Shown one piece after another: positions 1 to 64,000 of a DNA stretch of 64,000 nt; position 1 is the first letter of the stretch, and each line of letters starts with the position of its first letter. The notes under the pieces were generated by a model. The model had not been told where the DNA came from and searched no databases. It saw only the letters and a list, made by a program, of their open reading frames with translations. The position numbers and the translations under genes are program-made. The stretch comes from Phoronis australis (Eukaryota > Animalia > Phoronida): the NCBI GenBank assembly GCA_002633005.1, contig NMRA01000667.1:37280-101279 (forward strand). Direction: 5' to 3'.

Positions 1-360
1 AAAAATTCATGGGCATCCTGTTGACTTCCGTTGCCAAGAGAGTTGTTCTGTAATCTTAGTTTATTCAAAATTTCAGACGGAGTTGATGTATACTTTTTAG
101 CTGCTTCATATGTGTTCACAAGGATGGTTTTCATATTGTTTTTCTTGTTGATATTGTATTTGTGCCAGTTGAGGTTGCATGAAAAGATAGCTTGAAGTGT
201 AGAGTTCACAAAACACGTGTTTCCAACATTGCAAAGACCAAATCTGTTATCTTTTATTGATTTTTCATTTGTCTTCCTTGATATCGGGGATGACGAAATA
301 GCTAATTGCGTTTCAATCACGGGTTTAGAAATGTTGTAGAGTTGCCATTCCGTAAATTGC

Positions 361-866
361 TTGTTGTTTCTTGATAAATATATCATAACGGAGCATGCGT
401 TTGACGAAAAGGATCTATTTCTGCTGTTTTCTTCTTGTGGAACTCTAATGTTTGGCACGCTAACTGCTGTAGCAGGTTGGAATATGATTGCAAAAGGGTA
501 CAGTACTGAACATTTAAGTGACAAAATAACTGGCCCGGTAATATGGATTGTCACTTTTGACGCGATGACAAATGTCGTGCAAGTTATCGCCCAAAGTCGC
601 CTTATCATCAGAATTATGCGCGTCAAACCCAGCGATGACATGTCAGACGGAGAGAAAGAGTTTCTGTTCAATGGTGGTATGTTTTTGTTAGCGTCTAACT
701 TGGCATTGTGGGCATTAGATAGTTTTGTTGAGCTACAGTCTATCGAATCATTTCCCTTGCAGCACAAATACAATGGGACAAGCTGGAAGATCATAGTCTT
801 ACTCACATTTCCATTTACTTCTACCGCTTTCACAGCGTCGGTATACTTATCAATAACATCCATTGA
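361..866 (+). pseudogene. Otopetrin-family proton channel C-terminal region with an apparent frameshift (pseudogene or assembly error)
   Basis: ORF 361-873 is multi-TM and contains FLLASNLALWALDSF...W.II.LLTFPF. The otopetrin-type FYRFHS motif (ttc tac cgc ttt cac agc, 819-836) follows in a different frame that ends at TGA 864-866. The same frame upstream has hydrophobic stretches interrupted by stops at 193 and 337. Confidence 0.65.
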
Positions 867-2465
867 TTATTAATAACCTGAGCAGTGCTCCATTAATTGT
901 TTACATTTGTATTTTGAGTACTGAATTAGACTTATGTTTCCACTCTGGTGACCAACAGTATATTATGTGCGCGACTACTGATATACTTTATTTTGGAATC
1001 CGACACAATGTTTCAACTAAATAAACAAAGTGTTTGCAACAACACTGATATTACTTGTAAAAATCGGACAAGTTTGCGCATGCGTCACATAAAATAAAAT
1101 AACTCCTACCAACTAGCCATCGTCTGAGTGGGGCGAGGAAATCGCGATAGGGAATAATACTAGACGCCCAAATCCCCTAAACCAAAAAGTAATTATCCGA
1201 AACAAGGATGAATGAAACTCGGGTTAACTATTTTGTTTTTCCCGATCATATAGATGCGGACTAACATTCGCAATTTTATTTTTACTTTTTATTAAACGTG
1301 TTGCGTTACTGGCCTCGACAGGGCATTCTATGACATTCGGTCTATTAGTCCTTACTATGCTTAGAATTTCCATGAGTCAGTTGACGTATTTTTTTCTGCT
1401 ACTCCTTTCATTGGTAATCAGTCACTGCGTTGTATATCTTGTGTTTTCCACATATCTGATTGATCGAAATTTCTAGGCAGAGCTCATTCCATGATGACAA
1501 TAGTGAGAACGAGTGACCCAGGATTACTGTGGCCTTTTTCAGTGACTATTAAGTGTCTCTTTTGTCGATATTGACCACCATTTGGTTCAGTTGATTGTGG
1601 CTAACATAAATGTATGTCTGCATCATTTGTAGTCCAAGTGGGTCGAGTTCATACGACCTCAAAGCCGACGAATGTTCGAATTCATTGTCTTTTTCTTCAA
1701 CTACTTGAGTGTAATACCCGGCAGTACCTTCTCTCCTCTCTACTGGCACAAAAGTTGTCCAGTTCTCACTTAAAATTGTCCCCATCTTCTAATCTGCTGT
1801 ATTACACCATTGCAATTGATTGTCAAGTGACCAAACGTATTCCACCGGGAAACTTGGAAATAACTATTTGTTTTTGAAAATTAAAAAATTCGACTTTTTG
1901 GCATAAAAAGTGCTTGTTTAATTAGATGTTACGGTATTTATTTCAAATAATCCAACTGAAACTTGGGAATCTAAGAGAATGCAGTGTGGTAATTCCTTTA
2001 AGGTTGTACAAGAGATTGAATATTTGGTGATATCATAATTAATTTCAATGTGGATGACTGTGACATTTCATGGCAACGGAGAAATTTGTATGCTCAAGCT
2101 TACTCTCTAGCTAAAAAAATCATATGTGTAGTCTTCCTGACAAATTCAGTTGCTGTTCTCTGTCGAGTCTGTGCTGCAATGAATACCGCCACCTGTTGGT
2201 GGAATTTGAACATGTTTAACGTCTCGTACCTTTATGTGTTCAAGAATTTCATAGATTTTTCTACATTTGAAAATATCAGTACTTTATGTCTTGTGATACT
2301 CAGCGTTTTACGTCGACTCTACGAAAACCTATTTACCGATTTTGATGTAATCTGCGTGGCATTTCTAATGTTATTGTCTGTGGTATGAATGTATCCGATA
2401 TTAAGTTTTCTTCTACATTCCGTACATTGGAATAAGTAACTGTGTATTTGTAACACGTGGATGTA

Positions 2466-2711
2466 GTTTATATTTTAAAATCATAGCTGTACTATTAATT
2501 AACTTTTGTTAAATCTGTAGTTGTATTAAAGTTTATATTTTAAAATCATAGCTGTACTATTAATTAACTTTTGTTAAATCTGTAGTTGTATTAAAGTTTA
2601 TATTTTAAAATCATAGATGTACTATTAATTAACTTTTGTTAAATCTGTAGTTGTATTAAAGTTTATATTTTAACGTCATAGCTGTACTATTAATTAACTT
2701 TTGTTAAATCT
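2466..2711. repeat. AT-rich minisatellite, 65-bp unit x about 3.8
   Basis: gtttatattttaaaatcatagctgtactattaattaacttttgttaaatct... starts at 2466, 2531, 2596 and 2661. Confidence 0.95.
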
Positions 2712-3173
2712 ATCATCATGTTTTGTTTTAAGCATTAGCTTAATGGTCATTTTTATGCTCTACACGCATTCGAACTACTTCAGGAATAAAGTTTATTCAC
2801 ACCCAAATGTTTCTATCGAGTACCAAACAAGCAGTCGCCCGGGTACATGTTGCCATGTAGCATACATGTACATGTGGTTGACTTGAGGTTGTCAGTTCAA
2901 GACGAGATGATTGCCGTCGAAATCTTCAAAATGGTTTGATTACTAAACAACAGTCAGGCGAAAAATATTCCACTGGATGACAAAGTAACCAATAACACGT
3001 TTGAGTACATTCATCAAAAAGATTCACCGAACAGGCATTTCATTGCTCAAGTACATGGAGTTCCATCGTGCTGCTAAAACGTAACAACATTCACAAATGC
3101 TTTATTTATTTCCCAAACGGCAACTTCAGTGACATCGGCAGCGGCTGAGGCTGACGAGGCTCGGGCGCGCTAC

Positions 3174-3430
3174 CTAGCTCCGGCAGCTTGGCCCATCCCA
3201 CCCGCGTCGCCCGCGCGCCTTTGCCACGCTGCCTAGCTCCGGCGGCTTGACCCATCCCGCCCGCGTTGTCCGCGGGCCTCGGCCGCGCTGTCTAGCTCCA
3301 GCGGCTTGGCCCTTCCCTCCCGCGTGCCCCGCAAGCCTAGGCCGCGCTGCCTTCTGGTGGCTTGGCCCGTCCGTCGACGTGACCTGCCGGCCTCGGCCGC
3401 ACTGCTTCCGGCGGCTTGGCCCGTCCCGCC
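3174..3430. repeat. GC-rich degenerate tandem repeat, about 59-bp unit x 4-5
   Basis: ctagctccggcggcttggccc-like core recurs near 3174, 3233, 3292, 3356 and 3405. Confidence 0.8.
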
Positions 3431-3716
3431 ATGAACACTGTCCACGTATATACATAAATACACTGTGACCTACAAGAAAAATGGAAATTAGTGATAGTCT
3501 CCCTAATAGTGTAACTATTTTGGACCCCCTAATGCCATGTTCGTATTATATTAGGGGGGGCCGCAAAATTGTGTATTTCAAAATTCTTGACAAAAACAGC
3601 TTCTTATCTGTGTTAAGGGCCTCATTCATAAATCGTTCAGAAATCTTTACTAATGAGAAAATTCTAATGGGCCCTCTATTCATGAAAAAATGCGGTAACC
3701 CGCCATAGACTTACAT

Positions 3717-3786
3717 ATGTGTGCGTGCGTGCTTGCGTGTGAGCGCGCGCGCGTGTGTGTGCGTGCGTGCGTGTGTGTGTGTGTGT
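3717..3786. repeat. Compound (TG)n/(CGTG)n microsatellite
   Basis: gtgcgtgcgtgc...gtgtgtgtgt run read directly. Confidence 0.9.
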
Positions 3787-4789
3787 CACAATTAGCAACA
3801 GCATCTTTTTCAAAATACACATGAAACATTTCACATATTAGTTTTTATCACATAGAGTCGTAACAAGAATAGTTTTCTTGCAAAGCTAAAGCGATGTAAT
3901 CTGACAGTCCAGGAAATCAATACTTACTGGGATCATGGAAGATGCTTCCAAGTCAGCAAAATGGGAAAAGAAAGTGTGTTGACTTTCTTAAGTTGACAGC
4001 AATCCCATGAGTGATCACCAACAATAGTGATGGTGAACGACGGCGTACCATAGGGGGCTGTGGGGGGCATAGCCCCCACTTTTTTTCAGTGCTACGCCTG
4101 CACATGGTCTATAGGCGATGCACCACAGGGAGTTGAGGGGGCTTTAGCCCTCCCCCACTTTTTTTAATGCTGCGCCGCCCATGTCAATTCCAAAGGTCTT
4201 TCATGAACACTCCTAATGCCAAAAAACTGACTAGAACCGTAGTGATGGCATGGCAAATTATACACCAACATTCTTACTACACTTTAAGCAATAGCTCCTG
4301 AGCACTGTATGGTGTGAAACGATCTAAACTTCAAATAAAGGGGATTTTATATCTTTTCTACTTCCATTTTTAAAGCTAAGCTTTACCAAAATTGTACACA
4401 TTTGTACGCCTAATTCACCCAGACAAGAAGCCGCGTTCCAAAACGAGGCTCACGATTGCTCCGTTAAATGGATATTCGGCATAGTTGTGTTCGCGCGTTG
4501 CTCGAACGGCGATAGAAAAATTACGGATATTCAACTGTCTTTTTTACACTCCTTAAACACGTTCAGATTCAGAAGAGTTAGGTCGTTGCCATAAGCCACG
4601 ACGAAGGAAAATATTTCCGGGTAAAATTTATAATTTTTTTCGAAAGTTTGATCACATTTTGTAGCACCTCGGTTGTTGAGCATCATAGCAACGACTGGTG
4701 AATCTTTGGCCAGCCAGGCTGTGTTTTCATGACTACGGGTTGAAACATGATGCAGTTCTTTTCTAAAAGGACAGCGTCCTCAATCCCTC

Positions 4790-5075
4790 GATTTTGGGGC
4801 CGAATATCGGCCCTATTCCCCTCTTAAAGTATTGAAAAATCACGCGAAATTCCCCCACGAGGCCTAAAATTTCCCCTAAAGTGATTGAAAATTTCCCCTC
4901 GAAGTTCAACTCACCTGTAACCACACAGGTGACAATTTGAAAGAGCATAAAATGTTACTTGAGACACAGCCTATGAGAACTTGCAACAGGGCGGGGTGAT
5001 CGGGAAAGAGAATTTCCCACTCCGGCACTCGGTGAAGAAAAAATCCCCTCACAGACGGCACATGCACCTTTCCCC
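4790..5075. repeat. Dispersed repeat family with ttcccc motifs; related copies near 6290-6555, 10160-10435 and 49253-49330
   Basis: Shared blocks ttgaaaaatcacgcgaaatt, gtgattgaaaattt, cct(a/g)tgagaacttgc and aatatcggcc..attccc. Confidence 0.6.
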
Positions 5076-6667
5076 TCGGATGAACGAGGCCCCTGCTGAA
5101 GAAACATGATAACTACGCTTGCTCTGTCCAGTTAACTGAAATTGAGCTCTAATACGAGATGAGTTTTTCAGGTTATGCTTTGGACGAATGAACTAGGTGT
5201 TTTAATTTTAAAATTCAACTTGGTCCAAATTGATATTTGAAACCCAACACAAGAAATAAACTTACATTGAATGTAAGAATTATTAAAACCAAAAAAGCAC
5301 AATTGATGGTCAAGTAGATTTTAGTTTCAATTACCAACCTGTTTTTCAGTAAAAAATACATTTAATAACATCAATCACTCTTGCAGATCAATGACAAATC
5401 AACTGTTAGTCCCGGTAGTCCCTACCTCCGTACCTAGGCTATGCTTGATGTTAATATTCTTTATCAACAAATTAAACCACTGAGATTTGACTTCACATGA
5501 CAGCAAAATGCATTACTGTCAAATATATCTTCAACTCGTCAAAAATACGAGCAGACGACCTGGTTCGTGTAGAAAGCATTTTTATCAAAAATATTTACAA
5601 GAAGAAACGTAACCCTTTATCCTGCATATACTTAATCCGTAAGACGATCACTGCAATTTGGTCACATTTACTTTTCATGTTTCGAACCTAGTTTTCCGGT
5701 TGGACTTGAAAGGCCAGCCATTTAACTCACTCAAAGTCAACTTCTGCTTTTTTATCGCAGTGAGCCTCGCTTTTGATGTATGAATTCGAGACTGGAGTAT
5801 GAACTCGAAACGCTTCAGTGCACGAAAAATTCCGCAGCTATACGTGAGCAGTGTTCGGACTTAGCAAATATGTAAATGTTCTGGCCTGCCGGGCAAGTTT
5901 GTCTGAAAATTTACTGGCCCGGCTGCCAAGTTGCTGAACCTACTTTTAGCAGCCCGGCTACCTACGTTTTTCTCCGAATATTCATTCCTATAAACTAAAT
6001 GCCGGCGCACAGTGTGCGTGAGAACCCTATTTGTTTTGCCACTAACTCTAGAAGAAGAGTTGTTGGTAACTGAGATGTATATGTAAACACCGCGTGAGCC
6101 GTAACTACGAAATAAAAACCCGGAACTGGATTCAACCAACATATTTTTGCAAAACACGTACGTTTCATCAGTACATAGAACTCTAAGCCAGAGTTCAATA
6201 AACAATTAAGTGAATGGAGCGATCGCGGACTCATGATTGCTCACACGGTTCAAAGTCATTGGCGAACAAAGGGTAGCTCCTCTGAAAATGTTGAAAAATC
6301 ACGCGAAATTGTCCTTATGATGTCCAAAAACTCCCCTCAAGTGACTGAAAAATTTCCCAGGCGAGCTTAGTCGAATTTTCGCCGTACGGTCGGACTGGGC
6401 CCGGTGTCCGGCAATTCATTGAAAGCGCACATAAGAATAGCAGAGCCTGTGAGAACTTGCTGCCGGATAGGAGTGCTGTTGATGGTGATCGGGAGGTATA
6501 ATTTTCCCCTCACGCCGAAATATTCCCCTCTTAGAAAATACAGGCTCCTTTCCCCTTGGATCATCATGAACAAGCGCCCAGGTCGACTGCCTGCTCAGTA
6601 CAGGCGGGCATCCTGGAACAAAAGCCTTGATGGTTACAGTTTTCGCCACTCGGTGCGCTACATGCAG

Positions 6668-6808
6668 TTTGAAAACGAGACTTCTAAGGAAGTTTGTTAA
6701 AACGAAGCCAATTGGTTCATTGGACACAACAACTTTGTATGCCTTATTATCATTGGCTAATTTTGAACGGAGCGGCAGTATTCAAGATCTTCATTTTCAT
6801 GGTTAAAG
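6668..6808 (+). promoter_or_regulatory. Putative CDK1 G2/M-type promoter and short 5' exon (copy A)
   Basis: CCAAT 6708, ATTGG 6719 and 6752 (33 bp apart), CHR-like TTTGAA 6762-6767, candidate donor AAG|GTATGC at 6808/6809. Confidence 0.45.
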
Positions 6809-7991
6809 GTATGCTTCCAGATTTATGCAATATTTATTGAAAATAATGAGATTAGCGCAATTATTTTTCACGTAATTTTATAAAAAAACATTACAATGTT
6901 GATTTGTGTCAGTTAAAATTGGGTGAAAATCGCACTTTGGAACGACAAAGTTTTAGTTTTCACTTCTTTTTCTGCCTTGAATTTGTCAGGTGTCCAGAAC
7001 TGAAGAGTCGAAATATTTGGCAACACGCACCCCTCGGCTGGCTGGATAGGGCTACAAAACTACTCATCGGTTTCTCTGTTTATTTCGTCCCATGAATTTT
7101 ATAGGGGTGTTAGGCCAAATATTGACAATTAATCGCCTGTGGATGTCGTAAGCATGCACCACAAGCCATCGTCTAACCGAAAAGTTACTCAACTCAAATA
7201 CGGTGAATAACACCGAATTAAACATACATTTCGTCATATGAATTATAATTAACACATACCATTACTCAGGAGATAATTTAGTCAACATAATCTGAAAATA
7301 TGAAAATCTGTTGGGGTTCACTTTGAGCTTCCCTTTGTAGTAATAACCGAGATTTCCCGAACCGGCAATCGAACCAGGATCCCCATAAAACCGATGGCTA
7401 AATCACAATCAAGGTCCATATTCGAGAGTTGACTGTATTACGGTCTCAAAAATTTTTTGTGATCACTTACCAAATGCAAACTGAATCTCATATGCAAAGA
7501 GTTATTTAGTTGTGCAAATTAAAAAAAAAAGATTCGTCAAAATCGGACAATGTTTAAGAAATTTATCCATGTTTTTGTCTATGAATTTCAAGCATTTTTA
7601 GCATTATGAGTGGCCATTTTAAAAATTACAATTTTCACCACTTAAGCTAACAGGCAATTGCACATGCTTCTTACAGTTTCGTGCTTGTTGCCTAACTCAC
7701 ATGGTGTCAATTGAAATTCTCTGCGGTTATCACGCGCGGTGAAAAAGTTCATTAATGGCAACCAAAATGGAGTTGGAGTTCTTCACCAAATTAATCTTAA
7801 ATTCACATAGACATGCTTCAGCAAGGATATGTATAGAACCAGAAAAGATTGTTGAAGAAAGTAAGCGCATTTTAAGAGTGTAAAATACATTTTGACAAGA
7901 TGCAAACCACTTACTTGGTGACTATATTTCGGCTACCAGACTTTTAGTACACAAACTGACGGCAGGACTTAAGCTCCCATAGCCAGCCGAG

Positions 7992-8092
7992 GGGCTACGT
8001 GTTGCCTAGGCCAAGACGGGCTACGTGTTGCCTAGGCCAAGACTGGCTACGTGTTGCCTAGGCCAAGACGGGCTACGTGTTGCCTAGGCCAA
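7992..8092. repeat. 26-bp tandem repeat x about 4 (copy A)
   Basis: Unit gggctacgtgttgcctaggccaagac. Confidence 0.95.
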
Positions 8093-9194
8093 ATCTGGTC
8101 ACCAAACAAGAGGTTTTTACATATACTTTCTTCAGCGATCATTCGGGTTCTATTCATATCTTCAATAAAGCATGTCTGCGGAAATTAATTAAGATGACTT
8201 CAATGGTGAAGAATTTCAATCCCCATTTTTTGGTCTCCGTTAACCTTTTCACCGCGCGCAATAACCACAAAGTATTTCAGTTGACATCACCTGGGTCAGG
8301 AAATGACATGTGCGAGACAGCTAAGCGCGTGACCTAGTTCATGACCCTTGCAAAAAGTAGCCTAGGAAGATATCGGTGGAATTTGTGCCCCTTGTAGTTT
8401 TTGTTCACCAACAGCCGTGAATTTGCGTAACTTCGCAAAAATGACACTGGGTGAAGAAAGCACAAGTGAACCATAACATATTTTCTTGGATGTTTTCAAA
8501 TTATGTTGACTATATTGTCTCCAGTGTCATATGGTAATTATAATTCAAAGTGTTTACAAGCTGTATTTTGAGATGAGTGACTATGGGGGTGTACTAACGT
8601 CTGTGTATGCCTGTAAATACTTATTTACAGACGGGGTACGTGTCTAGTGTATGCCTGGTGCACACACGGCAATGTAATTGCTAGAGTCATAATCGAACCA
8701 AACATTTTCAACTCATTGATTTGCATGGAAAATTCAGGAACACTGGCTTTCTTTCTCTATGTCAGACAATCTTATATATATCCGAAGGAACTTGAATCTT
8801 GAATTATTTATTGCTTGCTTTGCCTGAGATGAAAAGGTAAAATTAGCAAAACACTGTAATGTAATTACTGAGATCACTGGACTATAATTATTTATCTTTT
8901 AAGAGGATTTTCTCTTGTTTTGGTTTCGATTTCCTCTTATTTGATTTCCAGTATCCTCTTTTTTGTCTATTTTTTATTGTTATATTCATGCAAAAACTTG
9001 CATTTCATTTAAATTTTACAACGCAACTGTTTCTACCTCACGAACCTATTCATTTGTAGAACGATACATAACCTGGAAAACTTTTCCTCTTTTTGTCATC
9101 GGTCATTCCAAGTCCAGATCTGTGTCAATTTTATGCTTTGTTGTTTTTCAGGTGTATATAGTCTGTACATAGTGTGGGTTGTAGATACATTATC

Positions 9195-9231
9195 ATGGAA
9201 GACTATACAAAAATAGAGAAGATCGGAGAAG
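9195..9231 (+). CDS. CDK1: CDK1 start exon, duplicate in copy A ([12 protein letters not shown])
   Basis: Identical to 13635-13671; donor GTGAG. Confidence 0.6.
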
Positions 9232-10539
9232 GTGAGAAAACACTGATTCTGATTTTGTAGTTTAGCTGTAGCTAGTGTCCTTAAGCTCTCTCATCTGTGC
9301 TGCCCTCTCGGCATGGCTGGCAGACACACATATAACCCTCTGTGCATTTCCCTTTAATCTCTTACATTGACTATAATGGCATTCATGCAGTCGTCAGTTT
9401 TGCTGACTTAACAAAGGACTATTCGGAAAAACTGTTGAGTTCGGAACTATTTGCTTGAGGATTTAAAGACTCGAACTGCCTCTAAAAGTGTCCATCTTCT
9501 CATGAAAGCCACATATAGTATTGTAATTAGTTTAGTGAGGCCAAGCGTTAAGCGTAAATTGCAGAAAATGTCTGGGGTATAGGCTTGATTAGAATGTGAC
9601 GTCGTCTAAGCTGTAGTGTAATATCCGGCTCTGTTTGTAGTGTACATACGAATAAAGGCTTCTCTAAATAGCTTGCCAGTGCAATCGGCACTTGGCTACT
9701 GGCCTGTCTAATTGGACATTTGANAAATTCCGCAGCTATACGTGAGCAGTGTTCGGACTTAGCAAATATGTAAATGTTCTGGCCTGCCGGGCAAGTTTGT
9801 CTGAAAATTTACTGGCCCGGCTGCCAAGTTGCTGAACCTACTTTTAGCAGCCTACCTACGTTTTTCTCCGAATATTCATTCCTATAAACTAAATGCGCAT
9901 GTGCGTGAGAACCCTATTTGTTTTGCCATTAACTCTTGAAGAAGAGTTGTTGGTAAATGAGATGTATATGTAAACACCGCGTGAGCTGTAACTACGAAAT
10001 AAAAACCCGGAACTGGATTCAACCAACATATTTTTGCAAAACACGTACGTTTCATCAGTACATATAGAACTCTAAGCTAGAGTTCAATGAACAAAGTGAT
10101 TGGAGCGATCGCGAATTGCTCACACGGTACAAACATTGGCGAACAAAGGGTAGCTCCTCTAAAAATGTTGAAAAATCACGCGAAATTGTCCTTATGATGT
10201 CCAAAAACTCCCCTCAAGTGATTGAAAATTTTCCCAGGCGAGCTTAGTCGAATTTTCGCCGTACGGTCGGACTGCCGTGGGCCCGTTGTCAATTCATTGA
10301 AAGCGCACATAAGAATGGCAGAGCCTGTGAGAACTTGCTGCCGGATAGGAGTGCTGTTGATGGTGATCGGGAGGTATAATTTTCACCTCACGCCGAAATA
10401 TTCCCCTCTTAGAAAATACAGGCTCCTTTCCCCTTGGATGAACGAGCGCCCAGGTCGACTGCCTGCTCAGTACAGGCGGGCATCCTGGAACAAAAGCCTT
10501 GATGGTTACAGTTTTCGCCACTCGGTGCGCTACATGCAG

Positions 10540-10680
10540 TTTGAAAACGAGACTTCTAAGGAAGTTTGTTAAACCGAAGCCAATTGGTTCATTGGACACA
10601 ACAACTTTGTATGCCTTATTGTCATTGGCTAATTTTGAACGGAGCGGCAGTATTCAAGATCTTCATTTTCATGGTTAAAG
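10540..10680 (+). promoter_or_regulatory. Putative CDK1 G2/M-type promoter and short 5' exon (copy B)
   Basis: CCAAT 10580, ATTGG 10591 and 10624 (33 bp apart), CHR-like TTTGAA 10634-10639, candidate donor AAG|GTATGC at 10680/10681. Confidence 0.5.
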
Positions 10681-11208
10681 GTATGCTTCCAGATTTATGC
10701 AATATTTATTGAAAATAATGAGATAAGTGCAATTATTTTTCACGTAATTTTATAAAAAACATTACAATGTTGTTTTGTGTCAGTTAAAATTGAGTGAAAA
10801 TCGCAGTTTGGAACGACAAAGTTTTAGTTTTCACTTCTTTTTCTGCCTTGAATTTGTCAGGTGTCCAGAACTGAAGAGTCGAATTATTTGGCAACACGCA
10901 ACCCTCGGCTGGCTGGATAGGGCTACAAAACTACTCATCGGTTTCTCTGTTTATTTCGTCCCATGAATTTTATACGGGTGTTAGGCCAAATTTTGATAAT
11001 TAATTGCCTGTGGATGTCGTAAGCATGCACACCACAGGCGATCGTCTAACCGAAAAGTTAATCATCTCAAATACGGTGAATAACACCGAATTAAACATAC
11101 ATTTCGTCATATGAATTATAATTAACACATACCATTACTCAGGAGATAATTTAGTCAACATAATCTGAAAATATGAAAATCTGTTGGGGTTTACTTTGAG
11201 CTTCCCTT

Positions 11209-11979
11209 TGTAGTAATAGCCGAGATTTCCCGAACCGACAATCGAACCAGGACCCCCATAAAACTGATGAGCATGGCTGAATCACAATCAAGGTCCATAT
11301 TCGAGAGTTGACTGTATTACGGTCTCAAATAATTTTTTTGATTACTTACCAAATGCAAACTGAATCTCATATGCAAAGAGTTATTTAGTTGTGCAAATTA
11401 AAAAAAGAATCGTCAAAATCGGACAATGTTTAAGAAATTTATCCATGTTTTTGTCTATGAATTTCAAGCATTTTTAGCATTAGTGGCCATTTTAAAAATT
11501 ACAATTTTCACCACTTAAGCTAACAGGCAATTGCCCATTAGCGAGTAGCTAACAGTGGCTCATATGATTCACCGGAAGCACATATTTATTCTATAACATT
11601 CCCCCTTTCCTACAGAACAGGTACATCACCAGGAAGGTGAGCACCAGATGTCTCGCATACAGGTCATAAACGTCCCTTGATACCTTTACCACCACAACAC
11701 AGTTGAACACAAGGTTGTCTCTCATACAGGTCCTCGACTCCTGGAACTTTTACCATAACAATCTATGCGCGGGGTCCGCGGCTACTAGTTGGCAGTGCTT
11801 CGCTGATAGATCATCCGTTTGCCGACTACGCCATTTGTAGTAATAGCCGAGATTACCTGAGTAGGGAATTGAACCAGCGACGCCCATAAAACTGGCGTTC
11901 CTGCTAACCATTTAGCTTATAGGCCCGTTAGCGAGTAGCTAACAGAGGCTCATGATTCACCGGAAGCACATCTACAACA
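11209..11979 (-). mobile_element. Non-autonomous miniature LTR retrotransposon (TRIM) with tRNA-like LTRs
   Basis: On the minus strand: 5' LTR TGTTG...ATTACTACA (11979-11836); AA spacer; PBS TGGCGTAGTCGGCA (11833-11820); about 235-bp internal region; PPT AGGAAAGGGGGAA (11611-11599); 3' LTR TGTTA...ATTACTACA (11598-11209) with an insertion of about 245 bp. Confidence 0.8.
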
Positions 11980-11982
11980 ACT

Positions 11983-12907
11983 CACTGGGTGCCATTTTGT
12001 GGAAGTCGCGCGATATTCATGCCTGTTGTGGACGAACAAACAGTCCAATACCAAGGAACACAAATTTTCCAAATTCCACTGGATATATCCCCATGCTACT
12101 TTTTGCAAGTGCACATGCTTCTTACAGTTTCGTGCTTGTTGCCTAACTCACATGGTGTCAATTGAAATTCTCTGCGGTTATCACGCGCGGTGAAAAAGTT
12201 CATTAATGGCAACCAAAATGGAGTTGGAGTTCTTCACCAAAGTAATCTTAAATTCACATAGACGTGCTTCAGCAAGGATATGTATAGAACCAGAAAAGAT
12301 TGTTGAAGAAAGTAAGCGCATTTTAAGAGTGTAAAATACATTTTGACAAGATGCAAACCACTTACTTGGTGACTATATTTCGGCTACCAGACTTTTAGTA
12401 CACAAACTGATGGCAGGACTTAAGCTCCTATACAGCCAGCCGAGGGGCTACGTGTTGCCTAGGCCAAGACGGGCTACGTGTTGCCTAGGCCAAGACGGGC
12501 TACGTGTTGCCTAGGCCAAGACGGGCTACGTGTTGCCTAGGCCAAATCTGGTCACCAAATAAGAGGTTTTTACATATACTTTCTTCAGCGATCATTCGGG
12601 TTCTATTCATATCTTCAGTAAAGCATGTCTACGGGAATTAATTAAGATGACTTCAATGGTGAAGAATTTCAATCCCCATTTTTTGGTCTCCGTTAATCTT
12701 TTCACCGCGCGCAATAACCACAAAGTATTTCAGTTGACATCACCTGGGTCAGGAAAGGACAAGCGCGAGACAGCTAAGCACGTGACCTAGTTCATGACCC
12801 TTGCAAAAAGTAGCATGGGAAGATATCTGGTGGAATTTGTGCCTCTTGTACTTTTTGTTCACCAACAGCCGTGAATTTGCGTAACTTCGTAAAAATGGCA
12901 CTGGGTG
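11983..12907. mobile_element. Foldback/MITE-like element with imperfect inverted arms of about 370-400 bp and a central 26-bp array (left-truncated counterpart at about 7660-8453)
   Basis: Inverted pairs: gtgccatttt / aaaatggcac; atgctactttttgcaag / cttgcaaaaagtagcat; cgcgcggtgaaaa / ttttcaccgcgcg; ttcttcacca / tggtgaagaa. Confidence 0.8.
12445..12545. repeat. 26-bp tandem repeat x about 4 (copy B)
   Basis: Unit gggctacgtgttgcctaggccaagac. Confidence 0.95.
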
Positions 12908-13336
12908 AAGAAAGCACAAGTGAACCATAACATATTTTCATGGATGTTGACTATATTGTCTCCAGTGTCATATGGTAATTATAATTCAAAGTGTTTACAT
13001 GCTGTATTTTGAGATGAGTGACTATGGGGGTGTACTAAAGTCTGTGTATGCCTGTAAATACTTATTTACAGACGGGGTACGTGTCTAGTGTATGCCTGGT
13101 GCACACACGGCAATGTAATTGCTCGAGTCAAAATCGAACCAAACATTTTCAACTCATTGATTTGCATGGAAAATTCAGGAACACTAGCTTTCTTTCTCTA
13201 TGTCAGACAACCTTATATATATCCGAAGGAACTTGAATCTTGAATTATTTATTGCTTGCTTTGCCTGAGATGAAAAGGTAAAATTAGCAAAACACTGTAA
13301 TGTAATTACTGAGATCACTCGACTATAATTACTTAT

Positions 13337-13551
13337 CTTTTTAGAGGATTTTCTCTTTTTTGGTTTCGATTTCCTCTTATTTGATTTCCAGTATCCTCTT
13401 TTTTGTATATTTTTTATCGTTATATTCATGCAAAAACTTGCATTTCATTTAAATTTTACAACGCAACTGTTTCTACCTCACGAACCTATTCATTTGTAGA
13501 ACGATACATAACCTGGAAAATTTTTCCTCTTTTTGTCATCGGTCATTCCAA
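13337..13551 (-). repeat. Dispersed repeat of about 220 bp (also 8897-9111; opposite orientation at 28481-28700 and 44068-44287)
   Basis: The reverse complement ttggaatgaccgatgacaaaaagaggaaaa...aaatcctct matches the copies in RPTOR introns. Confidence 0.7.
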
Positions 13552-13634
13552 GTCCAGATCTGTGTCAATTTTATGCTTTGTTGTTTTTCAGGTGTATATA
13601 GTCTGTACATAGTGTGGGTTGTAGATACATTATC

Positions 13635-13671
13635 ATGGAAGACTATACAAAAATAGAGAAGATCGGAGAAG
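13635..13671 (+). CDS. CDK1: CDK1 coding exon 1
   Basis: [12 protein letters not shown](G); donor gtgag. Confidence 0.92.
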
Positions 13672-16600
13672 GTGAGAAAACACTGATTCTGATTTTGTAG
13701 TTTAGCTGTAGCTAGTGTCCTTAAGCTCTCTCATCTGTGCTGCCCTCTCGGCATGGCTGGCAGACACACATATAACCCTCTGTGCATTTCCCTTTAATCT
13801 CTTACATTGACTATAATGGCATTCATGCAGTCGTCAGTTTTGCTGACTTAACAAAGGACTATTCGGAAAAACTGTTGAGTTCGGAACTATTTGCTTGAGG
13901 ATTTAAAGACTCGAACTGCCTCTAAAAGTGTCCATCTTCTCATGAAAGCCACATATAGTATTGTAATTAGTTTAGTGAGGCCAAGCGTTAAGCGTAAATT
14001 GCAGAAAATGTCTGGGGTATAGGCTTGATTAGAATGTGACGTCGTCTAAGCTGTAGTGTAATATCCGGCTCTGTTTGTAGTGTACATACGAATAAAGGCT
14101 TCTCTAAATAGCTTGCCAGTGCAATCGGCACTTGGCTACTGGCCTGTCTAATTGGACATTTGATTGGCGTGCTTACGGCCTGGCGTCTACAGTGTCCATG
14201 GACAGGTAGACTTCAGTTAACAGCTGTATACTTGCTATTGACACTATACCCATGATAGGAATTCGTACGATCTTTGTTGAATAAATAGTATTTGAAACGA
14301 TTTTACGTCATGTATTTTACTTTTAGCCTGTTTGAATAGAATTAAGTGCCGTCCACACTCATGAGACTTACTTTAGATCAGGTTAGTCCTGGAACTAGTT
14401 GTCGCTAGATTTAGAAGCTGTCTGGTGCTATTTGAACAACTGAAAGTGACAACTTCATATTATATAGATCTATAGAATACCTTGTTCTAGGGTTATTTGC
14501 GCCACTTTTAACTGCTGTGTGCACACAAAGTTGGGGTAAGGTGGAAGTGATTATCAGCTGCGTGTTTGCGCAGTTACATTGTATTCATGTGGATCTTCTC
14601 AGCTGTTCATTGTTAGGTATAGAGCGACAACTTTCACCTTGCGCCAGTTATCAGATATTTGTGTGGACGCTCCACGTAAAGTGGGACAAGTTGCACTTAC
14701 ATAAACTGTTCTAGGAAAGTGTTTGCGGACGGCACTGGAGACTTAGTCATCTTGTTTTATTTACTGAACTGCACACGGGGTAAAAATTTGAAGGGCAGCA
14801 GAAGACGGAGGCAATTGCAAAGTTTGTATTCAGTAAATTAGTGTGGATTTGAAGCAGAAATGTTTATGAGGTCTTAGTATGAATAATTTTTATTTCTTCA
14901 GTATATATTATTTGTCATGTAATTATGATGTTGCTGTAAGGTTGTAAACTTGTAAGGGGGAGCCTCTTTCTCACAGAGACCGAGTCCTGGTAGCTCATAT
15001 GCTTGTATTGTATTGCCAGGTACGTACGGCGTTGTCTACAAAGGCCGTCGCCAGAGCGACAACAAGTTTGTTGCTCTGAAGAAGATACGCCTGGAGAGTG
15101 AAGAGGAAGGCATCCCGTCCACAGCAGTGAGGGAGATATCTCTTCTCAAGGAGTTGCAGCATCCCAATATAGTGTGGTAGGTGCACACCGTATGGACATG
15201 CACGTGTTCAGGGTGGTGCACGCGCCTTCAATTACGTGAACAAATTAGATACTTAGGTTCACACCATTTACGCATGTACGTGTTTAAGGGCACATTCCTT
15301 CAATTATGTGAACTATTTAGGTGCACACCGTTTATACACGTACACGTTTAGGGGCACATGTGAACAATGCGGGGCCTTTGCTAGACAGTGCCGTCTCAAC
15401 TGGCCCCAGTAGAGACAGTGACGATGCCATGGGCTCTCCATATGCCTGAAGCTTTTCGGTGCATTATTTCTTACACTGATTAAACCATCAAAGTCATGTT
15501 ATACCTTTTGCGTATGATATCATATCCTTCCATGGGCTAAAGGTGTTAAAATAGCCAGTTGCTGATTTGGGCAACTCAATGGAAGACTGTTCGGGTAAAA
15601 AGTTTGATTGCGGTGGAATTTGTTCGAGCTAGGAACAGTTAAAGACATCAATAGCCTCCTAAAGAGTATAATTCGTTAAAAGCTTCCGGTGTGTGGAGAG
15701 CCTATGGGATGGCCACCGTCTGACAGTAACTTAAATAAATTGACGTGTGGTTCTAAAATTGTTGTCATGGATAGCCTGAAAAATTCGAAATCCCTAATTT
15801 AAACGCCCTGTTTTTGAAATCCTGGTTTTGCTCGAAAAGCAAATCAAAGAAGTTTGTTTAAAAGTATTTCAATGAAATTTGGTAACGTTAAGGTTGATGA
15901 AGATTCACTTTCAATTCAAAGTTAGCCACTGGTGGTGTTCTGTTATCATGGTATACTGTTCGACCATATTGAACATGTCACCAAGTATACTTGTCATTTT
16001 TGTAAATTGCTTACCTGTATTTGCATACATGTGTCTCAACAACTGTAATTGAGAGAATTAAGTACGCTTTTGATGCAATTTCAAGTTTATAGAATGCAGG
16101 GACTTTAATTGTTAGCCAAGGAGTGCTATCTTTATGGTAAAAGTATGGGACAAATAGCAAAAGTCAGTTAGTGGCTCGTTGTAACCGCTATTGTCAGGGT
16201 TGTGTCATTTCCTACAGCCTGGAAGACATTCTTCATCAGGAGAAAAAGTTGTACCTAGTCTTTGAGTTCCTGTCCATGGATTTGAAGAAGTATCTTGATT
16301 CCATACCCGATGGCCAAGTGATGGACCCCTCACTGGCTAAGGTAGGTCCTAGTAATTTGGAATGTGGTGAGTTTTAAAGGTTAGAATGTAACTTTTTGAA
16401 GGTTTAAATTGGTTAGATAGTCTGTTTTGTTTGTAAATTGTATGTGTGTTCTCCAACATCACGTGAATGGACTGCGGCATTTTGCCCCTTGGCTTTAAAG
16501 TTCTAAATTTGAGCCCTGTGTTCAGCGCCTCACTGTGGTTGGTTTCAGAGCTACCTGTATCAGATCACGCAGGGTATCCTGTTCTGCCACATGTGCCGTG

Positions 16601-19600
16601 TGATCCACCGTGACTTGAAGCCACAGAACCTGCTCATCGACAAGAAGGGCGTCATCAAGCTGGCCGACTTCGGTCTTGCCCGCGCCTTCTCCATCCCTGT
16701 CAGAGTATACACACACGAGGTCAGTGCTCCCGTGTACGATAGACTGTTTACTAGCGTTCAAGCGCCTTACCACCACCACAGTCAGAAGCGTTTAACAGGG
16801 AGGGGCTCAAAGCGGGATAAATGGACTAAGCTATGAAATGTGCTGGACAATAATCACAATCTTGTTTTGAACAGTGTCACGACCCCCTTGTGTCCTGTGT
16901 ATGACAGTACACATGCCTTTGTACATGACGGGATGTCTCTTAAGAGTTTGATCAATTTTTAGTTTACATTGGGTGTCAATTCATTACTGGACTTTCGGCG
17001 CACTTGCTAACTCGTATTTCATGAGTCGGCACCCAGAGCACCGCTTCTGAAATGGTTGTCATGTAGTTAAAAACAGGTGAGAAACAGCACGCGCTAAAGG
17101 CCTTTTTAAAAATAACTGACGCTCTTTTGGAGAGTGCAGTTAGATGATAGAGCTGGTTTTGAGAACGTACTCGAGCATCTCATGTGTGAACTGAAAAAAT
17201 ATACGGTGCCTACTCAGTCTCTTGTAGAAGAAATGAGTATGTGCAAGGATATAGTTCTTTGTAAATTACAAGCTTAACCAGAAGGGCACTCTCATCTCTG
17301 CTGGTTTAAAGCGCACGTTTGTCTGCAACTTTTGAAAGTTGAAACAAAACCTAGAAGGGAAAAGCACAAGGTTTAAAACAAACTTAAAGTATTTTGTTCT
17401 CGTTTTAAAGCCCACAAGCAAAAATTGGCAAAATCAAATGCATTTTGCTCCTTAGCTTGTGCTCAATTCGAACACTGCTATGTCAAAAATATCCTTAAAT
17501 GTACTTTCTGACAGTCTGTGGAACAGATTGTTTCTTCAAAAATGCTTTGTTTTTCCTATCAAAGTTATTAGATTGCTATGTGGCGATGTTGCAAGGAAGT
17601 TTTGCCTTTCCACAGAAGGTGGAGCTGTTCAATTTCCAAAGTCTCGTGGCTTTTTACCATGCAGGTGTACTTAAGTGCTGCTTCAGATATTGAATGTTTA
17701 CCATAGTGTCATTTGGCTTAAAATTCTTATTCTAAAGATTATGGAAAAAGTGCGAATTCTATTTTCAAGTGTTCAGTGATCCTGGATTGGTTTTGAAAAA
17801 AAATAGTTGCATCATATATATATATGTGTGTGTGTATGTATATGTATGTGATATTGCAAAGGCTAGAAATGATATGACAGCAGAAGGCTCCAGGAGTTGT
17901 TTGAACTAAATTCAACTACGTATATTCGGAACGAGAGTATATAGCACATCTGTGTATTGACTTTGGCTCATTATTGACTGGACACTGTAGATAACGTAGT
18001 CCTACTCGCATTCTAGGTCGTGACCCTGTGGTATCGGGCCCCTGAAGTGCTGCTAGGGTCTACTAGATACTCAACACCCCTAGATGTCTGGAGTATCGGC
18101 TGCATATTTGCCGAGATGATCACCAAGCGCCCCCTCTTCCATGGTGATTCGGAAATCGACCAGCTTTTCCGCATTTTCAGGTGAGTGAGGCAATAAAGCG
18201 GGCACTGGCTTCATGAACAACGTTCAGCAAGCGAGCCCTCAAATGTAGGCAAGTTCTCGTAATCGTTCTCAATAGCTAGTTCTCTTAGTAATCCAAGATG
18301 GCGTGACATTAGATTTCCAAGGCGATTGCCTTGAGGAGTGGCAATGATTTTAAGCAGTTCACGTTGGAAGTACACCACAGTATGCACTACAAGATTGTCG
18401 GCAATAATTGTCGAAAGTGTACAGAAATAAATAATTTAATTTAGTGGCAAAGCTTGCTTTATGTTAGTTTGGTGGCCTTTTTGTGCACACTGTCATTCAA
18501 CAGCGAGCTCTGTTTAGGGTGGTGTCCGCGTTTACTTTAGGCAGGCACGCACCCTGTTGAACAGGTCGGACGCTTCTGAAGGGTGCTTGATGTTCTAACC
18601 ACTGATGGGTGTAATTCTGCTGACGCTGTGGTGTCTCGGCTCCAAAATGCACTCGTTCGATTACAATTCAGTTAACTGTAAAACCGCACATGCTGGAATG
18701 GTGTTGTTGCTTTCCCGTGAATTGACCTGAAGTTTTCAAAGTTATCTTCTTTATCTGTGATGGCATGACCAGGTTATACTTACTAATTTTTGTGCCATTT
18801 TGTGGAGAGGATAAAGGGCTACACGACAAAATACAAATTGAAATCCGTTTTCCTTGCCACTTGTCAAACCCCTTTTGGGTGGTCAAAGCTCTTGAGTGTT
18901 TTGTTTGGGGATGAACATGGTATTGAAAGGTTTGGAGAATATTTTGTGCAATTGATTACAATTATAACACGTATTTCTGGTCTTAACCCGTGAAACCAAA
19001 TGTTTTTAAGACACTTTGTGGGAAAAGAAACTCGTCATTTGCATGAAAATAGCGCCAGGACATTTTGTAGCGAAGCGACTTTTTCTAAAAATATTATTTT
19101 TTACTTTGTTTGCCATTGCTTCCGTCAACTTGAAACTTTTCTTTTAAAATTTATATATTCTGTTTCTTCCTTCTATTGGTTGCAAACCGCTTGTGGTATT
19201 TCGTTTAGGCCTTATAACCAGAGTATGTGGCTTTCAAAAACTGAAGGTTTTAACGATCCGCAAAAATATTTGAATGTTTTCGTTTTTGGCAGCTCAGATC
19301 TTCGGCTAAGATGCCTGATACGAAAACATGCATTTGTAGATAATAGAACAAATAAACAACATTTGCGAGTTATGGGCAAAAATCTTCATTTGTGGAAACT
19401 GCAGTGATGCTTACCAAGGATGTTGAAAATACAGTAAAACTAATAGGTCAGACATGCATAAGACGCACACAACGCAGGCCCAGTTCTGCAGTACAATTGT
19501 TTTTGTTCATGTACGGGTAACCGTAAACTTAATGCCCTGGGCGCTTAAATTGGAAAACCCCAAGACAAAGTGGGCGATTACCCAAGCAGTGGGTGCTTAA

Positions 19601-22032
19601 ACCGAAAATTGCCGAAATGTCGGGATGTGCGATTACCCCCGGCATAAGCGTTAACTCTCGAGTTTATGGTATTTGCTGAGTTTTACTTTAATATATGGTT
19701 TTGTAGATTAAAAACTTAGTATTTTTGAAATTATTTAAAGAACCGTGACCCTCGGCAACGAAGGTCATCAGCTGTCTTAAGATTACGGCATCTGTATATG
19801 ACAAAGCTCCGCCTTCCTTGCAGAACACTAACCACGCCCACTGAGGAGACATGGCCTGGTGTGTCCGAGCTGCCCGACTATAAGAAATCATTCCCCAACT
19901 GGAAAGTCAACCACCTGGCTGGTGCTGTCAAGCAGCTAGATGACACGGGACTAGATCTTCTGCAGGTATGTCACAAACCTGGTATTTGGGTTAAGGTTAA
20001 AGACAATCTTCATTACTACGGAAATCTTGTTGAGGGGCTTACTATTGTAAACTTGTGAAACTATTTTTTTAAGATCCTTAGATTGTCGCAGACACTCATT
20101 AGGTGCAGAAAGATAATTCTCAGATGTTTGTAATCATGGCCGAGAACTTGACTGCCAAAAACCAAGATTTCTGAATTCTGATTTCACGACTTTTTAGAAA
20201 GAAGAGCCGTGTAATTACAAATGTCCGGGAATTATTTTCATATGTGTAATAAGTCTCTGTGATGGTCAAGGATTTTAAAGTTTTGTACAATACAAGACCA
20301 AACTGTTTTACCCATCGTGGCTGCAAAAAAATTGGGCTTCGGCCCAGCAGCCATAACAAGAATTCCGAGTCATTTTGTCTGAATACCTTTGACTGTATAT
20401 TCTAAGTCTGTTACTTTCTGTATCTAGACTCAATTAGGCTTTTTAGGATTTGTCGTCAGAGGGATACGATTAATGAGTTAAAGTTACATAGAACTGTTGA
20501 TTACTCTGCGTATTCATCCAAATGTCTACAAGACTATAGATTTCAAACCAGTAAAAGTATATATTTTCTGAAAGTAGAAAGCCTTTAGAATTTTAATGTT
20601 TGACTTTGTATCAAGGCTTGGAATTTTCCGTGGAAACGTGGATTTCCGCTTTTTTCAAATGTTCTGTCCGTGCACTTTTGTTATATTATATTTCTGCGTA
20701 AAAAAATCGGATTTGATATAAAATTACCGCGGCAAATTTCTTTCTTACGGCGGCGTTGCAGACGACGTTCACCTCGAAAAGCGGAAGTTGCTCTTTATGT
20801 TTCGGAGGAATGTAAATTGTCAACATTGCCGGGGCATCTGGGGACAGCGTGGTGGGATTTTCAATGGTGTCTCGTGGGATTGTGAACCGTGGCTTTGCAG
20901 TCAAAAATGTGTGGGTTGGGAGTGGACGGATGAGCTAAAAGGACGCAGACGCATGCTGCTGATGGGGGAAAATTTTTTTCTTTTTTAGTCTTCCCGATTT
21001 TTGTCGGCGTAAGGTTCACATCGACCATTTCAAGACTAGGTAGCGTGCATGTTTTGGGCCGTAAAAGTTTCCGCGTTTTTGTCATTGGTCTTTCCAAGCC
21101 CTGTTGTATACCAGACTACCATTAGCCGGGTCACATGACCATGTCTTTTTTAGTTAAATTTGGCAGAACAAAAAGGCAGCTGCGTATCCATAGCAAAACG
21201 GGGGTATCAAGTACTTTCAAGTAAATTTCATTTCAGATATAAATTTAAGGCGAAATCTTGAAAACACTGTTATGGTATCCTATTTTCGATAGCCTCTGGT
21301 GCAAAAGTAGATTTTAGAAACTATTCCTAAGCTGTGGTTTGGGAACAGTGTATAGAACAGTATCTAATCCCTGCGAATCCGATCAGTCATTTCTGAGCTA
21401 TGATGTTCTGGGTTTAGCCAAATTTGGTCATTTTTCGAAGGTCCTGCATAAGCTTAAGCAAGGTTACCGTAGTTTGTATAGGTTTTAATCGGTGGAACGA
21501 TAGAAATCGTTGGTTAGCTTCGTGTGTGTGTAGAAAGGATGATTTAATGTTTTTAGTCTGGTGAAAAAATTCATGTCTAGAAGTTACGGTGATCTCCGTA
21601 GAAACACGGACCTTCTTAGTTCTTACTAACAACGTTTCTGAATTTTGTTTTTGTTCGCGAAAGATGGTTTTTGGTCATCAAGGATTTTTGAAATGTATGG
21701 TTTTATGGGTTGAAATGTAGAATTTTAGGAAATATTTGTGTAATCCTTGGTTGGGAATATAGTCTGTTCCATCGATGGAGATTATCACTCAGCCAGGCGT
21801 CTCAAAAGCTTGAAAAAGTCAGCAATGAGCATTCACTTGCTGCTTTAGATTCTCAGGAAAGTCCCATGAAGAATTATAATTTTTTGTATCGTATCCGATT
21901 ACCGTCATCGTCTGTCTTTATTTTCAGAAAATGCTCATCTACTACCCGTCTGATCGAATCTCCTGCAAGGAAGCTCTGAAGCACCCTTACTTTGACGACC
22001 TGGACAAGAAGAGTCTGCCTGCCCAGTCGTAA
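13635..22032 (+). CDS. CDK1: Cyclin-dependent kinase 1 (cdc2), 299 aa; join(13635..13671,15020..15176,16218..16341,16549..16719,18017..18180,19824..19965,21928..22032)
   Basis: All introns are GT-AG and the exons total 900 nt in frame. Motifs: [88 protein letters not shown]. Confidence 0.96.
15020..15176 (+). CDS. CDK1: CDK1 coding exon 2
   Basis: TYGVVYKG...[32 protein letters not shown]. Confidence 0.95.
15178..15367. repeat. Degenerate tandem repeat, about 65-77 bp x 3, starting at the exon 2 donor
   Basis: taggt(g/t)cacacc...gtgaac recurs three times. Confidence 0.65.
15413..15721. mobile_element. MITE-like element of about 310 bp
   Basis: gacagtgacgatgccatgggctctcca..gaagctttt is an imperfect inverted match to aaaagcttcc..tggagagcctatgggatggccaccgtc. 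Confidence 0.65.
16218..16341 (+). CDS. CDK1: CDK1 coding exon 3
   Basis: [41 protein letters not shown]. Confidence 0.95.
16549..16719 (+). CDS. CDK1: CDK1 coding exon 4
   Basis: [50 protein letters not shown]. Confidence 0.95.
18017..18180 (+). CDS. CDK1: CDK1 coding exon 5
   Basis: [54 protein letters not shown]. Confidence 0.95.
19824..19965 (+). CDS. CDK1: CDK1 coding exon 6
   Basis: [27 protein letters not shown]...GLDLLQ. Confidence 0.95.
21928..22032 (+). CDS. CDK1: CDK1 coding exon 7 (stop)
   Basis: [34 protein letters not shown]. Confidence 0.95.
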
Positions 22033-22768
22033 TACGACCTCTGACCTCACTCTGCCATGCCAAGGCATGAGTGTGTGATTGTGACTGCGAGGGATATGCG
22101 TGTGATGATGAATTGTACATAGACCCACACTGACATTGTTGTCGTGGTGTAAGCTTACTGTGCCATGACGTGAAGATTTGAGGTCACATGCACTCTGGTG
22201 ATCTCTGACAGTTGAGTCTTTGTTTTGTTGCCGGACGAAGGTTTATGAACTTTATTGCTTTTGATAGGTCAAAAAGACCTGATGAGGTGTTCTCTGTTGT
22301 TGTTTAAATGACTGACAACGAATGCAAATTATTTTTTTGCCCCAAGGGTTGGACCTGAAAGGTGTTGGAGAGAAGCCAAATATTTTTTTAGCTCAGAACA
22401 CTTTAATTTTTCATAATATAGTGTGTTCAAGAGGCATTCCAACTACACACAAATAAAATGTAAATGTTTTGAGCAACACGATTATTTTCATTAGAACGCT
22501 TATAGTTGCCGAAGGTTGAAGAGTAATTATTTTAATGGAGGAGTTAGTTACTATTTTTGTGTAGAGCCCAGCTCGTTTGTTTTCGTATAGATGTGAGCTG
22601 GAGTGATTACATTTAGTGTGGACCGTAGATCAAACATATTCAGTCGACAACTTGTTTTAGTTTTCAGCACTAGCTTGCATTGATGGAGGGTTCTACAGCA
22701 AATTACTGTCGATTAAATTTGTTCATCTTTGGACAGAAACAATTTGCTTGTTTATTTAGATTTAATTA

Positions 22769-22774
22769 AATAAA
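22769..22774 (+). terminator. Candidate CDK1 polyadenylation signal (another at 22452-22457)
   Basis: AATAAA followed about 25 nt later by T/GT-rich sequence. Confidence 0.45.
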
Positions 22775-23595
22775 CAATTAGTGAAATCTCAACAGATGTT
22801 TCTTCACTGAATTTTCATTTAACATCGTTTACGCCAACAGGGCTGGGAATGGCTGAAATGTCTACACGGTGGGGTAACTCATCGCCCCAATACAGGAGTT
22901 CAAAGTGTATTCTAAATGAACCCCAAGGTCCTGCTAAAAGGGGGTTACAATCACCCATTGGATGTTTTATTCAGAATGAGTAATGAACTAATCAAAAAAT
23001 CATAACTATTACAAACTGAATAATTATTGTTCTGGTGTCAAAAACAAATCACAAGCGCATTTCATCCGCTGTCGCAATGTCACTAAAAGTTGAAATTGGT
23101 TACTGGACAATAGGTCAAGGCCATTTCTTGGTCAGACTATGCCTCCATATTCAGCAGATTTAGAACAGATAGTACTTATCAGCTCCAGCGACACAGAATT
23201 TCCTTCCTCTATGAGTTTCCTAGCTTTACTCACAAGTGAATTTTGATTTCCAAATAGCTGCTTATAAGCGAGGTCAAATCTGGCGTGCGTTCAGTAGACG
23301 CTAGGACCTAGCTAAAACCTAGTCAAAGTCAAGTGTTCTCATTTAAAATACACGGCAATATCTCACAGAATCTCGCTTTTTAGAGAGGTCCTAGTGTTAC
23401 TGAACGGGACGCTGGTTTGATGATAAAAATATATACAGGCCAACGTCGTCTGTACTTTGATATCCCTGCGTTTTCAGTTCCTATACCATGAGCTAACAAT
23501 ATTTAACATAATAAATCCTGCTTAAAAATGTTTATAAAGAAGTGTTTTAAAAACTGGATGGAAAGACAAAAATTTTCATTGGAAATCATACGTAT

Positions 23596-23601
23596 TTTAT
23601 T
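23596..23601 (-). terminator. Candidate RPTOR polyadenylation signal (3' UTR of about 2.9 kb)
   Basis: tttatt on the plus strand is AATAAA on the minus strand, downstream of the stop at 26454. Confidence 0.35.
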
Positions 23602-25838
23602 AAAACTTTATATACAACAAATAACAACAGAAGTCAAGTAGCTGATGTCAGGTGATAATTACATGGACAATTATGTTTACTGAAAGCCCAGCATTTAGCA
23701 AAGGCCAAATGCATTTTGTAGCTCCACCAAGGTGGATTCTTAACATTCAATGTAATGAAATGGCATGCGGCCCACAAACTTACTATTGGTGTACAAACGT
23801 GTATGAGAGACAACAGTGTATTTGTAAATTATACAAAGGCACTGCCATGATGCAAGCAAAGCATAGTTTCAAGAGAGTTTGAATTACTTCAACCAATAAA
23901 TCATACGGTCTCAGTACATGGCACAGCTGCAGTACAAACCAAAGGTATTCAGACAACATGACCTGGGCCCCATGGTCTAATCTTGGCACTTGAAATCTCA
24001 CTCCAAATTTAAGTATTTTCTACTCTACTTTTGAGCAAGCTCTAGATAAGTGTCTATTATTCCATGCTTGGGTAGATTGTGGCATTTGCATGAGTTTCTA
24101 GTCCATGTTCCAACTTGATGACCCCTAGATATGAGCAACAAACTTAAGTAATAACTTAAGATTTCGAGTTAAAAGTTGGAAATTTCGAGTTCAGACTCAA
24201 ACTTGTAGCCTTAATCCTGGGGTCTTTACGTGCAAATAGGATCAGACAGTTATTCACGCAAGCCAATATGTTCTCAAGCATAGAACAATGGACACTTCAG
24301 TTCGCACAAAAGTAATCTAAGAATGGAAAATGGCAAAAGTAATTCAGAGTTCGATTTCAAGTAAATAAAAAGATTAGGCAAATTATAACGGCTGGATGAA
24401 AGCCAAACTCATCGTCAAAACAGTCTACTCTCATGACTGAGCATGGAATGAACTAGCAGAAGCCACTGGAACTAGATTTTTTTCCTTATGATAGCAATTA
24501 CCAACCATTTTTGACATCATGATGGGTACATGGCATTTTGTCCGACATTTAAGTCTGGTACTGCACTAACCAAGGTGTTCAAAACATGACATTTTCAACT
24601 GTTTGACTATGTCAAATGCACCGCAGTTCTACTCAGAATACAAAATGAAATAAAAGTTAAGTTATATTAAGACGCAATGGAAAATAAGTTACACTACAGT
24701 TAAATCTAAAAGTTATGACACGACCCAGCGATTGTTTGGGTTGATGTTACCTTTAAAACATGCCATAATGCATAGACAGGTTCATGAGGTTTCTACGCAG
24801 TGAGAATGGCACAGCAGTAATTTCGACAAGAAATGCATTTTCATGGGTTTCAGTTGATTCAAACACTAGAATTACAAATTTACAGCTGAAGTGTTGAAAG
24901 AAGTAATACTAATACTATTACTCATCGTAGGCGTAAATAAGCCCCGCGTAGACGATCTGCCAAAAACTTAGCCTGATGCGTATCCCGTATGCTTATCATG
25001 GAAACAACCAACTTCATTTTCTAGTAACAACAATCAAATTCCCACCAAAACAAAGACAATCCCTTCCTCACAACACACCACAAATAACACGTTAAGGTTT
25101 AAAAATCAAAGTATGGCATCTAACCCTGAATATCATTCGTTGCTGAGGACATTAAGGAAATGAACCGACAAGAACAGGAAATTCACAAAAATAACATTGA
25201 ATTGGGGCACATCGCGCATGCTGACAATTTGTCCAATCAAGGAATGACGAGGAGAGCTTGAGAAACGTCTTAAACGGCAAAACTTGCCCAAGTCGGTTCC
25301 ATCCGAGTATGGCGAAATCCGACTTCTCTGAAGGGCTGAATGAAGGAACTAAAGCACCTGTGCTGCGGAACTTAGTTCGACTGGAGTGATTTTCCATTTC
25401 AAACAAAACGCTGCTTTTGTGAAAACAAAAATGAAACTTCATTTTCAGTCCACAATAATATTTAATTAACCTTACCTCTTCATAAAGGTTTTAAATGAAC
25501 TGCTTGCCAGTAAAAACAGAGTCTACCTTTCACTCATCATTCATTTCATTTTTATGGCCACGACAGACGCATAATCTCTGACTAGAAATTCCAGAAACAA
25601 ATTGCAGGAATCACTAAGCAAACAAACATTATATCGTTAACATTAAATCTATACAAACCTATCACATCACGGAAGTCACGACTAGATATGGGGCTTCGTT
25701 GAGGTTTCAAACTATTCTACGAATGACTGAGACATAAACACCACTACCAAAACCAGTCACCAGTTATTACTGACAATTCTGGGAGGTGGTTTGTCATACG
25801 ATAGTCCTGGTCTTAATGAGATGAAATTCTAAGATATT

Positions 25839-26346
25839 TGTCCAGGTTAACGCCCAGAGTGTTTAAATTGAGAAACTCAAGCATCAGGAGGTGAGCCTTG
25901 AGCCACGTCTGGTATATTTTTAAGTCCCAGTTGAGAATTTATTCACACCACCCACTTTAGTTAATGTCTTTTTCATGTGGACGTCAGCTTCAGTTTTAGA
26001 AAAAATTACGTATCTACTCCCAAAAAAATTCAGTCATAATTTAGTGCTCACTCAATTTGCGTTTGCTTTCCATCTGAGTTTTAGCCATATCTTTGATGGA
26101 GCCAGAAAACTTCGACAAAAATTCCGACAACTCTAATGCTGTACCTTAGATACATGAAATCACCTGAATATAGACAATGTTGTCAGTCATGGATATAAAG
26201 TGAATTAGGTGGAATTTGGTAGCTGATATTCTCCGCAGAATGGCATTTACAAAGACATAAGTGAAAGGAGAGGGCACTTAGAAGTGAAATCGAAAATTAG
26301 GTGGTGGGTGTTAAGTCAAACGAGGGCGTTAACCCAGCCAAGTACA
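25839..26346. mobile_element. MITE-like element in the RPTOR 3' region
   Basis: Inverted pairs ggttaacgccc / gggcgttaacc and cacaccaccc / ggtggtgggtg. Confidence 0.5.
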
Positions 26347-26453
26347 GCGTCACTAAATCATATTAAGCTGGCAGCAAGCTATGTCCATAAATAATGAGAG
26401 GGGCTAGTTAGTTATAAATAGAATGAATGAAATGACCCTATCCAGGACTATCT

Positions 26454-26522
26454 TTATCTCTTTTTCTCTGGGGTGGCATAGACAGAAATGAAACCATCTG
26501 TACTACCAGCAGCCAGCCGTAC
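26454..26522 (-). CDS. RPTOR: RPTOR exon 30 (stop)
   Basis: [22 protein letters not shown]. Confidence 0.93.
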   Translation of the reverse strand, partial: VRLAAGSTDGFISVYATPEKKR

Positions 26523-29500
26523 CTGTTAAAGGAAAAGAAATGTGCCAGGATCAGATGTTTCGTACATAGCATAACGAAATGTCCAGTGTCATCTAGTTCA
26601 CACGTAGGGGACTTAAAACAGAAGCATTATGCAGTCGAAGACCCTGATTTTTCTGTGATACTGGAAAATGAACAGAACTCACAGAATTGGGACTTCTTTG
26701 ATGGAGTTCCCATATTTCAGTAGCAGATACCAGAAACTGTATATTTCTGGTTTATAATTACCAAAACTTAACGTTCAACATGGCGTAAAGAATGAAGACA
26801 ATTCCCAGAACATTTAACTTTGAAATAGTAAAAGCAAAGATGCTAATTTACTATTAAAACGGGAAAAAATAGTGTATGCCAACATAGCATTCTCTCACTT
26901 TTGGAAAAAGGAAACTAGGGTTTCCATGTATTCATCTCTCAGCTCTCAGCTAATACAGACTTTCAAAAAAGCCAATCTGTTGAAATGACAAGAACAGAAT
27001 ACCCTTACACAAACAGGACTTGTGGAGGACAACACGTGATCAGCACGACATTATCAGATAAAGCAACTCGACAGCACAATCAGACAGAAACTATTACAAT
27101 ACTAGTAAAAATAAATTGCAAAGGACAAGTGTCCCGCAGAGAGTACTTGCTACGTTTCTGAAATACACCATAGAGAACAACTTGATGCCTTATGAATATG
27201 GATCAGGGACAGCAAGAGGACTGAAAAAAACAACCCATTCCAAAAAAGTGACAGATAAGGCTAGATGCTCTCCTGCTTCAACTACAACCAATGACACTAT
27301 ACTTCTCTAGAACACCACCAGGGCTTGCACATAAATGAACCAATGGGGGACCAGGTGGTATCGGCTCACCTTGTATGGATGGAAGGCCATGCACGTGATT
27401 GGACCAATGCGCTGGCCAATGAAACCCTCGTGGTATTTGATTGTGCTCAGGTTGTCCCCGCAACTGTTATAGATGTTGATCGTCTGAAGCGCCGAGCCAC
27501 TGTAGACAACAAGAAAGATGAGTCAAGAGAGCAACTTGATCAAGTCGTCAACACATAGCGGCAACAGTACTAAAGGTAACGTAGGACCTTAGAAAAATAA
27601 CCGAATTTAGCAAACTTTCGACCATCGTATCTCAGAAATGGCTAATCCGATTCATGTGAAACCTCCAGACAATATACTTTATGCAATGTTCTCAAAAACA
27701 CACTGTTTGGATTGCTTGTAAAATGTTCCACTTTTCCATGAAGGGTTATTATAAAATAGCACTTTTAGGATATTCATGAAAAAATTACGTCAAATAAAAC
27801 GACACTGAAAAGACATAGTTGCATAAAACATTTAATGACAGGCAGAAACTCAAAAATTTTTTAAGGCTTTCTACTTTCAGAAAATAATTTACTTAAAACC
27901 TACTTGTTTTAGAGATTTAGCTTAATACGCAGACGTATAAATAAAGTCACATAAAATAATCTAAATTATAAAGTCAAAAATGCGAATACTATTAGGCATC
28001 CCTGCACATATTAATGGAAGCAAAAGAAAGGCATTGCCTTGCAATAGATTCCTATTCAGGGCTGTTCCAGCAAAATCTGTATGGGAGGGGGGAAGGCACT
28101 TTTATTTCGTACCCACCTCCCATATTTTTCATGTATTATGGATTTTACTGGAACAGCCATCAAGGGATTTAAAATCTCGCTCAAATGATTTTTTAGAGTT
28201 TGTAATTGTTTTCAATACATTATTGAAGATGTGTTGTAACAGTGGCCAGAGGCCTATGCACTTGAAATAGATGAATGAGCTATTAATGACACACAAATAA
28301 CGGTATCGTGCAGTCGATTAGCGTTCATCTGCACAAGAGATGTAGTAGACTGCATAACAAAAACATCACGCTTTCACGCATCATGTTAAAATCAATGCTT
28401 TTGATGTCATGCAACAACCAATCGTATCCTGCAGATAAGATTTGAAGCAAAGTAACCCAGCCTAGTTACAAAGTGCAAGAATTGGAATGACCAATGAGAA
28501 AAAAGAGGAAAATTTCCCAGGTGATGTATCGTTCCACAAATATATAGGCTTGTATGATAGAAATACTTATTTGTGAAATAAATGTTTTTGCATGAATAAA
28601 GTGAAAGCAATGATTTAAAAAGAGGAACCTGGAAAACAAATATGATGAAATTGAAACCCAAAATCAAAGAGGAAATCCTCTTAAAAGAGGAAAATTCCAA
28701 GCCAAGACAGTGGAGTCAATAGGCTTTTCAGACAAGCTGCTGGGAAAGACTGACGTACTAGTCAATGCAAACGGTTTGAAAAACATCCTCACCCTCATTA
28801 TAATCTTAACTACAACAAATCAACTAGCGACGCACAAAAAATCTCTCCGAAGGAAAAGAGTCAAACTTACCATGAGACTACGTCTCCGTAAGGGTGTACC
28901 TCTAGTGATGTCATGCCTTGAGTTGATGGGAATGACATCACAGACTCGGTAAAACGTGGGTCCCAGAATCGGACGTCGCCGCCCACACTGAAAAACACCA
29001 GGTACAAGTATCAACCTAAGTGCACACTGCCTTTGACGAAAGACATTTTAAGACACATGACTAATATTCAGACTTACTTCAACTGGACAGTGTGGCGAAA
29101 TGGTGATACAGCTGACAGTAGAAGCTTCACAATCTCTCCACCTATGAATGAAATTTCTTCATCCAATAAGTTTAAAGCGGCTATAAACATGTTTCTTCCA
29201 AGAAGTGAACTTTTAATTCGGTCCCCTTACCACTAAAAATTGTTCTCACCTTGTACTTTTCCCATATGAGAAGTGACTTTTAGGCTTGCAAAGACCCAGC
29301 AGTTCATAACTACCCGAGACCATGCTTAGCGCACAAAACGACACCCCATGACAAGCCAACCAATGGAGCCTGATCCTAAGCAGTAACAAACCGTCACTTC
29401 TTTCGAGACTCGAAATCACTGATGAACAATTTGAAACCAAACTAGTGTACTATCTTCCTCAGCACCGAGATTGTTCACACAAGAACAGCATTACCGCGGA

Positions 29501-32500
29501 CATCAAAATACAAATATTGGATGTGACCAAACATGAAAGCTTTGGAATAAAACAAATCTAAATATTAATTGCTACTCGCCTTCCACTGACAATCTTCCCA
29601 TCCGGTTTCCTCTGTAGATGAACTTTCACAACCCAGCTGGAGTGCTCGCGTAGTGTCATCACACGGCTGGAAGAATACGCGAGCATAAACAAAATGCTTG
29701 AAATACGATATTTCTGTCAGGCACACACATCCAGTCACAGCCCTAACATCTATGCAAAGATGCTGGTAATTTCCACATTACGTAACCAGTAGCAGATCAT
29801 TATGCTGTTGTAGGTAGCTTATTGAGCCGCCACAACCAAAACGTATAAAACCGAGATGTATTTGAACACATTCTCCAACTTCACGCTATAGCTATCAGCA
29901 AAGAGCTGCTGTTGAACAAGTGTGCAGATCAGTAACACAGGTAGTTGTCCAGTCAGGTTTTATACATTGTAGCTCGATCTAACTGTTATTGTCACGCACA
30001 CTAATGAAGCCATGGCGACAAGCCATCTACATAGAGAGGTGTACGCAAGGTCAGGGTGTTTATCATAAAGTGAAACATTGCCCACCAGACAAGAAGACAC
30101 CAAGTGCTAGCCATCAACCACACAGACCAGTTATCTGAAAACATCCGTCAACCTAACAGTTACAAGACTAGCTTATTACATGCCTTACAGTTATGCCATG
30201 CTTGGCAAGCCACTGGGTGTTGACAGTCAAGCATACAAAATAACAGAGCTTTACTATCACACCTACAAATCACCAAGGACTGTCACACAGTGTTACAAGC
30301 CAGACAATTCTAGCCACACAATACAAACCCTACACTAAGTCACAGCCTTTCACCAAACAAGACTCATCACCACACCACAGCACAATGTCCAGAAAGGTCA
30401 TCCCAGTCACAAGCTCAACCAATCACATAGCCACAAACACGGACAAGTTCCAGCCACTCAATACAAGCCCCTCCCCTTGTCTGGGTAAAAGCCGTCAATC
30501 ATACAGCCAGATGGAGCCATATCCACAGCCAACTGTCGACTGAGACTATCCCACAGAATCACTGACAGGACTAGTCATGCAGTCACTCACACAAATCAGT
30601 TGAAGACCTACCAGTCGCTGGGTGCAAGGCGTCTATCATACAGTCTAATGGAGCCATCTCCACAGCCAGCTATCAGCAGGGACCGGCCCACAGAGTCGCA
30701 CGCTAGACTAGTCACGCAGCTATCTGCGCCTGTCGGTATATCCTGCACCTTCAATTCTTTCTGTACGTCCCACACACGGACCACGCGCACGTCGCCAGAG
30801 GCCAGCAATGTTGACGACTCTTGTTCCCAGTCGAGCACCAGCCCGGACCCTGCATCAGAAAAATTGTCCAGTATTGAGCTATGCAAACTACAAGAAGAAG
30901 AATAAGAATTCAAATAAATGTCAGATATAACAACTAAAATTAGAACAATGTTGCCAGTCCAAGTTGTTGTTATTCCTTGAAATTATGCAAATTATGCAAA
31001 TCTAATCGAGCACCACAGAAGACTGAAAAACAATCATTATTATATATACTGTGAAACTTGCACAAGTTGAACATGCCCACGTTGGATTTTCACTTAACTC
31101 GGATGAAGTTCCGCGATTCAATTGTTCTAGCTCAAGCACTCAGCCCTTCACACAATTCAAACTTCACCGCACTCAGATAAAATCTCTCGGTCCGATTCGA
31201 TCCGACTCATGTAAGTTTCACTGTGTTTTACTTTTTAAGCTCCTTGAGAATTCATTTCTGCTCAGCTTTACACAAAGTAAAATTAAAACTACGCCATTTA
31301 ATAGAACAATTGATCCCGAAAACTTCCTCTTTTTCTGTTGCCACAAAGAGCATGCAGAGAAATTACGAGAAGATGGTGCATACCCCTAGTTGAAGGCAAC
31401 ATGTCCGATAGCGCCTGCCAGGCCGTTACCAGAGAAGTGTCTTCCCGATCTTCCTGACAATAGTTACGCCATATTCGAACAGCACCGTCGTCTGCAAAGA
31501 GAATTGTATTGTTGGGGGCCATGTCACATCAAACTCTCAGAACATCCAAGCTTGTCTTGACATCTTGACGACATGGGTTGGGGGATGCACGGTAAAAACA
31601 CGACTTCAGCGTGGCACAGTCCACAGGCTTGTACTCAGATCTTAAAGTGTTTAGTCGGTCCCCTATCGCCTTTTATACCGCTTTTCAAGTCGTTCCCAGA
31701 ACTACCTTAAGTTGGTGTGACAAGACCCTTAGTGGAGCCTAAGGGGAACTTAATAAGAAATACGGACAACGGTTCTGATATCTCTTTTGGCATTATCCTG
31801 ATGACTGTTATCCAATTTCAAAACAAAGTACTTGTAAGCATACCAGTCACTGCAACATCAATTAAAAAATTCTGAAAGGTTCAAGGATAAGCTGGATCAC
31901 AAGGCCAATAAACAGATAGGTCCAAACAGGCAAAATTTACTGACTACTGCAGTGCTTCATGCACACCATTTAAAATTCTTAAAATTCAGACCAATAAGTA
32001 ATCATCAGGCAGGCCAGACTTAAAGAAATGTAATATTCACTGGTATAAATTTGAATTCATATTGAATTCCAGAAAAGCCTTGAAAGACAAAGCTAGCATA
32101 CAAATTACTATCACCAAAACATGCCTTTACGTCCTCTTAATTCACGCAAATGTCCAACAGAAAATATCCCCAATCATGAATATTCATCAATAACGCAAAA
32201 GATTCTTACCTGAACCCGTAAGAAGAAGTGCATTGTCGTGTGGATTGATGAAATGCATGGCAGTGATGCGCGTGTTTCTCTGGTTCTGATTGTTAAAGTA
32301 GGATAGCCTAGCACCCTGTTCCCACTCCCAGATACTGCAACGAGAACGTCAGTGACAGTACGGTACAGTTTTGTCACGGAGGCTCAGCAGGAGCAAGAGC
32401 ACCGAATTTTATTCACGACTCGACTTCAACAATGACCAATCACAATGCGTAAAATTTAGTTTTGCACAAAGTTTGACCTCAGGCTCAGGGATGATATGAT

Positions 32501-35500
32501 TTGATGCTAGGACAGCATTAAAAAAAATTCCATCACAAATTCCCCCCCTGGTTGCCACTCATTTCCCAACTTGCAAATACTATAATCAAATACTTTCCAC
32601 CATTCACTCATTCGCCGCCATTTGTAAAGAAATTTATTGCTTTTGGTTCTCGACTCCTGCCGTACAAACTGTCTTGAAGTATTTGCCTAGCAAATCACCT
32701 ATGTGCCAAACACATAAGCTATTTGCGCCATCAATCAGAACCTTTGATGGAGTATCAGCCCCTGGAGGGAGGGGGGCGCTACAGTGTCCCTGAAGCTCAA
32801 CGTCACCTCAGAGTAAAGGAAAATAGCTAAGACAACAGAACATTCCCTGGACGTAGAACTGACTGATACTCAGATTACGGAATGGGAATGAGCTGGGCAG
32901 TGTAAACATATCAATGGAAGCAACCCAACTATATTGTGGCAGTAGATTGGTTACTCGAGCTGATCTGCTATACTTTTGAGTGACACTCATGTCATGCCAC
33001 GGAACAGGCTACCGCAGGGTCGCAATTGATATGCAGAAGTCCATTCAGACAGCCTGAGTGAAAAACCATGTATTGGGGTCTGTGTATACAGCGAGTCCTT
33101 AAGGAGTGTTTGAGTTAGTGCAGCTGTTACTTGCGTATTACGTCAGAATGGCTAGTGGTTGGATATAACGTGCCCAAATTTTGAGAACCAGTTTTCTGCA
33201 CTGAATAACAGGCATGAAACTGGTTCTCAAAATACGGGCACCTTATAATCGACTATTGACTCAGAATAAACGAACTGACAGCAATCCTGGCATATTCTTT
33301 CTCTGCATCCAACTGCATGACGGTTACACTTGCAAAAGTCTATTTCAAACCTCACAAACATTTTGTTTACCTCGCCCATTAATCATGTCTAATAGACGTT
33401 AACATGTCGACACTTTCCAACCTTTCTTGTAAGCTAAGGAGTTTCAAATATTCTCCATCAACCATAATTTGCAAATTCAGGGGAGCAGAAACCTGACTCA
33501 TCCTCAGACCTCCCCCCCAGCATCCGAAATACCTCCGGTATTTTCGTAGTCTAGCCCCAAATTTCTCCGCGAAGTTGTTCCATTTCTGCAAACATACGAA
33601 GTTCAGTCATGCGGCAAGCCACATGACTTTCAAAACGGAGACAGACTGCACGTATGACTGAAGTTTTACAAGCGTAGATATAAAAACCTCCGCAGGGAAA
33701 CGTGCGGCTGCAAAAATACTGATGTACCTGATGCTGTACTCAGCTCCACTATCAACCTACCTCACTGCATCCTTCTCGGCCACGGCCAAGTGAGACTCGT
33801 AGGGGTGAAACTTGAGAACACTGGGAACACCCTGGTTCCTGTTAATGAACACCTGGTCATCGAGTCGATTGAAACCTGGTCGATGAAGTGATACATTGAT
33901 AATAGTCAGGCAACAGCTAGGTAAGCTATTCAGTTTGAGAACACTATGCCTTTCAACCTTTTGAAATTCAAAGATGCTTAATTTTACAGAAACATTAATA
34001 GTGATGAAAACCATCCATATTATTCACAAACTGAAGTAACACAATGACTCAGAACAAACAATGCTACTTGAATGTCATAACAGTATTGAGTGACGAAATC
34101 CTATATTGTTGCAAGACTCTACAGTCAATGTAGATTCCGACTAAGCTGACATTGTTTGCCGAGGTTGTAAAAACTAACATTAATTGGTATGTGTAGGAGT
34201 CCTATCTCATGATGCTGGAGTGAATCGGTAACCAATGACTACACAAAGCCTCACACATTCACTAAGGGATGAGAAAGTTAATGGTCAGGATGAAAAAGTA
34301 ACGCCTGGTTCGAAAACACAAGATCTAGTGATATTACAGTTCATCTTTTCTACAATAATCTACGGTTTAACAGGGACTGTAATCAAAATACAGATGCCAT
34401 TTTGAAGGTAATAGCCAATTACCAAGATCCCACATTTTGAGAACCAGTTTCCTCCACTGCATGAGGGGCATCAAACTGATTCTCAAAATCCGTGACCCCT
34501 GCAAATGACTATTGCCATTCCGAAGGTAACAAATCTTGTGAAGGATATTTTTTGCCAGATGTGCCAGCCACATCTGACAAAAAATGATGGAACTTGAATA
34601 TTTTCGTTATCATCATTGCTACAGGGCCAGATATAAACAATGACTTAAATCAATCATGATTCTTCAAAAATGCTGCTCACTCTATGCACCATTTTTGTGG
34701 AAGTTTCCGCCTGTTCACGAATGTGAAGAAAGAAGTGCACCAACCCGCTCTCCTCTGCTCCTCCTCTGCATCCCTGCGCACTCTAGCATTCCTTGTAAAC
34801 CGGTAGTCCCTTTGACTGTGCGAGACACTCTCTACATCCTGTTCATCCGAGATGCGCATGACTGGCTGGGCAAAGTGCTTGCAGTTCCACTCAAAGAACT
34901 CCGTAGCCTTCACCAGCGACGGTCGGACCGGTGGATCTTCTTCTTTGGGTTCAATCTTCAAGAAAGACACTCGGGTTAGATTTTAAAAGTTTGACACGTA
35001 GCTAAGTACTTTTAGCTTTTGCGGCAATTCCTCACTTATTTAGTGCAAAAATAATACAAAATTTGTCATTTTTTAATTTTTCAACGGCTGTTTACCATGT
35101 TGTAGGCAACGAAAATTTCACAAAAATGTCGTTTTATGACATTAACATGTTCTACTAATTAAAGAAAACTTAATTAAAATCTCTTGTCGTTGTCTAATCA
35201 ATCTGCCCAAACGTCCTGTGAGCACAGACAACTTACTAGAGCTGGTCCCTTGTCAAATAACTTCCTGGACCTTGTGAACTGAGCCGAGTAGCGGAACTGG
35301 CCCTGGCTGGGACTACTGGAGCCCCTGGCGAGAGACTGGAAGTCACCCGTGTGCGTCTCGCTCCTCGTCATCCCTGTCGACATCATGGAGAAGCCTGATG
35401 AGGTAGTGGGTGGGGTTTTGCTGAAAGACGTCACAACAGGATCGGTCATGTGTTGAACAGGTTGGTCACATGAGTAATTGCGATGTTGGCCATCAACACA

Positions 35501-38500
35501 GGAGCTTGTAGAGAATCGAAACATGGGTTCTTAACTGGATTAACAATCACAGAATAAATTTATTCAGCGGTGAATAACAATAGCAAATGTTTGCTTTTCT
35601 AGTTATTGGCTGGTGAGCATCAAAAGGCACCTGCCTCCACCCTGCAACACTGATAAGCTGATAAATACATCCACAACAGTGGGAGCAGAATGAGGCAGCT
35701 ATAGCAAGATCACCATGGTGACGAGGAATGCTTTCATAAACACAATTACATAAGCATACACAAGCGCTTCTTTAGAACTTAAAAAATCGTCAATGCAGAC
35801 AGATAAAATAATAGGAAACAGCAAGCATTTGAAGTCGACGACTAGAAACCTTCTTGTTGACCATTTGTTACAAAATTATAAAATGCCGGTTGTATATAGA
35901 TCACATACGTTACTTTACAGTCTTTAATTCCTTGAAATTCACTCTTGAGGACAGACTGGATAAAGATTATAAACGACTACCCGACATTTTAGGCATGAAT
36001 TCAAATTTTTCCAGTCGTCGAAAAGGGAGTTATTTGATGATACTTGAAAGAGGTCAACAACGGTTTACAATAACGTGGGATGAACACACTAGTCTTGCAT
36101 GAGAAGTGGGGTCTCCTTACACGACACATTACACTAACCTGTAAACCTTGTTTGAAGGACTGACGGGGGCTGAGTGTGCAGGTGAACTGTTGACCATGGT
36201 CTTAGGCTTGGCAGTAAGACTGGCCTGTAACCACGCATATACACGTGCAACTACACAAGTTCTTTAATACAATGTAATAGGGCAGCGGAAGTATAAGAAC
36301 GATTTGTTTTTGAATACCAATCTTGTGGAAAATTCGTTACCAACGGAAATGTCTATGTAAAAAAGGCAAACAAAAATTCAACCTATTTAGTCTCAATTCG
36401 TACAAACATCACAGTTACTGAAGAAAATCATATGTGTAAAGGTAGGACCCTTGAAAAATGTCCGCATTAGGCTTACCTTCGGAACATCACACCTCGCAAA
36501 TGGTTAATCATACTCATTTGAAAATTTCCCAAAATGTTGTTAAGAATCGATCTTAAAATGTGCGAGGGGTTAATATCCAAAACAGGATTTTTATGTTTTT
36601 ATGCAAACTCAAAATTTGCTTATAAGAAATACAAAATAGTTTTCATTTTGAAATTAATGCAAACAAAATTTGGTCAAGTTGTCGATACAGCCGATTTTCT
36701 ATGAATGTGTTTTTCTTTTTCACTAAATTTTACTGACAAGACATGGTCAAGTAATCAAATTCAGGGCTGATTCATAAGTCAACAAGAATAAAAAAGAAGA
36801 CAATATTACTTGATCATTTAAAAACTTTATACACTACAGCTGTCATATATAAACACACGGTGAAATTTTGAACATTTTTTTGGCAATACCACGGGGGTCT
36901 GAATAATGAAAAAATTGCAATTTCGGCCATTATTTTGTTGGAAAGGGAGGAAACTTTATCAGACATATATTTGACGGAAAAATGAGAAAATAAAATTATC
37001 AGTCTTGAAGGAGTGATATTTGCATGTTTGAAGCTGTAGGCTAATTTTGCTTTTTATTTCAGTCTCACACAAACCAAGTAAGTTACAAACCTTCAAATTG
37101 ATGGCATTGACCAGGTTCTTGGTGGTCTCCGTAATGGATGGAAATGGGTCCATCACCAACTGCAGCTGTGTCTTCCAGATCACGTTGTAGCTATTGCCGA
37201 ACGCCAGTCCACCAATGAACGACGAGGAACTGCTGACTCGGCGTGTCTTCTCGGCCAGTGGCGTGCTGTCACCGCTGCCCGAACTCTCAAAGCTGCTCCC
37301 TCCGCTACTATTGTAGTTCATCATGGGCGTGAATGCTGTCACATACAGACAGATTTTTCTCAATTAATAAATTTTCGTGGATTTAAAGTGGCACAAAGTC
37401 TGACAAGAGTTACATGTGAAGTCCGAGTGTCGAGTCAAGCCAAAGGTGCAGCATTCACCATGCAAGGAGATTCTCGCTTCATCTCTAAGTACACGCCGGG
37501 TCATACTGTGGAGGGGCATTTCAAGAACAAAACGCAAATGCGCTTGTGTGAGTTGAATGCTGAAACCTTTGGCTTAACTCGATACTCTGACCCTAACTCT
37601 GTCAAAGTTCATTAGGCTCTTATTCATAGAGACACTCTTTGAAAGAAACAGTGCTTAGATCACAAATGAACCAGTCCTATAAATAAGTATAATGACAGCA
37701 TATAAACAATGATGAAATGAGCCCAAGCTTAAGACTTCATATTTCAGTACACACTTTCAATTACACTCAAGGACTGCCAGAAGAGACCCTTTTTGAACCC
37801 TGCTTTTTCCGCAAAAAACAGACACTCTAGGCTACACACAAAGGATGCCACACCCCTGAAACTGCAAGGTGGAAATCAGCACTAGTGAAGAATTAAAGAC
37901 AAAAGTGGAAAAACTCGTAGCATTTTAGAGGTCATGACTAGAAGACCAATGTGCAATTCAAAGTGAACTATCTAAGCTCTAAAATTGAAACATGTTATTT
38001 CCGTTAGAAAACTGTGCCCACTGGACAAAAAACTACCTGGCAAACACTCACTTCAGACTAAGTAAGGAATCATCAACCAAGCTATGCCAAGACGGACACG
38101 GCAGTGAAGCTTTTGAGCATGTTAAAATTAAGTCAACCAAACATCAAAGAGTATCAAAGTCACTCTTTCAAACCAGGTGCTTACAAAGCATTTGTTGGTT
38201 GTGATGCACAAAATGATAAGTGAGACTGACTAACGAACAGTTGTTTTAATAAAATCATGAATCTCGTCGAGGCTTTGTCAAAATTATGACAGAAACCAGA
38301 CAACAAAAAAATTAATAAATTATAATTTCAATCAGTTGAAATTTTTGCTTTGAAATTTCAACGATTTTCATCGAAAAGGAAAATCGTAAACTTGTCTGGA
38401 AATCTCGTGATGGTTGAAGTTTGGGTTTAACTCAAGATGTGAATGTGCAAAGGATTGGCATCAAATGAAACGCTCTAGGTTCCAGTCACCCATTCCCAAA

Positions 38501-41500
38501 GCTGGGTAATTAATTCCAGGTGTCACACAACCATGCTAAGCTCATAAAAAAGAAATCACAACCATTTGAAAGGGTGACAACGCAAACTTGGAACAAACAC
38601 AACTATGTTACAACAGCAAAAACGTAATATTCAACGAAGCAGAAGGTACACAAAAAGCAAAAGGTTAGAATTCAAAAGACACGATTTCCAAATTCGTGAA
38701 GTGAACACGCCACTTGAAGACATTTTACACCCTCTTGGAATAGCAGCCGCAGGATCAACATTCGCAAAGCAAAGCAAGGTATTGCAGGTAAGGCCTCAGG
38801 TGAGAACGCAAGTACCTGTGGTAGGTGAACTGAGAAATGCCAGGCTTTTTAGATTGGTTTTAGAGCTACTGCGCTTCATGGCCATGTTGGAGGCGGCCAT
38901 GGCAACGTAAGGTAGATCCCCTGGAAAACATGGTACACAGTGCAGCCATGGCAACAACACTCAATTCGGGGAAACTGACAGAGCTGCTCTGACATCACCA
39001 CAGATGTAACATCTTGGATAGCTGAAGCTGTGAAATGTTGACGTTTGAGTGACTGGTGGAATTTTAAAAAGCAAAACTAGATTACATAATACTGTATTCA
39101 CTCGGGTGTAAGCCCACATGCAGGCATGTGCCTACCGCCAAACTTTCCTTTACCGCATGTATTTGTTAGAGTACAAACCTTCCCTTCATACCCAAGAGTC
39201 CATGTCAAATCAAAGTTATCTTTTGTAACATTATGAGGACCAGTGCGAAGTTGCCTCGGAAAACAGTTCCTGACATTATGGTGCATCAACTGATAGTGCG
39301 TCGGACAAAACATGATTCATGTTCCAGGCAGGGAATCATGACATCTAGCGTACATCATAGCGTCATTGGGACGACCAGTTATAAGAAATTACAGTTTGGA
39401 CAGCATTGCCAAGAGAGAGAAAAACGATGGCCTATTTCACGACAACTTCACCAAAAACGACAGTTAAATGAAGAATTTTAATATTTTTGATTAACAAATT
39501 TTATTGAAACTTACAATTTGTTGTTTTAGTTTGATAAATATTCCGACATAAATCGAAATCACAGACTACTATCGTCAATTCTTACCATAAATGTAACACT
39601 GATGATTGACAAATGCTTGGAGCCATGTTTTTCCAGTGATGTCATATGCAATCCTTGCATATGACGACTGTCAATCTAGCGAATTTGGACCCACAATTTT
39701 CAAATCCTAGATGAGTTCCTGGCTATAGGTAATCAAGTACTGATCCTCGTAGCATTACACTTCATGTTAACATTTAAGACTTGCGCACCAATAACCAAAA
39801 TTTCTGTCCATCTCTAACTAGATGTCTGCCTCCATTTTTTGGACCTCCCCAAGGGCTTCCACCCGCACGAAAACAGTGTTTCATTAAGTGTTAAGCAAAT
39901 AAATCCGTATGTTAGTTTATTAGAAGCTCTAGTGGGCCCAGTTGCACAAAATCCATATGCTAAATAACAATGAAATCTCGTGTCAGATTGTCATTGCTGA
40001 ACTATGTTTTCGACCTCATGCAACGATCAACTTATCCAGCGGACAAGCTTTTAAGATGCTTGAAACCCACCCCATGTAAAATAGGTGTTAGTATTCGCTG
40101 AAACTGGTTAAACTTCACCATCTACATATTTAAGGTTAGTAAAGACTACGGGCTAGAATCATTGCACAGCCACCATTCTACAACCATTGACTGACCACGC
40201 CCTCCCTGCCTTATTGTAATAATCATCATAACTAATGAACTTTCAAACACACTACGGACTACAGAAAAAATTGCAAAATGCCACTCAAAGAATTTAGTAG
40301 AATAATCTACGAACTTGAACAAAGAAAACAAAATGAGCAATGCATGCAATAACTTTACAACAACTTAGCAAATATAAAAAATACAACATTGAAAAGCCAC
40401 TCACAACAGAAACACATAGCAACAACGCAATGCGTTTGAAATTGTGAAATACGCATCGGCATGCAAAACAGATCAAGATTAAAATGAAAATGAAAGAAAT
40501 GAAAAAACAGCAAGATTTGACAAAGGAGTGAAACGGAGACGTGCATACTATCAAATTCTGTATAACCGAAAACTTGCTCCCGAAGTACAATCACTATCAT
40601 TTACTTGAAGGATTATCGTTACTGAAACGTGGGTAAACTCACTTATGATCTGATCATAAGATAACACTACGCATGAACTGTATATTGCACATCACATTTA
40701 CTAAAAATGCGGGAAAAAATGAGTGATTAGTCAGGATCTGGCGAGACTTCTGTCACATCCGAGAGAAACATTGTTCCTGTAAGACTACTATATTTCATAA
40801 CCAAAAATTGACGCTACTAAAAGTGCTGATAGACGTGTTCTGAAATAACAGTTAATTATCCAAAACAACTCACTTTGTAACTGAAATTTCACAAATGCAG
40901 AAGTGAAGGAATAAATGGATCTGACATGCGCGTTGTCAGTGATGACTCTTTTGGCAAAAGATGTCTCTCTCGTTAGGAACAGATAATCACCAGGACTACG
41001 TAGGCTTGGTCATTGTGGCTACAAGATGATTTTGTAGTTCTAACGAGATGAAGAGAACAGAAAACAGTGGATTCAGGACACTCGGAAGAGAATCACGTCT
41101 AGGACAACGAGAACAACGTGAAGCCTCGGAAGGCGTTGTTTACCCGTCGGGGGCGACGCGGACACTACGTGCCACCCACCCTGTGTCACTGCCGACACCG
41201 AGGCGGGTGCCTTCTCCCGCTGACGCTCGTCCTCCATGAACTGCACCGCCACGGCCGAGAACTGCGACTCAAACTGGGCGATGAGACCGCCTAGGGCAAC
41301 CACCAGCTCCTGCGGGGAAGATGGATTATTGTCAGTTAAGTGAGACTGCACACGGCACATCTCAAGCACACAACTATTCTGTTGGAGGATGTGCCGGCAC
41401 TTCAATGGCTAACTAAATTACATTTTTGCATTTGTAATAGGAAATGAAATAACTAGAGTTCTGAAACATGGCAAGCTAACATTTAGGTTTTCATGATAGA

Positions 41501-44500
41501 ACTATATCCCGAATGAAGCTGTATTTTTGGTGCACTGAACTCCCAAATTTGTGTTTTTTAAATTGCAGATTTTTGCAGCAGGAGTGATGATGGTAGTAGG
41601 TTAACACCAGACTGAGAGGCTCAAAGGTCACTAGGTGGCGTTAGTGAAACATTAGTTCAGCATGTATAAATGTAAGCATCCAGGTACATACATACACCAC
41701 AACTGCATACATGCAGGTGAACAACTATCTGGTCTCACTCTATTCACATGACCAAAAGGGAACTAAAGAAGCTTTCTTCACAAACACCACCAAGAGAACA
41801 TCGGGTCTTCAATTCATCGACAAGACTTCCACTTACATGGGATCATCTAAACCCTCGAAATTGGTCAAGTGTTGGAGTCTTAAAAATTGGCGTTACCACT
41901 GATGAATCAATTTTAGAGATTAAAATCGTTAAGATAACTGGTGGGTCAATCACTGTGTACTGTACTTACCTTCTTGACCAATGGACTACCATCCTACAAT
42001 ACAGACACCACCACCACCCCCACACTGTGGTCAATACACACGGTCACTGTGTACAGTACTCACCTTCCTGACCAGTGGACTACCATCCTGTGGCACAGTC
42101 GCTAATATGACCCCACACTGTGGTCAATACACACGGTCACTGTGTACCATACTCACCTTCCTAACCAGTGGACTACCATCCTGCGCCACTGACACCAGCA
42201 TGACCCCCACACTGTGGTCAATACTGTTAGCGTGGTCACTACGCTCCATACTGTTGTTAATGAATGTTCCAAGGGCATACACTGCCGCAGCTCGCACCTA
42301 CAACGACAAAGAATCACGTTCCTTATAACACCTCTGGTCCAGGGTCCTCCACATTCTGTTTTGCCTCAACAGAGTTACCAGTCTGGATTCTGTAATGCTG
42401 TAATAAATTTCAAAGAACACTGCAACAAGTATGAACTTACAGCAAATTAAGTGCTCTTGGCACACGCTCAGTATATACCTATAACAAGGCTTCGCATACA
42501 GAACCCCACAATAGGCACGCGGACTTTCAAACATGTACTTGAATTTTGCAACAATCCCAAAATTTGATTTTTTTGTTGTGGAGAACACTCTGACCTTTGA
42601 ACAGACACACAAGTGCTAAATTGAGTACATTCGTCACCTGTCATACATCAAACAGAGCTCCACCTGCTACAAGTGGTGCAAGTTATGGAATAGATGTCTA
42701 TTTAAAATTATATCAGGAACCTAGGAAGTTGAAGGAAATGAGCGCAGATATTAAATTTGACTGTATCTACACCCACTGCAGGTGTTCATGGGTAAAGGTC
42801 AGCCTACCTCTATTTTATTTAGTCTCATGAAACGAGAGCCGTTCAACAGATTATTTGCACACAGGGTGATTGGAAAGGTGATCAGAAACTTCAATCATCC
42901 TTTGACAAATAAAGATATACAACTTTGATATTTAAACGACAGATGGCCAAACATTTTTAAAGGTAATGGACATTACCAGCACCAATGAAAACGCAATAAA
43001 TCTTCACATAAAAAAGAATTCAGTCATGACAAAAGGCATAACTACTGACATTTTTGACACTAAAACTCACCTCAGGCACTGGGTCTGTGAGAAGGGAAGA
43101 GATTTTGTCGTGGGCACTGTCGCGTACCCCACACCACCGCGCTGCATTGTAATTGGCCCACACCTACAGAAGAAAGTAATCTAACATCAGCACTCGAATG
43201 CTTATGGAAAGTTTGACTGAATAAGAGTTGCCATTTTCTAACAATTTATACATTCAATTGTTACATTAAGATAGTATTTCTAGTGCATTGTGAAAGTACC
43301 TTATACTTGAGAAATGATCAGCTTTTAACTTGCCACTAACTATCTTATAAAACATTAAAATTTTCAGGTTTGCAAAGAACCCCAACGAATGGATGTGCAG
43401 GCCCAAATTGCCGAAGCAAAGGCCCAAAATTTTTGCAAATTGGTGTAACTTCAGAACTGAAGTCAGTTTGGGTCAGCATTAACACAGTTTTTGTGCGTGT
43501 CAACTGGGGTTGACAATACTGACCCAAATTGACATAAAACTACAATTAGTGTCAATGTGGGGTGTTGTGATGATTTGGGCTAGCACAGAGGTTATCAAAA
43601 CATGACTTTGGTGTCTAGACTAGTATTAAGCAGAACGCACCACTGATGGCTATTACGCAATGTTATTTGAAAAGGTTAGCGTTTAATGTTCGTTGCTATA
43701 TATTTGGTAAAAAACACAATTGTGAAGAAACACAGAATTGACGTACACACCTTTCCTAGACAAAGGGCCAGCCACTGTCGCAGGAGAGGGTTAGGGTCAT
43801 TCAGTTGCTCCAGACATATTGCGATCACATTGCCCTGAAGCGCCGCCTCCTGGCCAGCCTGGTAGTTATCCACGATCTTGGCAAGGACGAAAGCAGCCAT
43901 TGTGCGATGCTCACCCTAAACAAAATTGGAAACGACAGGGCACTTGAGTACGAGGTTATTTTTGAGAGAAAAGACAACATTTTGACTGTCCTAAAACTGC
44001 TGGACGCGAATGAATAAAATGATCAAAATTCAAAATACTTAAAAAAAATCTTAGTATGTTATCAGGGTTTGGAATGACCAATGACAAAAAGAGGAAAAAA
44101 TTTCCGGTGATTTAACGTTCCACAAATAAATAGGTTTGTGTGATAGAAATACTGTTTTGTGTTGTAAAATTTAAGTGTCAAAAATAAATGTCTTTGCATG
44201 AATAAAGTAAAAAAAAATATAAAAAATAGACAAAACAACGCAAACTTAAATCAAATAAGAGGAATCCCCTTAAGAGGAAAATTCCATGCCGTGATGCTTT
44301 ATATTTAAACAAATCATGATCTTCGATCCCGATACAAAAAATCTCTAAAGCAGAAAAATTTCATTGGTGTCCCCAGAGAAGTCTGAAACACTAGCAATCA
44401 AGTCACAGCTTTGTGAAAATTTGTAAAGTCTTGTCTAGTTTCAATTCCAAACCAACCAAAAAGGTTTAAAAAACACCATTCGACAACTTTCAATAGCGAG

Positions 44501-47500
44501 CCAATCATGATCGCTCAATAAAACAACAAGATTGATGGGATGTTACCTTCACTCATTCACATTGCATGCAAAGATAAGCAATGGCTTAGGAACCGAAATT
44601 GAATCTGAAATAAACTGCTAATACAACTGCAGATTTGTTCTAAGACAAAACAAAATCACAAACGCTGGTTTTTCTTTCAAAATTGACCTCAGGTATAACA
44701 GACAGAAGAAGGACGTCTTCGGTGACTTTTTTCCAGTCAGAGAGGCCAAATTTTGTATTAGATAGTGTACCAGTATGGCATTAGTCATGAACAATTAGAA
44801 GTGATTTTTGTGCTGCCTAAAACTTGTTACTGGGAAGGAGAACTACATGAATTTGTTCAAATTTGAATGAAAGATTTTTATATGTCTCAACAACTCAATG
44901 ACACTTACCGGCATGTAGGGGTCAGCTAAAACTGACAGAAAATAGCGATGACCATTGTCTTTCACCAAATCAGCCTGACAAGACTGCAAAACCAAGGTTA
45001 CAGTTGATTCAAAAATGAAAACACTGTTCTTAGACTAAGTATATCAATTACCAGGAAAAACATGAATCAGAGGAATTCAGTGTCTTTAAAAAGAGTTTCA
45101 AAAGAATTCTTTAGGTCATGTGTCTGATCAAAAAAACTCCTCAATAGCCGATGATAATTTGTTAAATTTTAAAGATCATTCAGATTTGCTGGTCAAGCTC
45201 GAATCCACAAGAAAAAGCGGAAATATATCAGAAGTCATTTCAACAGTCAAACAGGATATTCTAAAGCCTGTGTACTTTTACAAATTTAAGTAAGACTTAC
45301 GCTATCAACAGCTAAAATCTTGGCCCAAATGAAGACTAACAACGGCCGGAGTTCTCTCGCTGAGCTTTGAAGCAACTTTAAAACATATGGGAATATACCC
45401 ACTGATAATGCCTGAAAACAAAGATTTAATAATTAAAATTAAGAAGTTACTACAGTACTCTAAAGAAAGATCAGCACACATACTCTGGATTCTAATTTAA
45501 ATTTTTGGGAACAAGTTGTGAGGCTGTTAAATTCAGCCGCCACATATAAAAAACCCATGGCCTTAACTCACTCCCAGAAAAAATTGTGGGCTGGACGTCC
45601 CATTGCCAATGATTAGATTCTGCGTGGTCTCGGTAATCACACCACAGACAGTGTTCACCTCACTTTCCATAAAAAGTCGTGAAATCATTTCATTAGACCA
45701 GAGTGACGCCAAAATGTTGGAAAAACGATGAAATTTCGTCACACTTTAATAAATGGAAAATACGAAAGATAACCAAGAAATGGTGTTTTTCATTTCTGAA
45801 GTTAAAATTCTTAGAACTGAGCAATCGAAATTGATTCTAAGGTGATGAAACAATGACGATAATATGCGTCTACTTCAGCCTAATTGCATCGAATGATGCC
45901 GATGACTCACCAAGCTTACAGCCCAAGGCCCGAGATCCAGGAATTTGCCCAGTAAGTCAAGGGCCCGTAGTCGATGTACTTGACTGAGTAGAACCTGAAG
46001 GACAAAATGTGATGGATAAAACAGATCGTGTTATGCGTTCAATGCCACAGTTCTATTAGATGTCGATGTGGCGGATTGCACGACAAACCGTCCAAGGTAA
46101 AACATTTGTTGACTTTGAGGATATTGTTCGTAGTAGATATGAAATTAGAATTCCAGAGTTAAACTTGTATTCATAATACCTTCAAACCAGTGAACAACAC
46201 TTTTCATACTCAGAACTAAGTATCATTCCAAAATTGCGGCCATAAGTGTTCCCTACAACGTGCTTGAACGCTAGGAAAGATGAAGCGCGCGCTGCATGCA
46301 AGCGAGAGATCAAACGCCAACCAATCATATGCCAAAACCGAGTCCACGTGGTCAGGCACCCAGAATCACGGTGACACCCATAGTCAAATCATAAACTACA
46401 TAATGAAATGGCAACACAAAAATGTGACAATCGATAAGATTAGGGAATCCGCAACAATCGACATCTTACAGAAACATAACGTCAGGAGCTGTAGAGTGCC
46501 AAGACTCTTCACAAAGGGCCAGCCACAGACAGGCTACATAGTTTTCTAGCTTATTTACTCTTAAAAGGACACCGAACCAGGGTTTGGTGAATTTGCCCAA
46601 CAATGACTCCATAACCTGCGCTTTCCCAGAGAGATGAGCGCATAGCTTACTAAAACTGTTCAGGCTGTCTTACAAGTGTGGATTCCGCAGTTCCAGCCGC
46701 ACTGCCTTTTCCCACATTCGTCCGCTAATTTGCCGGGTCACTTCCAGATTGAGCAAATTTTTGTAAAAAGTTATCGAACTTGCATCAAACCTTTGAAAAT
46801 CTAGAGCATTTTATTGTTCCAAACATTTGAAGTGGCTAAAAACCTGTCTTCCATCACAAAAACTTAATAACTTTTTATTTTGCCCAGTTACCATTACGAA
46901 ATGTTTGCTTAGTCAAAATAGATACGATTCTGGGATCGGAATGAACCGACAGTTCATCATTGCTCGAGACACGGCTCAACGAGTTAACTTGCCACAGCTT
47001 TACACTTTATTGGCTGAGCATGATCTCGAGCAATAATGAAATGTCCGTTCCTTGCACGACCAAAAATCACTTCTCAAGTAAAGAAGGAACAAGATAAAAC
47101 CAATGTTGCTGCTGTAAATTGGTTTAATCAAAAGTAATGTTCTTCTACGAAGCACAGGTTTATGGATGCTTCACAAATTAAATAGTTGATAGTATAAACT
47201 GGGTTTAGTATCCCTTTAAGGGCAGCACAAAACACAGCGAGGCACTATTACAGATGTTTGTGTGTTCAACAAGAAAAGATCAAGAGGCCAAGATATATAT
47301 CGAACAGATATTAATTTGAAAAAGATGCAATAAATAGACATTTACCATGTTATTTACCCACCTACATTAGAATTGAAAATCGGCAACTTCTCAGATCCCT
47401 AGTAAAATAGACGCTTTTATAACACGGCCATGTTCTTATGAAAGCTTAAGCCAGGTCACATAGTCACTAACTCTCACCTGAAGGACAATGGGTAGCTGCT

Positions 47501-50500
47501 CCGGCGGGTATCGCTCAGCGGAACCGTAGGTGAGCCACACTTGGAAGGCGGTGAGTTGCTCGGCGAAGAAGGGGCTGTGAACAAATGCTGCGCCCTGTTT
47601 TAGGATTGGGTGAAGCTGAGAGAGACAGAGATCGAGTGCCAGGTCCCAGGCTTGCCTAAAATACGAGAGCATGAGATTAGAGATTCATCGACCCGTTTGT
47701 AGAAATATCTATGAAAGTATTGTCACAAGATCTAAGAGAAAATAAGAGATGGAAATTTGTCAATAAACAAACAAGCTAAGAAAACTAGTTTAGCGTTATG
47801 TAGGACCTTATCGACTAATCTGTGTACTTAGCCAAATACTTACAAAACTAATTAAAAGATCTTAACTGAGTAAAAGTGTGTACTTTCTGAAAGTAAAAAG
47901 CCATGTACAATTTGATTTCTGACATTTCACCAATCTGTTATTAATTAGGTCACACCACCATGTCTCTTCAGTAATACTTAGCAAAACAGGAAAGGCAAAT
48001 CCATAGCAAAACAACAGTATCAATGACATGACCAGAAACGCTGATGCAGTTTTCTAAAATGATCATTTTATTTTTGTTTTAAGCAACATTTTGAGTTTTT
48101 TAATAAAAATCATAAAAAATCTCAGTTCTTGATAGTCTCTCATGCAAAAGTGGAACACTTCAAAAACAATTCCTTGGCATGGTATCAGCCATTTCTGAGA
48201 TACAATGTTCGAAATTAGTCAAGTATGGACATCCTTTTATAGTCTTACACAAGTTTAAAGTAAACTTTGTTAAGACAGGGAAAGAAATCAGAAACTGCAG
48301 CGGAATTATATAAAAATGAAAACCACTGCATCTACTTCAGCATCCGTAGCACCTATAGACCAACTTACCACATAGGGTGCTGGAACGTGGGGGGTAGTTT
48401 GGGACAGGAGACAGGGGTGCAGTTGTACGACCGCATGATCCTCTCCGCTAACAGGAAGTTACGGAATAGACTGGCCACCAAAAGGTCTTGACGGAAAAGC
48501 TTCTGGAACAAGTCTGCAAGGGCCGAATGAGCGACAAGTTGAGGCGACACATTAGAGTAATGAGTGTAAGAATTGAAAACAAATGACTCGGAGGCGTATT
48601 CAGAAAAACGCACGATACAAAATGAGATAAATGGAAGGACCAGTTAACTTGCTGAGTATAGAGGCTGAAACTGTAGAGCAAAGGCTGAACTCTCAAATGT
48701 AGCCAGGGTTACCCTGTGCAGTGCAATTTCCATCTCTAAACTTTGAAAGGGTCGCTGCTCCAACCTTCAGCATTGAAATAACTTTTAAAGTCATTGTATT
48801 GCCAATTTGTAGACATATCATCTGCCTCTGTCATTGACAACATATTTTACATTGTACATTTCAGAGGCTTTGCACATGCAAAACTAAAAAAATTCCGGCA
48901 GTGCAAAAAGGAGAAACAGATGATTTAGTTCGCTTACCTCTGGGTAGAGTATTCCAAGCGATGGTGTCGGTGATGGCTGTGAAGATCCAGTTGAGTTCAC
49001 CCAGTAATGTGCGTCGGTCATTCAGCTGACCAGGGATTCTACAACGTGCGTTCATTTATAATTGCCGGTTATGTCTGGAGCTGACACAAGCCTCCAGTAC
49101 TGAGGTGGAGTAGCGTACATGTAAAACGCTGGAGAAACTAAGACGTTTGCAGAGTAAGTATCTTCAGTCATACATGATCGCATTACGTGACATATTAGGA
49201 CAAGAGATATATCTACTCTTACTGCATAAACCCGATCACTCAATGCCTCATTTTTGGGACTGAATATCGGCCTCATTCCCTTCTGAAAAACATTTTAAAA
49301 TCACATGTAATTCCCATAAGGCCCAAAAATAACAGAAAAACCCTCGAGGTTAGAATTGTTTTTAACTGGCGCAGACCCTTGGCTTGAGGTTTTGTTAACT
49401 TGGAAATTCCTCTCTACAAGGTTGTGCCTTACAAGTGTTTACAGCCTCGATTTGGAGAACATCTTTAACGGCTAGCCTATCGCGAGTGAGGGGTCTGCAT
49501 ACGTAGTGCCAGTCAGTAATGATCATTCATATTAAAACAAATAAAAGTACAAAGGACCTATAACATATTAATATACTGCAAACTTCCTGGCAAGATGAGT
49601 TAGATAAAGAATAATAGTACAGCCGTCTGGGAAATAACCTTGCGAGGCTAAAGATGGGTTGACATTGCCGTCATTATATTCTGAACGATTTATCTAGAAA
49701 AAAATTCAACTTGCTCAACGTAACAGACAAGTACAACTGACATTGGAGTCGGATGTTAATCTGTGTATGAATAATAACCATCAATTATACAAGATTCGAA
49801 TAGAATTGATATCTCAATTCATTTGTTCCTATTCTATTGAAGTGGACCAGTAGAAAACTTACTTCTCAAGAATCTTTTCATCAATGCCTGGAACCAACTT
49901 GCTCGTTTTCTGTACAACAAACCTAAAAACAAAAAAGTAAGATGGCAGCTGAAATAAACATGTTAACATATAATTTCAAAATTAGACATCATTAGTATTT
50001 TTCAGAATTCCAAAAAATTACTCTTCGTTGACATTCAGCCTTTACTACTGGCAAATCAGAACAGCTCATTGCATTTTAAAATTTTATTCCAAAACTACAA
50101 AAAAATAGTGAAACTATCTTCCTTCTGGTAACTTTGACATGTGTAAAGCACCTCCATTGTGGAACAACTCAATCGCAAAATAAACGCTTGTGAGCATAAG
50201 ATTTCACGACCAAGTAATAAGCATCTATTCCTGAGCAGACGTACCACTTCAATGCGACTTTGATTGGCGTAGTGAGACAGGCAGTGAACAAATCAGCCGG
50301 TAGTTCTGGATTCATGGGCAGCAGCTCTGCGCTACTGCAGGCTGCAAGCTGGATACAGTTCTTCACAGCAGACGACGGCGTCTCCTGGCCAAGACGACCA
50401 TTACTCAAGGAATTGATCTGTGCACAAAGACGAGACACAATTCATTAAAGATAACACTCACAAGAAAATCAACTTGCGGGGCTTGACACTTAGAATAAAG

Positions 50501-53500
50501 TCAACTCGCCAAATGCGGCCTGTCAAAATTCCCAGGTTGGCAAATGGCAACTGAGCTCACCAAAAGGAAACTATGCATAGCCAAGTTTTCTCTTGAGGCC
50601 AAGAGAGCTGCTTTGAGTTAGTAAAATGCAATTTGTCTGCATCATGGTGTTATGCCTAAGTCCATTCCACAAAGTAAACATCTGGGGTGTCAAGTTTCTC
50701 CACAAAGCAGTTTATTAGCAGAACGCATTGTGCTTATTCCCAATGCTTATTCTGTGACTTTCACTCTTCAAATTAATGTAACTCCTCTTATAGTTGGGAC
50801 ATTTTTTCATTTGAAGTTGCTGAAACAATTTCCTTTAGACGAATACAAAAACAACTTAGTCGCGTCTGTGAAAGCACGAATTTAACAGTGTATAGCCACA
50901 GCCACATTTGATATCCGAGACGTCTCCCGCTGAGGGATCGGACTCAAAATCGGAAGTGCTGACTCCATCCAAGGCTGATTGTTCCCGACCTTAGTATGTG
51001 GTGGGCACAAAATCCTTTCCTTCACAAATGGCGGTCACTTTAAGAATGTGCGGATTTGACACGATGCATAGTTGGAAACTGAACAATGCGACGTCTGAAT
51101 GAAAAAATGGTCGTCTGAGAAAACAGACGATTAGAAAACATCGTTTGAGCATGACTTATGGACAGCCCTGCTGGTTTATGTTGAACAATTCAGACTACAA
51201 CCTCTTTACTTCCTGTTGTGATTTGAGTACGTGCTCTGATGTGAGCTAAGCATGCAGATGTACTGACTTCACGAAATGGCGACTTGGGACTGTTACCAGG
51301 TCGCCAAACAAAATCTGAGGTTGCTCAGTTGACCTGAAGTTCGTTAAATCGAGTCCTGATTTTTAAATGTAACGCACGCACACGTCAGATCTTTGCTTAT
51401 GAAGCCACTCTCCACCAAAATGACCAAATTTTCATTTAAGGTGTTTAATTATAAATCCGGTCTTATAAAATTTGTTCAGTACTTAAGATTGGAGGGGATT
51501 CCTGAGCTACGAGAGAACAAAGAGTTCATACATAACTTCTCAAGACCAGGATCGATAACGTGGCTACCATAGTCATTTTCGGTATTAACAGAATTTGCCG
51601 TTACGACAGGAAAACGGTATTTTGACTGATTATGTTTGTGCTGTACTGTACATGACTCGTCTCATCCCATGTCCGACTGTTACCTGTTGGTGTTCGGTTT
51701 CCCTTTGAGCGGAGAACTGTTTGAACGAGTCGATGATGATGCCTGCATTCGAGCAGTCGTAGACGTAGATGGACGGACTGCCCATCCAACTCTGCAGGTC
51801 GTATACGGACAAGGGTATGTACTGGGTGTAGGTCTGGAAACAGCAGAGTGTGCATTATCAATAATAATAACAATAATATAATAACAGCAAGGCTCCCATT
51901 TATTTGCGTTTACTTTTTCATGAGTTTACATGACATAATTTTCATTTTCTGAGTAATTTTCCCACAAAAATATTTTAGGAACTTTTTGCTAGTGATTGTT
52001 GGCAAGTAGAAGTGAATGAAAGAAGTCAAAATATGACGCGCAAAGTAAGGGTTTCCAATATTCCTCATGCAATTTCCAATCCACAGGTTCTCCAAGAGCT
52101 TTGATGCTTTTTCATGTTCCAAGCATCAAAACAAATTTTGTCATTTCCAGTTTTCCATGCGTGAGAACCACGTATCAATGGAATGAGTACTGGCCAAATG
52201 TCTTGAGGATGGCACCAAGATAGCTGCTGTAAAATTCACTTAGCACGGCAGCTGACCACCACTTGCTACCCTGCAGGCGTGTGGGCGTCGCCACCTGGTT
52301 TCCATGTTTTCAACAGGTCACAATGCAAGCACAGTGGACCAGTGGCTTAAACAAGACCCGTCCAAACTAACAAATTAAGTTTATTTTAACCATTTCCATA
52401 TTTTTTTTTTAAACTGCATTTAACTGCACTGTTATTCGAAATTATCAAAGTGGGTTCTCACTAATGTACAACAATTGCGCAATTAAAGTAACTGCTTTTT
52501 GTTCAGTGTAAAACCAGAGCAGCTAAATCTTTCTCTGAAATGACACTCGAAACATTGCAATTTTACAAACGCAAAAATCTGAACGATAGAAAACTGTCAA
52601 GTTGTACCCTGGCACAAGATTTATTTTCCGCAAGACTGTGTGTGAGTAAAGGCCACATTATGTAATAAGCAAACTGATAAATGAAGTTCAAATCAATACA
52701 CTGTTACATAATGTCTGTCCACCACACAGCAACAGGCAGCCATCACAGACAAATCCTGATAATGTATGCACATTGTAGTCGGACCACAGAACAATCAATA
52801 GTATTTGAGCATTCGACAAATATTTCAAAATTTATCGACAAATATTTCAACATTTATTGACACAAATTTCAAAATTCATAGAGAGGAAAGCAAATGGTGT
52901 GCTGCTACTTTTACTAAAACATAAATCCCTGGTTATCCTAGAGCGACATTCTTTAGTGGTTATTCCCATTCCCCTTGTCCTTAACAAAAATAGAAAACGA
53001 CCTGAACTGCCCCCATTTAACTGCACCTGTACACTCACTTCTACTGAGAAAACACAATGCCAGACTTGAGCTACTGAACAGTTTGCCTTGCTCATTGAGT
53101 TTGCTCAGTAGTAAAGAAAGCACACATAAGGTGTGGGTCTTTTGCAGGGAGATTTGTTTACTTTACTATTGATTTTCAAGGGAAACAGAAACTGCAACTA
53201 ACCTTGAAAACTGTCTACAACATAACCAGGAAGTTCTACTTTTTAGTCAAGATACCATCAAAGTATTTGCTGTCCATCCACTGGATGTCTTACACCGTGG
53301 TACAAACCTTGTTAAAAACCCATATTTCTCCATTGACGGTAGGTCGAGGCACTCCATGCCCACTGTAGTGAAACAGAACTCTTTCTTCCTGAAATACAGA
53401 AACACAGAAGATTTAACATTCTTGAAACATATAAACTCATATGCTTTAGGGTTGGGTACGAAGCCACCAACAGTTTTTCAGAACCAGTCAGGGCTAAGAC

Positions 53501-56500
53501 ACACAGACTGCTTTAAATGCATTAACCGACATAGCTAATGACTCCAAAACACATTTGGTGGAGCTTGAAAAATCATTAGACACATATTGCTCACGAACTC
53601 TTTGTGCAACCAATGTTTTCACATTGCCACATATAAAATAACTCCTTAGTTGTAGTTAATGAAAATAAAATGCTTAATTTGAACCCAGGTCAAAACCTTA
53701 AAATGTCATTTCTCAATAGAATAATTAGGAATACAGGGGACTGATAACTGCCTCATACCCTCCATGCAATAAATCATGTGAATTTCTGGTCGCATGGTTC
53801 AAAAAATTTCCCAGGGATTAATTACCCCTGACTGGAGTAAAATTCCCCAATCAGAATGCACAGGCACCGTTCCTGTAAGGTGCAATGAGGTACGAGAATA
53901 AAATTATTTTCATAAAAAATAATACTTAATCTAACCTGTGGCTATGAAATTCTTTAAATTTTATTACTTATTAAAATGACGCAGTAGCACCTGGAGAACA
54001 AGAGTTCAAGTTTCGGAAAACAAGTTCCTACCAGTGTGGAAGATAATCATTCTAGTCGTATTTATTAACAATTCAGTCTGTATTTAAGTTTAACCATGCC
54101 ACGACCCTAGATGGTTTGATTTTGTGACAAGCAATCCTATTCCCCTGTGGAAGTATTTTTATAAAACATGCAAACTTACACTCCAATGATTAGAAAATTC
54201 CCCTAAAATTTAGAATTACTTCTGGAGAGTGTTAGGCTTGTGTACTAATTAAGAGCATAGGTATCTATGGTGCTGTAATGACCACAATATTTGCTCAATA
54301 TAAACAGATTGATCACAAAACTAAACATTTGAGTTCAGCTGCTCCCATGCCACCCCAGTGAAGTGAGCTGGTCAAGGACAGCAACGTTGTACTGTCTAGG
54401 CACACCGCGCCATTTTATGATCTTTATTACAAAAAACACAATGTAGGTAGAAAGCAATTATATCTAGGCACACCGTGGTCATAGTGTTGGGTTTCTATTT
54501 AAGAAATGATTACTTGTACCTGAGGGATACTGGTTTGAATGCATGGAAATTCAATGGACTAAAAAATTTCATCAAATTCCTGAAAAATGCCCTTCATTGT
54601 AATCCGGGCATTCTTAAACTGGATGGTTGTGAGTGACCTTTTATTCATTCTCATTACTAATCTAAGTTGAAAACATTCATGTGGGGTACATAACTTAACC
54701 TCTGTAGGCTTTTCACACCTTTTGTGTGGTTGACTAACATTCTTTAGGGACCACAAGAATGTTAATCATAATGTCAAAGGTGACTTAGAGAAAACTGAAG
54801 TTAGGATGTTATATATAATTCATATTGCCAAAAAAAAAACAGATTTGGCTGGAGAACTAAAATAACTATGATTATGTAAGCGCAATGTGAAAGATTTAGG
54901 TAGACACAATTGCACATAATCTTCTGAGTTTAGTCTTGGTTGAGTTTCAGGAACATAGTACAAATGAAATCAAAACAAAAGTCATATTTGAGTTGAGAAT
55001 ATTCTTTTATGACTTTACGGGCTACCTCTAATGTAAAAAGCTTCACACGATATTTAACTAACTCATTGGCTTTCCTCAAAGGTTTCACAACTGCGTGCGT
55101 CTAAAATTGGAGATAGGCTAAACTTCGCACATGGGCCTAAATGCACCTACATGGAGTATAAATATTTGCTAAACTTTCATTGCTCAATAACTCCAGGTCA
55201 TATAGTTTCGCGCTGCAGTAAGTCGTCAGTTATTTGCACGAACACAAAATGATCAATGCAATGACATTCCAGAGGTTAACAACCTTGCTGCAAATGATCA
55301 AAAGTATACACGTAATTCTATGGCATGCCTACTACACAATGGTGGCAAGAACTAAGTGCACTGATTTTCTAAGAGGATCTTTTAGTCCAGTGTCATTCTT
55401 CTCTATATCTGTCACCTTTCAAATTTGTGAAAAATTTATCACACCCTTGTGTTGGTGAACTAAGTAACACAGGCAAAGCAGGTTAACTACCAGAACACAA
55501 GCCTGACAGCTGACCCTTACATAACCACAGCCTAAGCTAATGGAAAACACAATACTCTAGAAGGGAGCAGAGTGATAACCTGCTAGTCCCTAGGAAATAG
55601 GTCAAAACAAGTTCATCTAGTGCAGCCCTGATTATTGACATGCAGTAATACCCCTTGTGCAAATCTATATGCGCTTGCGCGAAATCTTAGTTCCGCTAGA
55701 GCATCATGGGATCGTTTGAGGTTACCGCGTGACTAAGTCTACAGCTGTTGTTCCGTAAATTTGCGAGTCATGGAGAAAAAACTTACAGAGAACGATGTTT
55801 TTGGTGCAAAACTGGATGTGCCGTTTGAGGCAGCAAGTGTCGCTCGACTAAAGCGCTGGCTGAAATGCCGTGGTGCGCAGACTACTGGAAGGAAACCAGT
55901 CTTAATTCAACGGTAAGTACCGGAGTTGTAAGGAATGTAAGGCCTACACTGCGACGTGGTCACAACGTTGAACCACTCGTAATCGGGGCTATGAAGAGCT
56001 TTGATTTTTTATTTGTCACACTTTAGTGTACCCCGATGTTCCTTGTGAGATAAACACAGCAATTAATTATGTCAAGTCCAGTCAAGGGGTATTGTATGTT
56101 TTCTTTAGCCGCAGTGCTGTTCCTATTCAGCCCAGAGNTAAAAGATGCAAACTTACACTCCAATGATTGGAAAATTCCCCTAAAATTCAGAATTACTTCT
56201 GGAAAGTGTTAGTCTTGTATACTATAATCAAGAGCATAGGTATCTATGGTGCTGTAATGACCACAATATTTGGTCAATATAAACAGACTGATCACAAAAC
56301 CAAACATTTTAGTTCACATGCTCCCATGCCACCCCAGTACTATTGAAGTGAGCAGGTCAAGGACAAAACGTTGTACAGTCTAGGCACACCGTGACATTTT
56401 ATAATCTTTATTACAAAAAACACAATGTAGGTAGAAAGCACTTATATCTGGGTACACCGTGGTCATAGTGTTGGGTTTCCACTTAAGAAAACCTAAATGA

Positions 56501-59500
56501 TTACTTGAACCTGAGGGGTACTGGTTTGAATGCATGGAAATTCAATGGACTAAAAAATTTCATCAAATTCTTAAAAAATGCCCTTCATTGTAATCCGCGC
56601 ATTCTTAAACTGCATGGTTGTGAGTGACCTTTTATTCATTCTCAGTAGTAATCTAAGCTGAAAACATTCATGTGGGGTACATAACTTAACCTATGTAAGC
56701 TTTTCACACCTTTTGTGTGGTTGACTAACATTCTGTAGGGACCACAAGAATGTTAATCTTAATGTCAAAGGTGACTTAGAGAAAACTGAAGTTAGGGTGT
56801 TTATATATAATTCATTATGCCAAAAAAGACCAGATTTGGCTGGAGAACTAAAATAACTATGATTATGTAAGTGCAGTGTGAAAGATTTAGATCGACCCAA
56901 TTGCACATGATCTTCTGAGTATGGTCTTGGTTTAGTTTCAGGAACTTGGTACAACTGAAATCAAAACAAAAGTCATATTTGAGTTGAGAATATTCCTTAA
57001 TGACTTTACGGGCTACATCTAATGCAAAAAGCTGCACATGACATTTGACTAACTCATTGGCTTTCCTGAAAGGTTTCACCATTGCGAACGTCTAAAATTG
57101 GAAATAGGCTAAGCTTCGCACACGGGCCTAAATGCCCCTACATGGAGTATACATATTTGCTTAACTTTCATTGTTCAATAACTCCAGGTCATACAGTTTT
57201 GAGCGAAAGTAAGTTGCCAGTTATTTGCACAAACACATAACAATCAATGTAATGACACTTCAGAGGTTAACAGCCTTGCTGCAAATGATCAAAAGTATAC
57301 ACAATATTGCAATTCCATGGCATCCCTACTATACAATGGTGGCAAGAACTATGTGCACTGATTTTCTAAGAGCATCTTTTAGTCCAGTGTCATTCTCCTC
57401 TATATCTGTCACCTTTCAAATTCGTGAAAAATTTATCACCACACCCTTGTGTTGGTGAACAAAGTGACACAGGCAAAGCAGGTTAACTACCAGAACACAA
57501 GCTTGACAGCTGACCATTACATAACCACAGCATAAGCTAATGGGAAACACAATACTCTAGAAGGGAGCAGAGTGATAACCTGCTGGTCCCTAGGAAATAG
57601 GTCAAAACAAGTTCATCTAGTGCAGCCCTGATTATTGACATGCAGTAATTGTTTTGTTATGAAATTGCGCCTTAAGTTGTCATACATGGCAGGGTCCTGT
57701 AGGACCTCATAGCCAAGTCTGCATACTGAGGCAAATATGTACAATACAGTTACTATAAAGTTTAACTCAGTAAAACTTTGTAAATGTTTTGAAAGCAGAA
57801 AGTCTGTAAAACTTGATTTCGGACATTTTGGCAATCTGCCATCAATATGTCTCGTGTGAGCATAACAATTTGGTAAGATTTAGCAACAAAAGAAAGGTAC
57901 ATTGATAGCAAAACAAATGCATCAATAACATTCCTAAAATTTATGTGAAATAAATGTTCAAGATGAAATTTCAAAAATGCTGTTACAGTTTTCTAAATTA
58001 ACATATCGTTTGATGCAACTTTAGTTTATCCGTGAAAGTCACAAAAATCCTGTTATTTGATAACCCCTCACGCAAAGATGGAGCGTTTTAAAAACAAATC
58101 CTGACAGGGGTTGGGAGAACAGTGCGCAGAGCATAACATTTGAAAGTTTCGGATGAATACCATCTGCCATTTTCGAGATACGATGTTGTGAATTTAGCCA
58201 AATTTGGACATCTTGAGCTATTGTATAACCCTGAAACTAACAACACAGCTCCTAATGCAAGAAAGCAACAAGGGAGCACGTACCCATGGAGATAAGGCAG
58301 AAGGCAATGCGAAAATTTAGGCTCATAAACTGAGGCAGCTCAACAGTTCAGATGCAATCTGATCTGGATGANAATATGTACAATACAGTTACTATAAAGT
58401 TTAACTCAGTAAAACTTTGTATATGTTTTGAAAGCAGAAAGTCTGTAAAATTTGATTTCGGACATTTTGGCAATCTGCCATCAATATGACTCGTGTGAGC
58501 ACAACAATTTGGTAAGATTTAGCAACAAAAGAAAGGTACATTGATAGCAAAACAAATGCATCAATAACATTCCTAAAATTTATGTGACATAAATGTTCAA
58601 GACGAAATTTCAAAAATGCTGTTACGGTTTTCTAAATTAACATATCGTTTGATGCAACTTTAGTTTATCCGTGAAAGTCACAAAAATCCTGTTATTTGAT
58701 AACCCCTCACGCAAAGATGGAGCGTTTTAAAAACAAATCCTGACAGGGGTTGGGAGAACAGTGCGCAGAGCATAACATTTGAAAGTTTCGGATGAATACC
58801 ATCTGCCATTTTCGAGATACGATGTTGTGAATTTAGCCAAATTTGGACATCTTGAGCTATTGTATAACCCTGAAACTAACAACACAGCTCCTAATGCAAG
58901 AAAGCAACAAGGGAGCACGTACCCATGGAGATAAGGCAGAAGGCAATGCGAAAATTTAGGCTCATAAACTGAGGCAGCTCAACAGTTCAGATGCAATCTG
59001 ATCTGGATGAAAGTTTCATTACTGTTGATACAGAACAGCTAATGTGGAACTAGCAGGCTAATTCCTTATCTGTGTGACTGCTTGACCAAATTAGTTAGGA
59101 ACACAACATACAGCCGCGATGTGTATATGAAGTGGGTAGAAAATTGCCAAATGTTTCTGAGAATGAGTTTTGTGGCGAAAATGATCCACAACAAATCGCC
59201 GCACAATGTCCAGTAAATCGTGACATGGTGCTGCATGATGTGGGCTATGTGAGCGAGGTACGGCATTAGTGCAAAGGTCACCTATTCGCTGAATTTTTGT
59301 TTTTACATCAACAATGTGTCAGTGAATATACCTGCCCTTTTATGTTGAGCACAGATTATGTTAAAATAGCATTGTCGTTTAGTTCCTGCTATACATTAGC
59401 ACTGTTGGGAGCATGCAAATACATCTTTAATGATGACTGGAGTCCCACATTAGGGAGCAAGATTGGACAATTTATCAGTCACAAAGAGTTGGGTAACAGT

Positions 59501-62500
59501 AGCTAAGCAGCTGAAGCTGGTGTCATGTCATTGTTTCAAGACAATGGACTGGGGATAGGACCTGCTTAAAATGATCAATAATTCCCGCACCTTAGCTTCA
59601 AGGGTATTCAGGACTGGCTGACAGACTGCGGAATTATTAGCATTTATTGTCCTTAAAACATTGCTAAAACTGACACCATGAATCAAACTATTTCACCTGC
59701 AAGAAAGTGTCAAAAAAAGGATTGATCGTGCAAAGCTATGGCAAAACCAAAACTGTCAGAATCTGGTCACTGTTATCTTTGAAAACTTATAAAACGAAAC
59801 AGAAAGAAGGACAATGAGGACCACTTCAACAGGAAAGATAAACACATCAATGCAGTAATCTAGATGACAATGATAACTTGAACTGGTCATGTAAGCAGCA
59901 CTCATTCACACATGTATGCGCATGCCACTTGTGAAATTGGCGTTAGGAAATAGTCATTACTAGATACCTTCCTTTAAGAAAACTAGGTCAACCGAGAGTT
60001 TCTAGGAAATGGATCAAAAATTCATCTTGCCAACAGTTTCCAAATAATTTGACTAGTACTTCGCTGGCTTAATTTGACAACAAAACATCTACCATAGTTT
60101 TCTGGGCTGATGCCCAGGACGCTGAAATTGGGAAATTCGAAAATCAGGTAGTTCATCTTTTCTACGCTTATTTAGTGCGTAAGTGTACTCGCTTATGTCG
60201 AGCCCTACACAATAATATGACTGACAAGTGACATTCTGTTTTATTAAATTTCTCCATCAAATTAATGATTAGGAACGTTTTAGTCTACAAACATGGTTTG
60301 CAGTGTGCGGATATCATAAAGCAACATTTGCTTCTTAACTTCCTGTTAAATGCAAAAAGGTAATCAGCCAATGAAAGATGAAAAAATGATCACTTTGGCA
60401 ATCATTCTTCATTTAGCTGGAGAATTACTGTACTCAAAGCACAACTATTCCAAATGAGTACTGGCTGATCAAACCATAACCAAACCAGGAAATTTTGAAG
60501 GTGTTAATCAATAATATATACAACAAAGAGGTTGACAATCTCTTTGTCAGCGGTCTGAACTCCCTGGCAGTTTATCAAATAATTTTATCTTATCTGAGAT
60601 TCAACTGACATCACAATACACGTAAACATCCCAATTGAAGATACACTGAGCACATTTTCACAAATCATTGAAGCGAAATCAGATAGTTTTTATAACAAAG
60701 CAACCAAGATGTTTCCTTTGCCGCTGCTTAAAGACGAGAAAATCCATGCCACTGTAATAACACAGCTCCATGTGTCGTAGCACTGCGACAGGCCATGGCC
60801 AAAGCCACTTTCAATATAAGTAAATTTGCACTACTCAATACAGAGTTCCATTTATACATTTTTAATTTTTGTGTCCCAATCATGATGGGATACATCAGCA
60901 TAAACTTTGCAGAAATAAATGCTGCAGAAATACTAACATAACGTTTATTGTTCAGCAGCTCCGTTGACTGTTGGCCAACTGGAACTTATCCACTTAGATT
61001 GACGCCTCCATTTTTAAATTGATATGCTAAAAAGCAAAGGGTGCGCGGTAACCAGATTAAAAGAGAGCACAGACGCTCAAAAGCGAAACTTCAAGGGTGG
61101 ATGTTAAGGGGAACGCAAGCCTCACTCCATACCGGTATGACAAATTTGACAACTGCGCGCGTGCACGTGCAAGCTTTACCTTAGCATTCCTTCGAAGTGA
61201 CGTACACAACTTCTTTACTTCATCCACAGTGGGATCTAGACTTTGCTTGTAACGAGCCCTGGGTTGCCATCTTTCGTATTGCTTCTGTAGAGTGCTACCA
61301 ATGGCTTCTAGCGCCTTCTGTGGGCTCATAGATGTTGGATCTGAATGCAACAATTCAAATAGACAATCCTTACGCAAGGACACAATGAAGCAGAAAAGTT
61401 CGATTTCATTCCCATCAAAGCAGACACTGCAACAGACAATTAACGAGTTGCAAGGCAGATGCAAAAAATTGAAAAGCTGAGGAAGATGTAATACAACACT
61501 CAACACTAGTCTGACTCAGCTCAAAACTGTGTTAGTGGTCCTACCTTTCGAAAACTAGGTCAATAACACCATGTATTTTTCCACATCCACAAAAGAATAG
61601 AGTTGAAAGCTGTGCGAGTTACAATTGGCCAATCACAAACTTTGCAAAGTTTTGATCACTTGCAACAATTCTGTGAGCACTTGAAAAACCCACTTTAAGC
61701 AATCGCTTTTACTAAACACAGTCAGAATATGGTCGTCATGTGAACTGCATTGAGAAGAATAATCAACACAACAAATCTTATGCTGCCACCAGAGTGAGAC
61801 TGACCTACGTTTACCATTTTGGGTCTCGGAGGAGATTTATCATAGAAATGCATTGTTGCATTCTTCATAGGTCGAGAGCAGAACAAGAATCATGTTTAGA
61901 TCAGGTCTGAAGGACACACAGTAACTTGAATGACAGGAGAAGCAGGAATCTGTGATAACCTCTACACATTGCTATTCACAAGTTAAAATTTGAAACTGGT
62001 GGAACTTGCCTTCCCCAGCTGAAATCTAACTGGTCATTTAGAACCTCCCAGACCTTGACAACTTTAACCCGTTATTCACAGAAGAAAAATGGTTCTCAAA
62101 TTCTGGGAGCTCTGTAAGTCATTACTATTGCTAAAGAAGTAAAATTTTTAAAGTTAACTGCTACGCTGACCATATCATCATTTGAACACGCATGACATTT
62201 ACCTATCCAGCATTCTAGCCGCGCACACGGTGAAGTCTTGACAACATCAGGTGGATCGACTCCGACATTCAGGCACAGAACCAGTGCAACACTCACAGTC
62301 TTCATCTAAAAGTACACGTTCAGTTAAAACCAAAATAAAGTCACAGAAGGTCGCCTAAATATCACCACTTACAAAGATCCAAAAAGATTTTACACAATTT
62401 CTAACTGAACTGAACATACCGTAAAATCTCCAAATTAGGACATAACATGGTCAAAAAGCCAAATTTTATTTACCATTTTTCCATGCAAAATACGCAGTGC

Positions 62501-63383
62501 CAAAATAAATACTTTTCCACGTTTAAAAATTGTACTCAGGCACAGTTTTGAAAATTTGCAGTGATTCACAACATTGTTAAAACCCCTTGAAAATAGAAGG
62601 CAATTTTAATAATATATTGTAATAAGGTTCATTGCTCATGTACAAATTTGGCAAATATGACAGGAAATTCAGAGCCCTCGCTCACTTGAGCCTGAGGGGA
62701 GGGATTGTTTTTGTTCACAGTTCAAAGAATTTGAATAAAGGTTTTATGAATTATCAGTTTTCTCTACACTAAAAAATTCAAGCAGGTCACATTTACAACC
62801 AATTGTGCAGCATGTGCATATCATAGCGAACACACAAAAATGAAACTTTTTTAGTTCAACATGAAAAAAATCAATTGTATTGAGAGCTATTTAACAGGGC
62901 AAAATCAAAAAGGTCGCGGAGACCTGTTAAAACAAGTCATGTAAATGGAGAACACCGAGTATGACATCTGAGACATAGCCAAGCAATGCGATGGTCATAC
63001 ATATGCAATCTTAGGCAATATAAGACCTTAGCCACCGCTATTACGAGCGGAACTGAACTTGGGCACGGACTCAGACGCCTCCAGAAGCTAAGAAGTATTT
63101 CTGAGCCCAGGCTGCTGGCTGGGAGAGGTTCGAGTCACGGTGGGGGGCTGACTTGACTTGGCAATTACTACAAATGGTAATTTTTACCATGAGTTATAAT
63201 TACCCTCTCTTTCATCCTCCATGTCTGGGTGACGGCGTTCGAACTTTCTATTTTTTCTACATGGCGCTTATCAATGAAACTTTGAGCAAGCTGGTAATCG
63301 TTAAAATCGCTCAATGAACAATCGTCGAACTCCTTTTCTAATCCACTACTTTCTTCCGTGACCGGAGACAGCATTTTTAACAT
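26454..63383 (-). CDS. RPTOR: Regulatory-associated protein of mTOR (Raptor/KOG1), 30 coding exons, about 1328 aa
   Basis: RNC domain ([56 protein letters not shown]), ARM/HEAT region and C-terminal WD40 repeats. Splice phases are consistent across all exons, total 3987 nt. Confidence 0.96.
27370..27499 (-). CDS. RPTOR: RPTOR exon 29
   Basis: [39 protein letters not shown]. Confidence 0.95.
28481..28700 (+). repeat. Copy of the dispersed 220-bp repeat
   Basis: ttggaatgaccaatgag..aaaagaggaaaatttcc..cgttccacaaat is shared with the copy at 44068. Confidence 0.7.
28871..28987 (-). CDS. RPTOR: RPTOR exon 28
   Basis: [16 protein letters not shown]...[15 protein letters not shown]. Confidence 0.93.
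29580..29666 (-). CDS. RPTOR: RPTOR exon 27 (GC donor)
   Basis: [28 protein letters not shown]; donor AG|GCGAGT. Confidence 0.9.
30612..30849 (-). CDS. RPTOR: RPTOR exon 26
   Basis: SGLVLDWEQ...[11 protein letters not shown]...[13 protein letters not shown]...[14 protein letters not shown]. Confidence 0.95.
31384..31491 (-). CDS. RPTOR: RPTOR exon 25
   Basis: [10 protein letters not shown]...[16 protein letters not shown]. Confidence 0.95.
32210..32334 (-). CDS. RPTOR: RPTOR exon 24
   Basis: [38 protein letters not shown]. Confidence 0.95.
33148..33268. repeat. Palindromic repeat core (MITE-like); related copy at about 34431-34494
   Basis: attttgagaaccagttt ... aaactggttctcaaaat inverted pair present at both sites. 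Confidence 0.7.
33761..33875 (-). CDS. RPTOR: RPTOR exon 23
   Basis: [37 protein letters not shown]. Confidence 0.95.
34745..34955 (-). CDS. RPTOR: RPTOR exon 22
   Basis: ...[26 protein letters not shown]...RFTRNARVR. Confidence 0.88.
35237..35420 (-). CDS. RPTOR: RPTOR exon 21
   Basis: KTPPTTSS...[18 protein letters not shown]. Confidence 0.8.
36139..36224 (-). CDS. RPTOR: RPTOR exon 20
   Basis: ASLTAKPK...[10 protein letters not shown] (SAPxSP phospho-motif); phase matches the next exon. Confidence 0.8.
37091..37335 (-). CDS. RPTOR: RPTOR exon 19
   Basis: ...RRVSSSSS...[19 protein letters not shown]...INLK. Confidence 0.85.
38816..38920 (-). CDS. RPTOR: RPTOR exon 18 (variable linker)
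   Basis: ttttccag acceptor; [34 protein letters not shown]; phase 1-1, 105 nt; weak homology support. Confidence 0.6.
41144..41309 (-). CDS. RPTOR: RPTOR exon 17 (alternative donor possible at 41180)
   Basis: [28 protein letters not shown]...; two phase-1 GT donors. Confidence 0.8.
41951..42222. repeat. 93/94-bp tandem triplication spanning the 3' end of RPTOR exon 16 and its donor
   Basis: cactgtgtac...ccttc...tggactaccatcct...cccacactgtggtcaata occurs three times. Confidence 0.9.
42157..42297 (-). CDS. RPTOR: RPTOR exon 16
   Basis: [31 protein letters not shown]...DGSPLVRK. Confidence 0.93.
43071..43163 (-). CDS. RPTOR: RPTOR exon 15
   Basis: [31 protein letters not shown]. Confidence 0.95.
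43751..43915 (-). CDS. RPTOR: RPTOR exon 14
   Basis: [15 protein letters not shown]...[35 protein letters not shown]. Confidence 0.95.
44068..44287 (+). repeat. Copy of the dispersed 220-bp repeat
   Basis: Matches 28481-28700 directly and 13337-13551 in reverse. Confidence 0.7.
44909..44983 (-). CDS. RPTOR: RPTOR exon 13
   Basis: [25 protein letters not shown]. Confidence 0.95.
45301..45411 (-). CDS. RPTOR: RPTOR exon 12
   Basis: [37 protein letters not shown]. Confidence 0.95.
45911..45994 (-). CDS. RPTOR: RPTOR exon 11
   Basis: [28 protein letters not shown]. Confidence 0.95.
46561..47219. mobile_element. TTAA-flanked non-autonomous DNA element (Kolobok-like termini)
   Basis: Left end ttaa-aaggacaccgaaccag; reverse complement of the right end ttaa-agggatactaaacccag. 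Confidence 0.55.
47478..47655 (-). CDS. RPTOR: RPTOR exon 10
   Basis: [14 protein letters not shown]...[13 protein letters not shown]...[10 protein letters not shown]. Confidence 0.95.
48369..48513 (-). CDS. RPTOR: RPTOR exon 9
   Basis: [29 protein letters not shown]...HPM. Confidence 0.95.
48938..49038 (-). CDS. RPTOR: RPTOR exon 8
   Basis: [33 protein letters not shown]. Confidence 0.95.
49863..49922 (-). CDS. RPTOR: RPTOR exon 7
   Basis: [19 protein letters not shown]; phase 2-2. Confidence 0.9.
50245..50417 (-). CDS. RPTOR: RPTOR exon 6
   Basis: ...NCIQLAAC...[25 protein letters not shown]. Confidence 0.92.
51684..51833 (-). CDS. RPTOR: RPTOR exon 5
   Basis: [31 protein letters not shown]...EHQQ. 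Confidence 0.95.
52815..52877. repeat. Tandem repeat of about 22 bp x 3
   Basis: Unit gacaaatatttcaaaatttatc and variants. Confidence 0.7.
53308..53388 (-). CDS. RPTOR: RPTOR exon 4
   Basis: [27 protein letters not shown]. Confidence 0.95.
54163..57648. repeat. 1.5-kb duplicated intron segment (54163-55649 and about 56140-57648) either side of N 56138
   Basis: atgcaaacttacactccaatgatt...tgacatgcagtaat occurs twice, with many SNPs and small indels. Confidence 0.9.
55650..56137 (+). mobile_element. Probable left end of a DNA transposon present in only one copy; includes a SAP-like coding exon at 55770-55912
   Basis: Sequence absent from the second copy; ATG-initiated [47 protein letters not shown] followed by donor gtaagt; truncated at the N. 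Confidence 0.55.
57734..59010. repeat. 638-bp near-identical tandem duplicate either side of N 58372
   Basis: 57734-58371 matches 58373-59010 apart from a few SNPs. Confidence 0.92.
61180..61340 (-). CDS. RPTOR: RPTOR exon 3
   Basis: [14 protein letters not shown]...[34 protein letters not shown]. Confidence 0.95.
62203..62305 (-). CDS. RPTOR: RPTOR exon 2
   Basis: [34 protein letters not shown]. Confidence 0.95.
62940..63172 (+). mobile_element. Possible solo LTR with a Pol III B-box
   Basis: Starts TGTA, contains GGTTCGAGTC (63127-63136), and ends tggcaATTACTACA like the TRIM LTR end (tcggctATTACTACA). Confidence 0.4.
63204..63383 (-). CDS. RPTOR: RPTOR coding exon 1
   Basis: MLKMLSP...RHVEKIE...TQTWRMKER; donor gtaatt; exact start Met uncertain. 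Confidence 0.85.
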
Positions 63384-64000
63384 CTCTTCGCATTACATAG
63401 TCAATAACCAATTCTTGGCTAAAAAATTCGCGGAAATGGTGTTTGAATAACTGAAAATCATAACTTTTGAAGCATGCCTTCGTTGCGTGTTATTAAATTC
63501 CGGAAATTCAACTGACCCACAATGCATTCTGCTATTTACTGCTGTGAGAAGGGCACCTGATGGTTTTCCCAAATCCTTGGATTGCCAGACATCAAACTTA
63601 CGAAAGAGACATACAGTAATACGCGAAATCTTGTAAGGAATTTGTGTGGTATTGTTAATCACATAGTATTTACGAAATTATATGCAAATGATTGGAGCAT
63701 TTGCGATGCATTTTGATGAACACGTAGGAAGTGTACACTGAATAATACTAGCTCCGTACTATCGAATCCGTTATCACAGACCAGTCAGACCTCCGCATAT
63801 AAGTTTGTTTAGGTGTGAATCTGACCAGGAATATGCGACGGAAACTTCTGTATCCTGAACGTGAAAGCTTAGCGAAATGAATTAACAACAAAAATTTGAT
63901 TTTCCACGACTACCGTGCCCCTCCATGTTACTGCAGTATATACATGTGATCTGATGATGAATTCTTGAATAGGGTGTCATATGTGCGTCGTGTGTGGATT

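What the first reader, a model, noticed from the sequence alone, without database searches (positions are those of the whole stretch)
11209..11979. Miniature LTR retrotransposon whose LTRs carry a tRNA-like Pol III module
Seen on the minus strand: a 144-bp LTR (TG...CA), a 2-nt spacer, TGGCGTAGTCGGCA, a non-coding core of about 235 bp, a purine tract AGGAAAGGGGGAA, then a second TG...CA LTR. The LTR contains TAAGCTAAATGG (A-box-like, with D-stem GCTAA/TTAGC), an ACGCC/GGCGT stem around a TTTTA loop, and GGTTCAATTCC (B-box; GGTTCGATT in the other LTR). Known: the 14-mer is complementary to the 3' end of eukaryotic tRNA-Ser (...UGCCGACUACGCCA). Plant Cassandra TRIMs carry 5S rRNA-derived LTR sequence, and from memory tRNA-bearing TRIMs (Ajax) have been reported in only a few invertebrate phyla. 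Inference: a SINE-like Pol III-driven element mobilised in trans by LTR-retrotransposon machinery, possibly a new family. Caveats: no target-site duplication is visible and the LTRs have diverged, so this copy is old.
Basis: partly seen in the sequence, partly recalled or inferred. Interest (0 to 1): 0.8.

Follow-up and report, generated by a model that had tools for sequence, protein, structure and literature searches.

The report
Helenus mini-retrotransposon with shared RNA palindrome
This is an old, interrupted copy of a small, gene-less, many-copy jumping element of the "Helenus" type described in 2024, and beside its tRNA-like promoter motifs it carries a self-pairing stretch that by eye also appears in many fish, clam and ribbon-worm relatives and likely acts as an RNA pairing signal.

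Summary
The element is real. The minus strand reads: 144-bp LTR, tRNA-Ser primer site, 208-bp core, purine tract, second LTR.

The family is abundant: 922-1352 contigs per run align, and two other copies show matching 4-bp flanks. The LTR holds the window's only exact B box, with an A box 32 nt upstream.

This is a Helenus TRIM (PMC10886601). No catalogued family matches. The host is a lophotrochozoan outside the sampled nemerteans, bivalves and gastropod. Earlier scan notes report Helenus-type elements in other genomes.

New here: a small hairpin and a loopless 24-nt palindrome run into the A box, pairing fully only on the sense strand. By eye, that layout recurs with changing letters in 18/18 vertebrate, 33/51 bivalve and 3/3 nemertean Helenus LTRs and 2/2 Ajax LTRs. 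The paper does not mention it. Pol III transcription is not shown.

The parts
11836..11979 (-). 5' LTR, 144 bp, TG...CA
   Evidence: family-wide LTR ends seen as loose ends at 11836, 11979 and 11583 in DNA contigs and RNA reads
11928..11942 (-). small hairpin (TTAGC-5 nt-GCTAA) in the 5' LTR; this LTR has lost 6 central bases of the palindrome that follows
11908..11918 (-). A-box-like motif, 1 mismatch to the recalled consensus
   Evidence: other copies read TAGC at its start (joined and loose-end letters)
11865..11875 (-). B box, the only exact match to the recalled consensus on either strand of the window, 32 nt after the A box
11820..11833 (-). primer-binding site, 14 nt complementary to the 3' end of tRNA-Ser, after a 2-nt spacer
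11612..11819 (-). non-coding core, 208 bp, with a decayed ~65-bp internal duplication and no run of 4 T on the sense strand
11599..11611 (-). polypurine tract abutting the 3' LTR
   Evidence: a purine tract also abuts the LTR start in a contig of organism B (run X6)
11209..11598 (-). 3' LTR, interrupted (390 bp as it stands; about 154 bp without the insert)
11519..11542 (-). 24-nt loopless palindrome ending in the TAGC of the A box; its two departures are G-U pairs on the sense strand; its 5' arm is also the 3' arm of the small hairpin 11553-11538
   Evidence: (I15)
11275..11510 (.). unrelated multi-copy AT-rich repeat inserted into the 3' LTR between the A and B boxes (ends approximate)
   Evidence: loose ends with varied flanks at 11275-11276 and at 11510; other copies run from 11518 straight into the tRNA-like part
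11980..11983 (-). left copy of a decayed 4-bp target duplication (GAGT)
   Evidence: length accounting against empty sites (tables 5 and 5c)
11205..11208 (-). right copy of the decayed 4-bp target duplication (AAGG)
   Evidence: same
12879..12988 (+). uninterrupted copy, in inverted orientation, of the older repeat into which the element inserted (an in-window empty site)
   Evidence: (I3, I4, I8)
7336..7658 (-). second copy of the site: only the 3' LTR remnant with the same insert; the 5' LTR and core are removed by a ~578-bp deletion

Best explanation
This is an old, interrupted copy of an abundant non-coding LTR retrotransposon of the Helenus type (LTR, tRNA-Ser primer site, short core, purine tract, LTR, decayed 4-bp target duplication), likely transcribed by RNA polymerase III from tRNA-type A and B boxes inside the LTR and likely copied and inserted by the enzymes of a Gypsy element. 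Shown: the anatomy, many related copies, the LTR ends, the boxes, the primer site. Inferred steps: (1) Pol III starts just 5' of the A box of the 5' LTR, so the RNA begins within the palindrome. It reads through the only 4-T run (11891-11888), crosses a core without 4-T runs, and ends in the 3' LTR. (2) Host tRNA-Ser primes the first strand and the purine tract the second; a helper Gypsy integrase makes the 4-bp duplication. (3) The full hairpin-plus-palindrome would be present only in the 3' LTR part of the RNA, where it likely pairs two RNAs for packaging, as palindromes do in Ty1, or helps the polymerase stop. This copy later took an insertion in its 3' LTR and lost the palindrome centre in its 5' LTR; it is very likely dead.
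For: Layout. Copy number: 922, 1132 and 1352 contigs of three DNA runs of one sample of organism A align at 80% or more to 11100-12100 (this count includes the inserted repeat and the flanking repeat), with depth over both LTRs and the core; 11 contigs align in organism B. Target duplication: 4 extra bases at this site versus three contig-joined empty sites and one in-window empty site; the dominant flanks at the two LTR ends read GGGC/GGGC in run X9 and CTTC/CTTC in run X7. Boxes: the only A+B pair in the window at A<=1, B=0 mismatches; most reads of other copies carry the letter that gives GGTTCGATTCC. Primer site. Sizes fit the Ser-primed mytilid Helenus (LTR 141-156, internal 226-268). Kojima links animal Helenus to 4-bp duplications and Gypsy primer sites. 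Palindrome: 1 in the window on the sense strand, 0 on the other, 0 in 20 shuffles; predicted self-duplex -38.2 kcal/mol sense versus -28.4 antisense. Precedents: Ty1 palindromes are needed for RNA dimers (PMC6844567, abstract); a hairpin next to a 4-T run raises Pol III termination (PMC9278858, abstract and one Discussion section).
Against: No tRNA call by ARAGORN at default or by Rfam, and no cloverleaf fold. RNA-seq shows no pile-up of starts or ends; 82-85% of the 714-802 aligned reads per run continue into unrelated sequence, both orientations occur, and only 4-12 reads per run are 99% or more alike to this stretch. That fits copies carried inside host transcripts and shows no Pol III product. 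Both copies of the duplication here differ from the empty site by one base, and the empty sites differ among themselves. The perfect 4-bp pairs come from flank majorities of one run each, not from single molecules; in X7 the LTR's terminal dinucleotide is altered. No helper Gypsy was seen. The palindrome criteria were chosen after seeing it. The palindrome lies about 40 nt upstream of the 4-T run, further than the adjacent hairpins in PMC9278858, which weakens the termination role.
Confidence: 0.8

Rival explanations
1. An ordinary Pol II-driven TRIM whose LTR once captured a tRNA-derived SINE head; the boxes are passengers.
For: No tRNA fold or model hit; no Pol III-like starts in RNA-seq; a 4-T run lies between the boxes.
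Against: Most reads of other copies carry letters closer to the box consensus than this copy. A 4-T run is a very weak stop in yeast in vitro. Box conservation is the family-wide pattern in Helenus.
Confidence: 0.12
2. The palindrome works as DNA, as a binding site for a dimeric protein or a by-product of template switching, and not as an RNA signal.
For: Several scallop and nemertean centres read like an NF-kB site (motif recalled). Loopless palindromes can arise by template switching (recalled). The 5' LTR here lost the centre.
Against: The centre letters differ between families while staying self-complementary (by eye). Departures here are G-U-compatible only on the sense strand, as were those I noted in the published LTRs.
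Confidence: 0.3
3. The span is a chimera of two separate insertions or a recombinant between copies, not one insertion.
For: The LTRs are only 85% alike and the two duplication copies differ from each other.
Against: Both flanks join into one empty site with exactly 4 extra bases. Most aligned records from other copies are under 95% alike to this stretch, so 15% between LTRs fits age. A 416-nt contig of run X5 spans LTR-core-LTR in the same order.
Confidence: 0.05
4. An LTR 'retrozyme' that uses a self-cleaving ribozyme, as earlier scan notes proposed for other tRNA-headed LTR elements.
For: Lead from notes e1-10599781 and e1-10588737 (unchecked). A short stretch of the core loosely recalls a twister motif (recalled).
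Against: No ribozyme family at E<=10 in 11000-12200 or in the LTR alone. Only about 30 nt follow the B box in the LTR.
Confidence: 0.03

Closest known systems
Helenus TRIMs (TRIMp3), animal families; Kojima 2024, PMC10886601 (whole text; supplement parts 1, 5-7, 9-11 of 11 read)
   Same: Non-coding, under 1 kb, two LTRs with A/B boxes, tRNA 3'-end primer site, purine tract, 4-bp duplication. Size and Ser priming resemble Helenus-2_MyGa, -2_LimFor and -2_MoPh. The hairpin-palindrome-A box layout is seen by eye in many families.
   Different: No shared family sequence: 8 of 10 short motifs absent from the supplement, the other two only in fungal internal regions. This primer-site sequence is not in Fig. 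S2. No T run follows the B box, unlike many listed LTRs. The host falls outside the sampled bivalve, gastropod and nemertean branches.
Ajax TRIMs (nemerteans; same paper)
   Same: TRIM anatomy. By eye both Ajax LTRs carry a palindrome running into an A-box-like motif ahead of their 5S part.
   Different: Ajax has a 5S rRNA promoter fragment, a tRNA-Leu primer and 5-bp duplications; no 5S hit here.
Cassandra (plants; as described in PMC10886601)
   Same: TRIM with a Pol III-type promoter in the LTR; the only such element with transcripts shown.
   Different: 5S rRNA-derived and restricted to land plants.
biv-TRIM (bivalves; PMC6934838, passages)
   Same: Small animal TRIM with inverted repeats.
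   Different: No canonical primer site; its palindromes lie in the inner domain, not at an LTR A box.

Membership tests
Helenus | TRIM under 1000 bp, non-coding, two LTRs | tested here: met
   771 bp with the insert, about 535 without; no ORF of 75 aa or more lies within it
Helenus | Primer-binding site and polypurine tract between the LTRs | tested here: met
Helenus | A box (TRGCY...YGG) and B box (GGTTC) inside the LTR | tested here: met
   unique A+B pair in the window; the 5' LTR A box has 1 mismatch, the 3' LTR and other copies read TAGCT
Helenus | Overall similarity of the LTR segment to a tRNA gene | tested here: inconclusive
   no ARAGORN or Rfam tRNA hit for this decayed copy; Censor and tRNAscan-SE are not available
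Helenus | 4-bp target duplication (animal families) | tested here: met
   4 extra bases at this site; matching 4-bp flanks inferred for two other copies
Helenus | Interspersed multi-copy family | tested here: met
   varied flanks at the LTR ends in DNA contigs and RNA reads
Helenus | Autonomous Gypsy partner with the same primer site | not testable with these tools
   no genome is held for this window
Helenus | Pol III transcription (proposed, not shown, in the defining paper) | tested here: inconclusive
   standard RNA-seq shows family reads but no start or end pile-ups
Any catalogued Helenus family | Sequence identity with a Data S1 entry | tested here: not met
   10 motif searches (line breaks can hide a match) and reading of all 57 bivalve, brachiopod and nemertean and all 18 vertebrate LTRs
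Ajax / Cassandra | 5S rRNA-derived promoter in the LTR | tested here: not met
   no 5S hit at E<=10

The most novel reading that the evidence does not exclude
Helenus families of fish, coelacanth, sturgeon, many bivalves, nemerteans and this host, and also Ajax, share an undescribed LTR module: a small hairpin whose 3' arm doubles as the 5' arm of a loopless, G-U-tolerant palindrome ending in the A box. The centre letters change between families but stay self-complementary. That would make these elements one old (or horizontally spread) lineage rather than independent SINE captures, and would supply a candidate cis-signal, likely an RNA dimerisation or packaging switch, by which a Pol III RNA enters a Gypsy particle.
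Probability: 0.45. Interest if true: 0.6.

Novelty: new member of a known kind. Interest (0 to 1): 0.36.

Why it matters
As a single element it adds a family, a primer type and probably a host group to a class described in 2024, which is a modest gain. The shared module matters more. The defining paper says it is not known how such elements stay dependent on their helper, and it proposes several independent origins. A conserved self-pairing RNA element across vertebrate and lophotrochozoan families would bear on both points and can be tested with an alignment and a dimer gel.

Tried and rejected
No genome is held for the window, so there was no genome-wide copy or Gypsy search.

Metagenome scan with a 19-mer: 7 hits, all 7 limited to 19-22 bp of match, rejected as chance.

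Run search: no holder on record as RNA was listed among the indexed runs; this is no evidence either way.

Relaxed ARAGORN: 26 calls in the window at -ps80 and 211 at -ps70, uninformative. Rfam scans: one chance-level hit each.

Host placement: the otopetrin fragment gave no hit and then only 27-41% identity hits. A variable Raptor exon gave 1 distant hit. The Atlas gave no answer. The Raptor tree is the quick method only, used 19 of 121 stored proteins, had exon pieces picked with a nemertean query, and holds no annelid, brachiopod, phoronid, chiton or cephalopod, so the class is open.

The second copy at 7336-7658 is not an empty site but a later deletion.

No earlier scan note matched by sequence or for the palindrome words.

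Literature searches: Helenus+Ajax+retrotransposon (5 papers, 4 listed); TRIMp3 (6 listed, 1 relevant); Helenus since 2024 (21 papers, 20 listed, 4 relevant); TRIM/tRNA/LTR/Phoronis/annelid/Helenus (3 listed, genome papers, listing only); LTR-11_DR with palindrome (8 listed, none relevant). 'palindrom' and 'hairpin' occur 0 times in PMC10886601 and 'palindrom' 0 times in PMC13570524. Repbase and Dfam could not be searched, and figures are not held.

Full report
Observation. The minus strand reads: 5' LTR 11979-11836 (144 bp, TG..CA), spacer AA, primer site 11833-11820, a 208-bp core, purine tract 11611-11599, and a 3' LTR 11598-11209. The primer site is the only match in the window at up to one mismatch (shuffle mean 0.01). 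It is identical to the first 14 letters of an antisense template for human tRNA-Ser in PMC3299991 (passage). The B box at 11875-11865 is the only exact match to the recalled consensus on either strand, and an A-box-like motif with one mismatch lies 32 nt upstream. A whole tRNA is not detectable: ARAGORN 0 genes, no Rfam tRNA hit at E<=10, fold z 0.58.

The 3' LTR is 390 bp because about 236 bp of another repeat sits between its A and B boxes. In DNA contigs that repeat has its own end with varied flanks at 11275-11276, while other copies of the LTR run from 11518 directly into the tRNA-like part. Outside the insert the LTRs match at 114 of 134 positions. The element landed in an older repeat. 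An uninterrupted copy lies at 12879-12988, and contigs join 11168-11174 to 11981-11982 across the element. Against these empty sites the filled site has 4 extra bases (GAGT left, AAGG right on the minus strand), a decayed 4-bp duplication.

Family. Of three DNA runs from one sample of organism A, 922, 1132 and 1352 contigs align to 11100-12100 at 80% or more, most under 95%. These counts include the inserted and flanking repeats, but depth covers both LTRs and the core, and loose ends mark the LTR ends. Eleven contigs align in organism B, one with a purine tract at the LTR start. In RNA runs the dominant flanks at the two LTR ends read GGGC and GGGC (X9) and CTTC and CTTC (X7), which points to perfect 4-bp duplications at two other loci; this is inferred from flank majorities, not single molecules.

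Expression. In three RNA-seq runs, of which about 18-19% was read, 802, 777 and 714 reads align. Of these 82-85% run on into unrelated sequence, both orientations occur, 4-12 are 99% or more alike, and there are no start or end pile-ups. Family copies are therefore present in RNA, most likely inside host transcripts. A Pol III product is not shown, and these libraries are poorly suited to show one.

Host and setting. The window holds a spliced Raptor gene, a kinase exon and an otopetrin fragment. A quick tree of 20 Raptor proteins puts the host with nemerteans and molluscs (support 98) but outside the nemertean pair (99) and the bivalve-gastropod group (99). Annelids, brachiopods, phoronids, chitons and cephalopods were not sampled. 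The site occurs twice: 5824-9723 and 9722-14163 are 98% alike with a single N at their junction, so the second copy is likely the other allele assembled in tandem. It lacks about 11532-12109 by deletion.

Comparison. Kojima 2024 (PMC10886601; whole text; supplement parts 1, 5-7, 9-11 of 11) defines Helenus as TRIMs with tRNA-like LTRs in fungi, a plant and six animal phyla. Animal families have 4-bp duplications and Gypsy-like primer sites; Ajax carries 5S sequence. This element meets the tested Helenus features, except overall tRNA similarity, which is inconclusive. It is not a listed family. Earlier scan notes hold the Helenus search words 81 times in at least 17 genomes (8 shown, unchecked).

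The added observation. In the 3' LTR a 24-nt loopless palindrome (11542-11519) ends in the TAGC of the A box, and its 5' arm is also the 3' arm of a small hairpin (11553-11538). With a perfect 5-pair core and G-U allowed beyond it, it is the only 12-pair palindrome in the window, found on the sense strand only; 0 of 20 shuffles give one (criteria set after seeing it). The predicted self-duplex is -38.2 kcal/mol sense and -28.4 antisense. The 5' LTR has lost 6 central bases. Reading Data S1 by eye, an inverted repeat abutting the A box is present in 18 of 18 vertebrate, 33 of 51 bivalve, 3 of 3 nemertean and 0 of 3 Lingula LTRs, and in 2 of 2 Ajax LTRs; it is absent from the ctenophore LTR. Of the 32 positives among the 45 LTRs in parts 6-7, 19 have an even self-complementary centre, 2 a wobble centre and 11 a one-base centre. 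The upstream hairpin is visible in many but was not counted. Wasp and fungal LTRs were not scored, and parts 2-4 and 8 were not read. The paper's text has no 'palindrom' or 'hairpin'; figures were not visible. This tally has no statistical control and related families are not independent.

Mechanism. Most likely (0.8) Pol III transcribes from the internal boxes, tRNA-Ser and the purine tract prime reverse transcription, and a Gypsy helper integrates the copy; these steps are inferred from anatomy and from PMC10886601. If transcription starts just 5' of the A box, the whole module appears only in the 3' LTR part of the RNA. I favour a role in RNA pairing for packaging, by analogy with Ty1 (PMC6844567, abstract), over a role in termination at the 4-T run (PMC9278858, one section), which lies about 40 nt away. 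A DNA-level role is the main rival (0.3).

Verdict. A new member of a known kind, interest 0.36. The shared module is the part worth following: probability 0.45, interest 0.6 if true.

Noticed in passing
window 5824-9723 and 9722-14163; also 54162-57649 and 57734-59010: Three tandem near-identical blocks (91-99% alike), each with a single N at or near the junction (9724, 56138, 58372): likely uncollapsed alleles or overlaps in the assembly.
   Followed up: partly
window 27367-63341, minus strand: Spliced Raptor (RPTOR) gene of about 30 exons, about 75% identical over aligned exon pieces to scallop and nemertean proteins.
   Followed up: partly
window 3-866 minus and 340-870 plus: A ubiquitin-hydrolase (UCH) open frame running off the window start overlaps an otopetrin fragment on the other strand. 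Earlier notes describe LINEs with such a domain in this genome (unchecked).
   Followed up: no
window 16513-16833, plus strand: Protein-kinase exon that reads like a cyclin-dependent kinase (family name recalled).
   Followed up: no
window 11112-12988: Nested inverted repeats: arms 12070-12314 and 12577-12839 around a 26-bp minisatellite (12445-12545), inside the older repeat that received the TRIM.
   Followed up: partly
window 11275-11510: The inserted repeat is itself abundant and present in RNA reads; some copies extend beyond 11510, so this one is truncated. Its type was not determined.
   Followed up: partly
PMC10886601 Data S1, Ajax LTRs: Both Ajax LTRs have a tRNA-type A-box-like motif just after the palindrome and ahead of the 5S part, which suggests that Ajax arose from a Helenus-type LTR (by eye).
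   Followed up: no
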